Source: Candidatus Fraserbacteria bacterium (GTDB lineage: Bacteria > Bipolaricaulota > Bipolaricaulia > RBG-16-55-9 > JANLFV01). Taken from it: a stretch of 48,525 nucleotides of DNA. Both the position numbers and the translations under genes were made by a program. Of the stretch, positions 1 through 48,525 are shown piece after piece (position 1 is the stretch's first letter; every line of letters begins with the position of its first letter). Under the pieces are notes generated by a model. That model saw only the letters and a list, made by a program, of their open reading frames with translations. It made no database searches and had not been told where the DNA came from. Location of the stretch: the NCBI GenBank assembly GCA_037446135.1, contig JBBIJD010000003.1, forward strand, positions 4,790 through 53,314, read 5' to 3'.

Positions 1-690
1 GATGTCACCCCCCTGGCCAAGGCCATGCGGATCGGCGAGCTGCTCCTGGAGATGAAGAGCCTCAAGGGCCAGCTCCCCGATGAGACCCTCCTGGCGATCG
101 CCCAGGAGATCGGGAGAAAGCTTGAATACGAGGCAGTCGAACAGCTCGTCCAGAAGGTCGCGGAGTTGATCGAGGGGACCGGTCTGGTCGCCGCTGGCAA
201 GCTCGGTGCAGTCGAGCTCCTCCGGATCGAGGAGACGATCACCTCGGTCGGGGACAAGCGGCTCTGCGGCTGGGATATCCGCGCCGGCCTGGGGTATGAG
301 GTCAGCGACCCCATGGGCGGGCCGCCGGACTTCCTGACCCAAGCCGAGCTCAATTATGCAGTAGCGCCGAGCCCGGACGGCCAGTTCCTCGCGAAGCTCG
401 AGTTCAACTCCTCCTTCGAGTTCATGGAGAATTACTCCCTCAGTGGCCTGGTGAGCTATTCTCATCGTGCCAGCCCGAACTTGAGCTATACCGCCAGCTA
501 TGCTTTCCTCCGCTTCCAGCAGCCCGCGCTCGAGCCCCAGCCGCTCGACATCCATGCCCTCGACCTCAAGCTCCTCTTCAAAGGCGGAGCGGGGTGGAGC
601 CTGACGGCGGGTCTATCCTTACAGCGTGCGAGCGACTATGAGGACTGGGTCAAGGAGTTCTCCCTCAGCGCTAGCTACAACGTCTTCTAG
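1..690 (+). CDS. Hypothetical protein, 5'-truncated by the window edge; C-terminal part resembles an outer-membrane beta-barrel
   Basis: Frame is open from base 1 (DVTPLAKAM...). Alternating aromatic/small beta-strand pattern, ending SLSASYNVF with terminal Phe. Confidence 0.6.
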   Translation, partial: DVTPLAKAMRIGELLLEMKSLKGQLPDETLLAIAQEIGRKLEYEAVEQLVQKVAELIEGTGLVAAGKLGAVELLRIEETITSVGDKRLCGWDIRAGLGYEVSDPMGGPPDFLTQAELNYAVAPSPDGQFLAKLEFNSSFEFMENYSLSGLVSYSHRASPNLSYTASYAFLRFQQPALEPQPLDIHALDLKLLFKGGAGWSLTAGLSLQRASDYEDWVKEFSLSASYNVF

Positions 691-694
691 CTAG

Positions 695-2800
695 ATGGAA
701 AAGATCTTCTACCCCGAGAGCCTAGTCGTCCTCGGTGTCTCCCCCAGGGCGGAGAACCTGGGGAAGAATATCATCGCCAACCTCCAGGAGTTCGGCTACC
801 GGGGGAAGATCTACGCAGTGGGAAGGGAGCGGGGTGAGGTCTACGGGGTTAAGATCTATAGCTCGGTGGAGGAGCTACCATCGGGGATCGATCTCGCCGT
901 CTTCCTCACCCCCGCTCACCTCATCCCTGACCTGATGGAGCAGTGCGGGCGAAAGGGGATCAAGTGGGCAGTCATCGAGTCGGCAGGGTTCTCCGAGTTC
1001 TCCGAGGAGGGACGGCTCCTAGAAGAGCGGCTCCTTGGAGTGGCCCGGAGGTGGGGGATCCGCTTCGTCGGGCCGAACTGCCTCGCGATCATCAATCTGG
1101 AGAACGGGCTCTGCCTCCCCTTTGTCCTGGTGAGCCGCTCCGCCGCAAGGCCCGGGAAGGTCTCAGTGGTCTCCCAAAGCGGCGGCGTGGCGCTCACCTA
1201 TGCGAATCTCCTCTCCGTCCCCGGCCTGGGGGTGAGCAAGCTCGTGAGCATCGGGAACAAGCTCGACCTCGATGAGCTCGATTATCTCGAGTATCTGCTC
1301 GCCGATCCGGGGACGGAGCTGATCATCCTCTATCTGGAGGGGATCGAGGACGGTCGGCGGCTGATGGAGCTGGCTCGGGCTTCTCATAAGCCGATCTTGT
1401 TGCACAAGGCCCATCGTGGCCTAGCGAGCCGCGAGATCGCAAGCTCACATACCGCCGCGCTGGCGGATGATGACCGCGTGGTGACCGCCGCGGCATGGCA
1501 GGCCGGGCTTATCCGGGTCCCCGACTTCCGCATGGCGGTGAACACCGTCAAGGCCCTCTTCTTGCCCCCTGTGCAAGGCAATGGCTTGGCGATCATCGCC
1601 CGGACTGGCGGCCATGCCGTGATCGCCGCTGATGGAGCCGAGGCCGCGGGCTTCGAGCTCTGTCAGTTCCCCAAGGCCTTCTTGCGCAAGGTCCAGGGAC
1701 TCTTCCGGGCGAAGGTGATCTGCCCGACCAATCCTTTAGATCTAGGCGACCTCTTCGACCTCAAGCTCTACGCCTGGATCACGGAGCAATGCCTCCGGAT
1801 GGACGGCGTAGATGCGGTCCTCCTCGTCCATACCTATGGTGCCAATACTGAAGGGCCACAGACTCGCGAATTAGTGGCACAGGTGAAGGCCCTCTCGCAA
1901 CGCTACCGCAAGCCTGTGGCGCTGACCCTTCTTACCGAGCGGGAGGAGTTGGCGAGGCTAGAACAGGAGTTGGACTGGCCCTTCTTCCTCGGGATCGAGG
2001 AGGCTCTCCAGGCCTTGGCTACCGCTCGGGACTACCATCTTCGGCAGGAAGCGCGGCTTGCGCGGCCACCAGCTGCGCCGGTCTCGGTGGCGACCATTGC
2101 TAACCCTCGACCTGATGGGCAGATCGAGGAGATCTTGAGTGGGCACGCCCCTGGAGCCCTCCCTTTGGATGTGGCCCTCAAAGTGATCGAGGCCCTAGGG
2201 ATCACGGTCCCGCCCTGGGGAAAAGCCGAGGCAGTGGAGGAAGCGATCGAGTGCGCAAAGCGCCTCGGCTATCCCCTGGCACTGAAGGTCATCTCCCCCC
2301 AGGCGCTCCACAAGACCGAGCTCGGCGGGCTCGCCTTAAACATCGCGGATGAGGAGCAACTGGTGCGAGAATACCGAGCACTATTCGCCCGAGTCCGGGA
2401 GCGGGCTCCCCAGGCCGAGATTAAGAGCATCCTCTTGCAGCGGATGGCCTCCGGGGGGGAGGAGTTGATCCTCGGCGGGCGGCGAGAGCGGGCCTTCGGG
2501 CCGGTAGCCTTGCTCGGGCTCGGAGGGATCTATGCCGAGCTTCTGGCTAAGACCGCACTTCGAGTGGCCCCCCTGACTGGAGAGGAGGCGGAGGAGATGA
2601 TCAAAGAGCTAGGGCTGGATCGACTCATCCGCGGTTTCCGCGGGAGGCCGCCACTCGACAAGGAGGCCCTGATCGAGGCGATCCTGAAGGTCTCCCAACT
2701 CCTCGTTACCCAGCCGAGGATCGCTGAGTTGGACATTAACCCCCTCATCCTTCGGGAAGAGGGCCTCCTAGCCCTCGATGCCCGGATCTTGCTCTCTTAG
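695..2800 (+). CDS. ADP-forming acetate/acyl-CoA ligase, fused alpha+beta
   Basis: CoA-binding N-terminus, GPNC, SQSGG, SIGNKLD, phospho-His SSHTAALA, NPLDL, ATP-grasp LHKTELGG and ELDINP. Confidence 0.9.
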   Translation: MEKIFYPESLVVLGVSPRAENLGKNIIANLQEFGYRGKIYAVGRERGEVYGVKIYSSVEELPSGIDLAVFLTPAHLIPDLMEQCGRKGIKWAVIESAGFSEFSEEGRLLEERLLGVARRWGIRFVGPNCLAIINLENGLCLPFVLVSRSAARPGKVSVVSQSGGVALTYANLLSVPGLGVSKLVSIGNKLDLDELDYLEYLLADPGTELIILYLEGIEDGRRLMELARASHKPILLHKAHRGLASREIASSHTAALADDDRVVTAAAWQAGLIRVPDFRMAVNTVKALFLPPVQGNGLAIIARTGGHAVIAADGAEAAGFELCQFPKAFLRKVQGLFRAKVICPTNPLDLGDLFDLKLYAWITEQCLRMDGVDAVLLVHTYGANTEGPQTRELVAQVKALSQRYRKPVALTLLTEREELARLEQELDWPFFLGIEEALQALATARDYHLRQEARLARPPAAPVSVATIANPRPDGQIEEILSGHAPGALPLDVALKVIEALGITVPPWGKAEAVEEAIECAKRLGYPLALKVISPQALHKTELGGLALNIADEEQLVREYRALFARVRERAPQAEIKSILLQRMASGGEELILGGRRERAFGPVALLGLGGIYAELLAKTALRVAPLTGEEAEEMIKELGLDRLIRGFRGRPPLDKEALIEAILKVSQLLVTQPRIAELDINPLILREEGLLALDARILLS

Positions 2801-3889
2801 TCAGTCGGCGCTTCGAGCCCCCAAGACCTCCGCCAGGTGCTGCTCCCGCTCGGCCCGCGCTAAGGCCGTGATGAGCGGATCGAGGTCTCCAGCCAGGACC
2901 CCCTCTAGTTGATAGAGGGTGAGGTCGATCCGATGATCAGTCACCCGATTCTGGGGGAAGTTGTAGGTCCGGACCTTCTCGCTCCGCATCGCCCGGCCGA
3001 TCTGGGAGCGACGGGTCACGGTCAGCTCCTCTTCCTGCTCCGCCTCCAGGCGCTCCTTGAGCCGGGCCCGGAGGATCTTCATTGCCTTCTCCTTATTCTT
3101 ATGCTGGGAGCGGGCGTCCTGGCAGGTCACGACCAGGCCCGTCGGCTTATGGGTGATCCGGACAGCCGACTCGGTCCGGTTGGCATGCTGTCCCCCCGGG
3201 CCGGAGGAGCGGAAGGTCTCGATCTCCAGCTCCTCCTCATCGATGTGGAGCTCGACCTCCTCAGTCTCGGGGAGGACGGCGACCGTGGCTGTCGAGGTAT
3301 GGATCCTTCCTGAGGCCTCAGTCACGGGGACCCGCTGGACACGGTGGACCCCGCTCTCATACTTGAATAGGCCGTAGGCCCCTCTCCCCTCGACGGCGAA
3401 GATGAGGCTCTTGAACCCCCCGAGCGGGGTCGGATGAGAGTCCATCACATCGATCCGCAGCCCCTTCTTCTCCGCATACTTCTGATACATCCGGAAGAGG
3501 TCGGCCGCGAAGAGGGCCGACTCCTCCCCGCCCGCACCGGCCCGGATCTCCACAATCGCCCCCCTGGCATCCCGAGGGTCCCCCGGGACCAAGAGGAGCT
3601 GGACCTCCTCCAAGAGGCGCGCTCGCCGCTCCCGGTCGCGCCGGAGTTCCTCGAGGATCAATTCCTTCAGCTCCTCGTCCTCCTCCGCGGCGAGCATCGC
3701 CTCTTCCTCGGCGATCTCCTGCTCCAGGAGCTTCAGCTCTTTGTAATGCTCGGCCAGCTCCTTGAGCCGGGCATAGCGCTGGGAGAGCTCGGCATACTCC
3801 CGCGTCCCGGCCAAGGAGGGATTCCCCAGCTCCTCTTCCAGCTTCCTCAGCTCCACTTCGACCTCTGCCATCCTCGCCAAGATGTCCAT
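2801..3889 (-). CDS. prfA: Peptide chain release factor 1
   Basis: GGQ motif (SGPGGQH), RF1-specific PVT (RVQRVPVTE), [15 protein letters not shown]. Start moved to ATG 3889 (MDILAR), downstream of AGGAGG. Confidence 0.96.
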
Positions 3890-3933
3890 AGTCACCTTAA
3901 TTAAACCTCCTACCCCTCGCGCTTGCAACCGGC

Positions 3934-3961
3934 TTGACCGCCCCCGCGAGCATGTTATAAT
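3934..3961 (+). promoter_or_regulatory. Sigma70-type promoter
   Basis: TTGACC-16 nt-TATAAT with extended TG, ahead of ATG 3984. Confidence 0.7.
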
Positions 3962-3983
3962 TATCACAGATGGGGGGAACGAG

Positions 3984-4361
3984 ATGAATAAGCTCTTCTT
4001 GGGCGTGGGTGCGATCGCTGTCCTCATCCTCTTGGCTTTCTTCGGGGGGATGAGGCTCGGCCGATCCCAGGTCTACGACCAGCTCAGCTTCGGCATGGAC
4101 GGCGAGATCCTCGTCAAGGTCCCTTACGAGGGGACAGAGGTCATCGTCAAGCGCTATAAGGATGATGATATCATCGGTATCCTCAACGCCGGGCTGGCCT
4201 TCGATGAGGGTCTGAAAGCCCGGATCGACTCCCAACTCCGGCGGGTCGAGGGCCTAGAGCGGTATAGCTGGGGGAACAACGAGCTGACGCTTGTGAAGAT
4301 CGACACCGCCCGCTGGGAGAAGCTCATCCAGGAGGTCCTCTCGACCCTCTTCCGCCGGTGA
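3984..4361 (+). CDS. Membrane-anchored hypothetical protein (125 aa), possible Nfu_N-like C-terminal fold
   Basis: N-terminal hydrophobic helix ([19 protein letters not shown]); own promoter and G-rich RBS. Confidence 0.7.
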
Positions 4362-4368
4362 GCCGCTC

Positions 4369-4397
4369 TTGACAGACGGCGGCTCAGTCGATATACT
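4369..4397 (+). promoter_or_regulatory. Sigma70-type promoter of the cold-shock gene
   Basis: TTGACA-17 nt-TATACT; implies a ~160-nt 5' UTR. Confidence 0.8.
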
Positions 4398-4565
4398 TAG
4401 CCGTCTGCAGTAGGGATTGAGTCGTGGTTGTGTGTGACCTACTCAGTCGGGGCAGGAGTCGCTTTTATGACTGGATCTAGATGCGCGCCGCAAGAGGCCC
4501 CTAGCCGGGCCTCCCTGGGCCAGCAGCGATAGAACAGTCAAATTTAAGCAGACAGGGAGGTCAGT

Positions 4566-4769
4566 ATGGCTAAGGGGACCGTTAAGTGGTTCAACAACGC
4601 CAAGGGCTACGGCTTCATCACCCAGGACAACGGCGATGAGCTCTTCGTCCACTTCACGGGGATCAAGGGCCAAGGGTTCCGGACCCTCCGCGAAGGCCAG
4701 GCGGTCCAGTTCGACATCGAGCAGGACGCCAAAGGCCCAAGGGCGGTCAATGTCGTGCCATTAGACTAA
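4566..4769 (+). CDS. cspA: Cold-shock protein
   Basis: GTVKWFN, RNP1 KGYGFI, RNP2 LFVHF; GGGAGG RBS. Confidence 0.96.
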
Positions 4770-4795
4770 GCTGAAGCTTGCCCATGCGAGAACGA

Positions 4796-4831
4796 GGAGG
4801 CCCCATGAGGGATCATGGGGCCTCCCCTTTT
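4796..4831 (+). terminator. Intrinsic terminator after cspA
   Basis: 13-bp stem GGAGGCCCCATGA/TCATGGGGCCTCC, GGGA loop, then CCTTTT. Confidence 0.75.
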
Positions 4832-4903
4832 CTCGAACCCGAGCCTGTCACCAGTCAGTTGCATCGAGGCCACAGGGCTGGTAAGATCGCGGCGAAAGGG
4901 GAG

Positions 4904-5653
4904 ATGTTGAGAGCGCTCTTCCGCAGTGCCCGAAAAGATTTCGTCCGGGGCCTATGGGTCACCCTCCCGATCCTCGCGACCCTTTATATCCTCTGGCTCA
5001 TCTACCGCTTCTTCCTCGGCCTGACCGATGCCACCCTCGGGGCCTTCCTCATCGGGCTGTGGGGGAGGCACTGGTGGGTCTCGTTCGTCGAATTCTCATT
5101 CACCATCATCGCCACCGTGGCGCTCGTCTGGCTCCTCGGCTTCATGACCCGCCACTACGCCGGACAGGCCCTCCATCGCTACCTCGAGCGGCTCCTCAGG
5201 CGGCTCCCCTTGATCAATCAGGCCTATGGGATCACGAAGCAGGTGACGGCTGCCCTCTTCCGGGCCGATGTCCCGGCCTTCAAGAAGGTCGTCCTGATCC
5301 AATACCCCCGGAAGGGGGTCTATACTCTGGGCTTCATCACCCAAGAGGATGCCGGGAAGCTGGGCAAGGCCGTGAAGGACGAGGTCGTCACCGTCTACGC
5401 CCCGACCTCACCCAACCCCTTCTCCGGGTGGGTCCTGCTCATCCCCAGGGAGGAGGTCATCTACACCGATGTCAGCGTCGAGGAGGGGCTCAGGCTGGTC
5501 ATCTCCGGGGGCGTGATCATCCCCGGGTTAGAGCTGGAGGAGGAGCTCCCCCCCGGAGGGGAGAGCTGGCTCGGGCGGCTCTTCCGGCGGGGGCGGAAGG
5601 CCCGGTTTGAGCCCGCTCCTCAAGGGGACTATAATGGCAAGGCAGGAGGGTGA
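4904..5653 (+). CDS. DUF502 family membrane protein
   Basis: GLWVTLPILAT, VVLIQYPRKGVY, APTSPNPFSGW, SVEEGLRLVISGG. Start at ATG 4904, past the terminator. Confidence 0.88.
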   Translation: MLRALFRSARKDFVRGLWVTLPILATLYILWLIYRFFLGLTDATLGAFLIGLWGRHWWVSFVEFSFTIIATVALVWLLGFMTRHYAGQALHRYLERLLRRLPLINQAYGITKQVTAALFRADVPAFKKVVLIQYPRKGVYTLGFITQEDAGKLGKAVKDEVVTVYAPTSPNPFSGWVLLIPREEVIYTDVSVEEGLRLVISGGVIIPGLELEEELPPGGESWLGRLFRRGRKARFEPAPQGDYNGKAGG

Positions 5654-5660
5654 TCGGAAG

Positions 5661-6383
5661 ATGATCTTCTGGGAGGAGGGCTGCGAGGGTGAGGGCCCCT
5701 GGATCTTCTCCTCGCTGAATGAAGAGGGGCAGCGGGAGCTGGCCTCGCTCCTCCGCCCGATCGAATACGACAAGGATGAGGTGATCTTCCAGGAAGGGGA
5801 GTTGGCCTTCGGGCTATATATCGTCTGTCGGGGCCGGGTGAAGTTGGCGAAGCGCTCGAGCAAGGGGAAGCGGCAAATCCTCAAGCTGGTCGGGCCGGGC
5901 GAGCTCTTGGGTGAGAAGACGATGTTCGATCAAGAGACCTACACGGCCTATGCCAAGACGCTCGAGCCGACGAGGCTCTACTTCATCGAGCGGGGGGCGT
6001 TCCTCGACTTCCTCCGCCGCCACCCTCAGGTGGCGATCAACCTGATCGAGAAGTTGGCCCGGGAATTGAAGAGCTTCCAGAACCGGCTCCTGGAGATCTC
6101 CTACGAGGGGAGCACCGAGCGACTGGCCCGGCTCCTCCTGAAGGTCGGGGAGGTCTGTGGCGTCCCTGAGGGGGATCGCCTCTATCTTGGGGTCGACCTC
6201 TCGCGGGCCGAGCTGGCGGAGATGGCCGGGATCTCCACGGAGACGGCGATCCGGACCCTCTCCCGTCTACGGGAGCGGGGGCTGGTGGAGCTCGAGGGGC
6301 ATAAGATCTATATCCGCGACCGGGCGGGGCTAGAGCGGCTGGCTGAATCGACCCTCTCGACCGTTCCTGGGGACTCCTCTTGA
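5661..6383 (+). CDS. Crp/Fnr family transcriptional regulator
   Basis: cNMP-type beta-roll (IFQEGE, GRVKL, GELLGE); HTH SRAELAEMAGISTETAIRTL. Start uncertain (5634 or 5661). Confidence 0.92.
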   Translation: MIFWEEGCEGEGPWIFSSLNEEGQRELASLLRPIEYDKDEVIFQEGELAFGLYIVCRGRVKLAKRSSKGKRQILKLVGPGELLGEKTMFDQETYTAYAKTLEPTRLYFIERGAFLDFLRRHPQVAINLIEKLARELKSFQNRLLEISYEGSTERLARLLLKVGEVCGVPEGDRLYLGVDLSRAELAEMAGISTETAIRTLSRLRERGLVELEGHKIYIRDRAGLERLAESTLSTVPGDSS

Positions 6384-6392
6384 TGAGGCTCG

Positions 6393-6408
6393 GATGATCC
6401 GGATCATC
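6393..6408. promoter_or_regulatory. FNR-box-like palindrome upstream of hypA
   Basis: Perfect 16-bp palindrome GATGATCCGGATCATC containing TGAT-N4-ATCA. Confidence 0.6.
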
Positions 6409-6474
6409 TGATCCAGTGACTATGGTCATGGTGGCCCGCCCCAGGCCCGGTGAGACTCCCCTCGAGGGATCAAG

Positions 6475-6870
6475 GTGCATGAATACTCCGTCGCGGAAGA
6501 GCTCGTCCGGGCGATCCTCGCCCAGTTGGCCGAACGGGGCCTCACAGGGGAGCGGGTCGAAGAGGTCCACCTGCGGAAGGGCGAGCTCCGCCTCCTCTCC
6601 GATGAGGCCTTAAAGCAGGCCTACGAGATCCTCAGTCTCGGGACCCCTCTTGAGGGGTCGAGGCTGGTCCTGGAAGAGGTCAAGGCCCTCGTGGCTTGCA
6701 AGAGCTGCGGCTATCGCGGCCCGCTCGGCTACTGCGATGATCCCTCCTTCCACTTCCTCACCCCGATCCTAGAGTGCCCCCGCTGCGGAGGGCTGGTGGA
6801 GCTGATCCACGGGCGCGAGCTCGAGCTAGTCCAGTTGGTCCTCTCAGCCCCTGAGGAGGTCAAAGAGTGA
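6475..6870 (+). CDS. hypA: Hydrogenase maturation nickel metallochaperone
   Basis: MHE N-terminus, CKSC and CPRC Zn motifs, GREL. Confidence 0.95.
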   Translation: MHEYSVAEELVRAILAQLAERGLTGERVEEVHLRKGELRLLSDEALKQAYEILSLGTPLEGSRLVLEEVKALVACKSCGYRGPLGYCDDPSFHFLTPILECPRCGGLVELIHGRELELVQLVLSAPEEVKE

Positions 6871-6871
6871 G

Positions 6872-9157
6872 GTGAGGGGGGAAGGGCTCATCCGGCGGAG
6901 GATCTCGGTCCGGGGGATCGTCCAGGGGGTCGGCTTCCGGCCATTCGTCTACCGAATTGCTGTGAGGAACGGTCTTTCAGGGAGGGTGAAGAACCTGGGC
7001 GACGCTGGGGTGGAGATCATCGTCGAGGGTTCGCCGGACCAGATCGGGCAATTCCTTCAGGATCTGAAGTTGCGGAAGCCACCGCTCGCCGAGATCGAGG
7101 AGCTCGAGATCGCCGAACTCCCGCGGGATGGCCTGCTCAGCTCCTTCAAGATCGAGCGCTCGGAGAGAGGAGAGGGGGGCTCGGGGACGATCCCCCCGGA
7201 TACGGCGATCTGTCCAAGCTGCTTGGAAGATCTCCGCGGCCCGAGTCGCTACCATAGCTACTGGGCCACCTCCTGCACCGACTGCGGCCCGCGGTTCACC
7301 ACGATCCGCGCACTCCCCTATGACCGCGAGCGGACCTCCTTCGCGGAGTTCCCGATGTGCCCCGACTGTGCGAAAGAATACACCGACCCGCTCAACCGGC
7401 GCTACCATGCTCAGACGATCGCCTGCCCGAGGTGCGGCCCGCGGCTCTATTTCAACGGCTCTCCCGAGGGGGATCCGATCCTCAAGGCCGCTTTAGCCCT
7501 CAAGGCCGAGAGGATCGTGGCCATCAAGGGGCTGGGGGGGACCCACCTAGCCTGCGATGCCACGAATGAGGCGGCCGTCTCGCGGCTCCGGCAGCGGCTC
7601 GGCCGGCCGGCTCAGCCGTTCGCACTCATGGCCACGGAGGCCCAACTTCCGCAGCTTGCCGAGGTCTCCCCACAAGAGTGGGAGATGCTCCGCTCCCCGA
7701 GGCGGCCGATTGTAGTGTTGAATAAGCGGCGAGACTCGCCGCTCGCCCACTCAGTCGCACCCGGTCTGCACAATGTCGGGATCATGCTCCCCTATACCGG
7801 GCTGCACTACCTGCTCTTCGAGCATCTGCCCTTCCCATTGGTGATGACCTCGGCCAACATGCCCGGAAGGCCGATGCTCATCGAGGACCGCGAGATCCAG
7901 AGCCGCTTAGAGGGGGTTGCCGACGACTTCCTCCTCCACGATCGGGAGATCGTCGCAAGGTGCGACGACTCCGTCCTCCGCTACACTAAAGGCTGGCGGT
8001 TCATCCGCCGGTCCCGCGGCTGGGTCCCGACCCCGATCGAGCTCGACCTCGGCGCGGAGCCGCTCTTGGCCCTCGGCGCGGAGTTAAACAATACCTTCAC
8101 CCTCTACCTCGACCGGAAATGCTACCTATCCCAGCATATCGGCCATGTCGATGATCCGGAGACCCTCCAATTCCTCCGAGAGGCCATCGAGCACCTCCTT
8201 GCGATCACCGGGGCAAAGCTCCCTCGTGTGGTGGCCTGCGACCTCCATCCGCGGTTCCTCACCACTCAGTTGGCCAGGGAGCTGGGGGAGAAGGTCATCC
8301 CCGTCCAGCACCATCACGCCCACATCGCTGCCGTCCTCGGGGAGTATGGGCTAGAGAGGGCCGTCGGGCTGGCCCTCGACGGCGTCGGCTACGGGACCGA
8401 TGGCCGGATCTGGGGTGGAGAGGTCCTCCTTGCCGACCGGGCCGACTTCAGCCGCATCGGCGGCTTGAAGAGCGTCCCGATGGCCGGAGGGGACCTGGCG
8501 ACCCGCTTCCCCGCGAGGATGGCCGCAGGCTTCCTCTATGCCGCTGGGCTGCGCGGTCAGGAGTTGAAAAGGCTGTTGGAGAAACATCTTTCCTTCCGGA
8601 GCTCACAAGGGTTAGAGCTGGTGCTAAGGCAGCTTGAGCGGGGCCTGAATGTCTTCCAGACGAGCAGTGCCGGGCGGTTCCTCGATGCAGTCAGCGCGCT
8701 CTTGGGGATCTGCTCTGAGCGGACTTACGAGGGCGAGCCGGCGATGAGGCTCGAGGCGGCGGCAAGAGAAGGGAAAGTGATCCAACTCGAGCTCCCCTTC
8801 ACGACCGAGGGAGGCCGCCGGGCCCTGGACACACCGCAGCTCTTCCTGGAGCTCCTCGAGCTTAAGCTTAAAGGCCGGCATAGGCCGGAGGATATCGCGG
8901 CGACGGCCCAGTGGGCCTTGGCTGCGGGGCTGGCCCAGTTGGCCCTCGCCTCCGCTTTGGAGAAGGGGCTCAAGGAGGTCGCGCTCGCCGGCGGGGTGGC
9001 CTACAATGAGGCAATTGTGGGCACGATCAAAGATGAAGTGGAAGGGGCCGGGCTCCGGCTCTATGTGAATGAGAAGGTCCCCTGCGGTGATGGTGGAATC
9101 TCTTTTGGCCAGGCGGTCGTGGCCGGGACGAAGCTCCGGCTCGGCCTAGTTAGCTAG
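6872..9157 (+). CDS. hypF: Carbamoyltransferase HypF
   Basis: Acylphosphatase GIVQGVGFRPF, Zn fingers CTDCGPRF/CPRCGP, YrdC domain, QHHHAH, DGVGYG, DGGISFGQ. Confidence 0.97.
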   Translation: MRGEGLIRRRISVRGIVQGVGFRPFVYRIAVRNGLSGRVKNLGDAGVEIIVEGSPDQIGQFLQDLKLRKPPLAEIEELEIAELPRDGLLSSFKIERSERGEGGSGTIPPDTAICPSCLEDLRGPSRYHSYWATSCTDCGPRFTTIRALPYDRERTSFAEFPMCPDCAKEYTDPLNRRYHAQTIACPRCGPRLYFNGSPEGDPILKAALALKAERIVAIKGLGGTHLACDATNEAAVSRLRQRLGRPAQPFALMATEAQLPQLAEVSPQEWEMLRSPRRPIVVLNKRRDSPLAHSVAPGLHNVGIMLPYTGLHYLLFEHLPFPLVMTSANMPGRPMLIEDREIQSRLEGVADDFLLHDREIVARCDDSVLRYTKGWRFIRRSRGWVPTPIELDLGAEPLLALGAELNNTFTLYLDRKCYLSQHIGHVDDPETLQFLREAIEHLLAITGAKLPRVVACDLHPRFLTTQLARELGEKVIPVQHHHAHIAAVLGEYGLERAVGLALDGVGYGTDGRIWGGEVLLADRADFSRIGGLKSVPMAGGDLATRFPARMAAGFLYAAGLRGQELKRLLEKHLSFRSSQGLELVLRQLERGLNVFQTSSAGRFLDAVSALLGICSERTYEGEPAMRLEAAAREGKVIQLELPFTTEGGRRALDTPQLFLELLELKLKGRHRPEDIAATAQWALAAGLAQLALASALEKGLKEVALAGGVAYNEAIVGTIKDEVEGAGLRLYVNEKVPCGDGGISFGQAVVAGTKLRLGLVS

Positions 9158-9158
9158 C

Positions 9159-9674
9159 TTAGGTTGAGGGCCTTCGAAGGGCAAGGACCAGCCTGGCAGC
9201 GAGCCGGATGAGCCTGATATGGAAGGGCTCATGGGGATCGAAGGGCCTGACTAGGATCGCGTAGATTCCGAGCCGCTTGGCCCCCCAGATGTCGGTAAAG
9301 AGGTTATCCCCGACCATTACCGCCTCTTCCGGGGTGAGGCCCATCTCGCGGAGGAGCTGGCGGAAGCCCTCTCGTCTCGGCTTCCGGGCATTGAAATAGA
9401 TGGGATAGCTACTGAGTTTGGCCCGCAACTCCCCCCGCTTGAGGCCCTCGTCGTTGCTCAAGATCCCGACGAGGAACCCCTCCCGCTCCAATTCAGTGAA
9501 AAGCTCCAGGATCACCCCCTCGAGCCCCTGGACCCCTCTCCTCCCGAGGGTATTATCCAGATCGAAGATGATCCCCCGCTTTCCCGCTCGCCTCAGCCTC
9601 GAAGGGTCTAGCTCGAAGACGGAGGCCAACTCCTCATCCGGGAAGAGCCTCGCGGACCTCACCGATCTTCGCAT
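9159..9674 (-). CDS. yqeG: YqeG family HAD IIIA phosphatase
   Basis: FDLDNTL, LSN, ARKP, VGDNLFTDIWG. Confidence 0.9.
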   Translation of the reverse strand: MRRSVRSARLFPDEELASVFELDPSRLRRAGKRGIIFDLDNTLGRRGVQGLEGVILELFTELEREGFLVGILSNDEGLKRGELRAKLSSYPIYFNARKPRREGFRQLLREMGLTPEEAVMVGDNLFTDIWGAKRLGIYAILVRPFDPHEPFHIRLIRLAARLVLALRRPST

Positions 9675-9864
9675 ACCCCCTCAATTCCCGCAGCAGGCGC
9701 TCGACCTCCTCCTCGAACCCCGGGCCGACGAGGAGCCGGAAGCAGGTCTTCCCCTCGACGAGTTCGTAGTCCCGAGATAGCGTCGCGATCCCGTCATACC
9801 CCTCGATGATCGCCCCCAGGAAGTGGATCTCTCGCTCTTCCAGCTCAACGAGGAGCGTGTGCAT
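9634..9864 (-). CDS. DUF4911-like small protein
   Basis: EIHFLGAIIEGYDGIATL pattern; overlaps both flanking genes as part of an operon. Confidence 0.7.
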   Translation of the reverse strand: MHTLLVELEEREIHFLGAIIEGYDGIATLSRDYELVEGKTCFRLLVGPGFEEEVERLLRELRGYAKIGEVREALPG

Positions 9865-10477
9865 CCAGCTCCTTCTCCACAAAGCGGCGGAGGGCCAGCT
9901 CCGGCTCGACCCCCATCTCCCGCGCTAGGGCCACGACCCGGAAGAGGAGGCTTCCAACCTCTTCTTTGGGGTCGCCCGGGCCGAGGAGCGACTTTAACCC
10001 GCCTTGGATCTGGACCTTATCCTGCTCTTTCCCCAAGTCTGCCAGATAGTCCTGGACTTTTCGCGCGGCAACAAGCGCGGGGAGATGCAGGTCCAGGGGC
10101 CGCCTCCCCTCAGCGCGCTTGATCTCGTCCCATCGTGTGCGGACCTCTCTGGGGCTCTCAGCCCTCTCCCCTCCGAAGACATGGGGGTGGCGACGGACCA
10201 ACTTCTCATTCAAGCTTTCTATGAGATCTGTGATGGTAAACTCCCCTTCCTCCTGGGCGATCTGGGCCTGGAAGACGATATGCAAGAGGAGGTCGCCTAG
10301 CTCGTCCTTCAGCGCTTCAGGGTCGCCGCTCTCGATCGCCGCAACTGCTTCATAGGCCTCCTCGATGAGCATCCCCTTCAAGGACTCATGGGTCTGGACC
10401 CGATCCCAGGGGCAGCCCTCAGGCGAGCGGAGGCGGGCTACTAGCTCGACGAGCTTAGCAAATCCCTCCGTGGTCAT
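9845..10477 (-). CDS. mazG: MazG nucleoside triphosphate pyrophosphohydrolase (second domain reduced)
   Basis: GCPWDRVQTHESL, EEAYE, DELGDLLL, KLVRRHPHVF. Confidence 0.92.
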   Translation of the reverse strand: MTTEGFAKLVELVARLRSPEGCPWDRVQTHESLKGMLIEEAYEAVAAIESGDPEALKDELGDLLLHIVFQAQIAQEEGEFTITDLIESLNEKLVRRHPHVFGGERAESPREVRTRWDEIKRAEGRRPLDLHLPALVAARKVQDYLADLGKEQDKVQIQGGLKSLLGPGDPKEEVGSLLFRVVALAREMGVEPELALRRFVEKELDAHAPR

Positions 10478-13035
10478 TGGGACTCGGGCGTGGCGGCGGC
10501 CACCTCCGCCTTGAGCTTCGCGACTTCCTCAGCCCTCCAGGTAGGGTTCTCCTTCTCCAAGCGGTCCAGTTGTTCCTTGGCTTTGTCCTTCTTCCCCTGC
10601 TTCAGGTAGAGTTTGGCCATCTCCAAGAGCGCCTCCAGGCCGTCCTCGCCGAGCTTGTTCCCTGTCCCAACGAGCTTCTCCTCGGAGTCGAGGACCTTCT
10701 GGTAGATGAGGAGCCGCTTCGTCTCGTCCGTGGTCAAGGCGAGAGCCCCCTTGTAGGCCCCCTTGGCGTTGGCGAAATCCTCTTTTGCAAAATAAGACTC
10801 GGCCAGGCCCTGCTGGGCATCGAATGAGTCGGGCTGGCGCTTGAGCAGCTCTTGATAGTGCGCGATGGCCTTATCGTAGGCCCGATCGCGCTGGTAGGTC
10901 TTGGCTAAGTCGAACCGCGTCGCTGTATCCTCGGGATCGAGGGCCAGGATCCGTTCCCCCAGCTCTTCTCGGAGCTGGGTCCGATACTGGCTCCGCTTGA
11001 AGCCCTCTTTGTAGTCGGCCAGGGCCTTCTCCGTCAGCCCCTCGGCCTGGTGGACATCCCCCAGGCCGAGATAAGCGTCGGCAACATAGTAGGACTGGCC
11101 TTTGATGACGGCCTCGAAGACCTCGCTGGCCTCCTTGAGCTTCCCAGCCTTCAAGTAGGCCGTTCCGAGCTTGACCTGGAGTTCGGGCTTCAAGCCCGCG
11201 ACCTGCAGGGCCTTCTTGTAGTAGTCCGTCGCCTCGGCATACCGCCCGGTGCTCGAGAGGAGGTCGCCCATCAGGGCCAAGGCCTGCTGGTCCTCCGGGC
11301 TCACTTCCAGGACCTTGGCTAAGAGCCCCTCGGCCTTGGAGTAGTCCTGCTTCGCCATGTAGGCCTGGGCGAGCTTGGTCCGGACCTGCTTCAGTCTCTC
11401 TTGATCGCGGATGAGGGTCAGGGCCTGTTCATATTTGGCGGCCGCTTCATCGTAGCTCTTCTTCTCGAGCTCGATATCGCCGTAGAAGATGATGGCCCCG
11501 AGATGATCGGGCTTCAGCTCCAGTGCCCGGTCCAGTTGCTTCAGCGCCTCATCGGCCCGCCCGTTGTCCTTGAGGAATTGGCCATAGCGGTAGTGGAGGT
11601 CGGGGTTCTCCTCGTCGTAAGTGAGCAACTCCTTGAAGAGCTCCTCCTCGCCTCCGGTGGCGTCAAGCGTCTTGTATAGGTTCTCTAAGACCTTCTGGCG
11701 ATAGTTGGCCACTTCAGCTGCTGCGGCCTTCAAGGCCGCCTCGTCCGGCTGGGGTGCCCCTTCGAGCTCCTTCTCCCGGTCTTCGGCCTCCCGGAGCTTC
11801 TCCTCATAGAGCCGGGCGATGTAGTAGGGGAGGTAGAGGTCCTTCTCCTTCCCTTCCGCGGCCAACTTCTCGTAGGCCGCGAGTGCTTGGTCTTTATCCT
11901 TCTCCTCGAGCATATAGGCCGCGAGGAGAGGGAGCTCGACCTTAACCTCAGCGGCGGCACGGATCTGCTGATACCAATTCTCGAACTGCTCCTGCCCCTT
12001 CTCCGAGATGTAGGCGCTCCGGACCTGGTCCTTGACCTCCTCGAAGGTCGTGGCCGGCTTGCGGTCCTCGAGCTTGATGATATGGAATCCGTATTGCGAG
12101 CGGACGATCTCGCTGACCTCCCCTACTTTGAGGGCGAAGGCCGCTTCCTCGAACTCCTTGACCATCTGGCCCCGCTGGAACCAGCCGAGGTCCCCGCCCT
12201 TCTGGGCCGTCCCTTCGTCCTCGGAATATTGCTTTGCCAGCTCAGCGAAGTCCGCACCCCCCTCGAGCTGCTTCTTGATCTCTTCGATCTTCGTCCGAGC
12301 CTTGGCTACCTCCGCCTCAGGGGCATCTTGAGCTACCTTGATCAGGATATGGCGGGCCCGGACCATCTCCGGCTTGGCGAAGTTCGGCTTGTTCTCCTCG
12401 AAGTAATTGCGGAGTTCCTCATCGCTCGGGGAGAGGGCTGTGACTACCGCGGCCTTTAGCTTCTCATCCTGGAGCTGTTTGATCAATGCCTCCTTCTGTT
12501 GTTCGAGTTGCTTACGGATATCCTTCTTGAAGTCATCGACGGTCCTACCCTGCTCCGCCAGGCGGTCCCGGAGCTCATCCTCGCTCATCTGGTAGTAGGA
12601 GAGGATCGAGTTGAGCTGGCGCTCGACCTCCTTGGTGAGAGCCGCCTCATACTCGGCCTTGGAGACGGTGATCCCCCGCTTCTTCGCCTCCTGGTCGAGG
12701 AGGGCCCGGCGGATGAGGTCTTGGAGGACCCCCGCCTTGAGCCGGAGCTGGTAGACCGCCCCGGATGGGCCCTCGAGCTGGAGGTCGAAGCTCCCCAGTC
12801 CGCTTTGGGTATAGAGCTGCCGGTAGTAGTCCAGCAGGTTGCTGTATTGCGTGTCGAATTGGCCCTGGGTGATCTTCTCTCCGTTCACGATGAGGACCGG
12901 AACGCGGCTCTGGGGGCTCCCCTGGCGGGCGATGTTGAACTTCCCGGGGGTGAAGATGACCAGCGCTCCGAGGAGGAAGCTGATCGCGATCGCCCAGATC
13001 ACAAACTTCCCATACTTCTCCATCAAACGCCTCAT
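10474..13035 (-). CDS. Membrane-anchored SurA_N + parvulin PPIase + TPR-repeat protein
   Basis: N-terminal TM helix, VNGEKIT, ARHILI, GGDLGWF, EFEEAAF, GFHII, then ~480 aa of TPR-like helices. Confidence 0.88.
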   Translation of the reverse strand: MRRLMEKYGKFVIWAIAISFLLGALVIFTPGKFNIARQGSPQSRVPVLIVNGEKITQGQFDTQYSNLLDYYRQLYTQSGLGSFDLQLEGPSGAVYQLRLKAGVLQDLIRRALLDQEAKKRGITVSKAEYEAALTKEVERQLNSILSYYQMSEDELRDRLAEQGRTVDDFKKDIRKQLEQQKEALIKQLQDEKLKAAVVTALSPSDEELRNYFEENKPNFAKPEMVRARHILIKVAQDAPEAEVAKARTKIEEIKKQLEGGADFAELAKQYSEDEGTAQKGGDLGWFQRGQMVKEFEEAAFALKVGEVSEIVRSQYGFHIIKLEDRKPATTFEEVKDQVRSAYISEKGQEQFENWYQQIRAAAEVKVELPLLAAYMLEEKDKDQALAAYEKLAAEGKEKDLYLPYYIARLYEEKLREAEDREKELEGAPQPDEAALKAAAAEVANYRQKVLENLYKTLDATGGEEELFKELLTYDEENPDLHYRYGQFLKDNGRADEALKQLDRALELKPDHLGAIIFYGDIELEKKSYDEAAAKYEQALTLIRDQERLKQVRTKLAQAYMAKQDYSKAEGLLAKVLEVSPEDQQALALMGDLLSSTGRYAEATDYYKKALQVAGLKPELQVKLGTAYLKAGKLKEASEVFEAVIKGQSYYVADAYLGLGDVHQAEGLTEKALADYKEGFKRSQYRTQLREELGERILALDPEDTATRFDLAKTYQRDRAYDKAIAHYQELLKRQPDSFDAQQGLAESYFAKEDFANAKGAYKGALALTTDETKRLLIYQKVLDSEEKLVGTGNKLGEDGLEALLEMAKLYLKQGKKDKAKEQLDRLEKENPTWRAEEVAKLKAEVAAATPESQ

Positions 13036-13123
13036 CTTAAGCCTCCTCAGTAGAGGATGATATGCCTACAATCCCGCCCCTGTCAACCTCGATGTAGCGC
13101 GGGCCAGGCCCGGCCAGCACTAT

Positions 13124-13471
13124 CTATAGAGTGACATCGGTCGTCTTCTCGGCCTCCCCTCCCCCTGTTTCCGGCTCCCCCGGAGGGGCTGAGGCGAGCT
13201 TGGAGATGGGGTTCCGCGGCCGGACCTCCAGGCGGATCGCGGTCCGCTCCTGCCCCTCGATCTCCACCTCGACGAAGCCCGGGACAGTGATGAGGTCGAT
13301 CCCCGAGGGGGCGATGTAGCCCCGAGCGATGGCGATGGCTTTGATCGCCTGGTTCACGGCCTTGGGGCCGATCACTTGGATCTCGGCCTTCCCCTGGCTC
13401 CGGATCGTGTTCGCCAATGCACCAGCGGTGGCGCTCGGATTCGAGTGGGACGAGACTTTCAAGACTGCCAT
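13124..13471 (-). CDS. spoVS: SpoVS family protein with C-terminal extension
   Basis: VLKVSS, AGALA, AVNQAIKAIAIARGYIAPSGIDL, ERTAI; AAGGAGG RBS. Confidence 0.92.
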   Translation of the reverse strand: MAVLKVSSHSNPSATAGALANTIRSQGKAEIQVIGPKAVNQAIKAIAIARGYIAPSGIDLITVPGFVEVEIEGQERTAIRLEVRPRNPISKLASAPPGEPETGGGEAEKTTDVTL

Positions 13472-13482
13472 GTCCACCTCCT

Positions 13483-15012
13483 TTATTTCGCGACCTGGAC
13501 AAACTGGGTCTCGCGGATCACATTCACCTTGATCTCACCGGGGTAGTCTAGCTCTTGCTCGATCGTCCGGGCGATCTCATATGATAGCTTCGCCGCCAGC
13601 TCGTCGTCGACCTCCTCCGGCTTGACGATCACCCGCACCTCTCTTCCGGCCTGGATGGCGTAGGCTTCGGCCACCCCGGGGAAGGAGGTGCAGATCTCCT
13701 CCAGGTCCTGGAGCCGCTGGATGTAGGCCTCGAAGGTCTCCTGGCGGGCCCCGGGCCGCGCGGCAGAGAGGGCATCGGCCGCCTGGAGGAGGATCGCCAG
13801 GACCGACTGGGGCTCGACCTCCCCATTGTGGGCGGCGATCGCGTGGACGATCGCCTCGTTCTCCCCGTAGCGACGGGCAAGGTCGGCGCTGATCAGGGAG
13901 TGCGAGCCCTCGACCTTATGATCCACGGCCTTCCCGATGTCGTGGAGGAGGCCGGCCCGCTTGGCCGGCTTCGGATCGAGCCCGAGTTCCGCGGCCAGCA
14001 TCCCCGCGATATAGGCCACCTCCAGGGAGTGCTGGAGCTGGTTCTGGCCGTAGCTCATCCGGTAATTGAGCCTCCCGATCAGCATCACTAGCTCGGGATG
14101 GATATTGTCGATCCCCAGCTCGAAGATCGCCTTCTGGCCCAGCTCACGGACATGTTCGATCACCCGCTGCTGGGCCCGCTCGACCTGCTTCTTGATCTGA
14201 GCGGGATGGATCCTTCCGTCCTCGATCAGCTTCTCCATCGCCAGCCGGGCGATCTCCCGCCTCAGGGGATTGAAAGAGGAGAGGACGACGGTATCGGGGG
14301 TATCATCCACTAAGACCTCGACGCCGGTGAGGGCCTCGAATGTCCGGATGTTCCGCCCCTCCCGCCCGATGATCCGCCCCTTATAGTCATCGCTGGGGAG
14401 GGGGACAGAGCTGAAGGTCGTCTCCTCTACCTCTTCAGCAGCGTAGCGCTGGATCGCCGTGGCGATGATCTTCCTCGCCTCTTGCTCCGCCTCGGCCTCG
14501 AGCTGCTCCCGCCGCCGCTTCAGCCACTTGGCGAAGGCCCGCTCGGCCTCGGCTTCCATCATGTGCAAGAGCTCCTCGCGGGCCTCCTCCCGCGAGAGCC
14601 CAGCGATCCGCTCCAGGGACTGCTGCTCCTCCGCCAGGAGCCTCTGGCCCCGCTCCGCTAGCTCCGCCAGCCGACGGATCTCCTCCTTGAGAGTGGCATC
14701 GAGCCGCTCGAGCTGCTCACCTTTCTCCTCGAGCCGCTCCTCCCGCTTGAGGAGACGGGCCTCGAGGAGCTCGAGCTTCTCCTCCCGCTTCCGTATCTCC
14801 CGCTCGAGCTCTTCTCTTCGCTTCTGGAGCTCCTCCTGACCAGCGAGGAGCGCCTCCTGGCGGAGCTGCTCCGCCTCCTCGCGCGCGGCCGCGACGATAT
14901 CCGCAGCACGGCGCTCTTCATGGGCCAGTTGGCGGGCGAGATGGCTCCGCCCCAGGAAGTAGCCCAAAAGGAGCGCCAAGATTATTCCACCGATCAGATA
15001 TCCCCACCACAT
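13483..15012 (-). CDS. rny: Ribonuclease Y
   Basis: N-terminal TM, coiled coil, KH motif [15 protein letters not shown] motif [18 protein letters not shown]. Confidence 0.97.
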
Positions 15013-15560
15013 AGCATCAACCTCTTCCTGATCTCCGAAAAGATCTTACGATAGGCAGCCAACTGCCCTGAGAGCCTCCGGGCCAGGCCCTCCAACTCCT
15101 CCGGGGGGCTCGCTTCGAGCCGGGCGGCGAACTCCCGGCTCCTTGCAAGGAGCCGTTCCGCCCAGGCCTGAAGCTCCGGGAAGCCGCCCCCGAGGGGGAT
15201 GAGGCTCAAAGCCCGATCGAGCCAACTGAACCCCTCGATCAGGTCCGGGATCGTCTCCGGCTTGAGCCCTAGCTGCTCAAGCCGCGTGAGCTGCTCGAGC
15301 CCCCTCATGACGATCTCCCCGACCAGCTCACGCGGACTGAGCGAGAAGAGCGCAATCTCCCCAAACCCGTGGATCGGCCGATCCTTCAGCTCTTCCAAGA
15401 GCGCCTGAGAGACGGTCTCGCCGTTGAGACGGAGCTCGATGAGCACCTGGGGCTTGAGGAGGTCCCGCACATGAGCGATCAGCTCGGCAAAGGTCAGTCC
15501 CTCATCGACTTCCAGGTCCTCTCCGTCCAGTTTCACGATCATCGTGACCGTCTGCCGCAT
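14994..15560 (-). CDS. Hypothetical protein coupled to rny (possible beta-grasp N-terminus)
   Basis: 188-aa ORF with its own promoter, overlapping the rny start. Alternative start at 15542 (MIVKLDG). Confidence 0.7.
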
Positions 15561-15630
15561 CGCCAGCCTTTCGATGGCCCTCCGCTTCCGCTCGACTCAG
15601 GGAGCTCCCCTCGATTATGAGCTTCACTCA

Positions 15631-15659
15631 ATTATAGAGGACGAGAGGTGAGAGATCAA
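15631..15659 (-). promoter_or_regulatory. Promoter for hypothetical-rny-spoVS
   Basis: Minus strand TTGATC-17 nt-TATAAT. Confidence 0.65.
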
Positions 15660-18460
15660 TCCTCGCTACGGCTGCGAGGCCTTGTCCTTAAGGCGAGGAG
15701 CGCCGGGAGGAAGGTGAGGCTGAAGATGGTGTTGAACCCCAGGCCAAGGAGGGCCGACTCCCCTAGGAGCCGGAGGCCCGGGGTCCGAGCCAGGAGGAGG
15801 GCAGCGAAGGAGACCAGCGTCGTCGAGGAGGTGATGAAGATAGCGAGGGCCGTGGAAGCGAGCGCCTCCCCGGTCTTCCGGCGCTCGAGGTAGCCGTGGA
15901 TGATATGGACCCCGTTATCGATCCCCAGGCCGATGAGGAGCGGGGAGATGAGGATGTTAGTGAAGTTAAACTCCAACCCCAAGAGCTGCATCCCCCCGAG
16001 CATCCAGAGGTAGCCGAGGATGAGGGGGAGCATGGCCAGTGGGGCATAATGGCGTTCTCCGCGCCGGCGGAAGTCCCAGAGGAGGATGGCGAGCATCAAG
16101 ACCGCGGAGATGGCCGTCGTCACCCAGAAGTCCCGCTTCATATACCGCTCGAGCCGGTCTTGGATCATCGCCGCCCCGAAGTAGGCCCGGCTGAACTGCG
16201 AGGCCTCCTCGATAAACCTTCGGTAGTATTCGGGCTGATAGATCTTGCTGCTGTCGACCTTGGCGTAGATGATGAAATCGCCTCTCGGGGTCCTGAACCA
16301 CTCCTGGAGGAGGGCCTGGGCGATGGCGAACGGGTCCCCGCTGGGGAAGGTCTCCGCGAGCTTGGCCGCGAGCCGATCGAGCTCCCCCTCGAGGGAGGTA
16401 ATGGCGGTCGCGAGGGCCTCCGGCCTGGCTCGTTCCAATGAGCCGATCAGATCCAGCAGCCCCGCGATGAGGGCGCTGACCTCCTTGGCGAGTTCACCCT
16501 GGCCCGAGAGGGTGGCGAGGGCCTGGAGTGAGCTGAGGTTGACGACCAGCCGTTGGGCCTCCTCTTTGATCTCCTCCCGCTCGCCGAGGTTGGCTTGGAT
16601 CAGTCCCAACTGCTGCCTCCCTGCGGTGATCCCCCCGCTTAAGGAGAGCCCCTCCACTTGGAGCTCTGGGGTGAGGTAGTTGGCGAGGGAATCGACGCTC
16701 TCGACGAGGGCCATCCGGCGGAGCCCAGCGGTGATCCGCTCCAGCTCGGCCTCATCCTTGGCGAAGAAGATGAAGTAGTCTCCCAGCTTCAATTGTTCCA
16801 GATTGAAGCCCTTCTCCTGGATCTCCTGCCGGACGAGCTGGCTCTCCATCTTCTGGGGGAGGAGCTCCTGGGAGACGAATTGGAAGTGGACGCGCGAGGC
16901 GGGGAAGATCAGGGCCAAAGAGAGGATGATAGTAACTAGGATAATCGGCCATCTCCTGCGGAAGACCCAAGGGATGAGGCGGTCGAGCTTGAACTGAAAG
17001 CGGTGGTGTTTGCGGAAGGTCCGACGGAAGACGAAATGGGAGAGGACGACCAACGCGGGGAGGAGGAAGATGGTCAGGGCGAGGGTCAAAAGGATCCCGA
17101 AGCTGAAGACGATCCCCATCTCGAAGATCCCCCGCGAGCGGCCGAAGAGGAGGGTCAGGATCGCGACGGTAGTAGTGACCCCGCCAATGAGGGTCGGGAG
17201 CCCCTTGGCCAGGAAGGTCTCCTTTAAGGCCGGGCCGATCCGGAGCCGCCGCTTCCGCTCCTCGATGTAACGGGCGATGAGGTGGACCCCGTAGTCACCC
17301 CAGCCGAGGATCTGTGAGGGGAGGAGGGAGGTGATCAAGTTCAGTCCGCCGGTGACGAGCTTAGCCCAGGCGAGGGTGAAGAGCATCGCCACAAAGAGCG
17401 GGATCGTGATCAGTGTGGGGAAGAGGACCCCCCCGAGGGTCACGAGGTAGATGGCCACTAAGCCGAAGGTGGCGATCAAGGCCGTATAGCTCATATCGCG
17501 TTTGATCAACTGATCGCTCTCCGTCGCGAAGCTGTAGGAGCCGCTCAGCCCGATACGGAAGCCCTCCTCAAGCCCGGCCGCAGCGACAGCCTGCTTCACT
17601 AGGCGCACGACCTTATGGCAATAGGCCACGCCCCCGGCCTGAGAGGAGAGCCGCGGGCGGGCGCTCACCAGGATCGCCGTCTTGTCAGAGGAGAGGAAGA
17701 CCTGCTCTTGGGCCTTCTGGCGGAGCCCATCGAGTGCCCCGATCAGCCCGGCGATGTCCCGCTCCAAGCCCTCCGGCTCCTCGAGGATAACGAGCGTCTG
17801 CTGCACGCCCCGGGTGAGCTCCTGCAAGGCGGAGAGCCCCGCGATCAGCCCCTCCGGCTCGAACCCTCCGCCAGCGCTGCCCTCGCCCCCACTGCCCCTG
17901 GTGAGCGCCTCCTCCAGGGCCTCATTGGCCCCGCTGTAGACCGCGCTCAACTGCCCCTCCCCGCTGAGGACCGCCTCGGCCTCGGACCCGACCCCGCTGC
18001 TCGGGCTCGGGGGGAGACGGGCCTCGATCCGCTCGACATAGCCAAGGAGCTCCTGGAGGCGCTCTCGCCCGCCGGTGAGGACCATCAACTCCGGGAGGGC
18101 CACCTCGGGCCGATCGCTCGCCGCGACGATCTCCGGGCTCTCCTTGAGGTGGGCGATCAGCCGAGAAGAGGCCTCGAGGAGGAGGCGCTCCCGCTCGGCC
18201 TCATCTTGAGGGGGATCCCGCAGCTCGATGAGGATCTGGAGGTAGTCGATCCGCTCGAGCGCCTCCTGGCTCTCCTTGAACCGGGCGATCAGCTCGTCAT
18301 TCTGAGGGAGGAGGTCGAGGAAGGAGCTGCGGACTTCAAGGTCCGAGATGACGAAGGTATAGATTAGGGCGAGGGCCGCGATCAGGACCGTCCCGCCGAG
18401 GACCCACCAGGCGCGATAGCGGGCGAGCCGGTAGGCAAAGAGGAAGAAGCGCTCGACCAT
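15656..18460 (-). CDS. MMPL/RND family transporter
   Basis: Two repeats of TM + large soluble loop + 5 TM; motifs GWGDYGVHL and GLGIDNGVHI. Confidence 0.88.
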   Translation of the reverse strand: MVERFFLFAYRLARYRAWWVLGGTVLIAALALIYTFVISDLEVRSSFLDLLPQNDELIARFKESQEALERIDYLQILIELRDPPQDEAERERLLLEASSRLIAHLKESPEIVAASDRPEVALPELMVLTGGRERLQELLGYVERIEARLPPSPSSGVGSEAEAVLSGEGQLSAVYSGANEALEEALTRGSGGEGSAGGGFEPEGLIAGLSALQELTRGVQQTLVILEEPEGLERDIAGLIGALDGLRQKAQEQVFLSSDKTAILVSARPRLSSQAGGVAYCHKVVRLVKQAVAAAGLEEGFRIGLSGSYSFATESDQLIKRDMSYTALIATFGLVAIYLVTLGGVLFPTLITIPLFVAMLFTLAWAKLVTGGLNLITSLLPSQILGWGDYGVHLIARYIEERKRRLRIGPALKETFLAKGLPTLIGGVTTTVAILTLLFGRSRGIFEMGIVFSFGILLTLALTIFLLPALVVLSHFVFRRTFRKHHRFQFKLDRLIPWVFRRRWPIILVTIILSLALIFPASRVHFQFVSQELLPQKMESQLVRQEIQEKGFNLEQLKLGDYFIFFAKDEAELERITAGLRRMALVESVDSLANYLTPELQVEGLSLSGGITAGRQQLGLIQANLGEREEIKEEAQRLVVNLSSLQALATLSGQGELAKEVSALIAGLLDLIGSLERARPEALATAITSLEGELDRLAAKLAETFPSGDPFAIAQALLQEWFRTPRGDFIIYAKVDSSKIYQPEYYRRFIEEASQFSRAYFGAAMIQDRLERYMKRDFWVTTAISAVLMLAILLWDFRRRGERHYAPLAMLPLILGYLWMLGGMQLLGLEFNFTNILISPLLIGLGIDNGVHIIHGYLERRKTGEALASTALAIFITSSTTLVSFAALLLARTPGLRLLGESALLGLGFNTIFSLTFLPALLALRTRPRSRSED

Positions 18461-19416
18461 TACCGCGCATCCCTAGCCTTTAGCTCCGCTGCAGCCACTT
18501 CGATATCGTAGCCTGTGAGCTTGGCCGTGAGCCGGGCATTCTGGCCATTCTTCCCGATCGCAAGCGAGAGCTCATCCTCGCGAACGATCACACGGGCCTT
18601 CCTCTCTTGCTCATCGACCTCGATCGCCAGGACCTGGGCCGGCTCGAGGCAGGCCTTGATCAGCTCGCGCACATCGGGGCTCCAGCGGATGACATCGATC
18701 TTCTCGCCGTTCAGCTCGCGGACCACCGCGCGGACTCGTGCTCCATTCGGGCCGACGCAAGTCCCGACGGGATCGATCTCCGGGGAGATCGAGGAGACGG
18801 CCACCTTGGCTCGGACACCGGGCTCGCGGGCCACGGCCTCGATCTTCACCAATCCCTGCTCGATCTCCGGGACCTCCAGCTCGAGGAGCCGCTCGACGAA
18901 CTTAGGATGGGCCCGGGAGACGAGGATCCGCGGGTCACCTTGGGTCTTCTCCACCTTAAAGAGGTAGACCCGGAGCTGCTCCCCAGGGCGGTAGCGCTCG
19001 CCAGGGATCCGCTCCTCCTCGGCAAGGAGGGCCTCAGCCCGCCCGAGGTTGAGCCAGACCCTCCCACCCTCGAAGCGGTGGACCGCACCGCTGATCAGCT
19101 CCCCCACCTTCGGGGCATAGCGTTCATAGATGATCTCTCGCCGGCGACGGACGATCTCCTGGCGGATCGTCTCCTCCGCCCGGCGAGCTGCGATCCGCCC
19201 GAAGTCACTGATATTGAGCTCGACCTCTTTGCCATCGGCGGTGATCTTGATGTCCCCGGAGCTCTTGTCGATCTCGACCTGGAGCTCCTTGACCCCTTCG
19301 TGCTCCGTGCGATAGGCCACTTCGATCCCCTTCGCCACGATAGCATAGAGCTCGTCCCGCTCGATCCCCTCTTCCTTGGCGATCTCCTCTAGGGCCTCTA
19401 GAAATTCGACATTCAT
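18460..19416 (-). CDS. nusA: Transcription termination factor NusA
   Basis: FGRIAA, S1 domain, LEVPEI, REPGVRAKVAV, GEKIDVI, LSLAIGKNGQNARL. Confidence 0.96.
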   Translation of the reverse strand: MNVEFLEALEEIAKEEGIERDELYAIVAKGIEVAYRTEHEGVKELQVEIDKSSGDIKITADGKEVELNISDFGRIAARRAEETIRQEIVRRRREIIYERYAPKVGELISGAVHRFEGGRVWLNLGRAEALLAEEERIPGERYRPGEQLRVYLFKVEKTQGDPRILVSRAHPKFVERLLELEVPEIEQGLVKIEAVAREPGVRAKVAVSSISPEIDPVGTCVGPNGARVRAVVRELNGEKIDVIRWSPDVRELIKACLEPAQVLAIEVDEQERKARVIVREDELSLAIGKNGQNARLTAKLTGYDIEVAAAELKARDAR

Positions 19417-19455
19417 AGGACTATTCGCATCCTTGACTCCTCTCTGCCCTCTAAA

Positions 19456-19519
19456 GATTACACCAGGGTGGGGGCCCTTTTCAACTGCAGTTGAGCTGTG
19501 TCGGGGGAGAAGCTAGGAT
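19456..19519. promoter_or_regulatory. Divergent promoters for nusA (-) and rluD (+)
   Basis: Minus strand TTGAAA-18-TAATCT; plus strand TTGAGC-17-TAGGAT. Confidence 0.5.
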
Positions 19520-19532
19520 AGGCTGACTGAAG

Positions 19533-20477
19533 GTGGAGAGCTTCATCGCCGAGAGCGGGGAGGGCAGGAAGCGGCTCGACCGCTTCCTAGTGGAGCGGAC
19601 CGGCCGGTCCCGGGCCGAGATCCAGCGATTGATCAAGGCCGGCCGGGTCCGGGTGGCCGGCCGGGCGGTCAAGCCGAGCTATCTCCTCGAGCCTGGGGAC
19701 TGCGTGGAGCTCGAGCCTCCTCCGGCCCGCCCGCTCTTACCCCAGCCGGAAGCCATTGCCCTGAGGATCATTTGCGAAGATGAGGACCTGATCGTCGTCG
19801 ATAAGCCCGCCGGGCTGGTGACCCATCCGGCCTCGGGCCACCTTGGAGGGACGCTTGTCAACGGCCTCCTCCACCACTGCGGCCGGCTGGCCGAGACCGG
19901 CGATCCGCTCAGACCAGGGATCGTTCACCGCCTCGACCGGGAGACGAGCGGGGCAATCGTAGTCGCCAAGACTGCCTTGGCCTATCAGAGCTTGGTGGAG
20001 CAGTTCAAGCGGGGCGAGGTGGGGAAGAGCTACTTAGCCTTGGTCCACGGCATTATCGAGGAGGACGAAGGGCTGATCGAGCTCCCCTTGAGGCGAGCCC
20101 GCTTCCGGAGGGGAGAGATCAGCGTCGATGCCGCGGGGAAGGGCGCGACTACTGAATTCTTTGTGCTGGGACGGTTCCCCACTGCGGGGAAGACCCTGGT
20201 CGAGGCCCGCCCGAAGACGGGGAGGACTCACCAGCTCCGGGTTCACTTCCGCTATATCGGCCACCCCGTTGTGGGCGACCGAAAATACGGGCGCAGGGGG
20301 GATACCGCCCCGCGGATGATGCTCCATGCCTGGCGGCTCAGCCTCTGGCATCCCCGGACGGGGGAGCAACTCGAGTTCACTGCCCCGCCGCCGGAGGAGT
20401 TCCGCCCCTGGCTCGCAGGATCAGCCGGAGGTAGTCGAGCCCCGCAAGATAAGAGAGGAAGATCCCGAGATAGATGA
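19533..20477 (+). CDS. rluD: RluA/RluD family 23S rRNA pseudouridine synthase
   Basis: S4 domain RLDRFL, DKPAGLVTHP, RPGIVHRLDRETSG, TGRTHQLRVH, LHAWRL. Confidence 0.9.
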   Translation: MESFIAESGEGRKRLDRFLVERTGRSRAEIQRLIKAGRVRVAGRAVKPSYLLEPGDCVELEPPPARPLLPQPEAIALRIICEDEDLIVVDKPAGLVTHPASGHLGGTLVNGLLHHCGRLAETGDPLRPGIVHRLDRETSGAIVVAKTALAYQSLVEQFKRGEVGKSYLALVHGIIEEDEGLIELPLRRARFRRGEISVDAAGKGATTEFFVLGRFPTAGKTLVEARPKTGRTHQLRVHFRYIGHPVVGDRKYGRRGDTAPRMMLHAWRLSLWHPRTGEQLEFTAPPPEEFRPWLAGSAGGSRAPQDKRGRSRDR

Positions 20478-20904
20478 GCTCACCTGAGCCGCGGAGCTGG
20501 AAGAAGGCCAGGGCCAGGCCGAGGGCCAGGACCGCCGCCGCGCCCTTCCCCAGCGGCCTCGCGCTGATGACCTTCCCTCCCCGGCGGGCTAGGAAGACCG
20601 CTCCGCCGAGGAGACCGAGCTGGGGGATCGCCAAGAGGATGAAGGGGAGCCAGGAGAGCTGGCCCAGTGCGGCAAAGGCCACTAGCAGCCCGGCGGCGAG
20701 GAGCTTATCAGCTAAAGGGTCGAGAAATTCCCCCAGAGAGGTGATCTCCCGCCTGGCCCGGGCGAGGGCCCCGTCGGCCAGGTCGCCGAGTAGGAATGCT
20801 AAAAGGAGGCCGAAGGCCCAGACCGCCCTCCCGCTCAGGAGGAGGGCGAGGATCAGGGGGATCAGCCCCAATCGCCCGATGGTGATGATATTCGCTAGTG
20901 TCAT
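20377..20904 (-). CDS. pgsA: CDP-alcohol phosphatidyltransferase (PgsA-like)
   Basis: ANIITIGR and DLADGALAR...LGEFLDPLADK signature. Confidence 0.85.
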   Translation of the reverse strand: MTLANIITIGRLGLIPLILALLLSGRAVWAFGLLLAFLLGDLADGALARARREITSLGEFLDPLADKLLAAGLLVAFAALGQLSWLPFILLAIPQLGLLGGAVFLARRGGKVISARPLGKGAAAVLALGLALAFFQLRGSGELIYLGIFLSYLAGLDYLRLILRARGGTPPAAGQ

Positions 20905-20963
20905 CTCAGCTTAACCCATGATCGGCCAGTAGATCGGGCTCGAACGAACCGGACCGGTCACCT

Positions 20964-20992
20964 TTGGCCTAGGGATTGCCCAGGAGTATAAT
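20964..20992 (+). promoter_or_regulatory. Promoter upstream of the ygfK region
   Basis: TTGGCC-17 nt-TATAAT; predicted TSS near 20999. Confidence 0.7.
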
Positions 20993-20999
20993 ACATAAC

Positions 21000-21209
21000 G
21001 GTGGTTCCCGTGAAGATGAAAGCCGGCCTCCCAACTGTGGCTCTGCTCCCGCTCCCCACCCCGATCATCCTTCCACTAAAGGTCGGTCCGGGTGGCCAAT
21101 CTCGATCGGCTGCCCCGGCGCTCCCCAAGGGGAGGGGATTCCGGCCGGGCTGGGGAGGAGGGAGGCCGTGGGCCTCGGACTTAGACCACCGCCGGCTTAT
21201 CCAGCCGGC
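21000..21209 (+). ncRNA. Candidate structured leader RNA or small RNA
   Basis: Nested complementarity: 21000-06/21184-90, 21024-32/21160-68, 21052-58/21151-57, 21088-97/21108-18; then hairpin 21191-21209. Confidence 0.35.
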
Positions 21210-21251
21210 ATGGCAAATGTTGGCCAAGCTGAAGCTGAAGAGGGAGGGAAG

Positions 21252-24200
21252 ATGAAGGTTCAGCCATTTGGGCTCCTTCTCAGCTGGATCCTGAAGGAGC
21301 TCGAGAGTAACAACTCGATCTTCGGGCTCCATCGCTCGCTCTTCTATAACCCTAAAGCCGATAGCCCTTATGCCATCGCGGACCTCTTCGGGGATTACCT
21401 GGCCACCCCCATCGGTCCGGGGGCCGGTCCCCATACCCAATTGGCTCAGAACATCGTCTGCGCCTGGCTATCAGGGGGGAGGTTCATCGAGCTGAAGACC
21501 GTCCAGATCATGGACGAACTGGAGATCCCCAGGCCCTGCATCGACATGGAGGACGAAGGCTACAATGTCGAGTGGTCCCAGGAGCTCAAGCTGGAGCAGT
21601 CCGCCGGCGAATATATTAAGGCTTGGGCGCTGATCCATATCCTCCATCGGCTCCTGGGCTTTGCGGGGCCGGTCGGGACGATCTTCAACATGAGCGTCGG
21701 CTACGACCTGAAGGGGATCAAGAGCCCGCCCATGACCCGTTTCATGGACCGGCTGCAGGATGCCTCCGAGGAGCTCACCGAGATTCGAGAGGTCCTGAGG
21801 GAGGAATTCCCCCAGTTCGCGGAGATCGAGATCCCAACCCGCATCACCAACAATGTCACCCTCTCCACCATGCACGGCTGCCCCCCGGATGAGATCGAGC
21901 GGATCGCTAGATACCTGATGGAGGAGCGGGGACTAAACACCTCGGTCAAGCTGAACCCCACCCTGCTGGGGAAAGAGGAGGTGATGCGCATCCTCCATGA
22001 CCACCTCGGCTTCAGGGAGGTCCAGATCCCCGACCGGGTGTTCGAGCACGATCTGCAGTGGGCTCAGGCGGTGGAGCTGATCAAGAACTTAAAGAGGGTC
22101 GCCGCAGAGCGGGATCTCACCTTCGGGCTGAAGTTGAGCAACACCCTGGCAGTGGCCAACCACAAGGGCCGCCTCCCAGGCGAAGAGATGTATATGTCCG
22201 GACGGGCCCTCTATCCCATCACCATCAACCTCTTCCATAAGCTCTCGAGGGAGTTCGACGGCGACTTAAATGTTTCGTTTTCCGCCGGGGCCGACGCCTT
22301 CAATCTGACGAACATCCTGGCCGCCGGGGCTCGGCCGGTCACCGTAGTCACGGACCTGCTGAAGCCGGGTGGCTACTCCAGGATGCTTCAATACCTGGAG
22401 AACCTGGAGAGGGATATGGCGAGGCTGGGGGTGAGGAGCCTGGAGGAGCTGGCCAAGGACAAGCTGACCAACCTGGAAAGGGAGGCCGCCCGGGCCTTGA
22501 AAGACCCACGCTACAAGAAGGGCTATCATCCCTATGGCCTGCCGAAGGTGGAGTCGAAGCTGGGCCTCTTCGACTGCATCACCGCCCCTTGCGTGGAGGA
22601 GTGCGCGATCCGGCAGGATGTCCCCGAATACGCCTGGCTGATCTCCCAAGGGAAGTATGACCAGGCGCTCGAAGTTATCCTCTCCCGCAACCCCCTGCCC
22701 GGGGTCACCGGCTATGTCTGCAACCACCTCTGTCAGACCCGCTGCACCCGCAACAACTACGACCAGCCCGTCGCCATCCGGGCCCTCAAGCGGTTCGCCG
22801 CCGAGAAGGGGGCCATCCGGTCCCGGTCCGGGATCAGGCTCGCGGATCACAAAAGGGGAGGGAAGGGCCGCCGGGTGGCGGTGATCGGGAGCGGCCCCTC
22901 CGGACTGGCTGCCGCCTACTTCCTCGCGCTGAACGGGGTCGAGGTGACCATCTATGAAGCCAAGGGCCGACCCGGAGGGATGCTGACCATCGCCCCTCCC
23001 TTCCGGCTCCCCGAGGCCATCGTTCAGGAGGACATTGATCGGATCACCGGACTGGGGGTGAAGCTCGAGCTCTCCCACCCCATCACCTCCCCCCCGGAGG
23101 AGCTCCTGAGGGAGGGCTTTGATGCCGTCTACATCGCCTCAGGCGCGGGAGGTGATGCCCGCCTGGGGATCGAAGGCGAGGACGGCGAAGGCGTCTACCA
23201 TGCCCTTGACTTCCTCGACCGGGTCCGGCGGGGAGAGAGGGTCGAGCTGGGCCACAGAGTTCTGGTGATCGGCGGGGGGAACTCGGCCATGGATGCGGCC
23301 AGGACGGCCAAGCGGCTCACCGGTGGCAGCGGCAAGGTGACCATCGTCTACCGGCGGACTCGGGCCGAGATGCCGGCCAATGAGGAGGAGATCGCGGAAG
23401 CGCTCATCGAGGGGGTGATCTTGGAGGAATTGGCCTCCCCCACCAGGATAATCTTGCGGGAGGGTCGGGTGGCCGGCCTGGAGTGCGTGCGGAACCGATT
23501 GGGCGAGCCCGGGCCGGACGGGAGGAGGAGGCCGGTCCCCATCGCAAGGAGCGAGTTCCAGCTCGAAGCGGATTCGATCATCGTGGCCATCGGCCAGCGG
23601 CCTGAGGTCTCCTTCCTCGACGGAAGTGCGGTCACCATTCGCGAGGACGGGACCATCGCCGTCTCCTCCGAGACCGGGCTGGCAGGAGAGAAGCGGATCT
23701 ACGCTGGAGGGGACGCGGTGCGAGGCCCGGCCACTATCGTCGAGGCCTGTGCCGACGGGAGGAGGGCCGCGGAGGCCATCTGTCGGGAGTTGAGAGTGCC
23801 CTTTGAGCGGCCGTCGGTCCGCCTGCCCGGGCTCTCCGAAGAGGAGATCGTGCTGGCCAAGCGCGTCCGGGCCAGAAAAGCCCTGCAAAGTGAACCGGGG
23901 ATGCTCCCGCCCGAGCGGCGCGGCAGCTTCGACCTGGTGGAGGCGACCCTGACGGAGGAGGAGGCCCAGGCCGAGGCGGGCCGATGTCTCCAGTGCTCAA
24001 CCCTGTGCGACAAGTGCGTGGAGGTCTGCCCCAATCGGGCCAACTACTCCTTCTCGGTCTCGCCTCTCACCCTGTCGGTGCCCGTGGTCTCCTGTCGACA
24101 AGGGAGGTTGGCGGTGACCGGAGAGGAGCCCTTGCAGCTCAGGCAGACCCGCCAGATCATCCACATCGATGACTTCTGCAACGATTGCGGCGACTGCGAG

Positions 24201-24566
24201 ACCTTCTGTGTCCACCAGGGCAGACCCTACCAGGACAAGCCCAGGCTCTTCCTCAGGGAGGAGGATTTTGAACTGGAAAAGGACAATGCCTTCTATGTCG
24301 AGAGAGAGGCCGGAGGAAAAGGCTGGACCATCAGGAGGCGGGAGGGAGGGAAGGAGTCCCGGCTCTTCATAGAGAATGGCGGCAAGATGGTCTTCGAGAA
24401 CGAGCTGATGAAGGTCGGCCTCTCTCCAGATTTCCGGATCGAGAGCCTGGAGCTGAAGGAGGAGTTCGAGGGTGCGTTCCCCCTGACCGGGACGGCGGAG
24501 ATGGCCGTGATCCTCAATGGCTTGATCAACTCCCTGGCCTTCCTGCCGTTTGAGGAGGGAGAATGA
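21252..24566 (+). CDS. ygfK: YgfK-type Fe-S flavoprotein oxidoreductase (annotated 'putative selenate reductase'; purine/urate catabolism)
   Basis: GPGAGPHTQLAQNI, ELKTVQ, RPCID..DEGYNVEWS, EEMYMSGR, GltD-like GSGPSG and GGGNSAMD, CVEVCPNRAN, CNDCGDC. Start ATG 21252 after GGGAGGG. Confidence 0.93.
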   Translation: MKVQPFGLLLSWILKELESNNSIFGLHRSLFYNPKADSPYAIADLFGDYLATPIGPGAGPHTQLAQNIVCAWLSGGRFIELKTVQIMDELEIPRPCIDMEDEGYNVEWSQELKLEQSAGEYIKAWALIHILHRLLGFAGPVGTIFNMSVGYDLKGIKSPPMTRFMDRLQDASEELTEIREVLREEFPQFAEIEIPTRITNNVTLSTMHGCPPDEIERIARYLMEERGLNTSVKLNPTLLGKEEVMRILHDHLGFREVQIPDRVFEHDLQWAQAVELIKNLKRVAAERDLTFGLKLSNTLAVANHKGRLPGEEMYMSGRALYPITINLFHKLSREFDGDLNVSFSAGADAFNLTNILAAGARPVTVVTDLLKPGGYSRMLQYLENLERDMARLGVRSLEELAKDKLTNLEREAARALKDPRYKKGYHPYGLPKVESKLGLFDCITAPCVEECAIRQDVPEYAWLISQGKYDQALEVILSRNPLPGVTGYVCNHLCQTRCTRNNYDQPVAIRALKRFAAEKGAIRSRSGIRLADHKRGGKGRRVAVIGSGPSGLAAAYFLALNGVEVTIYEAKGRPGGMLTIAPPFRLPEAIVQEDIDRITGLGVKLELSHPITSPPEELLREGFDAVYIASGAGGDARLGIEGEDGEGVYHALDFLDRVRRGERVELGHRVLVIGGGNSAMDAARTAKRLTGGSGKVTIVYRRTRAEMPANEEEIAEALIEGVILEELASPTRIILREGRVAGLECVRNRLGEPGPDGRRRPVPIARSEFQLEADSIIVAIGQRPEVSFLDGSAVTIREDGTIAVSSETGLAGEKRIYAGGDAVRGPATIVEACADGRRAAEAICRELRVPFERPSVRLPGLSEEEIVLAKRVRARKALQSEPGMLPPERRGSFDLVEATLTEEEAQAEAGRCLQCSTLCDKCVEVCPNRANYSFSVSPLTLSVPVVSCRQGRLAVTGEEPLQLRQTRQIIHIDDFCNDCGDCETFCVHQGRPYQDKPRLFLREEDFELEKDNAFYVEREAGGKGWTIRRREGGKESRLFIENGGKMVFENELMKVGLSPDFRIESLELKEEFEGAFPLTGTAEMAVILNGLINSLAFLPFEEGE

Positions 24567-25921
24567 GCAGAATTCTGATCGAGAACGCTCGGATCTGGAC
24601 CAACGGGGATGGGCTGATCGAGAATGGCTTCGTCCTGATCGAGGATGATAAGATCGCCAAGGTCGGGGGGATGGACGAACTCCTTAAGTCCGAGCCGCCG
24701 ACGCCGAAGGCAAAAGGGACTAAAACCATCGACGCTAGGGGCCGACTCCTCCTCCCCGGCTTTGTCTGCGCCCATACCCATCTGTATAGCGCCCTAGCGC
24801 GGGGGCTGGCCCTCCCCGGGGTCTCCCCGGAGAGCTTCGGCGAGATCCTGGAGCAGTTCTGGTGGAGGCTAGATAAGGCCCTCGATCAAGAGAGCATCTA
24901 CTATAGCGCTTTAGTCGGGGGGATCGAGTTCATCAAAAACGGGGTCACCACGATCATCGACCATCATGCTAGTCCCAATAGCATCCACGGGAGCCTCAAG
25001 GCCATCAAGCGGGCTGCCGTAGATGAGCTGGGGTTAAGGGCCTCGCTCTGCTACGAGATCTCCGATCGGGACGGGCCCGGGCCGGCTGAGGAGGGAATCG
25101 GCGAGAACATCGAGTTCTTCGACTTTGCCCGGGCTGAGGGGGACGACCGCCTGAGCGGGCTCATCGGCCTCCATGCCTCCTTCACCCTCTCGGATGAGAC
25201 CCTTAAGCGGCTTAAGCGTGAGCTGGGCGATAGGGATGCGGGCTTTCACATCCACCTCGCTGAGGGGCCGGAGGACCAAGAGGACTCCCTGAAGAGATAC
25301 GGAAAGAGGGTGACAGAGCGGCTCCGGGACCTGGGGATTCTAAATGCTAAGACCGTCCTAGCCCATGGGGTCCACCTTGACGAGAAAGAGAAGGGGATTC
25401 TAGCCGAGGCGGGCGCGATCTTAGTCCACAACCCCCAGTCGAACATGAACAATGCCGTGGGGGTCGCCGACATCCCGGGGATGATGAAGCGGGGGATCTT
25501 GGTCAGCCTGGGGAACGATGGCTTCGGGTATGAGATGCTCTCCGACCTGCGGGCGATGACCTTGGTCCATAAGCTCGCAAGCCGTGACCCCAAGGCCCTC
25601 GGCTTCGATCTGGCCCGCAAGATCTTCTTCGAGAACAATTACGCGATCACAAAGAGGCTCTTCGGGGTCGAGGTCGGAAGGATCAGGCCGGGCTACCAGG
25701 CCGACCTGATCCTGGTCGACTACCTCCCGCCCACGCCGCTGGACGAGGGAAACTTCATGGGCCATCTCCTCTTCGGTCTGGCGGGGAACCCGCAAGTGCT
25801 GACCGTCACCGTCGACGGGCGGGTGATCATGCAGGACCGCCGGATCTTAGGGGTCGACGAGGAGATTGTCTATCGAGAGGCCCGCGAAGTGACGGAGGGG
25901 CTCTGGAAGAGGATCAAATAG
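24563..25921 (+). CDS. ssnA: Putative aminohydrolase SsnA
   Basis: HTHLYSALARG, WWRLDKALD, IDHHASP, GLHASFTLSD, HNPQSNMNNAVG, PPTPL. Confidence 0.92.
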   Translation: MSRILIENARIWTNGDGLIENGFVLIEDDKIAKVGGMDELLKSEPPTPKAKGTKTIDARGRLLLPGFVCAHTHLYSALARGLALPGVSPESFGEILEQFWWRLDKALDQESIYYSALVGGIEFIKNGVTTIIDHHASPNSIHGSLKAIKRAAVDELGLRASLCYEISDRDGPGPAEEGIGENIEFFDFARAEGDDRLSGLIGLHASFTLSDETLKRLKRELGDRDAGFHIHLAEGPEDQEDSLKRYGKRVTERLRDLGILNAKTVLAHGVHLDEKEKGILAEAGAILVHNPQSNMNNAVGVADIPGMMKRGILVSLGNDGFGYEMLSDLRAMTLVHKLASRDPKALGFDLARKIFFENNYAITKRLFGVEVGRIRPGYQADLILVDYLPPTPLDEGNFMGHLLFGLAGNPQVLTVTVDGRVIMQDRRILGVDEEIVYREAREVTEGLWKRIK

Positions 25922-25923
25922 CG

Positions 25924-27198
25924 ATGAAGGTCGTGGCCTTAAGATGCATCACCTGCGGCTCGAGCTATAGCCCTGAGGAGCTGGACTACACCTGCCCGAG
26001 GTGCGGCCCCCGGCGGGGGACACTGGAGGTGCTCTACGACTATAGCAAGATTAGAAGGGGCTTCACCCGAGAGTCGCTGAAGAAGCGGAGCCAAAACTAC
26101 ACGATCTGGCGGTATCTCCCGATCCTCCCAGTCGAGGAAGAGGGTCAGCGCTATATCCAGCCCCTCCGGGTCGGCTGGACCCCGCTTTACCGGTTCGAGC
26201 AGCTTGCCAGGAAATACGGCGTGCGTGAGCTTTACCTCAAAGACGACGGGGTGAACCCCACGGCCTCTTACAAGGACCGGGCGAGCGCGCTCGTGGTGAT
26301 CAAGGCCCAGGAGAAGAATAAAAAGATCATCACCTGCGCCTCGACTGGGAACGCCGCCAGTTCGCTGGCCGGCTTCGCGGCGAACACCGCTCTGACCACG
26401 ATCATCTTCGTCCCGAAGAGCGCCCCAGCGGCCAAGCTCGCCCAGCTCCTCATCTACGGGGCCAAGGTCCTGGCCGTCGAGGGGAGCTACGATCAGGCCT
26501 ACGACCTCTGCCTCGAGGCCGCCGAGCGCTACGGCTGGTATAACCGGAGCGCGGCCATCAATCCTTATCTCGTCGAGGGGAAGAAGACCGGAGCGCTGGA
26601 GATCGCGGAGCAGCTCGACTGGGAGGTCCCCGACCTGGTCCTCGTCCCCGTGGGAGATGGCTCGGTGATCAGCGGGATCTACAAGGGCTTCCATGACCTT
26701 CTGGAGCTGGGCTTCATCGCGGGGATTCCCAAGATCATCGGGGTCCAGGCTGAAGGGGCCTCCCCGATCAAGCGGGCCTTCGAGCGGTATGACGGTAATG
26801 AAGTGATAATCGAAGATCAGGAGGCCAAGACCTTGGCCGATAGCATCGCCGTGGGGAAGCCGAGGGACATCGTCAAGGCCGTGAAGTATGTGAGTGCGGC
26901 CAAGGGCTCCTTCATCTCAGTGAGCGATCAGGAGATCCTGCGGGCCATCGGCGAGCTGGCGCGCCGGACAGGGATCTTCGCCGAGCCGGCGGCCGCCGCA
27001 GCTTATGCGGGGTTTCGCGCATTGGCCGAGCAGGGCCGGCTGAGCAAGAGCGATCGGGTGGTAATCATGATCACCGGCAGCGGGTTGAAGGACATCGCCG
27101 CAGCGAGGGAGGCTGCCGAGGTCAAGGAGCCCTACACCATCGGGGCGAGCCTAGATGAGGTCGAACGGGCCCTAAAGGGATTGGGGCTCGCCCCCTAG
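25924..27198 (+). CDS. Threonine synthase-like fold-type II PLP enzyme
   Basis: N-terminal CxxC..CxxC, NPTASYKDR (PLP Lys), ASTGNAA, EGKKT, VGDG, ITGSGLKD. Confidence 0.88.
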   Translation: MKVVALRCITCGSSYSPEELDYTCPRCGPRRGTLEVLYDYSKIRRGFTRESLKKRSQNYTIWRYLPILPVEEEGQRYIQPLRVGWTPLYRFEQLARKYGVRELYLKDDGVNPTASYKDRASALVVIKAQEKNKKIITCASTGNAASSLAGFAANTALTTIIFVPKSAPAAKLAQLLIYGAKVLAVEGSYDQAYDLCLEAAERYGWYNRSAAINPYLVEGKKTGALEIAEQLDWEVPDLVLVPVGDGSVISGIYKGFHDLLELGFIAGIPKIIGVQAEGASPIKRAFERYDGNEVIIEDQEAKTLADSIAVGKPRDIVKAVKYVSAAKGSFISVSDQEILRAIGELARRTGIFAEPAAAAAYAGFRALAEQGRLSKSDRVVIMITGSGLKDIAAAREAAEVKEPYTIGASLDEVERALKGLGLAP

Positions 27199-27213
27199 TC
27201 TAGCATCCAGGCG

Positions 27214-28374
27214 ATGGGAGTAACCGAGAAGGCTCTTGAAGAGACTATCGCGCTGACCCGCTCGCTCGTCCGGATCAGGAGCACCAATCCCCCGGGGAAT
27301 GAGGAGGAGATCGCAAGGTATATTCGAGACTATCTTTATGAGAGCGGGCTCGAAGCGGAGCTGGTCCCTCTTGAGCCGGGGCGGAGCTCGCTGCTCGGGC
27401 GGCTCCCCGGGAGAGAGCGAGGGAGCATCGTCCTCTGCGGCCACCTCGATACCGTAGCGGTGGAGGAGGATGAGCCCTGGACCAAGCCCCCGTTCGAGGC
27501 TCTCATTGAGGGCGAGCGGCTCTACGGCCGCGGGGCGGCGGACATGAAGGGCGGTGTGGCAGTGATCCTCCAAGCGGCGAAGCTGATCGCTGCGAGGTGC
27601 AACCTACAGGGCCGAAGCCTGAGGAAGACCCTTCTCCTGGCCCTCACCGCCGATGAGGAGCAGGGCTATCGCGGGGCCGAGATGTTGGCGGAACGGGGCC
27701 TCCTCGTGGATGCAGAGTTCATGGTCGTGGCCGAGCCGAGTGACGGCCATGTTCTCATCGGCGAGAAGGGCGAGCTCTGGCTCCGGGTCCGCTTCTTAGG
27801 GAGAGCGGCCCACGGCTCGAGCCCTGAGCTAGGGATTAATGCTGTCCTCCCCGCCGCAGCGTTCTGCACCAGCCTCAATGCTGAGGCTGCTAAGCTCCCG
27901 GCGACCGCGGGGCGGGGGAGGCCAACCCTCAATATCGGCCGATTCCGCGGCGGCTGGCGGGTGAACATCGTCCCTGATCGGGCGGAGGTGGAGCTCGACT
28001 TCCGGGTCATCTCCGAGGAGACCAAGGAGTGGGCGATCGCATTGGTAAAGAGATTGGGAGAGGAGGCGGCAGCGAAGGCCGGGGCGAGGTTCGAGCAAGA
28101 GCTTTTGAGCTACCATCCCCCGGTCTTCTCAGACAAGAATGACGGCTATGTCCGGGAGTTCCTGGCCGCGGCCGGCGAGGCCGCCCCGGGAATCGCCCCT
28201 TTTTGCACCGATGCGGCCACGATCATCCCCAAGGCCGGGGTCCCGATCCCGTTCGTGATCTTTGGCCCGGGCTCGATTGCACTGGCCCACCGGCCCGATG
28301 AATATGTAGAATTAGGCTCACTCGAGCGGGCTCTTGAGGTCCTTCTGGCCTTCCTCGAGAGGGCACTTCTCTGA
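27214..28374 (+). CDS. M20 (ArgE/DapE/YgeY-like) metallo-amidohydrolase
   Basis: STNPPGNE, GHLDTV, GAADMKGG, DEE, AEP, AHRPDE. Confidence 0.9.
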   Translation: MGVTEKALEETIALTRSLVRIRSTNPPGNEEEIARYIRDYLYESGLEAELVPLEPGRSSLLGRLPGRERGSIVLCGHLDTVAVEEDEPWTKPPFEALIEGERLYGRGAADMKGGVAVILQAAKLIAARCNLQGRSLRKTLLLALTADEEQGYRGAEMLAERGLLVDAEFMVVAEPSDGHVLIGEKGELWLRVRFLGRAAHGSSPELGINAVLPAAAFCTSLNAEAAKLPATAGRGRPTLNIGRFRGGWRVNIVPDRAEVELDFRVISEETKEWAIALVKRLGEEAAAKAGARFEQELLSYHPPVFSDKNDGYVREFLAAAGEAAPGIAPFCTDAATIIPKAGVPIPFVIFGPGSIALAHRPDEYVELGSLERALEVLLAFLERALL

Positions 28375-28394
28375 TCTGGAGGGGGAGAGAAGAG

Positions 28395-29870
28395 ATGATC
28401 GACCTTTCCATCAATGAGGAGCAGTTGCGTCGCACAGTAAAGCGAGCTCGGGAGAGGGGGATCATCATCCCCACCTTCGCTCAGATGCGGGACCCCGAGC
28501 TGATCCCTGGAAAGATTAAAGAAAAGTTAAAGGGGATCGGGCTCTGGGACCTCCATCCATTGAACCTCTTCCGGATCACCTGGAAGAACGAGCCAGTGAA
28601 GCAGGGCGGGCTCTTCAATGGCGTCAATTACCTGGAGATCCCCGAAGAGCTTACAGGTGTCGAGGCCCGGATCATCGCTTTGGCGGGGAAGTGGTTCCCT
28701 ACTGGCTCGCACAAGGTCGGGGCCACCTTCGGCTGCCTCGTCCCGCGGCTCGTGACCGGCCAATTCGATCCGACCTACCAGAAGGCTGTCTGGCCCTCGA
28801 CGGGAAACTATTGCCGCGGCGGGGCCTATAATGCCTATCTTCTAGGCTGCGATTCGATCGCGATCCTCCCCGAGGGGATGTCCCGCGAAAGGTTCGAGTG
28901 GCTCTCCCGGGTCGCTGGGGAGGTGATCGCCACTCCCGGGACGGAGTCGAATGTCTGGGAGATCTTTCAGAAGTGCAAGGAGCTAAGGCAGACCCGTAAG
29001 GATGTGGTGATCTTCAACCAGTTCGATGAGCTAGGGAACCACCTCTGGCATTATGCCGTCACCGGGCCGGCGATGGAGGAGGTCCTCCGGAACGAGCTCG
29101 CAGGCGATGATGAAAGGCGGTATGCCGGGGTAGTCCTCTCCTCCGGCTCTTCCGGGACCTTGGGATGCGCTGACTATCTGAAGGAGCGGTATCCCGCGAG
29201 CAAGTTGGCCGTGGGGGAGGCCCTCCAGTGCCCGACCTTACTTTATAACGGCTTCGGGAGCCACAGGATCGAGGGGATCGGGGACAAGCATGTCCCCTGG
29301 ATCCACAATGTCCGGAATACTGATATGGTCATCGCCATCGACGATGAGCACTGCATCCAACTTCTCCGCCTCTTCAATGAGCCTCAGGGCCAGGAGTATC
29401 TTGTGGAGCAGGGCCTCCCCGAGGACTTCATCTCCCAGCTCTCGCTTTTAGGGATCTCCTCGGTGGGGAACCTCCTTGCGGCGATCAAGTTCGCCAAGTA
29501 TTATGAGCTCACTAGGAAAGATCTGGTCCTTACAGTCTTCACAGACTCGATAGAGCTCTACGAGTCCCGGCTCCGCGAGCTGAGGGAGCAGCAAGGCCCT
29601 TACACAAGGGAAAAGGCGGCGATCGCCTACCACCGGTATCTCTTGGCTCAAGGGACCGAGCACATGCTCGAGCTCTCCTACTATGACCGGAGGCGGATCC
29701 ATAACCTGAAATACTTCACCTGGGTCGAGCAGATGGGAAGGTCCGCCGAGGAGTTAGAAGCCCAATGGTATGACTTTCCTGGCTACTGGGACCGGGTTCA
29801 CCGCCAAGCCGAGGAGATCGACCGATTGATCGCAGAATTCAACGAGCGGACGGGCCTGCTCAAGGATTAA
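28395..29870 (+). CDS. Fold-type II PLP-dependent enzyme (cysteine synthase/Trp synthase beta-like), substrate unknown
   Basis: FPTGSHKVG (PLP Lys), PSTGNYCRGG, NQF, HRIEGIGDKH. Confidence 0.85.
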   Translation: MIDLSINEEQLRRTVKRARERGIIIPTFAQMRDPELIPGKIKEKLKGIGLWDLHPLNLFRITWKNEPVKQGGLFNGVNYLEIPEELTGVEARIIALAGKWFPTGSHKVGATFGCLVPRLVTGQFDPTYQKAVWPSTGNYCRGGAYNAYLLGCDSIAILPEGMSRERFEWLSRVAGEVIATPGTESNVWEIFQKCKELRQTRKDVVIFNQFDELGNHLWHYAVTGPAMEEVLRNELAGDDERRYAGVVLSSGSSGTLGCADYLKERYPASKLAVGEALQCPTLLYNGFGSHRIEGIGDKHVPWIHNVRNTDMVIAIDDEHCIQLLRLFNEPQGQEYLVEQGLPEDFISQLSLLGISSVGNLLAAIKFAKYYELTRKDLVLTVFTDSIELYESRLRELREQQGPYTREKAAIAYHRYLLAQGTEHMLELSYYDRRRIHNLKYFTWVEQMGRSAEELEAQWYDFPGYWDRVHRQAEEIDRLIAEFNERTGLLKD

Positions 29871-29873
29871 GGG

Positions 29874-29901
29874 TTGACAAGCGGAAGGCATAGCATATAA
29901 T
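29874..29901 (+). promoter_or_regulatory. Consensus sigma70 promoter for arcC and the carbamoyltransferases
   Basis: TTGACA-16 nt-TATAAT. Confidence 0.85.
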
Positions 29902-29937
29902 TGAGTCCTCTATCCAGCGACCGAGGAGTGACCACAA

Positions 29938-30888
29938 TTGGAGAAGGAGTTGGTCGTCGTCGCTTTAGGGGGGAACGCCATCCTCCAGCCGGGGCAGCGG
30001 GGGACCTTCGAGGAGCAGATGGCCAATGTCCGGATCACCTGCGAGCAGTTGGCCGAGATGGTGGTCTCCGGGCGGTATAAGCTTGTCATCACCCACGGGA
30101 ATGGGCCACAGGTGGGGAACATCCTCTTGCAGAACGAGCTGGCCAGGGAGGTGGCCGCCCCGATGCCTCTTGATGTCTGTGGCGCGGAGAGCCAGGGGTT
30201 GATTGGCTATATGATCCAGCAGACATTGCATAATATCCTGGCCGAGCGGGGTCATGGGGAGATCCCGATCGCCACGATCGTGACCCAAGTCATTGTGGAC
30301 AAAGATGACCCAGCCTTCCGGAACCCCAGCAAGCCCGTCGGGCCGTTCTACAGTGAGACTGAAGCCAAGCGCTCGGCTGCGGAGAAGGGCTATCATGTGA
30401 AAGAGGACGCCGGCCGGGGCTGGCGGAGGGTGGTCCCCTCCCCAGATCCCAAGGCCATCGTGGAGAAGGAAGCGATCCGGACCCTCTTAGAGAACCGGGC
30501 GATCGTCATCGCCTCCGGCGGCGGCGGGATCCCCGTGATCCGCGAGGGCGGACGCCTCATAGGTGTTGAGGCCGTTATTGACAAGGACTTAGCGGGCGAG
30601 CGGCTAGCAGTCGATGTCGGGGCCCAGACCTTTCTCATCCTCACCGATGTTGAACAGGTGAAATTGCACTATAAGACCCCCAAGGAGCGGCCCATCTCGC
30701 ACATGACCCTCGAGGAGGCCAAGCGCTACCATGCCGAGGGGCACTTCGCCCCCGGCTCGATGGAGCCCAAAGTCCGGGCGGCAATCCGGTTCATCGAGTC
30801 AGGCGGGAGGAGGGCGATCATCACCTCTTTGGGGAAGGCCCTCTTGGCCTTGGAAGGCCGGGCCGGGACGACGATCACCAAGGACTGA
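29938..30888 (+). CDS. arcC: Carbamate kinase
   Basis: [56 protein letters not shown]; TTG start with GAGGAG RBS. Confidence 0.96.
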
Positions 30889-30907
30889 ATCTAGAGGAGG
30901 GATGACC

Positions 30908-31939
30908 ATGTCCAATACCACGCTCCGAGGGCGGGATTTCATTACACTGATGGAGTTCACTCGCGACGAGCTCGAGGCGATCCTCGAGGCGGCCCACGAC
31001 CTCAAGCGGAAGTTCATCCGCAAGGAGCCCCATAAGCTCCTGGAGGGGAAGACCCTCTTCATGCTCTTCTACAATGTCTCCTTGCGGACCAGGAACTCCT
31101 TCGAGGCGGGGATGACCCAGCTCGGGGGCCATGCCCACTTCCTCCAGCCGGGGGCGGTCTATACCCCGGCCTTAAAGGGAGAGGAGCAGGCCTACACCAC
31201 CGAGAGGATCAGCGATGTGGCGCGGGTCCTCGCCGAGATGGGAGATGCCATCGCCATCCGCATCTACGGGAAGCATACCGGCTGGCTCTACGGGAAGGGG
31301 GACCGGATCGTGAGGGAGTTCGCCGAATGGTCGAGAGTCCCGGTGATCAACATGGAGGACGACATGTATCACCCCTGCCAGGCCCTGGCCGATGTGATGA
31401 CGATGCAGGAGAAGCTCGGTGACCTGCGGGGGAAGAAGTTCGTGATGAGCTGGGCCTACTCCGGCTCGGTGGAGAAGCCCCTAGCCGTCCCCCAATCGGC
31501 CATCATCGGGGCCTCGTTCTTCGGGATGGAGATCGTGCTCGCCCATCCGAAGGGGCTCGAGCTCGATCCGAATGTCCTCAACTTTGTGAAGAAGAATGTG
31601 AAGAAGTTCGGGGGCTCGTTCAAGGTCGTCCACGACATGGACGAGGCCTTCAAGGACGCGGATGTGGTCTACCCCAAGGCCTGGACGGCCCAGCCGACGG
31701 ACGGGAGGACCCCGGCCGACCTGGAGAAGGCCAAGGCGATCTTCGAGGCCAACCGCCACTGGATCACCACCGAGGAGAAGATGGCGCTCACCAACGATGC
31801 CTTGTATATGCACTGCCTCCCCGCCGATCGGGGCCAGGAGGTGACCGACGAGGTGATCGACGGCCCGAATTCTGTAATTGTCGAGCAGGCCGCGAACCGC
31901 CTCCATGCCCAGAAGGGCCTGATGGCCCTGATCATGTAA
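30908..31939 (+). CDS. Knotted-type (YgeW/AOTCase-like) carbamoyltransferase 1
   Basis: SLRTR, HPCQ, SWAYSGSVEKPLAVPQS, HCLPADRG, QAANRLH; start ATG 30908 after GGAGG. Confidence 0.85.
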   Translation: MSNTTLRGRDFITLMEFTRDELEAILEAAHDLKRKFIRKEPHKLLEGKTLFMLFYNVSLRTRNSFEAGMTQLGGHAHFLQPGAVYTPALKGEEQAYTTERISDVARVLAEMGDAIAIRIYGKHTGWLYGKGDRIVREFAEWSRVPVINMEDDMYHPCQALADVMTMQEKLGDLRGKKFVMSWAYSGSVEKPLAVPQSAIIGASFFGMEIVLAHPKGLELDPNVLNFVKKNVKKFGGSFKVVHDMDEAFKDADVVYPKAWTAQPTDGRTPADLEKAKAIFEANRHWITTEEKMALTNDALYMHCLPADRGQEVTDEVIDGPNSVIVEQAANRLHAQKGLMALIM

Positions 31940-31945
31940 GTAAGT

Positions 31946-31982
31946 CTCCTCTCCCCTCGTGGGAGAGGGCCGGGGTGAGGGG
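31946..31982. repeat. REP-like palindromic element
   Basis: CTCCTCTCCCCTCGTGGGAGAGGGCCGGGGTGAGGGG: hairpin CCTCTCCC/GGGAGAGG plus GGGGTGAGGGG tail, as in the CCCCTCACCCnnnCCTCTCCC intergenic repeat type. Confidence 0.65.
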
Positions 31983-31997
31983 AATCCGAAGGAGGAA

Positions 31998-33029
31998 ATG
32001 ATGGGCTGGTTCGAGCTCCAAGGGAAGGATCTCATCAGCACCAAGGACTGGACCAAGGAGGAGCTGGAGGTCGCCCTCAAGGTGGCCGATCAGCTCAAGT
32101 CCATGTATTATTCTGGCCTGCCGCACCATTGCCTCCAGGACAAGACCTTTCTCATGCTCTTCTTCAACACCTCCACGAGGACCAGGCTCTCTTTCGAGAG
32201 CGCGATGACCCAGCTCGGCGGCCATGCCCAGTTCATCGCCGCCACGGATCTTCGGCTCTCGCTGGAGGATAAGCCCGGGGCGGGGGAGACGATCAAGGAT
32301 ACAGCCAAGGTCATGGCCCGCTATGCCCATGGGATCGGGATCAGGCTCCTCGAGGATAAGGTCTCCCGATATGGGGAGGGGACTGAGATCATGTATAAGT
32401 TTGCGGAGCACGCCGAAATACCAGTGATCAATATGGCTTCAGACATCTGGCACCCCTGCCAGGCCCTCACAGATCTTTACACCATGAGGGAGAAGCTCGG
32501 GCCGGACCTGCGAGGGGTAAAGTTTGTGGTGATGTGGGCCTACTCCCCCTGGGTCCGGTCCTGGGGCTCGGTCCAGGAGGACCTCGTCCTGGCCGCGCGG
32601 TTCGGGCTCGAGGTGATCCTGGCTCACCCTAAGGGGTACGAACTCGACCCTGAGGTGCTAAGCCTGGCCAAGAGGTATGCCAGGGAGAGCGGCGGCAAAT
32701 TCGAGGTAACGAGCGAATTGGATGAGGCCCTCAAAGGGGCGACGATCGTCTTCCCTCGGGGCTGGATGAGCCCCCGCCGCTATGAGATCGGTAAGGAAGC
32801 GGAGATCGAGCTGGCGGGGAAGTTCAAGGACTGGAAGTATACCCGGAAGCGACAGAAGGAGCTGGCCGAGCCGGGCTACCTCATGCATGTGATGCCGATC
32901 GATCGGGGGAATGAGGCCGAAGATGAGCTATGCGACGACCCTGATCTCTCCTGGATCTATGACCAGGCGGAGAACCGCCTCCACCTCCAGAAGGCTGTCT
33001 TGGCCCTGACCATGGGCGGGAGGCTCTAG
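31998..33029 (+). CDS. Knotted-type carbamoyltransferase 2 (divergent substrate loops)
   Basis: STRTR, HPCQ, WAYSPWVRSWGSVQE, HVMPIDRG in place of HCLP, QAENRLH; start ATG 31998 after GGAGG. Confidence 0.85.
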   Translation: MMGWFELQGKDLISTKDWTKEELEVALKVADQLKSMYYSGLPHHCLQDKTFLMLFFNTSTRTRLSFESAMTQLGGHAQFIAATDLRLSLEDKPGAGETIKDTAKVMARYAHGIGIRLLEDKVSRYGEGTEIMYKFAEHAEIPVINMASDIWHPCQALTDLYTMREKLGPDLRGVKFVVMWAYSPWVRSWGSVQEDLVLAARFGLEVILAHPKGYELDPEVLSLAKRYARESGGKFEVTSELDEALKGATIVFPRGWMSPRRYEIGKEAEIELAGKFKDWKYTRKRQKELAEPGYLMHVMPIDRGNEAEDELCDDPDLSWIYDQAENRLHLQKAVLALTMGGRL

Positions 33030-33054
33030 CTAGACTAGACCAGACAGGACAGGC

Positions 33055-34077
33055 TTAGGCCAACTCCAGCATCCGTTCGATCGCCAGTCGGGCCTTCTTG
33101 GCTATCCTTTGTGGGACCTTCACCTCATAGATCTCCTCTTGGAGGGATCTTAGGACCTTCTCTAAGGTGATCATCTTCATATATCTGCAGATCGCTCCTT
33201 CATCGACCGGATAGAATACTTTGCCGGGCGCTTCCTTCTTCATCCGATGGAGTATGCCCACTTCCGTAGCGATAATAAACTCCTTGGCCGGCGATCGGCA
33301 GACATGCCTGATCATCCCCTCGGTCGAGTAGATATAGGTTCTTCCGCCTATAGCCCCTGAAGCCAGATAATACATGCATGTCGAGACACAGCCACACTCG
33401 GGATGGACCATCATCTCGGCTTCAGGATGGATCTGACGGATATTAGTGATGTGCTCAGGGCGGATCCCGGCATGCACATGGCACTCTCCCGGCCAGAGGT
33501 GCATCTTCCGGCCCGTAACCGCTTCCAGATAAGCCCCGAGGAACATATCCGGCAGGAATAAGATCTCCTTATCCGGCGGGATCGAGTTGATCACCTTCAC
33601 CGCGTTTGAGGAAGTGCAGCAGTAATCACTTTCGGCCTTGACCTCGGCCGTCGTGTTCACATAGGAGACAACGACCGCGTTCGGGTATTGAGCCTTCCAT
33701 TCCCTGAGTTGGTTGGCATCAATGGTAGAGGCCAATGAACAACCGGCCTCTAAATCGGGGAGCAAGACCCTCTTATCCGGGCAGATGATCGAGGCCGTCT
33801 CGGCCATAAAATGCACTCCGCAGAAGATGATCATCCTTGCGTCCGTCCTTGCTGCCGCTTGTGAGAGCCCTAAAGAGTCACCCACAAAGTCTGCGATATC
33901 CTGCACCTCCGGCATCTGATAGTTATGAGCGAGGATGATGGCGTTCTTCTCCTGTTTCAGCCTTTGGATCTCTTCGAGGATCTCAGCGCGGCCCTCAATA
34001 GCGGCCGCCTTGGAGGATTGTATAGGCGCCCCTGTGGAGGGGTTAATATCGGCATCGATCACTTCTTGCAAGAGCAT
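33055..34077 (-). CDS. nadA: Quinolinate synthase
   Basis: ILAHNYQ, GDSLGLS, FCGVHFMAE, AGCSLA, YVNTTA, CTSSNA, CHVH, HPEC, CRYMK. Confidence 0.97.
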   Translation of the reverse strand: MLLQEVIDADINPSTGAPIQSSKAAAIEGRAEILEEIQRLKQEKNAIILAHNYQMPEVQDIADFVGDSLGLSQAAARTDARMIIFCGVHFMAETASIICPDKRVLLPDLEAGCSLASTIDANQLREWKAQYPNAVVVSYVNTTAEVKAESDYCCTSSNAVKVINSIPPDKEILFLPDMFLGAYLEAVTGRKMHLWPGECHVHAGIRPEHITNIRQIHPEAEMMVHPECGCVSTCMYYLASGAIGGRTYIYSTEGMIRHVCRSPAKEFIIATEVGILHRMKKEAPGKVFYPVDEGAICRYMKMITLEKVLRSLQEEIYEVKVPQRIAKKARLAIERMLELA

Positions 34078-34345
34078 ACACCTCCAAAACCCTTCCTAGC
34101 TCGGGATCGAGCGGCTAAGTTCATTATAACAAACCCCCTCTGCCCGATCGAGCCGCTTGCTATAAGCTTATGGCCGTCGCCTCGAAGGGGAGGTCTAGCG
34201 CCTGCTCTAGCCCAGCCAGCCCCGGGAGCTTAGCTTGCCCAGCATTCGTCCCGCTATTAACTTCCCATTCATCTTCATCCCGCAGAACTCACTGCCCGCT
34301 GACCTCGGTCCGAATTCGTTGGCCCCGGCCTTTGAAGCCCCGCCC

Positions 34346-34385
34346 TTGACGGCCGGTAATTTTCCGTTATAATATTACAAGTAAC
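34346..34385 (+). promoter_or_regulatory. Promoter with candidate operator repeats for the RHH-peptide operon
   Basis: TTGACG-16 nt-TATAAT, with GTAAT, GTTAT, ATTAC and GTAAC pentamers around the -10. Confidence 0.7.
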
Positions 34386-34396
34386 AAAGGAGGCGT

Positions 34397-34753
34397 ATGG
34401 CTGGGGAGCGGAAGAGGCCCAGGATAAGAGGAGAAGAGGGGGAGAGATCTGCCCCTGAGGCCTATTTCTGCTGCGCCTCCGGGGATGACCTTGCTGAAGC
34501 TATCAAGCAGGCGCTCTCCAATCGCGAGCAGGTGGTCATGGTCAGAGTGAGTAATGAGATCTTAAACCATCTGGACATGCTGGTGGACTCCGGGATCTGC
34601 CGGAGCCGCTCCAGCGCGGCCACCTTCATGATTCGCGAGGGGATCAAGGCCAACCAACCACTCTTTGCGCGCATCTCTGAGGCAGCGGAGCAGATCGCGG
34701 CCTTGAGAGCAAAGCTTAAGAGCCTGATAGGGGTCCCTGAGCAAGAGGAGTGA
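34397..34753 (+). CDS. Ribbon-helix-helix (CopG-like) regulator with CC motif and C-terminal coiled coil
   Basis: VVMVRVSNEILNHLDMLVDSGICRSRSSAATFMIREGI fits the RHH pattern; AAGGAGG RBS. Confidence 0.75.
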   Translation: MAGERKRPRIRGEEGERSAPEAYFCCASGDDLAEAIKQALSNREQVVMVRVSNEILNHLDMLVDSGICRSRSSAATFMIREGIKANQPLFARISEAAEQIAALRAKLKSLIGVPEQEE

Positions 34754-34770
34754 GGTGAGGAAGGAGGTGA

Positions 34771-35013
34771 ATGCCAATGGCAGCCGAGGCTTCTTGTGAG
34801 GCCTATGATCGCCGCGCCTTCCTGCGCCGACTGGGGCAGGGCGTGACGGTTATGCTGCTGGGCCTAGCAGGGATGGCCGGGGTAGCGCGCTCTCGCTCTG
34901 CCCAAGAGCCCGAAGTGCTCTGCATGAGCCGAGCAGAGTATGAGCGGCTCGTGGCTGAGGGCAGACTGCCCCAAGCCGGATGCAAGTGCTGCTGCCCCGA
35001 TGGTTGTTGTTAG
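34771..35013 (+). CDS. Small Tat-signal, Cys-rich peptide (80 aa)
   Basis: AGGAGGTG RBS; DRRAFL twin-arginine motif, hydrophobic region, C-terminal CKCCCPDGCC; followed by a hairpin. Confidence 0.75.
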   Translation: MPMAAEASCEAYDRRAFLRRLGQGVTVMLLGLAGMAGVARSRSAQEPEVLCMSRAEYERLVAEGRLPQAGCKCCCPDGCC

Positions 35014-35033
35014 GTTCCAGTAGTCTCCGCTAG

Positions 35034-35075
35034 GGAGGCCCCGTGCCCAGCTCAGGCACGGGGCCTCCTCAGTTT
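35034..35075 (+). terminator. Hairpin/terminator after the peptide gene
   Basis: 14-bp stem GGAGGCCCCGTGCC/GGCACGGGGCCTCC, followed by TCAGTTT. Confidence 0.65.
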
Positions 35076-35112
35076 GAGGGCTAAATTCCAAGGAGGCTCA
35101 GGCTCTAGTAGG

Positions 35113-35143
35113 CCGGGCGGGGCCGCCCCGCCCGGGCTTCTTT
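35113..35143. terminator. Second GC hairpin between convergent genes
   Basis: CCGGGCGGGG-CCG-CCCCGCCCGG then GCTTCTTT. Confidence 0.5.
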
Positions 35144-35173
35144 GAGGAAGCATTCGCTTCGATGAGCTTGCTC

Positions 35174-36616
35174 CTACTGCAGCGGTGACCGGCTCTCAGC
35201 CGCTACCTCCCATCCCTGCCCCTGGAGCCATCTTAAGAAGTCGATATTGAGGGCCTTCCATCTCTTCAGTAGCCGATGGCCGTAGAAGACGAAGAAGGAG
35301 TTGCGGAACTCCCCTTTGAGGGCCGCACCGATCCCCCGCCAGAAGGAGTAGAACCGGGGCATCGCCTCTAGAGTGACCGCCGCTTGGAGCTGCCAAGGGC
35401 TCAGTAATTTCGGGCGGAAGACTACATGGTGGCCGTCGAATAACTCCCATCTGTGGGTGAAGATCCTCCCCTCAGCCTCCAACTCTTGGTAGGTCTCCGT
35501 CCCCGGCACTGGAGTGAGGATCAAGAACTGAACGGTATCGATCTGCATCGCGAGGGAGTAGCGGAGCGTCTCCCTGATCGTGGCCAGGGTATCGGTGTCG
35601 GCCCCTAGGACGAACATCCCGTGGACCTTGATCCCATAGCGATGGAGGACCTTGATCGCGCGGTCGATCTCCTCGACCGTCTGGGCCTTACGATAGCTCT
35701 TGAGCGTCTCAGGGTTGATCGACTCCAGCCCCAAGCAGAGGCGCACGCAGCCGCTCCGCTTCATCAGCTCCAACAGCTCAGTGTCCCGGACGACCTTCAC
35801 CCGCTCCTGGGCCGACCAGGGAGGAGTCAGCCCCTCCCGGAGCATCGCTTCCAGCAGTCTCTTCGTCCTCGCGGTATCTTCGGAGAAGTTGTCGTCGTAG
35901 AAGAACACATGGGCCCGGGGAGAACGGCGGTGGAGGAGGCGGAGCTCCTCCAGCACGCCCTCCACGCTGCGGGCCCGATACTTGCGGCCGAACATCTTCA
36001 CCACCGAGCAGAACTTGCAATTGTAAGGGCAGCCGCGCGAGGTCTGGATCGGGAGGACATTGATCCTTTCAGCCCCGGCGATCAGGGAGAGATCGGGGAA
36101 GGGGAGGCGGTCGAGGTCCTCGATGAGGGGCCGCCCTTGGTTGTGCTTGATCTCATCACCACTGCGGTAAGAGAGGCCTAGGATAGCAGAAGGCTCCCGC
36201 TCGCCCTCCTTGAGGGCCTCGGCTAACTCCACGAGCGTCTCCTCCCCCTCTCTGCGCACGACATAATCCGCGCCCGCCTCCAGGGCCTCCTCAGGGAGGA
36301 AGGTCACCTGCGGGCCGCCGAGGACGATGGGGATGCCGGGGGCTCGAGCCTTGATCTGTCGGATGAGCTCATAAGCTCGGGGCGCGGTGGGGGTGATGAC
36401 GGAGATCCCGACGAGATCCGCGCTCAAGACCCAAGACCAATCGAGCGGCGCGAGTTCCTCGCAGAAGATCCGCACGCTGTAACCCCGCCCCTTAAGGAGT
36501 GCCCCGAGCAGCGGGAGCCCCAGCCGGGGGAGCTTGTTGAGGCTGAAGATATGAAACCCCGGCGAGCGAGGTTCGATCAGAGCTACCTTCCCCTTAACTT
36601 GCCTTCTAGCCCTCAT
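35174..36616 (-). CDS. B12-binding domain radical SAM enzyme (class B methylase-like)
   Basis: LVGIS and LGGPQVT B12 domain, REGEET, TSRGCPYNCKFC, FYDDNF, GLES, LTPVPGT. Start uncertain. Confidence 0.92.
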   Translation of the reverse strand: MRARRQVKGKVALIEPRSPGFHIFSLNKLPRLGLPLLGALLKGRGYSVRIFCEELAPLDWSWVLSADLVGISVITPTAPRAYELIRQIKARAPGIPIVLGGPQVTFLPEEALEAGADYVVRREGEETLVELAEALKEGEREPSAILGLSYRSGDEIKHNQGRPLIEDLDRLPFPDLSLIAGAERINVLPIQTSRGCPYNCKFCSVVKMFGRKYRARSVEGVLEELRLLHRRSPRAHVFFYDDNFSEDTARTKRLLEAMLREGLTPPWSAQERVKVVRDTELLELMKRSGCVRLCLGLESINPETLKSYRKAQTVEEIDRAIKVLHRYGIKVHGMFVLGADTDTLATIRETLRYSLAMQIDTVQFLILTPVPGTETYQELEAEGRIFTHRWELFDGHHVVFRPKLLSPWQLQAAVTLEAMPRFYSFWRGIGAALKGEFRNSFFVFYGHRLLKRWKALNIDFLRWLQGQGWEVAAESRSPLQ

Positions 36617-36706
36617 TGTTTGGTCCAAGGGCGCGATCTATCTGAACAGGTCCTTCTCTCTCCCGCGAGATCTCCTGAGCAGAGTCCTCGGCAGGGGCGA
36701 ATTAAC

Positions 36707-37219
36707 TCACTGACTGACCGGGAGCCCCATGCGCAGGAGCCTCACAATCTCCAAAGGGAGCCGGTCGCGGTTCTCCTCCTGGAGCTCGAGCAATTTGATC
36801 CCGGCAAGCGCCCGGATCGCGTCTAAGAAGCTATTCCGCTCCTGCTTGAGGACCCCCAGAACCGGCTTGGAGCTTCGCAAGGCCGCAAAGACCTCTTCCT
36901 GGAATCGAGGAGCACCGAGCTCTAAAAAGCCCAGCTCGTCCATGACGATCAGCTCCCGCTCCATGGCCCGCTGGAGGGCCTCGACTCCGACCTCTTCGAA
37001 GCCTTGAGGGCAAGGGATCACCCGCCCGCTGGCGAGGACCTTCCCGATCAGGGCCGCCCGGCCGCTCACGAGGTCAACGATTCGGTAGCCCTGCAGGCCC
37101 TCGCTGAGCCAGCAGCGCTCAGTCCGGAAGCCGCCCGGTGCGGTCCCGAGGAGCGCTAAGGTCCTGTTCAGGGCCGTGGTCTTCCCCACCCCGACCCGGC
37201 CGGTGAGAAGGATCTTCAC
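36707..37219 (-). CDS. THEP1/NTPase_1 family nucleoside triphosphatase
   Basis: ILLTGRVGVGKTT, GGFRTE, IVMDELGFLE, ENRDRL. Confidence 0.9.
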   Translation of the reverse strand: MKILLTGRVGVGKTTALNRTLALLGTAPGGFRTERCWLSEGLQGYRIVDLVSGRAALIGKVLASGRVIPCPQGFEEVGVEALQRAMERELIVMDELGFLELGAPRFQEEVFAALRSSKPVLGVLKQERNSFLDAIRALAGIKLLELQEENRDRLPLEIVRLLRMGLPVSQ

Positions 37220-37896
37220 ATTAGGAGCAGGCTCAGGGCCGCAGCGAGCCAGCAGGCCGCGGTGAGAACGAGCGCACCGCGATAGAGGAGCCGCGGGTTG
37301 AGTGCAGCGAGCCGCTCCTTCCCCGCCCGGAGAAGCTCGCCGAAGCGGTGCCCGAGCGGGGCCGCGATGAGCGCGGCCAGCGCGGCGATCGTCCCGTCCT
37401 GGAGGGCGAATCCCACTAGTCCCAGCGGGTCAGTCACATCCTTCGGCCCCCGCCTGAGGATGTAGAAGAAGACGAGCGCGATCCCGACATAGGAGAGATA
37501 CATCCCCGATAGGCCCGTGCCCGCTCGGGCCAGCTCGCTCCGCTGATAGGATCTCCAAAGCAAGCTCACCACTCCCTGGAAGGCCAGGGCCTCGAGGATG
37601 ATTGCCATCGCCGGATTCACGACCGCCCGGGCGAGCGGCGAGAGAGAGAAGATCAGGACATCCAAGAGCTTGAAGGAGGCGGCGACGAGCCCGATCCCCG
37701 CTGGCAGGGTCGGTCTCTTGTAGACCGCCACGGCGGCGGCCATGATCGTGAACCCGAGGTTGGCCATGATCGCGCCTGTATAGGGCAGTTTGAGGGCATG
37801 GAGCAGCCCACCGAGCGTCGCCTCCAGCAGGCCCCAGAGCGAGCCGAAGAGGATAACCCCCACCGCGAGATCCAACAGATCCTTCCGCCTCTCCAT
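37216..37896 (-). CDS. Multi-pass membrane protein (possible ECF S-component-like)
   Basis: About 6-7 hydrophobic helices; GSLWGLLEATLG; 4-nt overlap with the NTPase gene. Confidence 0.7.
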   Translation of the reverse strand: MERRKDLLDLAVGVILFGSLWGLLEATLGGLLHALKLPYTGAIMANLGFTIMAAAVAVYKRPTLPAGIGLVAASFKLLDVLIFSLSPLARAVVNPAMAIILEALAFQGVVSLLWRSYQRSELARAGTGLSGMYLSYVGIALVFFYILRRGPKDVTDPLGLVGFALQDGTIAALAALIAAPLGHRFGELLRAGKERLAALNPRLLYRGALVLTAACWLAAALSLLLM

Positions 37897-37933
37897 CCTT
37901 CCTTACCTCCTTAGCAGTCGCTTAATTACGAGA

Positions 37934-37963
37934 AGTATAGATGATCATGAGGAGCGAATTCAA
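37934..37963 (-). promoter_or_regulatory. Promoter for membrane protein-NTPase(-radical SAM)
   Basis: Minus strand TTGAAT-18 nt-TATACT. Confidence 0.55.
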
Positions 37964-37981
37964 CCGCGCCGAGACCGGCGG

Positions 37982-39805
37982 TCACTCCAAGGGCCAGAAG
38001 AGCGGGAGGAAGAGGAGCATCACCCCCAAGAGGAGGAGGGCGAGCGGGAGCCCGACCTTCACGTAATCACGGACCCGATAGCCCCCTAAGCCCATGACGA
38101 GCATGTTCACCGGGTGGCCGAGGGGGGTCAGGAAGGCCATCGAGGTGGCCAGTGCCACCCCCATGGCGAGCGCCCGGGGGTTGGCCCCGCTCTGCTGGGC
38201 TGCCTGGATCGCGACCGGCGCGACGATAGCCGCCACGGCCGCGCCGTTGATCGCTTGGCTGAGCAGGAATGTCAAGATCGCCAGACCGGCGAGGAGCGCG
38301 AGCGGCCCGGCCGGGCCCAAGAAGGAGGTGAGCCCGCTCGCCAGCTCGGTGGCCGCCCCGGTCTTGACTATCGCGAGCCCGAGTGGGAGGACCCCAGCGA
38401 CGAGGAAGACTATCTTCCAGTCGATCGCACGATAGGCCTGATCCATTGTGAGGACCCCGGCCAGGATCATCGCCAGGGCCCCACCGAGCATGATCTCCCC
38501 CACCGCTGGGCGGCTGAGGGCCGCGCCGAGCAGGGTCAGGGCCAGGATCGCTAGGGCCAGCCAGCCCTTGCCGGGGACAGGGAGAGGGGCCGCCTCTTCC
38601 AGCCCATTCCCTGAAATGATGAGGTCCGGCTCGCCCCGGAGGATCGCCAGCCGATCTCGCGGCCCCTGGAGGAGGAGGGCATCCCCGAACTGGAGCGGGA
38701 GGTCGCTCAGGCCGGTCCGGATCGGCCGATCCCCCCGCCAGATCCCAAGGACACTCATCCCATACTTCTCGCGGAAGTGGGTCTGCCGGAGGGATTGGCC
38801 GATCAGCCTCGAGCGAGGGGCTAGGACGGCCTCGACCATGACCACGGCGGGGGCCTCGAGGTCCCGCTCATGCCATTCTCGGGGGGGAAGGATCTCGAGG
38901 TAGGGCTCGACATCCCGGCGCTTGAACTCCTCGAGCCTCCCCTCGAGGAGGACGATGTCCCCCTCCTGGAGGACGGCCTCAGGGGTGGGACAGAGCATCG
39001 TCCGCCCCTCTCGCTCGATCGCCACAACATTCAAGTTGTAGATCTCCCGGAAGGTGCTCCGGGCCAGGGGCTTCCCGATCAGATACGAGCCGGCCGGGAT
39101 CCGGGCGCGGAAGAGCCGCTCCCCCAAGCGATAGGTCTCGACCAGGTCCCCGTCTCCCTCAGCCTCACGGATGGCCTGGAGTCGCTCCGCGGGCGACCGT
39201 GCGGGCAGGAGCTGGTGCCCCCAAAGGGCCACGAAGGCGATCCCGACGGCGACGAGTGGTAGGCCGACTGGGGCGAAGTCGAGCAGGCCGAAGCCGGCTA
39301 GACCCTGATCTTTTAGGAGGCTGCTCACGACGATATTGGTTGTGGTCAGGAGAGTCGCCATCCCGCCGAGCAGGGTCGAGAAGGCCAATGGGATCAAGAG
39401 GCGGGAGGGATTGACCCCTCCCTTCCGCGCCGCCCCCGAGACCACGGGCAAGAGGACCGCCATGGCAGCGATGTTATTCATGAAGAGCGAGAGGAAGGCC
39501 CCGGCTAGCATCACGACCACCACAAGCCGCCGCTCCGCCGCACCGGCGAGCTGCAAGAGCAGGTTCCCCGCCCGCTCGGTCAGACCGGTCCGCCGCAACC
39601 CTTCGGCTAGGACGAAGATGGCCATGATGGTGATAACCGCCGACCGGCTGAATCCGGAGAGGGCCTCCTGAGGGGTCAAGATCCCGCTGACTCCGAGCGC
39701 GACGGCGATGAGGAGCGCCACAAGGTCGGCGCGGAGCCGGCCACTCAAGAGGAGACCGATTCCCCCGCCAAGAATGGCGAGAGTGAGGGCCATTCGGTTA
39801 TCCAT
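37982..39805 (-). CDS. SLC13/CitMHS permease with two TrkA-C (RCK_C) domains
   Basis: LRADLVA, SLFMNN, LGGMATL, two RCK_C repeats (LIGKPL..GD; LIGQSL..GDALL), FLTPLGHPVN. Confidence 0.9.
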   Translation of the reverse strand: MDNRMALTLAILGGGIGLLLSGRLRADLVALLIAVALGVSGILTPQEALSGFSRSAVITIMAIFVLAEGLRRTGLTERAGNLLLQLAGAAERRLVVVVMLAGAFLSLFMNNIAAMAVLLPVVSGAARKGGVNPSRLLIPLAFSTLLGGMATLLTTTNIVVSSLLKDQGLAGFGLLDFAPVGLPLVAVGIAFVALWGHQLLPARSPAERLQAIREAEGDGDLVETYRLGERLFRARIPAGSYLIGKPLARSTFREIYNLNVVAIEREGRTMLCPTPEAVLQEGDIVLLEGRLEEFKRRDVEPYLEILPPREWHERDLEAPAVVMVEAVLAPRSRLIGQSLRQTHFREKYGMSVLGIWRGDRPIRTGLSDLPLQFGDALLLQGPRDRLAILRGEPDLIISGNGLEEAAPLPVPGKGWLALAILALTLLGAALSRPAVGEIMLGGALAMILAGVLTMDQAYRAIDWKIVFLVAGVLPLGLAIVKTGAATELASGLTSFLGPAGPLALLAGLAILTFLLSQAINGAAVAAIVAPVAIQAAQQSGANPRALAMGVALATSMAFLTPLGHPVNMLVMGLGGYRVRDYVKVGLPLALLLLGVMLLFLPLFWPLE

Positions 39806-39892
39806 CGCCCTTTGCCATCCCTAAGAGCTTGCGGTCAGCGCCCGGCTCAGCCCATCTGTTCTGTCTGGGCTCAGCAGGCGATTCGCAGCTTA

Positions 39893-39920
39893 ATTATACG
39901 CGCTCTTCAAGGCCTGCCAA
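39893..39920 (-). promoter_or_regulatory. Promoter of the SLC13 permease
   Basis: Minus strand TTGGCA-16 nt-TATAAT. Confidence 0.7.
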
Positions 39921-39972
39921 GCCGAGGCCGATAGGATTGAATTGCATGGTCTCTTTATCTTTAGGGGTAAAC

Positions 39973-40455
39973 TCACCGCTCGAGTGAGACCACTCGGCCA
40001 CCGGTTATCCTTGCTAGATCCGCAGGGTCGAGCTCGAAGACCGCATGGGGTGTGCCGGCTGCGGCCCAGATCCGCTCATATCGCATTAGCTGGTCATCGA
40101 TGAAGGTCTCTAGCGGCTCGGGATGGCCGACCGGGGGGACTCCACCGATGGCGAAGCCAGTCCATTGGCGGACGAAAGCGGCATCGGCCTTCTCTACCGG
40201 CTCACCTAGAAATGAGGCGAGCCTCTCTTCATCGACACGATGGGCGCCACTGGCGATCACTAAGATGGGCCGGTCCGTCCTCTTGGCCTTGAAGATGAGG
40301 GATTTCGCGATCTGACCGAGCTCGCATCCGATCGCCTTGGCCGCCTCGGCAGCGGTCCGAGTCGTTTCAGGTAATTCTATTACCTGATAGGGCAGGCCGA
40401 GGGCTTTTAGGGCCTCTTGGACCTTTTGGGCGCTCGGGCTCAATTTGCGCGACAT
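39973..40455 (-). CDS. YbaK/EbsC family aminoacyl-tRNA editing protein
   Basis: TRTAAEAA, QIAKSLIF, TGFAIGGVPPVGH, IWAAAGTPH. Confidence 0.92.
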   Translation of the reverse strand: MSRKLSPSAQKVQEALKALGLPYQVIELPETTRTAAEAAKAIGCELGQIAKSLIFKAKRTDRPILVIASGAHRVDEERLASFLGEPVEKADAAFVRQWTGFAIGGVPPVGHPEPLETFIDDQLMRYERIWAAAGTPHAVFELDPADLARITGGRVVSLER

Positions 40456-40461
40456 GTCGAA

Positions 40462-40519
40462 AGCATAGCATAGCCTGCTGGAGCCCTCCTTGACAACCCG
40501 CTCTATCGGGAAATAACAT
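40462..40519. promoter_or_regulatory. Overlapping divergent promoters (ybaK-like gene / mocA-xdhC-yqeB)
   Basis: Plus strand TTGACA(40490)-18-TAACAT; minus strand TTGTCA with tandem TATGCT boxes. Confidence 0.5.
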
Positions 40520-40558
40520 TGCTGATGAGCCTTGAGGTGAGGGGGGCGCGATCGTGTC

Positions 40559-41194
40559 GTGATACCCGGGATAGTGCTTGCCGCGGGGGATAGCTCGCGA
40601 TTTGAAGGGAGGAATAAGCTGCTCCTCCCCTTCCGCGGCCGGCCGGTGATCTATCATGTCGTCCGAGAGGCCTTAAGCTCACAGCTCGAGCCGGTTTTCC
40701 TCGTGCTCGGCTATACAGGAGAGGAAGTCCTCACGGCCCTAGCTGAGCTGGGGCATCATCCTAAGCTCAGGATCATAAGAAACGAGCTCTGGCGCTCGGG
40801 TCGAGCCTCCTCGGTCCGGGCCGGGATCGCCGCCCTCCCGGAAGGGGCCCCAGGCGCGCTCTTCCTTCAAGGGGATATGCCGCTCGTGACCTCTGAGTTG
40901 ATCGACCTTGTGCTCGAGGGGCTCCTCAAGAGCGGTGCCCTGCTCTGCTTCCCCATCTACAAGGGTGAGAAGGGCCATCCAGTCGCCTTCGCCCGGGAGC
41001 TATTGCCCGAACTGGCTCGCTTGGAGGGCGATACGAGCGGCCTGGCCCTGGTCAAGCGCTACTGGGATCTGGCCTGGAAGATCCCCCTGGAGGAGGGCTC
41101 GACTCAATTCGATCTCGATACGCCCGGGGATTACGCTCGATTGCTCGAGCTTGAGCGGAAAGAAAAGGAACAGAATGAGGGCCTTCTACACTAG
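40559..41194 (+). CDS. mocA: Molybdenum cofactor cytidylyltransferase-like (MocA/YgfJ)
   Basis: GIVLAAGDSSRF, NKLLLP, GDMP, GHPV, DLDTPGDY; adjacent to xdhC. Confidence 0.8.
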   Translation: MIPGIVLAAGDSSRFEGRNKLLLPFRGRPVIYHVVREALSSQLEPVFLVLGYTGEEVLTALAELGHHPKLRIIRNELWRSGRASSVRAGIAALPEGAPGALFLQGDMPLVTSELIDLVLEGLLKSGALLCFPIYKGEKGHPVAFARELLPELARLEGDTSGLALVKRYWDLAWKIPLEEGSTQFDLDTPGDYARLLELERKEKEQNEGLLH

Positions 41195-42200
41195 GGTAGC
41201 TGAGTTGCTCAATGCGGGGCGGGCGTTCGCCCTCGCCCATCTCGTCGAGACCCGCGGCTCGGCCCCCCAGCGGCGGGGGGCGAAGCTCCTCGTCCATCCT
41301 GACGGGGCGACGGAGTTCACCATCGGTGGCGGGGCCCTGGAAGAGCGCGTTAAGGCCGAGGCGATGCGGCTCGGCCCAGGCCCGGAAGCACTCCTCCTCG
41401 AGTATAGGCTCTCAGACCTCGGAATGTTCTGCGGCGGGGCGGTCAGGGTCTTCATTGAACCGGCCGGGGCAGAGCTCTATCGTCGGATGCAAGAGCTGCT
41501 CAGCGAGGCCGAGCGGTTCGTCCTCGCCCACTTTATTGACCCGAGGCCCGCGAAGATGGCCTTCTTTAAGGGCGGTTTGGAATACAGCAGCAGTGGCTTC
41601 CCCGCGGATCTCGTCGAGGCTGTCCGAGAGGAGGCTCAGGCCCTCCTCTCCCAGGGTGGTGGCGGGACAGCCCTCCAGGAGTATGGAACTGCCCGAGTCT
41701 TCCTGGAGGTGGTGGAGAGCCTGCCGCGGCTGTTGATCTTCGGGGCCGGGCATGTGGGGCGGAAGCTGGCTCAGCTCGCGGCAGCCATGGAGCTCTTCCA
41801 GGTCGAGGTGGCCGACGAGCGGCCGGACCTTTTGGAAGGGGTGGCCCCATTCGTGGCCCGAACTCATCATATCGACTATCGCGGCGAGCTCCCCCTCCCC
41901 GATCGTCGGACCTTCGTGGCGATCGTGACTCACTCCCATGAGACGGACAGGTTAGTCCTGGAAAGGCTCTTGCGGCATGGGGTGAGCCCGGCCTATCTCG
42001 GGATGATCGGGAGCATCCGGAAGAGAGTGGAGCTCTTCCGGATGCTGAGGCAGGAAGCGGGGCTCGCTGAGGAGCGGCTGAACGAGGTGCACACCCCGAT
42101 CGGGCTCCCCATCGGCGGGCGAGAGCCCGGGGAGATCGCGGTGAGCATCCTGGCGGAGATGATCAAGGTGAAAAACTCGGTGGAATTGGAGGGGGACTAG
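41175..42200 (+). CDS. xdhC: XdhC/CoxI family Mo-hydroxylase maturation factor
   Basis: GSAPQRRGAKL, TIGGGALE, MFCGG, FGAGHVG, YLGMIGS, PIGLPIG, EIAVSILAE. Confidence 0.9.
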   Translation: MRAFYTRVAELLNAGRAFALAHLVETRGSAPQRRGAKLLVHPDGATEFTIGGGALEERVKAEAMRLGPGPEALLLEYRLSDLGMFCGGAVRVFIEPAGAELYRRMQELLSEAERFVLAHFIDPRPAKMAFFKGGLEYSSSGFPADLVEAVREEAQALLSQGGGGTALQEYGTARVFLEVVESLPRLLIFGAGHVGRKLAQLAAAMELFQVEVADERPDLLEGVAPFVARTHHIDYRGELPLPDRRTFVAIVTHSHETDRLVLERLLRHGVSPAYLGMIGSIRKRVELFRMLRQEAGLAEERLNEVHTPIGLPIGGREPGEIAVSILAEMIKVKNSVELEGD

Positions 42201-42205
42201 AGCAG

Positions 42206-43096
42206 ATGGCAGTTCGCGAGCTGTTCAAGGACTTTTGGGTCCTAGTTCGAGGCGGCGGTGAGCTGGCTTCAGGCGCGATCCGCCGACTTAATTGGGCGGG
42301 TTTCCCTGTCATCGTCCTTGAGCTGGAGAAGCCCCTGGCGGTGAGAAGGCTCGTCTCCTTCGCTCAGGCCGTCTTCACGGGAGAGTGCGAGGTCGAGGGG
42401 ATCAAAGGGAAGCTAGTGCAAGACCTGGCGGAGGCGAAGAGGTATATCGCCGAGGTCGGGGGGGTCCCGGTCCTGATCGACCCTGAGGCCCGAACCCTTT
42501 CGGAGCTCAAGCCCACCGTGCTCATCGACGGGCGGATGGCCAAGCGGCCGCTGGACACGAGGATCGGCCAGGCTCCCATCGTCATAGCTCTTGGGCCGGG
42601 GATCACTGCCGGGGTCCACGCCGATGCGGTCATCGAGACCCGGGACGGCCCACAAGACGGCCGGGTGATCTATAACGGCCAGGCGATCCCTGACACCGGT
42701 GTCCCCTGCAAGAGCTATGGCTACAAGGAAGAAAGGGTTCTCCGTGCCCCTGTATCCGGTATCTTCCGCGCGGCTCACGAGATCGGTGAGAAGGTCGAGG
42801 CCGGCGAGCTCGTCGGCTGGGTAGATGATGAGCCTGTGAGAGCCAAGATCTCCGGGGTGATCCGCGGGCTGCTCTATAGCGGCTTAGAGGTCGAGAAGGG
42901 GACCAAGCTCGGGGATGTGGACCACCGCGGTGAGGCCTCGGACTGCTGCCGGACCTCGGAGAAGGCCGACTCCGTAGCTTGCGGGGTCCTGGAAGCGATC
43001 TTCACCCTGGGGCTGGAGCGGGGGCTCTTCCAGGGGATGAGCCTCCCTGAGCGGCTCTCACGATCACCCGCAAGGGCAAGGCGAGCCCCCGCTTGA
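42206..43096 (+). CDS. yqeB: Selenium-dependent molybdenum hydroxylase system protein YqeB
   Basis: VRGGGELASG, AVRRLVSF, DGRMAK, LGPG, VIETR, PDTGVP, ERVLRAP, KLGDVD. Confidence 0.92.
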   Translation: MAVRELFKDFWVLVRGGGELASGAIRRLNWAGFPVIVLELEKPLAVRRLVSFAQAVFTGECEVEGIKGKLVQDLAEAKRYIAEVGGVPVLIDPEARTLSELKPTVLIDGRMAKRPLDTRIGQAPIVIALGPGITAGVHADAVIETRDGPQDGRVIYNGQAIPDTGVPCKSYGYKEERVLRAPVSGIFRAAHEIGEKVEAGELVGWVDDEPVRAKISGVIRGLLYSGLEVEKGTKLGDVDHRGEASDCCRTSEKADSVACGVLEAIFTLGLERGLFQGMSLPERLSRSPARARRAPA

Positions 43097-43149
43097 CGGG
43101 GGCGGACACTATGTGCTATATTACAATTTGGATCTACTGCCGGCAGTAG
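43093..43149 (+). promoter_or_regulatory. Promoter and palindromic operator candidate for the BMP operon
   Basis: TTGACG-18-TATATT with extended TG; perfect palindrome CTACTGCCGGCAGTAG at 43134-43149. Confidence 0.6.
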
Positions 43150-43236
43150 CGGCGGAAGGAGGTGAGAGAAGGGGTGAGAGATGAGCCCAGAACGGCCGAG
43201 CAACGAGCAATTCCAAGGGAATAGGAGGTTCAAGCG

Positions 43237-44436
43237 ATGAAGGGTCGAATCAGACTTCTCACTTTGTTGGTGGCAGTCTCGCTTCTGGTCAGCGGTTTGG
43301 CAGTGATGACAGGTGGAGCGAGCGCCGGGGCGGCGCTTAAGGGGAGGGTCGCGGTCATCCTCGATGTCGGCGGGCGTGGAGACCTCTCCTTCAACGATAT
43401 GGGCTTCAAGGGGACGGATGAGGCGGCCGCAGACTTCGGGCTCCAGATGGATGAGATTCAGAGCGCCAGCGATGCTGACTACCTCCCGAATACCCGAAAC
43501 GCTGCGGTCTCTGGCAAGTATGACCTGATCATCGGTGTCGGCTTCCTGCTCACCGATGCCTTCAATACGGTAGCTGCGGAGTTCCCCAACCAGAAGTTCG
43601 CGATCATCGACAGCGTGGTGGACCAGCCGAATGTGATGTCCATCGTCTTCCGCGAGAACGAGGGCTCGGCTCTGGTCGGGGCGCTCGCGGCGATGGTCGC
43701 GGCCTACTATGGCTACCCCAAGGTCGGGGTGGTCCTGGGGATCGAGATCCCCGTCCTCTACCACTTCGAGGCGGGGTATCGCTTCGGGATCGCCTGGGGG
43801 AACAAGAAGTATGAGCAGGTTAAAGGGACGAACCCCAACATCGGCCTGCTCTGGACCTACACCGGGACCTTCAGCGACATCGCCAAGGGGAAGGCCGCGA
43901 GCGAGGCGATGCTCGCCCAGGGCGCTGGCCTGATCTACAATGTGGCCGGCCCGCTCGGGATCGGGGACCTCGAGGCCGTGACCGAGGCCGTCCGGGCCAA
44001 GGGCCAGGAGGCCGGCCCGCCGTTCATGATCGGCGTCGATGCGAACCAGGACTACCTGGGCGACGGGCACAGGGTCCTCGCGAGCATGATGAAGCGGGTC
44101 GACCGCGGCTGCTACAAGGCCGTGGCAGATGTGGTCCACGGGACATTCCAGGGCGGGATCGTCAGCCTCGGGGTGATTAATCGCGGGATCGCCATCTCGC
44201 GGTATCAGGACTTGCTCGACTTCATCCAGTTCGGCATCAATGCCAAGGCGATCACTGAGGCCGACAGGGCCAAGATCATCAGCAACTGGCTCGAGATGCG
44301 GGGGAAGATCCCCTACTGGATCTGGGACGCGGTGAGCGAGCTGGAGATGAAGATCGTCTCCGGCGAAATCGTCGTCCCGACAGCCAATACCGTCGAAGAG
44401 ATGCAAGCGGTCCGCGCGCAGTATCCTCTGCCATAA
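43237..44436 (+). CDS. BMP/PnrA family purine nucleoside ABC substrate-binding protein
   Basis: DVGGRGDLSFND, IGVGF, FRENEGS, IGVDANQ, SMMKRVD; signal peptide without a lipobox Cys. Confidence 0.92.
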   Translation: MKGRIRLLTLLVAVSLLVSGLAVMTGGASAGAALKGRVAVILDVGGRGDLSFNDMGFKGTDEAAADFGLQMDEIQSASDADYLPNTRNAAVSGKYDLIIGVGFLLTDAFNTVAAEFPNQKFAIIDSVVDQPNVMSIVFRENEGSALVGALAAMVAAYYGYPKVGVVLGIEIPVLYHFEAGYRFGIAWGNKKYEQVKGTNPNIGLLWTYTGTFSDIAKGKAASEAMLAQGAGLIYNVAGPLGIGDLEAVTEAVRAKGQEAGPPFMIGVDANQDYLGDGHRVLASMMKRVDRGCYKAVADVVHGTFQGGIVSLGVINRGIAISRYQDLLDFIQFGINAKAITEADRAKIISNWLEMRGKIPYWIWDAVSELEMKIVSGEIVVPTANTVEEMQAVRAQYPLP

Positions 44437-44462
44437 GCCGAGACTGCGAGTGATAGTGGCTC

Positions 44463-44499
44463 AGGGAGGGAGAGAGGAGCTTCTCCTCTCTCCCTCCCT
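44463..44499. other. Intercistronic 17-bp stem-loop
   Basis: AGGGAGGGAGAGAGGAG-CTT-CTCCTCTCTCCCTCCCT with no U-tract; likely an mRNA stabiliser or attenuator. Confidence 0.75.
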
Positions 44500-44525
44500 C
44501 AATTCGTAGCTTATCTTCCCGCTCG

Positions 44526-45590
44526 ATGAAGGGGCTGGCGCTCATCTCGCGCCTCAGGCCGTTTGGGGAATCGCTCCTCGCCGGGCTCGTCGGCCTGGCC
44601 GTAGGGGCGATCATCATGCTCATCTACGGCTTCGATCCTATCGAGGCATACATCGCTCTCTTCCGCGGGAGCTTCGCCAGCCTCTATAGCCTCTCCGAGG
44701 CGCTGGCGAACGCCACCCCATTGATCCTCACGGGGCTGACCTTCGCTATCGGCCTGCGGGGCGGGCTCTTCAATATCGGGGCCGAGGGGCAGGTCTATGT
44801 CGGGGCCCTGGCGGCGATCGCAATGAGCCTCTTCCAACTCCCCGCAGGGCTTCATCTGATCGCCACGCTCTTAGTAGCGATGCTCGCCGGGGCGCTGTGG
44901 AGCCTCCCGGCGGCGATCCTCAAGCTCACCCGCGGGGTCCACGAGGTCATCTCCACGATCATGTTCAACTGGATCGCCCACTTCCTGGCCTACTACCTCA
45001 TCGCCAACATCCTGGTCGATCCCAGGCGGGCCGAGAAGACGATCAGCATCCTCCCCAGCGCTCGCTTCCCGATCCTCGTGCCAAGGACGAGCCTGAGCTA
45101 TGGGATCCTGGTCTCGCTCTTCTGTGCCGGGCTCGTCCTCTTCCTCCTCTGGTATACCACGATCGGGTTCGAGGTCCGGGCGATGGGCTTTAACCCCGCG
45201 GCCTGCCGCTATGCCGGGATCAAGCGGTGGCGGACGGCCCTCTTCGCCTTCGTCATCGGGGGCTTCACCGCTGGGCTCGCCGGGGCAGTCCATGTCATGG
45301 GCCGCCCGCCGAGCTATGCGATATTTAGTGGGCTGGGCGGGCTCCTCAATCTCGGGTTCGACGGCCTAGGAGTGGCGATGATCGGGCGGAACCACCCCTT
45401 CGGGATCGTCCTCGCGGCGATCTTCTTCGGCGGACTGATGTCAGGAGGGAGACTGATGCAGATCTCGCCCGGCGTCCCCTTGGAGCTGATCCGCGTAGTG
45501 GAGGGCGTGATCATCATCGCCCTGGCGATCCCTGAGCTGGTCAGGCTCTTCCGGCTCTTCAAGTGGCCCCTCATCTGGAGGCGGACATGA
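44526..45590 (+). CDS. Nucleoside ABC permease (NupB-like)
   Basis: TPLILTGL, FNIGAEGQ, EVISTIMFN, AMIGRNHP. Confidence 0.92.
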   Translation: MKGLALISRLRPFGESLLAGLVGLAVGAIIMLIYGFDPIEAYIALFRGSFASLYSLSEALANATPLILTGLTFAIGLRGGLFNIGAEGQVYVGALAAIAMSLFQLPAGLHLIATLLVAMLAGALWSLPAAILKLTRGVHEVISTIMFNWIAHFLAYYLIANILVDPRRAEKTISILPSARFPILVPRTSLSYGILVSLFCAGLVLFLLWYTTIGFEVRAMGFNPAACRYAGIKRWRTALFAFVIGGFTAGLAGAVHVMGRPPSYAIFSGLGGLLNLGFDGLGVAMIGRNHPFGIVLAAIFFGGLMSGGRLMQISPGVPLELIRVVEGVIIIALAIPELVRLFRLFKWPLIWRRT

Positions 45591-46492
45591 CAGTCCTCGA
45601 CCACTTTTGGGGAATCTTATTCATCTCCCTCCACGCGCTAGTCCCGATCACCCTCGCGGCCACGGGGGAGGTCCTGGGGGAGACGACTGGCCTGTTCAAC
45701 ATCGGCCTGGAAGGGATCATCCTCCTCAGCGCTCTCACCGGGGCTCTGGGGGCCGAGGCCGGGGGATGGCTCGTCGGCCTGCTCGCGGGGATTGGGACAG
45801 GAATGGCCATCGGACTGATCTTCGGCCTGATCAGTGCCTATTGGCGGGGGGACCAGCTTATCGTCGGGGTCGGGGTCAACTTGCTCGCCCTGGGATTTGT
45901 GGCCTTCGAGCTGATCATCCTCGGGGCCCCGGGCTTCCATGCTGTCCCCCGCGCCGCCCAGGTCCCTGGGATCAATACGCCGATCGGAAGGGACCTGAGT
46001 CCGCTCATCTTCGTCACGCTCGCTCTGCCCTTCTTGCTCTACTACCTCCTCTCCCGGACCCAGCTCGGCCTGAAGCTCAAAGCAGTTGGGGAGAACCCCG
46101 CGGCAGCCGATGTGGCTGGGATCCGGGTCAATCTGCTCCGGCTCCTCGCGGCGACCCTCGGGGCCGGGCTCGCCGGGCTGGGCGGGGCCTTCATCAGCGT
46201 CGATTGGATCGGCTCGGTAACCAAGGAGATCTCCGCCGGACGGGGCTTCATCGCCCTAGCCACGGTCGTCTTCAGCGGGCTCAATCCACTGCTGGTCCTG
46301 CTGGGGGGGTTCATCTTCGGGTTCTTCGAGAGCCTTGCCACTTGGATCTCCACCTTCCCAGGGATCAAGGAGATCGTCCCCTGGCAGGTCGTGGCGATGG
46401 TCCCTTACATCGTCACCTTGCTGGTCGTGGCAGGTGCGATCGGGCGGGTCCGTTTCCCCGCCGCTCTGGGCCGGCCTTACATCCGCGAATGA
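45587..46492 (+). CDS. Nucleoside ABC permease (NupC-like)
   Basis: NIGLEG, GENPAAADVAGI, AGRGFIALA, FPAALGRPY; ATGA overlap with the upstream gene. Confidence 0.92.
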   Translation: MTVLDHFWGILFISLHALVPITLAATGEVLGETTGLFNIGLEGIILLSALTGALGAEAGGWLVGLLAGIGTGMAIGLIFGLISAYWRGDQLIVGVGVNLLALGFVAFELIILGAPGFHAVPRAAQVPGINTPIGRDLSPLIFVTLALPFLLYYLLSRTQLGLKLKAVGENPAAADVAGIRVNLLRLLAATLGAGLAGLGGAFISVDWIGSVTKEISAGRGFIALATVVFSGLNPLLVLLGGFIFGFFESLATWISTFPGIKEIVPWQVVAMVPYIVTLLVVAGAIGRVRFPAALGRPYIRE

Positions 46493-46496
46493 CCGC

Positions 46497-47393
46497 TCAC
46501 TCCCGCTGATAGGGCCTTCCAAGGGCCTGGGGGAACCTAGCGCGGCCGATGGCTCCGATCAAGACCAGGAGGGTCGCGATATAAGGGATCATGCGGACAA
46601 ACTGGTAGGGGACGATCCTGTTAACCCCCGGGACATTGGAGATCCAGAAGCTCAGGGCATCGAAGAACCCGAAGATGAACCCCCCGAGGAGGGTTAAGAG
46701 CGGGTTGAGTCTGCTGAAGACGACATTCGCTAGAGCAATGAAGCCTCGTCCAGCCGGGAGGGTCTCGGTAATGGTATGGGTCCAGTCCAGGCTGAGGAAG
46801 GCTCCCGCCAAGCCTCCAAGGGTCGCTCCATAAATCACCGCCCCGAAGCGGAGCCTCTCTACGCGGATCCCGGCCACATCCGCGGCTGCGGGATTCTCCC
46901 CTAAGGCCCGGAGCCGCAGCCCGAGGGCTGTCCGGAAGAGCAACCACCAAGTAAAAACCGCTAGGGCGACCATGAGGAGGAAGATCGGGCTGATCCTCCC
47001 CCAGGGAGCGGGGAGGCTCGGCATCTGCAATGCCGGGGGCAACTGAAAGAACCGCGCCCCCCAGAGGGCCATCATCCCGAACCCGACCAACCCGAGCCCG
47101 AAGAGGTTGATCCCCACACCGCTGATCACTTGGTCCCCGCGGAGATAGATGCTGATCAGCCCGTGGATCAGGCCGACCAGGCTCCCCGCTCCCACGCCGC
47201 AGGCCAGCCCGAGCCAGGGCTCGCCGGTGGCCTTCACCCCGACTACGGCGAAGAAGGCAGAGATCACCATCAGCCCCTCCAGGCCGATGTTCACTACCCC
47301 TGCCCGCTCGCTGAAGACCTCACCGATCGCGGCGAGCGTGATCGGGACCATCGTTTGGAAGGTTATCGCCAATAAAGTCCTTAAGAGATCCAT
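46497..47393 (-). CDS. Nucleoside ABC permease (NupC-like), second copy
   Basis: SERAGVVNIGLEG, GENPAAADVAGI, AGRGFIALA, FPQALGRPY. Confidence 0.92.
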   Translation of the reverse strand: MDLLRTLLAITFQTMVPITLAAIGEVFSERAGVVNIGLEGLMVISAFFAVVGVKATGEPWLGLACGVGAGSLVGLIHGLISIYLRGDQVISGVGINLFGLGLVGFGMMALWGARFFQLPPALQMPSLPAPWGRISPIFLLMVALAVFTWWLLFRTALGLRLRALGENPAAADVAGIRVERLRFGAVIYGATLGGLAGAFLSLDWTHTITETLPAGRGFIALANVVFSRLNPLLTLLGGFIFGFFDALSFWISNVPGVNRIVPYQFVRMIPYIATLLVLIGAIGRARFPQALGRPYQRE

Positions 47394-48448
47394 CTTTGAC
47401 TCCGACCTCGCAATCGTGGGAACAGGCCACGCAAGAGCCCCCAGAGCTCCGGAGCGGCGATGGTGAGAATGATTATCCCCTGGACGATGTGGATCAGATC
47501 CAAGGGGACCCCTGCCCGGAAGCCCATCATCCCTGCTCCTGCCGCAAGGGCCCCAAAGAATAAGCCGGCCAAGATCGCCCCCAAGGGGTGGTTCCTCCCG
47601 ACCAAGGCTACCGCGATCCCATCGAATCCCAGTGTCCCCAGGATGCTCAGGCCATTGTCGAGAGAGTAGGGATACCGACCTAAGATCTGAGTCGCGCCGG
47701 CCAGCCCGGCGGCTAAGCCCCCGAGGATGAAGGCTAAATTAATGCTCCGGCGGGGCTCGATCCCGGCATACCTCGCAGCGGAGGGATTCAGCCCGGAGCA
47801 GCGGAGCTCGAACCCCGGGGTCATGTGCCATAAGACCCAATATGCCAAGAGCGCGAAGGCCAAGCTGGCAAGGATCGCGTATGTCAGGTCGCTCCCCGCC
47901 ATGATCCTAGGGAAGCGGGCAGTAGGTGCGGCCATGACCGAGGTCCAGCCCCGCTGGGGATCGTTCAAGAAGTTGATCACCATATACCCCGCGAGCCAGA
48001 CGGCGATCCAATTGAGCATGATCGTGGAGATGACCTCACTGATCCCTCGCCGGACTCTAAGCCAAGAAGCCGGGAGGCTCCAGATCGCCCCGGCGAGCAT
48101 CGCCAACCCCATCGCGACGATCAGGTGCCATCCCACGGGTAAACGGATAGTGCTGGCAGCGACGGCGACCAAGGCCCCCAGGATCATCTGCCCTTGAGCC
48201 CCGATATTAAACAAACCAGCGCGCACACCGATGGCAAAGGTCAAACCCGTCAGGATCAGGGGCGTGGCCCGGCTGAGGGTATCGGAGAGGCTATGCCAAT
48301 TCCCGAAAGAGCCCTCAAAGAGGCCGAGATAGGCCCTCCAGGGGTCATACCCCCAGGCGGCCAAGAGAGCCGCGCCGAGCAGCAAGCCGATTACGAGGGC
48401 GGAGATTACCTCCAGGAAGGGCCTCAACCTCGAGACAAAGGTCGCCAC
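47381..48448 (-). CDS. Nucleoside ABC permease (NupB-like), second copy
   Basis: TPLILTGL, FNIGAQGQ, EVISTIMLN, GFDGIAVALVGRNHP; GTG start. Confidence 0.92.
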   Translation of the reverse strand: MATFVSRLRPFLEVISALVIGLLLGAALLAAWGYDPWRAYLGLFEGSFGNWHSLSDTLSRATPLILTGLTFAIGVRAGLFNIGAQGQMILGALVAVAASTIRLPVGWHLIVAMGLAMLAGAIWSLPASWLRVRRGISEVISTIMLNWIAVWLAGYMVINFLNDPQRGWTSVMAAPTARFPRIMAGSDLTYAILASLAFALLAYWVLWHMTPGFELRCSGLNPSAARYAGIEPRRSINLAFILGGLAAGLAGATQILGRYPYSLDNGLSILGTLGFDGIAVALVGRNHPLGAILAGLFFGALAAGAGMMGFRAGVPLDLIHIVQGIIILTIAAPELWGLLRGLFPRLRGRSQRWIS

Positions 48449-48525
48449 TTCGATCTTGTTAATTAAGGATGCCCCCGCCTCGGGCGAGGCGGCGCGGGGC
48501 TCCCCTATGTAGTTGGAGGGGTGCT

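What the first reader, a model, noticed from the sequence alone, without database searches (positions are those of the whole stretch)
34346..35075. RHH regulator + Tat-exported Cys-rich micro-protein: candidate undescribed metal-binding or RiPP system
Seen: a self-contained unit with promoter, strong RBSs and a terminal hairpin. Gene 2 has DRRAFL, a hydrophobic region and a likely cleavage at RSA/Q. That leaves QEPEVLCMSRAEYERLVAEGRLPQAGCKCCCPDGCC: 36 aa, 7 Cys, 6 of them in the last 10 residues. Gene 1 is an RHH protein with a YFCC motif. Known: Tat exports folded or cofactor-loaded cargo, and vicinal CC clusters bind soft metals and metalloids. Inference: a metallothionein-like peptide loaded in the cytoplasm and exported (detoxification or metal delivery), or a RiPP-like precursor. 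I recognise no family for it.
Basis: partly seen in the sequence, partly recalled or inferred. Interest (0 to 1): 0.8.

Follow-up and report, generated by a model that had tools for sequence, protein, structure and literature searches.

The report
Self-regulated repressor plus exported cysteine-rich peptide
A tiny self-regulated two-gene cassette in an uncultured subsurface bacterium encodes a DNA-binding repressor and a probably exported, cysteine-packed mini-protein of a family seen only seven times; metal binding is a reasonable guess but nothing yet tests it.

Summary
Window 34346-35069 is one compact operon. It has a near-consensus promoter and a 10-bp palindrome (TTACAAGTAA) that occurs once in the 1.70-Mb genome. 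It encodes a 118-aa ribbon-helix-helix (RHH) protein and a 78-aa protein; the true start is probably ATG 34777, not 34771. A 15-bp hairpin closes the unit.

Gene 2 is real. Six relatives exist, all metagenomic, in no Pfam or NCBIfam family. All seven keep RRxFL, a basic c-region and four Cys (C51, C71-x-C73-C74). The final PDGCC is not conserved.

Gene 1 belongs to PF27540 (AbmR C-terminal-like RHH), a large family with a conserved TTACNNGTAA operator at its own promoter. Only a Bipolaricaulota subgroup carries three Cys (C25, C26, C68). In relatives the same Cys-type RHH is followed by an unrelated 31-aa micro-ORF with vicinal Cys, not by the Tat peptide.

The adjacent B12-radical SAM gene is not linked to the cassette, so the RiPP reading is unsupported. 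Metal binding rests on composition only; no neighbour is a metal gene.

Best reading (0.35): an autorepressed thiol-switch RHH controlling an exported thiophilic-ligand-binding peptide. Interest is moderate.

The parts
34346..34373 (+). sigma-70-type promoter, TTGACG (34346-34351), 16-nt spacer, TATAAT (34368-34373)
   Evidence: 11 of 12 matches; 3 promoter-like sites in the region against 0.3 expected
34375..34384 (.). near-palindromic operator candidate TTACAAGTAA, directly after the -10 box
   Evidence: One match in the window against 0.02 expected. One match in the whole 1.70-Mb genome. The same TTACNNGTAA lies upstream of the RHH gene in 61 of 97 recognised RHH loci.
34389..34393 (+). GGAGG ribosome-binding site of gene 1
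   Evidence: read
34397..34753 (+). gene 1: 118-aa RHH protein of family PF27540 (AbmR C-terminal-like), with Cys25, Cys26 (YFCC) and Cys68 (GIC in the loop between helix A and helix B)
34763..34767 (+). GGAGG ribosome-binding site of gene 2
   Evidence: read; 9 nt before ATG 34777
34777..35013 (+). gene 2: 78-aa precursor (80 aa if read from ATG 34771)
34777..34902 (+). Tat-type signal: D-RR-AFLR at 34807-34827, hydrophobic stretch, basic c-region RSRSA; the cleavage after Ala44 (80-aa numbering) is inferred
   Evidence: RR, F and L are invariant in 7 of 7. TIGR01409 gives 10.9 bits for the window (below the 16.7 cut-off) and 17.6 for relative P0118. The cleavage site is inferred from A-x-A before QEP in relatives.
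34903..35010 (+). predicted mature 36-aa peptide: Cys51, a short helix (residues 54-62 in the model), then the Cys cluster 34981-35010 (CKCCCPDGCC)
35033..35069 (+). 15-bp GC-rich hairpin closing the operon; the U tract after it is weak
35113..35135 (.). second GC hairpin between the cassette and the convergent radical SAM gene; terminator-like on the + strand

Best explanation
The two genes form one autorepressed operon.

Gene 1 is a dimeric ribbon-helix-helix repressor of the AbmR-C-terminal family. It binds the palindrome TTACAAGTAA between the -10 box and the ribosome-binding site, and so shuts off its own promoter. In this Bipolaricaulota subgroup it has gained three cysteines: a vicinal pair just before the helix that precedes the RHH, and one in the helix A-helix B loop. 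I infer that these form a thiol-based sensory site for a thiophilic ligand, which could be a soft metal or metalloid or a thiol-reactive sulfur or oxidant species. Occupation of the site would lift repression.

Gene 2 is then made, exported by the Tat pathway and cut after Ala44. The product is a 36-aa peptide: a short amphipathic helix followed by a Cys cluster whose conserved core is C-x19-C-x-C-C. This peptide would bind or buffer the same kind of ligand outside the cytoplasm.

Shown here: the ORFs, their conservation, the Tat-type signal, the invariant Cys, conservation of the operator and its uniqueness in the genome, and TatC in the genome.

Inferred: DNA binding at that site, sensing through Cys, export, cleavage and ligand binding.
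For: Operon anatomy: promoter, operator, two ribosome-binding sites, a 23-nt gap between the genes and a closing hairpin.

Operator:
- TTACNNGTAA lies 60-330 nt upstream of the RHH beta-strand codons in 61 of 97 recognised RHH loci. Only 2 other copies occur in 307 kb of those loci.
- The 5 further motif-bearing loci are also RHH loci that my pattern had missed.
- The motif occurs once in the window against 0.02 expected and once in the whole genome. By the exact motif, the only target is this operon.

RHH fold: AlphaFold gives pLDDT above 90 for residues 50-110. The best structural matches are RHH proteins. NikR aligns at rmsd 1.7 A over 40 residues at a weak E-value. ParD/PrpA-type RHH proteins give Z 5.5.

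Cys triad: the CCASG and GIC motifs go together in the Bipolaricaulota subgroup and are absent from most of the family. In the genome contigs sample, 6 of 77 recognised RHH proteins have the CC pair.

Tat signal and Cys core are conserved in 7 of 7. TatC is present.

Thiol chemistry rather than a specific fold: in relatives the same Cys-type RHH is followed by a 31-aa micro-ORF that shares nothing with gene 2 except vicinal Cys (hhalign probability 0.8%). That micro-ORF was found in 4 of 6 CC-type loci and in 0 of the 74 other loci of the sample.
Against: - No metal, arsenic, mercury or sulfur gene lies beside any cassette examined. The neighbours are NadA, a B12-radical SAM protein, MBL-fold, DUF4389, M29 peptidase, GNAT, MFS, SRPBCC and HhH-GPD proteins.
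- Most of the RHH family has no Cys, so the family as such is not a thiol sensor.
- Of the 11 RHH-positive genomes in the phylum, 4 showed neither peptide.
- Tat-like signals in this phylum also head Peripla_BP_6 solute-binding proteins, so export through Tat does not argue for a bound cofactor.
- The window's own signal scores below the TIGR01409 cut-off.
- The tail beyond CxCC varies, and one member has CCxxCC instead.
- The peptide model has low confidence, pLDDT 57.
- There are no expression data.
Confidence: 0.35

Rival explanations
1. The exported peptide is an antimicrobial or signalling peptide. The Cys would form disulfides that stiffen a small secreted effector, as in bacteriocins or defensins, and the RHH would only set its level.
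For: The product is small, secreted and Cys-rich, under a dedicated regulator. Distribution is patchy: 2 of 184 phylum genomes have the peptide and 11 of 184 have the RHH. Genomic context varies. Tat-exported Cys-rich halocins are known (recalled, not checked here).
Against: No immunity, processing or transporter gene is linked. The runs that hold the DNA are labelled subsurface metagenome and relatives are described as acetogens (listing only). I infer anoxic surroundings from this, and those would disfavour disulfides. Runs of three adjacent Cys are awkward for defined disulfide knots. This reading does not explain the Cys triad in the regulator.
Confidence: 0.15
2. The peptide is a cofactor-bearing mini redox protein. 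The four invariant Cys would hold an Fe-S cluster or a rubredoxin-like iron that is inserted in the cytoplasm, which would explain the use of Tat.
For: Exactly four Cys are invariant. Tat is the route for cofactor-loaded proteins (established knowledge). The protein-atlas feature search placed Tat-signal iron-sulfur subunits among the nearest clusters, as leads only, at scores 0.89-0.90 with recognition below its mark.
Against: Adjacent Cys (C73-C74) rarely both ligate one cluster (recalled). There is no Pfam hit to HiPIP, rubredoxin or ferredoxin families at E up to 1. No redox partner gene lies nearby. Tat carries cofactor-less proteins in this phylum.
Confidence: 0.1
3. The cassette is a partner-binding module of the toxin-antitoxin type. 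The RHH would neutralise the small downstream protein by direct binding through its long C-terminal helix, and would autoregulate the pair.
For: The gene order is RHH first, small gene second, with a palindromic operator on the promoter. The best structural neighbours are ParD/PrpA, MazE and KacA antitoxins, which have an RHH plus a C-terminal helix (Z 4.6-5.5). The second gene is swapped between unrelated small proteins. Distribution in the phylum is patchy.
Against: The Z values lie in the range the tool calls common for helical models. A Tat-exported toxin does not fit the type II logic. The RHH family is very broad, with at least 394 tblastn-confirmed places in the genome collection, and there it mostly lacks these small partners. 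PADLOC gave no hit for either protein.
Confidence: 0.1
4. The peptide is a RiPP precursor whose Cys tail is modified by the neighbouring B12-binding radical SAM enzyme (35174-36628, minus strand).
For: The genes are adjacent, 160 nt apart and convergent. The enzyme has weak, far sub-threshold similarity to RiPP radical SAM families: ApyD at 159 bits against a 750 cut-off. Both genomes that have the peptide also have this enzyme.
Against: The genes converge and are separated by two hairpins. In G094 the enzyme lies on another contig. Of the 9 genomes with the enzyme, 7 lack both the RHH and the peptide. No Tat- or Cys-rich small ORF was found next to the 8 homologous loci scanned. RiPP precursors with a Tat signal are not a known pattern (recalled).
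Confidence: 0.05

Closest known systems
AbmR / Rv1265 C-terminal domain family (Pfam PF27540 Mb1296_C; NCBIfam NF058631)
   Same: Gene 1 carries PF27540 in the precomputed annotation (the family name comes). It aligns to positions 103-163 of the 167-position AbmR model. AbmR is described as an autoinhibitory transcription factor that controls an adjacent small gene, the sRNA Mcr11 (PMC6282994; search listing and start of the abstract only).
   Different: It scores 26.9 bits against a cut-off of 160, so it is not an AbmR equivalog. It lacks the N-terminal part of AbmR. It has a Cys triad, and its neighbour is a peptide gene, not an sRNA.
SmtB-SmtA type pairs: a metal-sensing repressor with a metallothionein gene
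   Same: The logic proposed here is the same: a small repressor that senses a thiophilic ligand controls one small Cys-rich binding protein. SmtA as a bacterial metallothionein appears in a passage of PMC7558416. SmtB is recalled.
   Different: The repressor fold differs (RHH, not ArsR/SmtB). Here the product appears to be exported. There is no sequence relation. Metal binding is untested here.
Csp1 copper storage proteins
   Same: They are Cys-rich proteins with a Tat signal, exported to bind Cu(I) (PMC7558416, passages).
   Different: Csp1 is a pre-folded four-helix bundle that forms tetramers and binds 13 Cu(I) per monomer (same passages). Gene 2 yields about 36 residues with one short helix and gave no family hit.
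CopG (periplasmic copper resistance protein with a CxCC motif)
   Same: The CxCC motif is the conserved core of the tail in 6 of 7 members. In CopG, CxCC binds a tetranuclear Cu cluster (PMC7558416, passage).
   Different: CopG has a thioredoxin-like domain and two Met ligands (same passage). Neither is present here.
NikR (RHH metal-sensing repressor)
   Same: Both are RHH DNA-binding domains. The model of gene 1 superposes on NikR at rmsd 1.7 A over 40 residues, at a weak E-value of 2.5.
   Different: NikR senses Ni through a separate C-terminal domain (recalled). Gene 1 has only a helix there, and its Cys lie before and within the RHH.

Membership tests
Tat (twin-arginine) signal peptides | S/T-R-R-x-F-L-K-like motif, a moderately hydrophobic h-region and a basic c-region; curated model TIGR01409 | tested here: inconclusive
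   RR, F and L are invariant in 7 of 7, and every member has a basic residue in the c-region. TIGR01409 gives 10.9 bits for the window, below the 16.7 cut-off, and 17.6 bits for relative P0118, above it. No SignalP or TatP was available.
Tat (twin-arginine) signal peptides | the organism has the translocase | tested here: met
   TatC (PF00902) scores 228.9 bits in the window's own genome.
PF27540 Mb1296_C (AbmR C-terminal-like RHH) | a match to the family model | tested here: met
   The precomputed Pfam annotation of P0005, which is 100% identical to gene 1, lists PF27540.1. The local Pfam copy gave no such hit. The partial NCBIfam AbmR match covers residues 46-106.
AbmR equivalog (NF058631) | a full-length score over the curated cut-off of 160 bits | tested here: not met
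   26.9 bits, covering only profile positions 103-163 of 167.
Ribbon-helix-helix fold | a beta strand, helix A, a G-x-S/T turn and helix B, similar to solved RHH proteins | tested here: inconclusive
   The model has helices at 53-64 and 71-85 at pLDDT above 90. The top matches are RHH proteins, but all are weak: best Foldseek E 0.95 and best VIA Z 5.5. A monomer model cannot form the intersubunit strand pair.
Bacterial metallothioneins, Csp and HiPIP | a match to a family model or to a solved structure sequence | tested here: not met
   There is no Pfam or NCBIfam family for gene 2 or its relatives at E up to 1 other than signal-type hits. The PDB profile search gave only signal-like matches with E at or above 0.0045.
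RiPP precursor with radical SAM maturase | precursor and maturase conserved as neighbours | tested here: not met
   In G094 the enzyme is on another contig. Of the 9 genomes with the enzyme, 7 lack the cassette. No such small ORF was found beside the 8 homologous loci scanned.
Type II toxin-antitoxin | the second gene belongs to a known toxin family, or binding is shown | tested here: not met
   Gene 2 matched no toxin family in Pfam, NCBIfam or PADLOC. Binding was not established by any test here.
CopG (DUF411) copper protein | a CxCC motif within a thioredoxin-like domain | tested here: not met
   CxCC is present in 6 of 7 members, but the mature part is about 36 aa, with one short helix in the model and no Pfam hit.

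The most novel reading that the evidence does not exclude
A new minimal sense-and-buffer module. An AbmR-C-type RHH repressor has acquired a three-Cys switch. It controls interchangeable vicinal-Cys micro-proteins of independent origin: a 31-aa cytoplasmic one in most carriers, and a Tat-exported 36-aa one in the window's lineage. Regulator and effector would use the same thiol chemistry on the same ligand, a soft metal or metalloid or a reactive sulfur species. The exported form would be the smallest known Tat cargo of this kind.
Probability: 0.2. Interest if true: 0.7.

Novelty: new variant of a known kind. Interest (0 to 1): 0.45.

Why it matters
If the reading is right, this is a very small, easily testable regulator-effector pair from a phylum with almost no experimental biology. 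It consists of a 10-bp operator, a 118-aa repressor with a candidate thiol switch, and a 36-aa exported Cys peptide.

It would add an RHH-based thiol sensor to the known sensor folds. It would also add a secreted metallothionein-like peptide to bacterial metal or sulfur handling, and show micro-proteins of different origin recruited to the same regulator.

Even without a function, three results can be used directly for annotating hundreds of genomes:
- the conserved TTACNNGTAA operator of the large PF27540 family;
- the unannotated 31-aa micro-ORF;
- the seven-member peptide family.

If the peptide proves inert, the finding reduces to an orphan lineage-specific gene behind a common autoregulator.

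Tried and rejected
- Complex prediction of two RHH copies with residues 41-80 of the peptide gave no answer: score 0.02 against a mark of 0.32, controls not run.
- Sequencing runs: no RNA holder is listed. Three runs of one study were listed, two of which hold the DNA, and one of those may be the source. Laying contigs gave only the start-codon variant and a second diverged RHH contig.
- Peptide relatives were sought in JGI metagenome contigs and in one genome per species. Pattern hits numbered 266 and 35, and none was confirmed. The first tries with the 7-row alignment failed for lack of a conserved stretch.
- Profile-profile comparison of the Tat peptide with the 31-aa micro-ORF aligned 3 columns, probability 0.8%. 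I treat them as unrelated.
- Rfam gave nothing near threshold, either on the window at 33900-35400 or on 7 related loci. I had suspected the micro-ORF region of being an RNA element because of its hairpin, but the synonymous third-position changes argue for coding.
- PDB sequence searches gave only coiled-coil noise for the RHH and signal-like hits for the peptide.
- The peptide model reached only pLDDT 57, so I ran no fold search on it.
- The protein atlas gave Tat-signal look-alikes only, with recognition below its mark.
- PADLOC gave no hit for either cassette protein.
- Earlier findings of this scan: two look-ups, nothing returned.
- Literature: the term sets returned no paper on a Tat-exported Cys-tail micro-protein or on a Cys-bearing RHH of this family. 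These were narrow word searches of the held library only. Supplementary files were not opened.
- GC content across 31-38 kb is unremarkable, 0.53-0.71, and the cassette does not stand out. There is no sign of a foreign island.
Full report
**What is there.** The window comes from a Bipolaricaulota metagenome-assembled genome. The phylum is given by the source names on RHH relatives. The genome is 1.70 Mb in 109 contigs and 91% complete. Between nadA (33055-34077, minus strand; PF02445, E 5.7e-121) and a convergent B12-binding radical SAM gene (35174-36628, minus strand) lies a compact plus-strand unit:
- a promoter, TTGACG-16 nt-TATAAT, at 34346-34373 (11 of 12 matches);
- the near-palindrome TTACAAGTAA at 34375-34384;
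- a GGAGG, then gene 1 (34397-34753, 118 aa);
- 23 nt with a second GGAGG, then gene 2, which ends at 35013;
- a 15-bp GC hairpin at 35033-35069 (z = -4.6; 0 of 200 shuffles fold as well).

One correction concerns the start of gene 2, which is more likely ATG 34777 than 34771. The spacing to the GGAGG is 9 nt rather than 3. The database gene call is 78 aa (P0001). A near-identical contig in a second run carries G>A at 34773, which removes the first ATG.

**Gene 2 is a real gene of a very small family.**
- The word-indexed search of 5.8 billion proteins returned 4 proteins from 4 candidates: the window's own and three at 75-77% identity.
- The exhaustive HMMER search of 1.84 billion cluster representatives, run with a profile, returned 4 hits at E up to 0.001. 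Two are true relatives: P0117 (2.6e-24) and P0118 (3.2e-20). The other two are long proteins at E around 1e-4, which I did not examine.
- A six-frame search of all 184 genomes of the phylum gave 72 genomes with some match at E up to 1. Only two matches cover the mature part: the window's own and G094 (E 3.2e-6, positions 7-74 of 78). The others cover the signal region inside longer ORFs. I looked at a handful of these, not all.
- All six database clusters are singletons from metagenomes.

The family therefore has seven members. In their alignment the invariant positions are R14, R15, F17, L18, R20, G24, G34, E46, V49, C51, E63, G64, C71, C73 and C74. The twin-arginine motif, a basic residue in the c-region and four Cys are kept. 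The rest of the tail varies: CKCCCPDGCC, CKCCPDDRCCC, CCSECCSR, KCKCCPPGCC and CRCCCH followed by 11 non-Cys residues. Mature Cys counts are 7, 7, 7, 7, 5, 6 and 6.

No Pfam or NCBIfam family matches beyond signal-type hits. The curated Tat-signal model is passed by P0118 (17.6 bits against 16.7) but not by the window's protein (10.9). TatC is present in the genome. AlphaFold gives a signal helix, a short helix at 54-62 and an unstructured tail at pLDDT 57. That is what an apo metal-dependent peptide would give, but so would any disordered peptide.

**Gene 1 has a family.** Its exact sequence carries PF27540 in the precomputed annotation. The atlas names this family Mb1296_C, the C-terminal domain of the mycobacterial regulator AbmR/Rv1265. 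NCBIfam's AbmR model matches residues 46-106 at 26.9 bits, far below its cut-off of 160.
- The model has a disordered N-terminus (1-26), a helix at 30-40, the two RHH helices at 53-64 and 71-85, and a long C-terminal helix at 87-111. pLDDT is above 90 from residue 50.
- Structural matches are weak but are RHH proteins: NikR at rmsd 1.7 A over 40 residues (E 2.5) and ParD/PrpA, MazE and KacA antitoxins at Z 4.6-5.5.
- The family is large. There were 112 proteins in the length-restricted search. In the one-genome-per-species collection, at least 394 places were confirmed by tblastn, mostly in Chloroflexota and Acidobacteriota.

**A conserved operator.** Aligning the upstream regions showed a palindrome right after the -10 box.
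- Counted over all loci held, TTACNNGTAA lies 60-330 nt upstream of the RHH strand codons in 61 of 97 loci that my pattern recognised as RHH loci. Only 2 further copies occur in 307 kb of these loci.
- Among the 46 other loci, 5 have the motif. All 5 are RHH loci that the pattern had missed.
- Some Acidobacteriota loci instead show GTAAT-N3-ATTAC.
- In the window the motif occurs once against 0.02 expected.
- In the whole genome TTACANGTAA occurs once, at this promoter.

The simplest reading is autorepression, with this operon as the only exact target.

**The Cys triad and a second kind of partner.** Within the family, CCASG just before the pre-RHH helix and GIC in the helix A-helix B loop go together in the Bipolaricaulota subgroup. 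They are missing in the distant members. In the 80-locus sample, 6 of 77 recognised proteins have the CC pair.

In the phylum the RHH is patchy, found in 11 of 184 genomes and not in the two other genomes of the window's genus. Downstream of the Cys-type RHH, most carriers have no Tat peptide. They have a 31-aa micro-ORF, M-x-G-S-F-W-T-S-x-R-Y-A-L-R-P-V-A-x-C-C-x-G-x-x-K-E-P-L-P-R-x, found in 15 loci.
- Its variation is concentrated at third codon positions and includes AGG/CGC for Arg and TTG/CTN for Leu. I therefore read it as coding, although its 3' end overlaps a conserved hairpin and two loci lack the ATG.
- It scores strongly in 5 of 184 genomes, each time beside the RHH.
- In the species-wide sample it is present in 4 of 6 CC-type loci and in 0 of the 74 others.
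- It is unrelated to gene 2 (hhalign probability 0.8%).

Of the 11 RHH-positive genomes, 2 have the Tat peptide, 5 have the micro-ORF and 4 have neither. Two unrelated small products behind the same Cys-bearing regulator share only vicinal Cys. This is my main argument that thiol chemistry, rather than a particular fold, is what matters here.

**The radical SAM neighbour.**
- It is convergent and is separated from the cassette by two hairpins.
- Homologues at E up to 1e-60 occur in 9 of 184 genomes.
- Only G000 and G094 also have the peptide. In G094 the enzyme lies on a different, short contig.
- The other 7 genomes lack the RHH.
- No Tat- or Cys-rich small ORF lies beside the 8 homologous loci scanned.

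The RiPP idea is therefore unsupported, though the co-occurrence in 2 of 2 peptide genomes keeps it from being excluded.

**Mechanism.** I commit to the following at 0.35. The RHH dimer sits on TTACAAGTAA and blocks its own promoter. A thiophilic ligand engages C25, C26 and C68 and releases it. The precursor is exported by Tat and cut before Q45. The 36-aa peptide then binds the ligand outside the cell through the C51 / C71-x-C73-C74 core and the extra Cys.

The anatomy and conservation are shown. Everything biochemical is inferred. Against this reading:
- There is no metal or sulfur gene in any neighbourhood.

The rivals are a secreted antimicrobial or signalling peptide (0.15), an Fe-S or iron mini-protein (0.10), a toxin-antitoxin-like binding pair (0.10) and a RiPP (0.05).

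**Comparison with known systems.** It works most like a metal-sensor-plus-metallothionein pair (SmtB-SmtA, recalled). There are echoes of two copper proteins described in passages of PMC7558416: Csp1, which is Tat-exported and Cys-rich, and CopG, which has a CxCC motif. It is a member of none of these families; see the membership rows. AbmR itself has been found close to metal-efflux platforms in M. tuberculosis by proximity labelling (PMC13043812, passages). I record that as a loose lead only.

**Verdict.** The feature is real, conserved and uncharacterised. The regulator belongs to a known, functionally obscure family. The peptide family is new to the curated libraries and seven members strong. 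The metal reading is plausible but rests on composition. I rate it a new variant of a known kind, with interest 0.45.

**Limits.**
- The five metagenome contigs that carry relatives could not be fetched.
- Adjacency of RHH and peptide is seen directly only in the window and in G094, where the RHH reading frame is broken. For P0002/P0008 and P0003/P0007 it is suggested by equal contig lengths.
- There are no RNA data.
- The tools gave no model coordinates, so Cys distances could not be measured.
- Supplementary files were not opened.

Noticed in passing
L035:1350-1442 (-), L037:1841-1933 (+), L057:4206-4298 (+) and 12 further loci: An unannotated, conserved 31-aa micro-ORF with vicinal Cys (M.GSFWTS.RYALRPVA.CC.G..KEPLPR.) lies directly downstream of the Cys-type RHH gene, after a strong GGAGG. 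Its last codons form the 5' arm of a conserved hairpin. It matches no Pfam or NCBIfam family.
   Followed up: partly
upstream of the RHH genes in L035-L150; window 34375-34384: The PF27540-type RHH family has a deeply conserved operator-like palindrome, TTACNNGTAA, at its own promoter across Bipolaricaulota and Chloroflexota. Some Acidobacteriota loci show GTAAT-N3-ATTAC instead.
   Followed up: partly
L089, L090, L094, L095, L103, L104, L117, L122 and others, directly after the RHH gene: In many Chloroflexota loci the RHH gene is followed by a gene of about 120-135 aa whose product repeats the same layout (helix, then ...LMVI[KR]VD...). It looks like a tandem paralogue. One tested member had no Pfam hit.
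   Followed up: no
L004:1088-1439 (G094): In the only other genome with the Tat peptide, the RHH reading frame is broken inside the beta-strand codons: two tblastn pieces lie in different frames with a stop between them. This is either a pseudogene or an assembly error.
   Followed up: no
window 35174-39805, minus strand: A run of four genes lies on the minus strand: a B12-binding radical SAM protein, an NTPase_1 (PF03266), a 226-aa protein with no family, and a CitMHS/TrkA_C transporter. The radical SAM protein is below every NCBIfam cut-off (best BchE, 189 bits against 481), so its substrate is unknown.
   Followed up: partly
L007:1507-2321 (G102): A 97-aa ORF with a Tat-like signal is followed by a 183-aa ORF whose C-terminal third is extremely Cys-rich, with many CC and CxxC runs. 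It is unrelated to the finding by sequence.
   Followed up: no
L036:1931-2128 (+): A 65-aa ORF with 9 Cys lies divergently upstream of an RHH plus micro-ORF cassette.
   Followed up: no
window 34518-34699, run X2: A second contig in run X2 covers the RHH gene with 25 differences and 2 gaps in 182 nt. A diverged second RHH copy or strain therefore lives in the same community.
   Followed up: no
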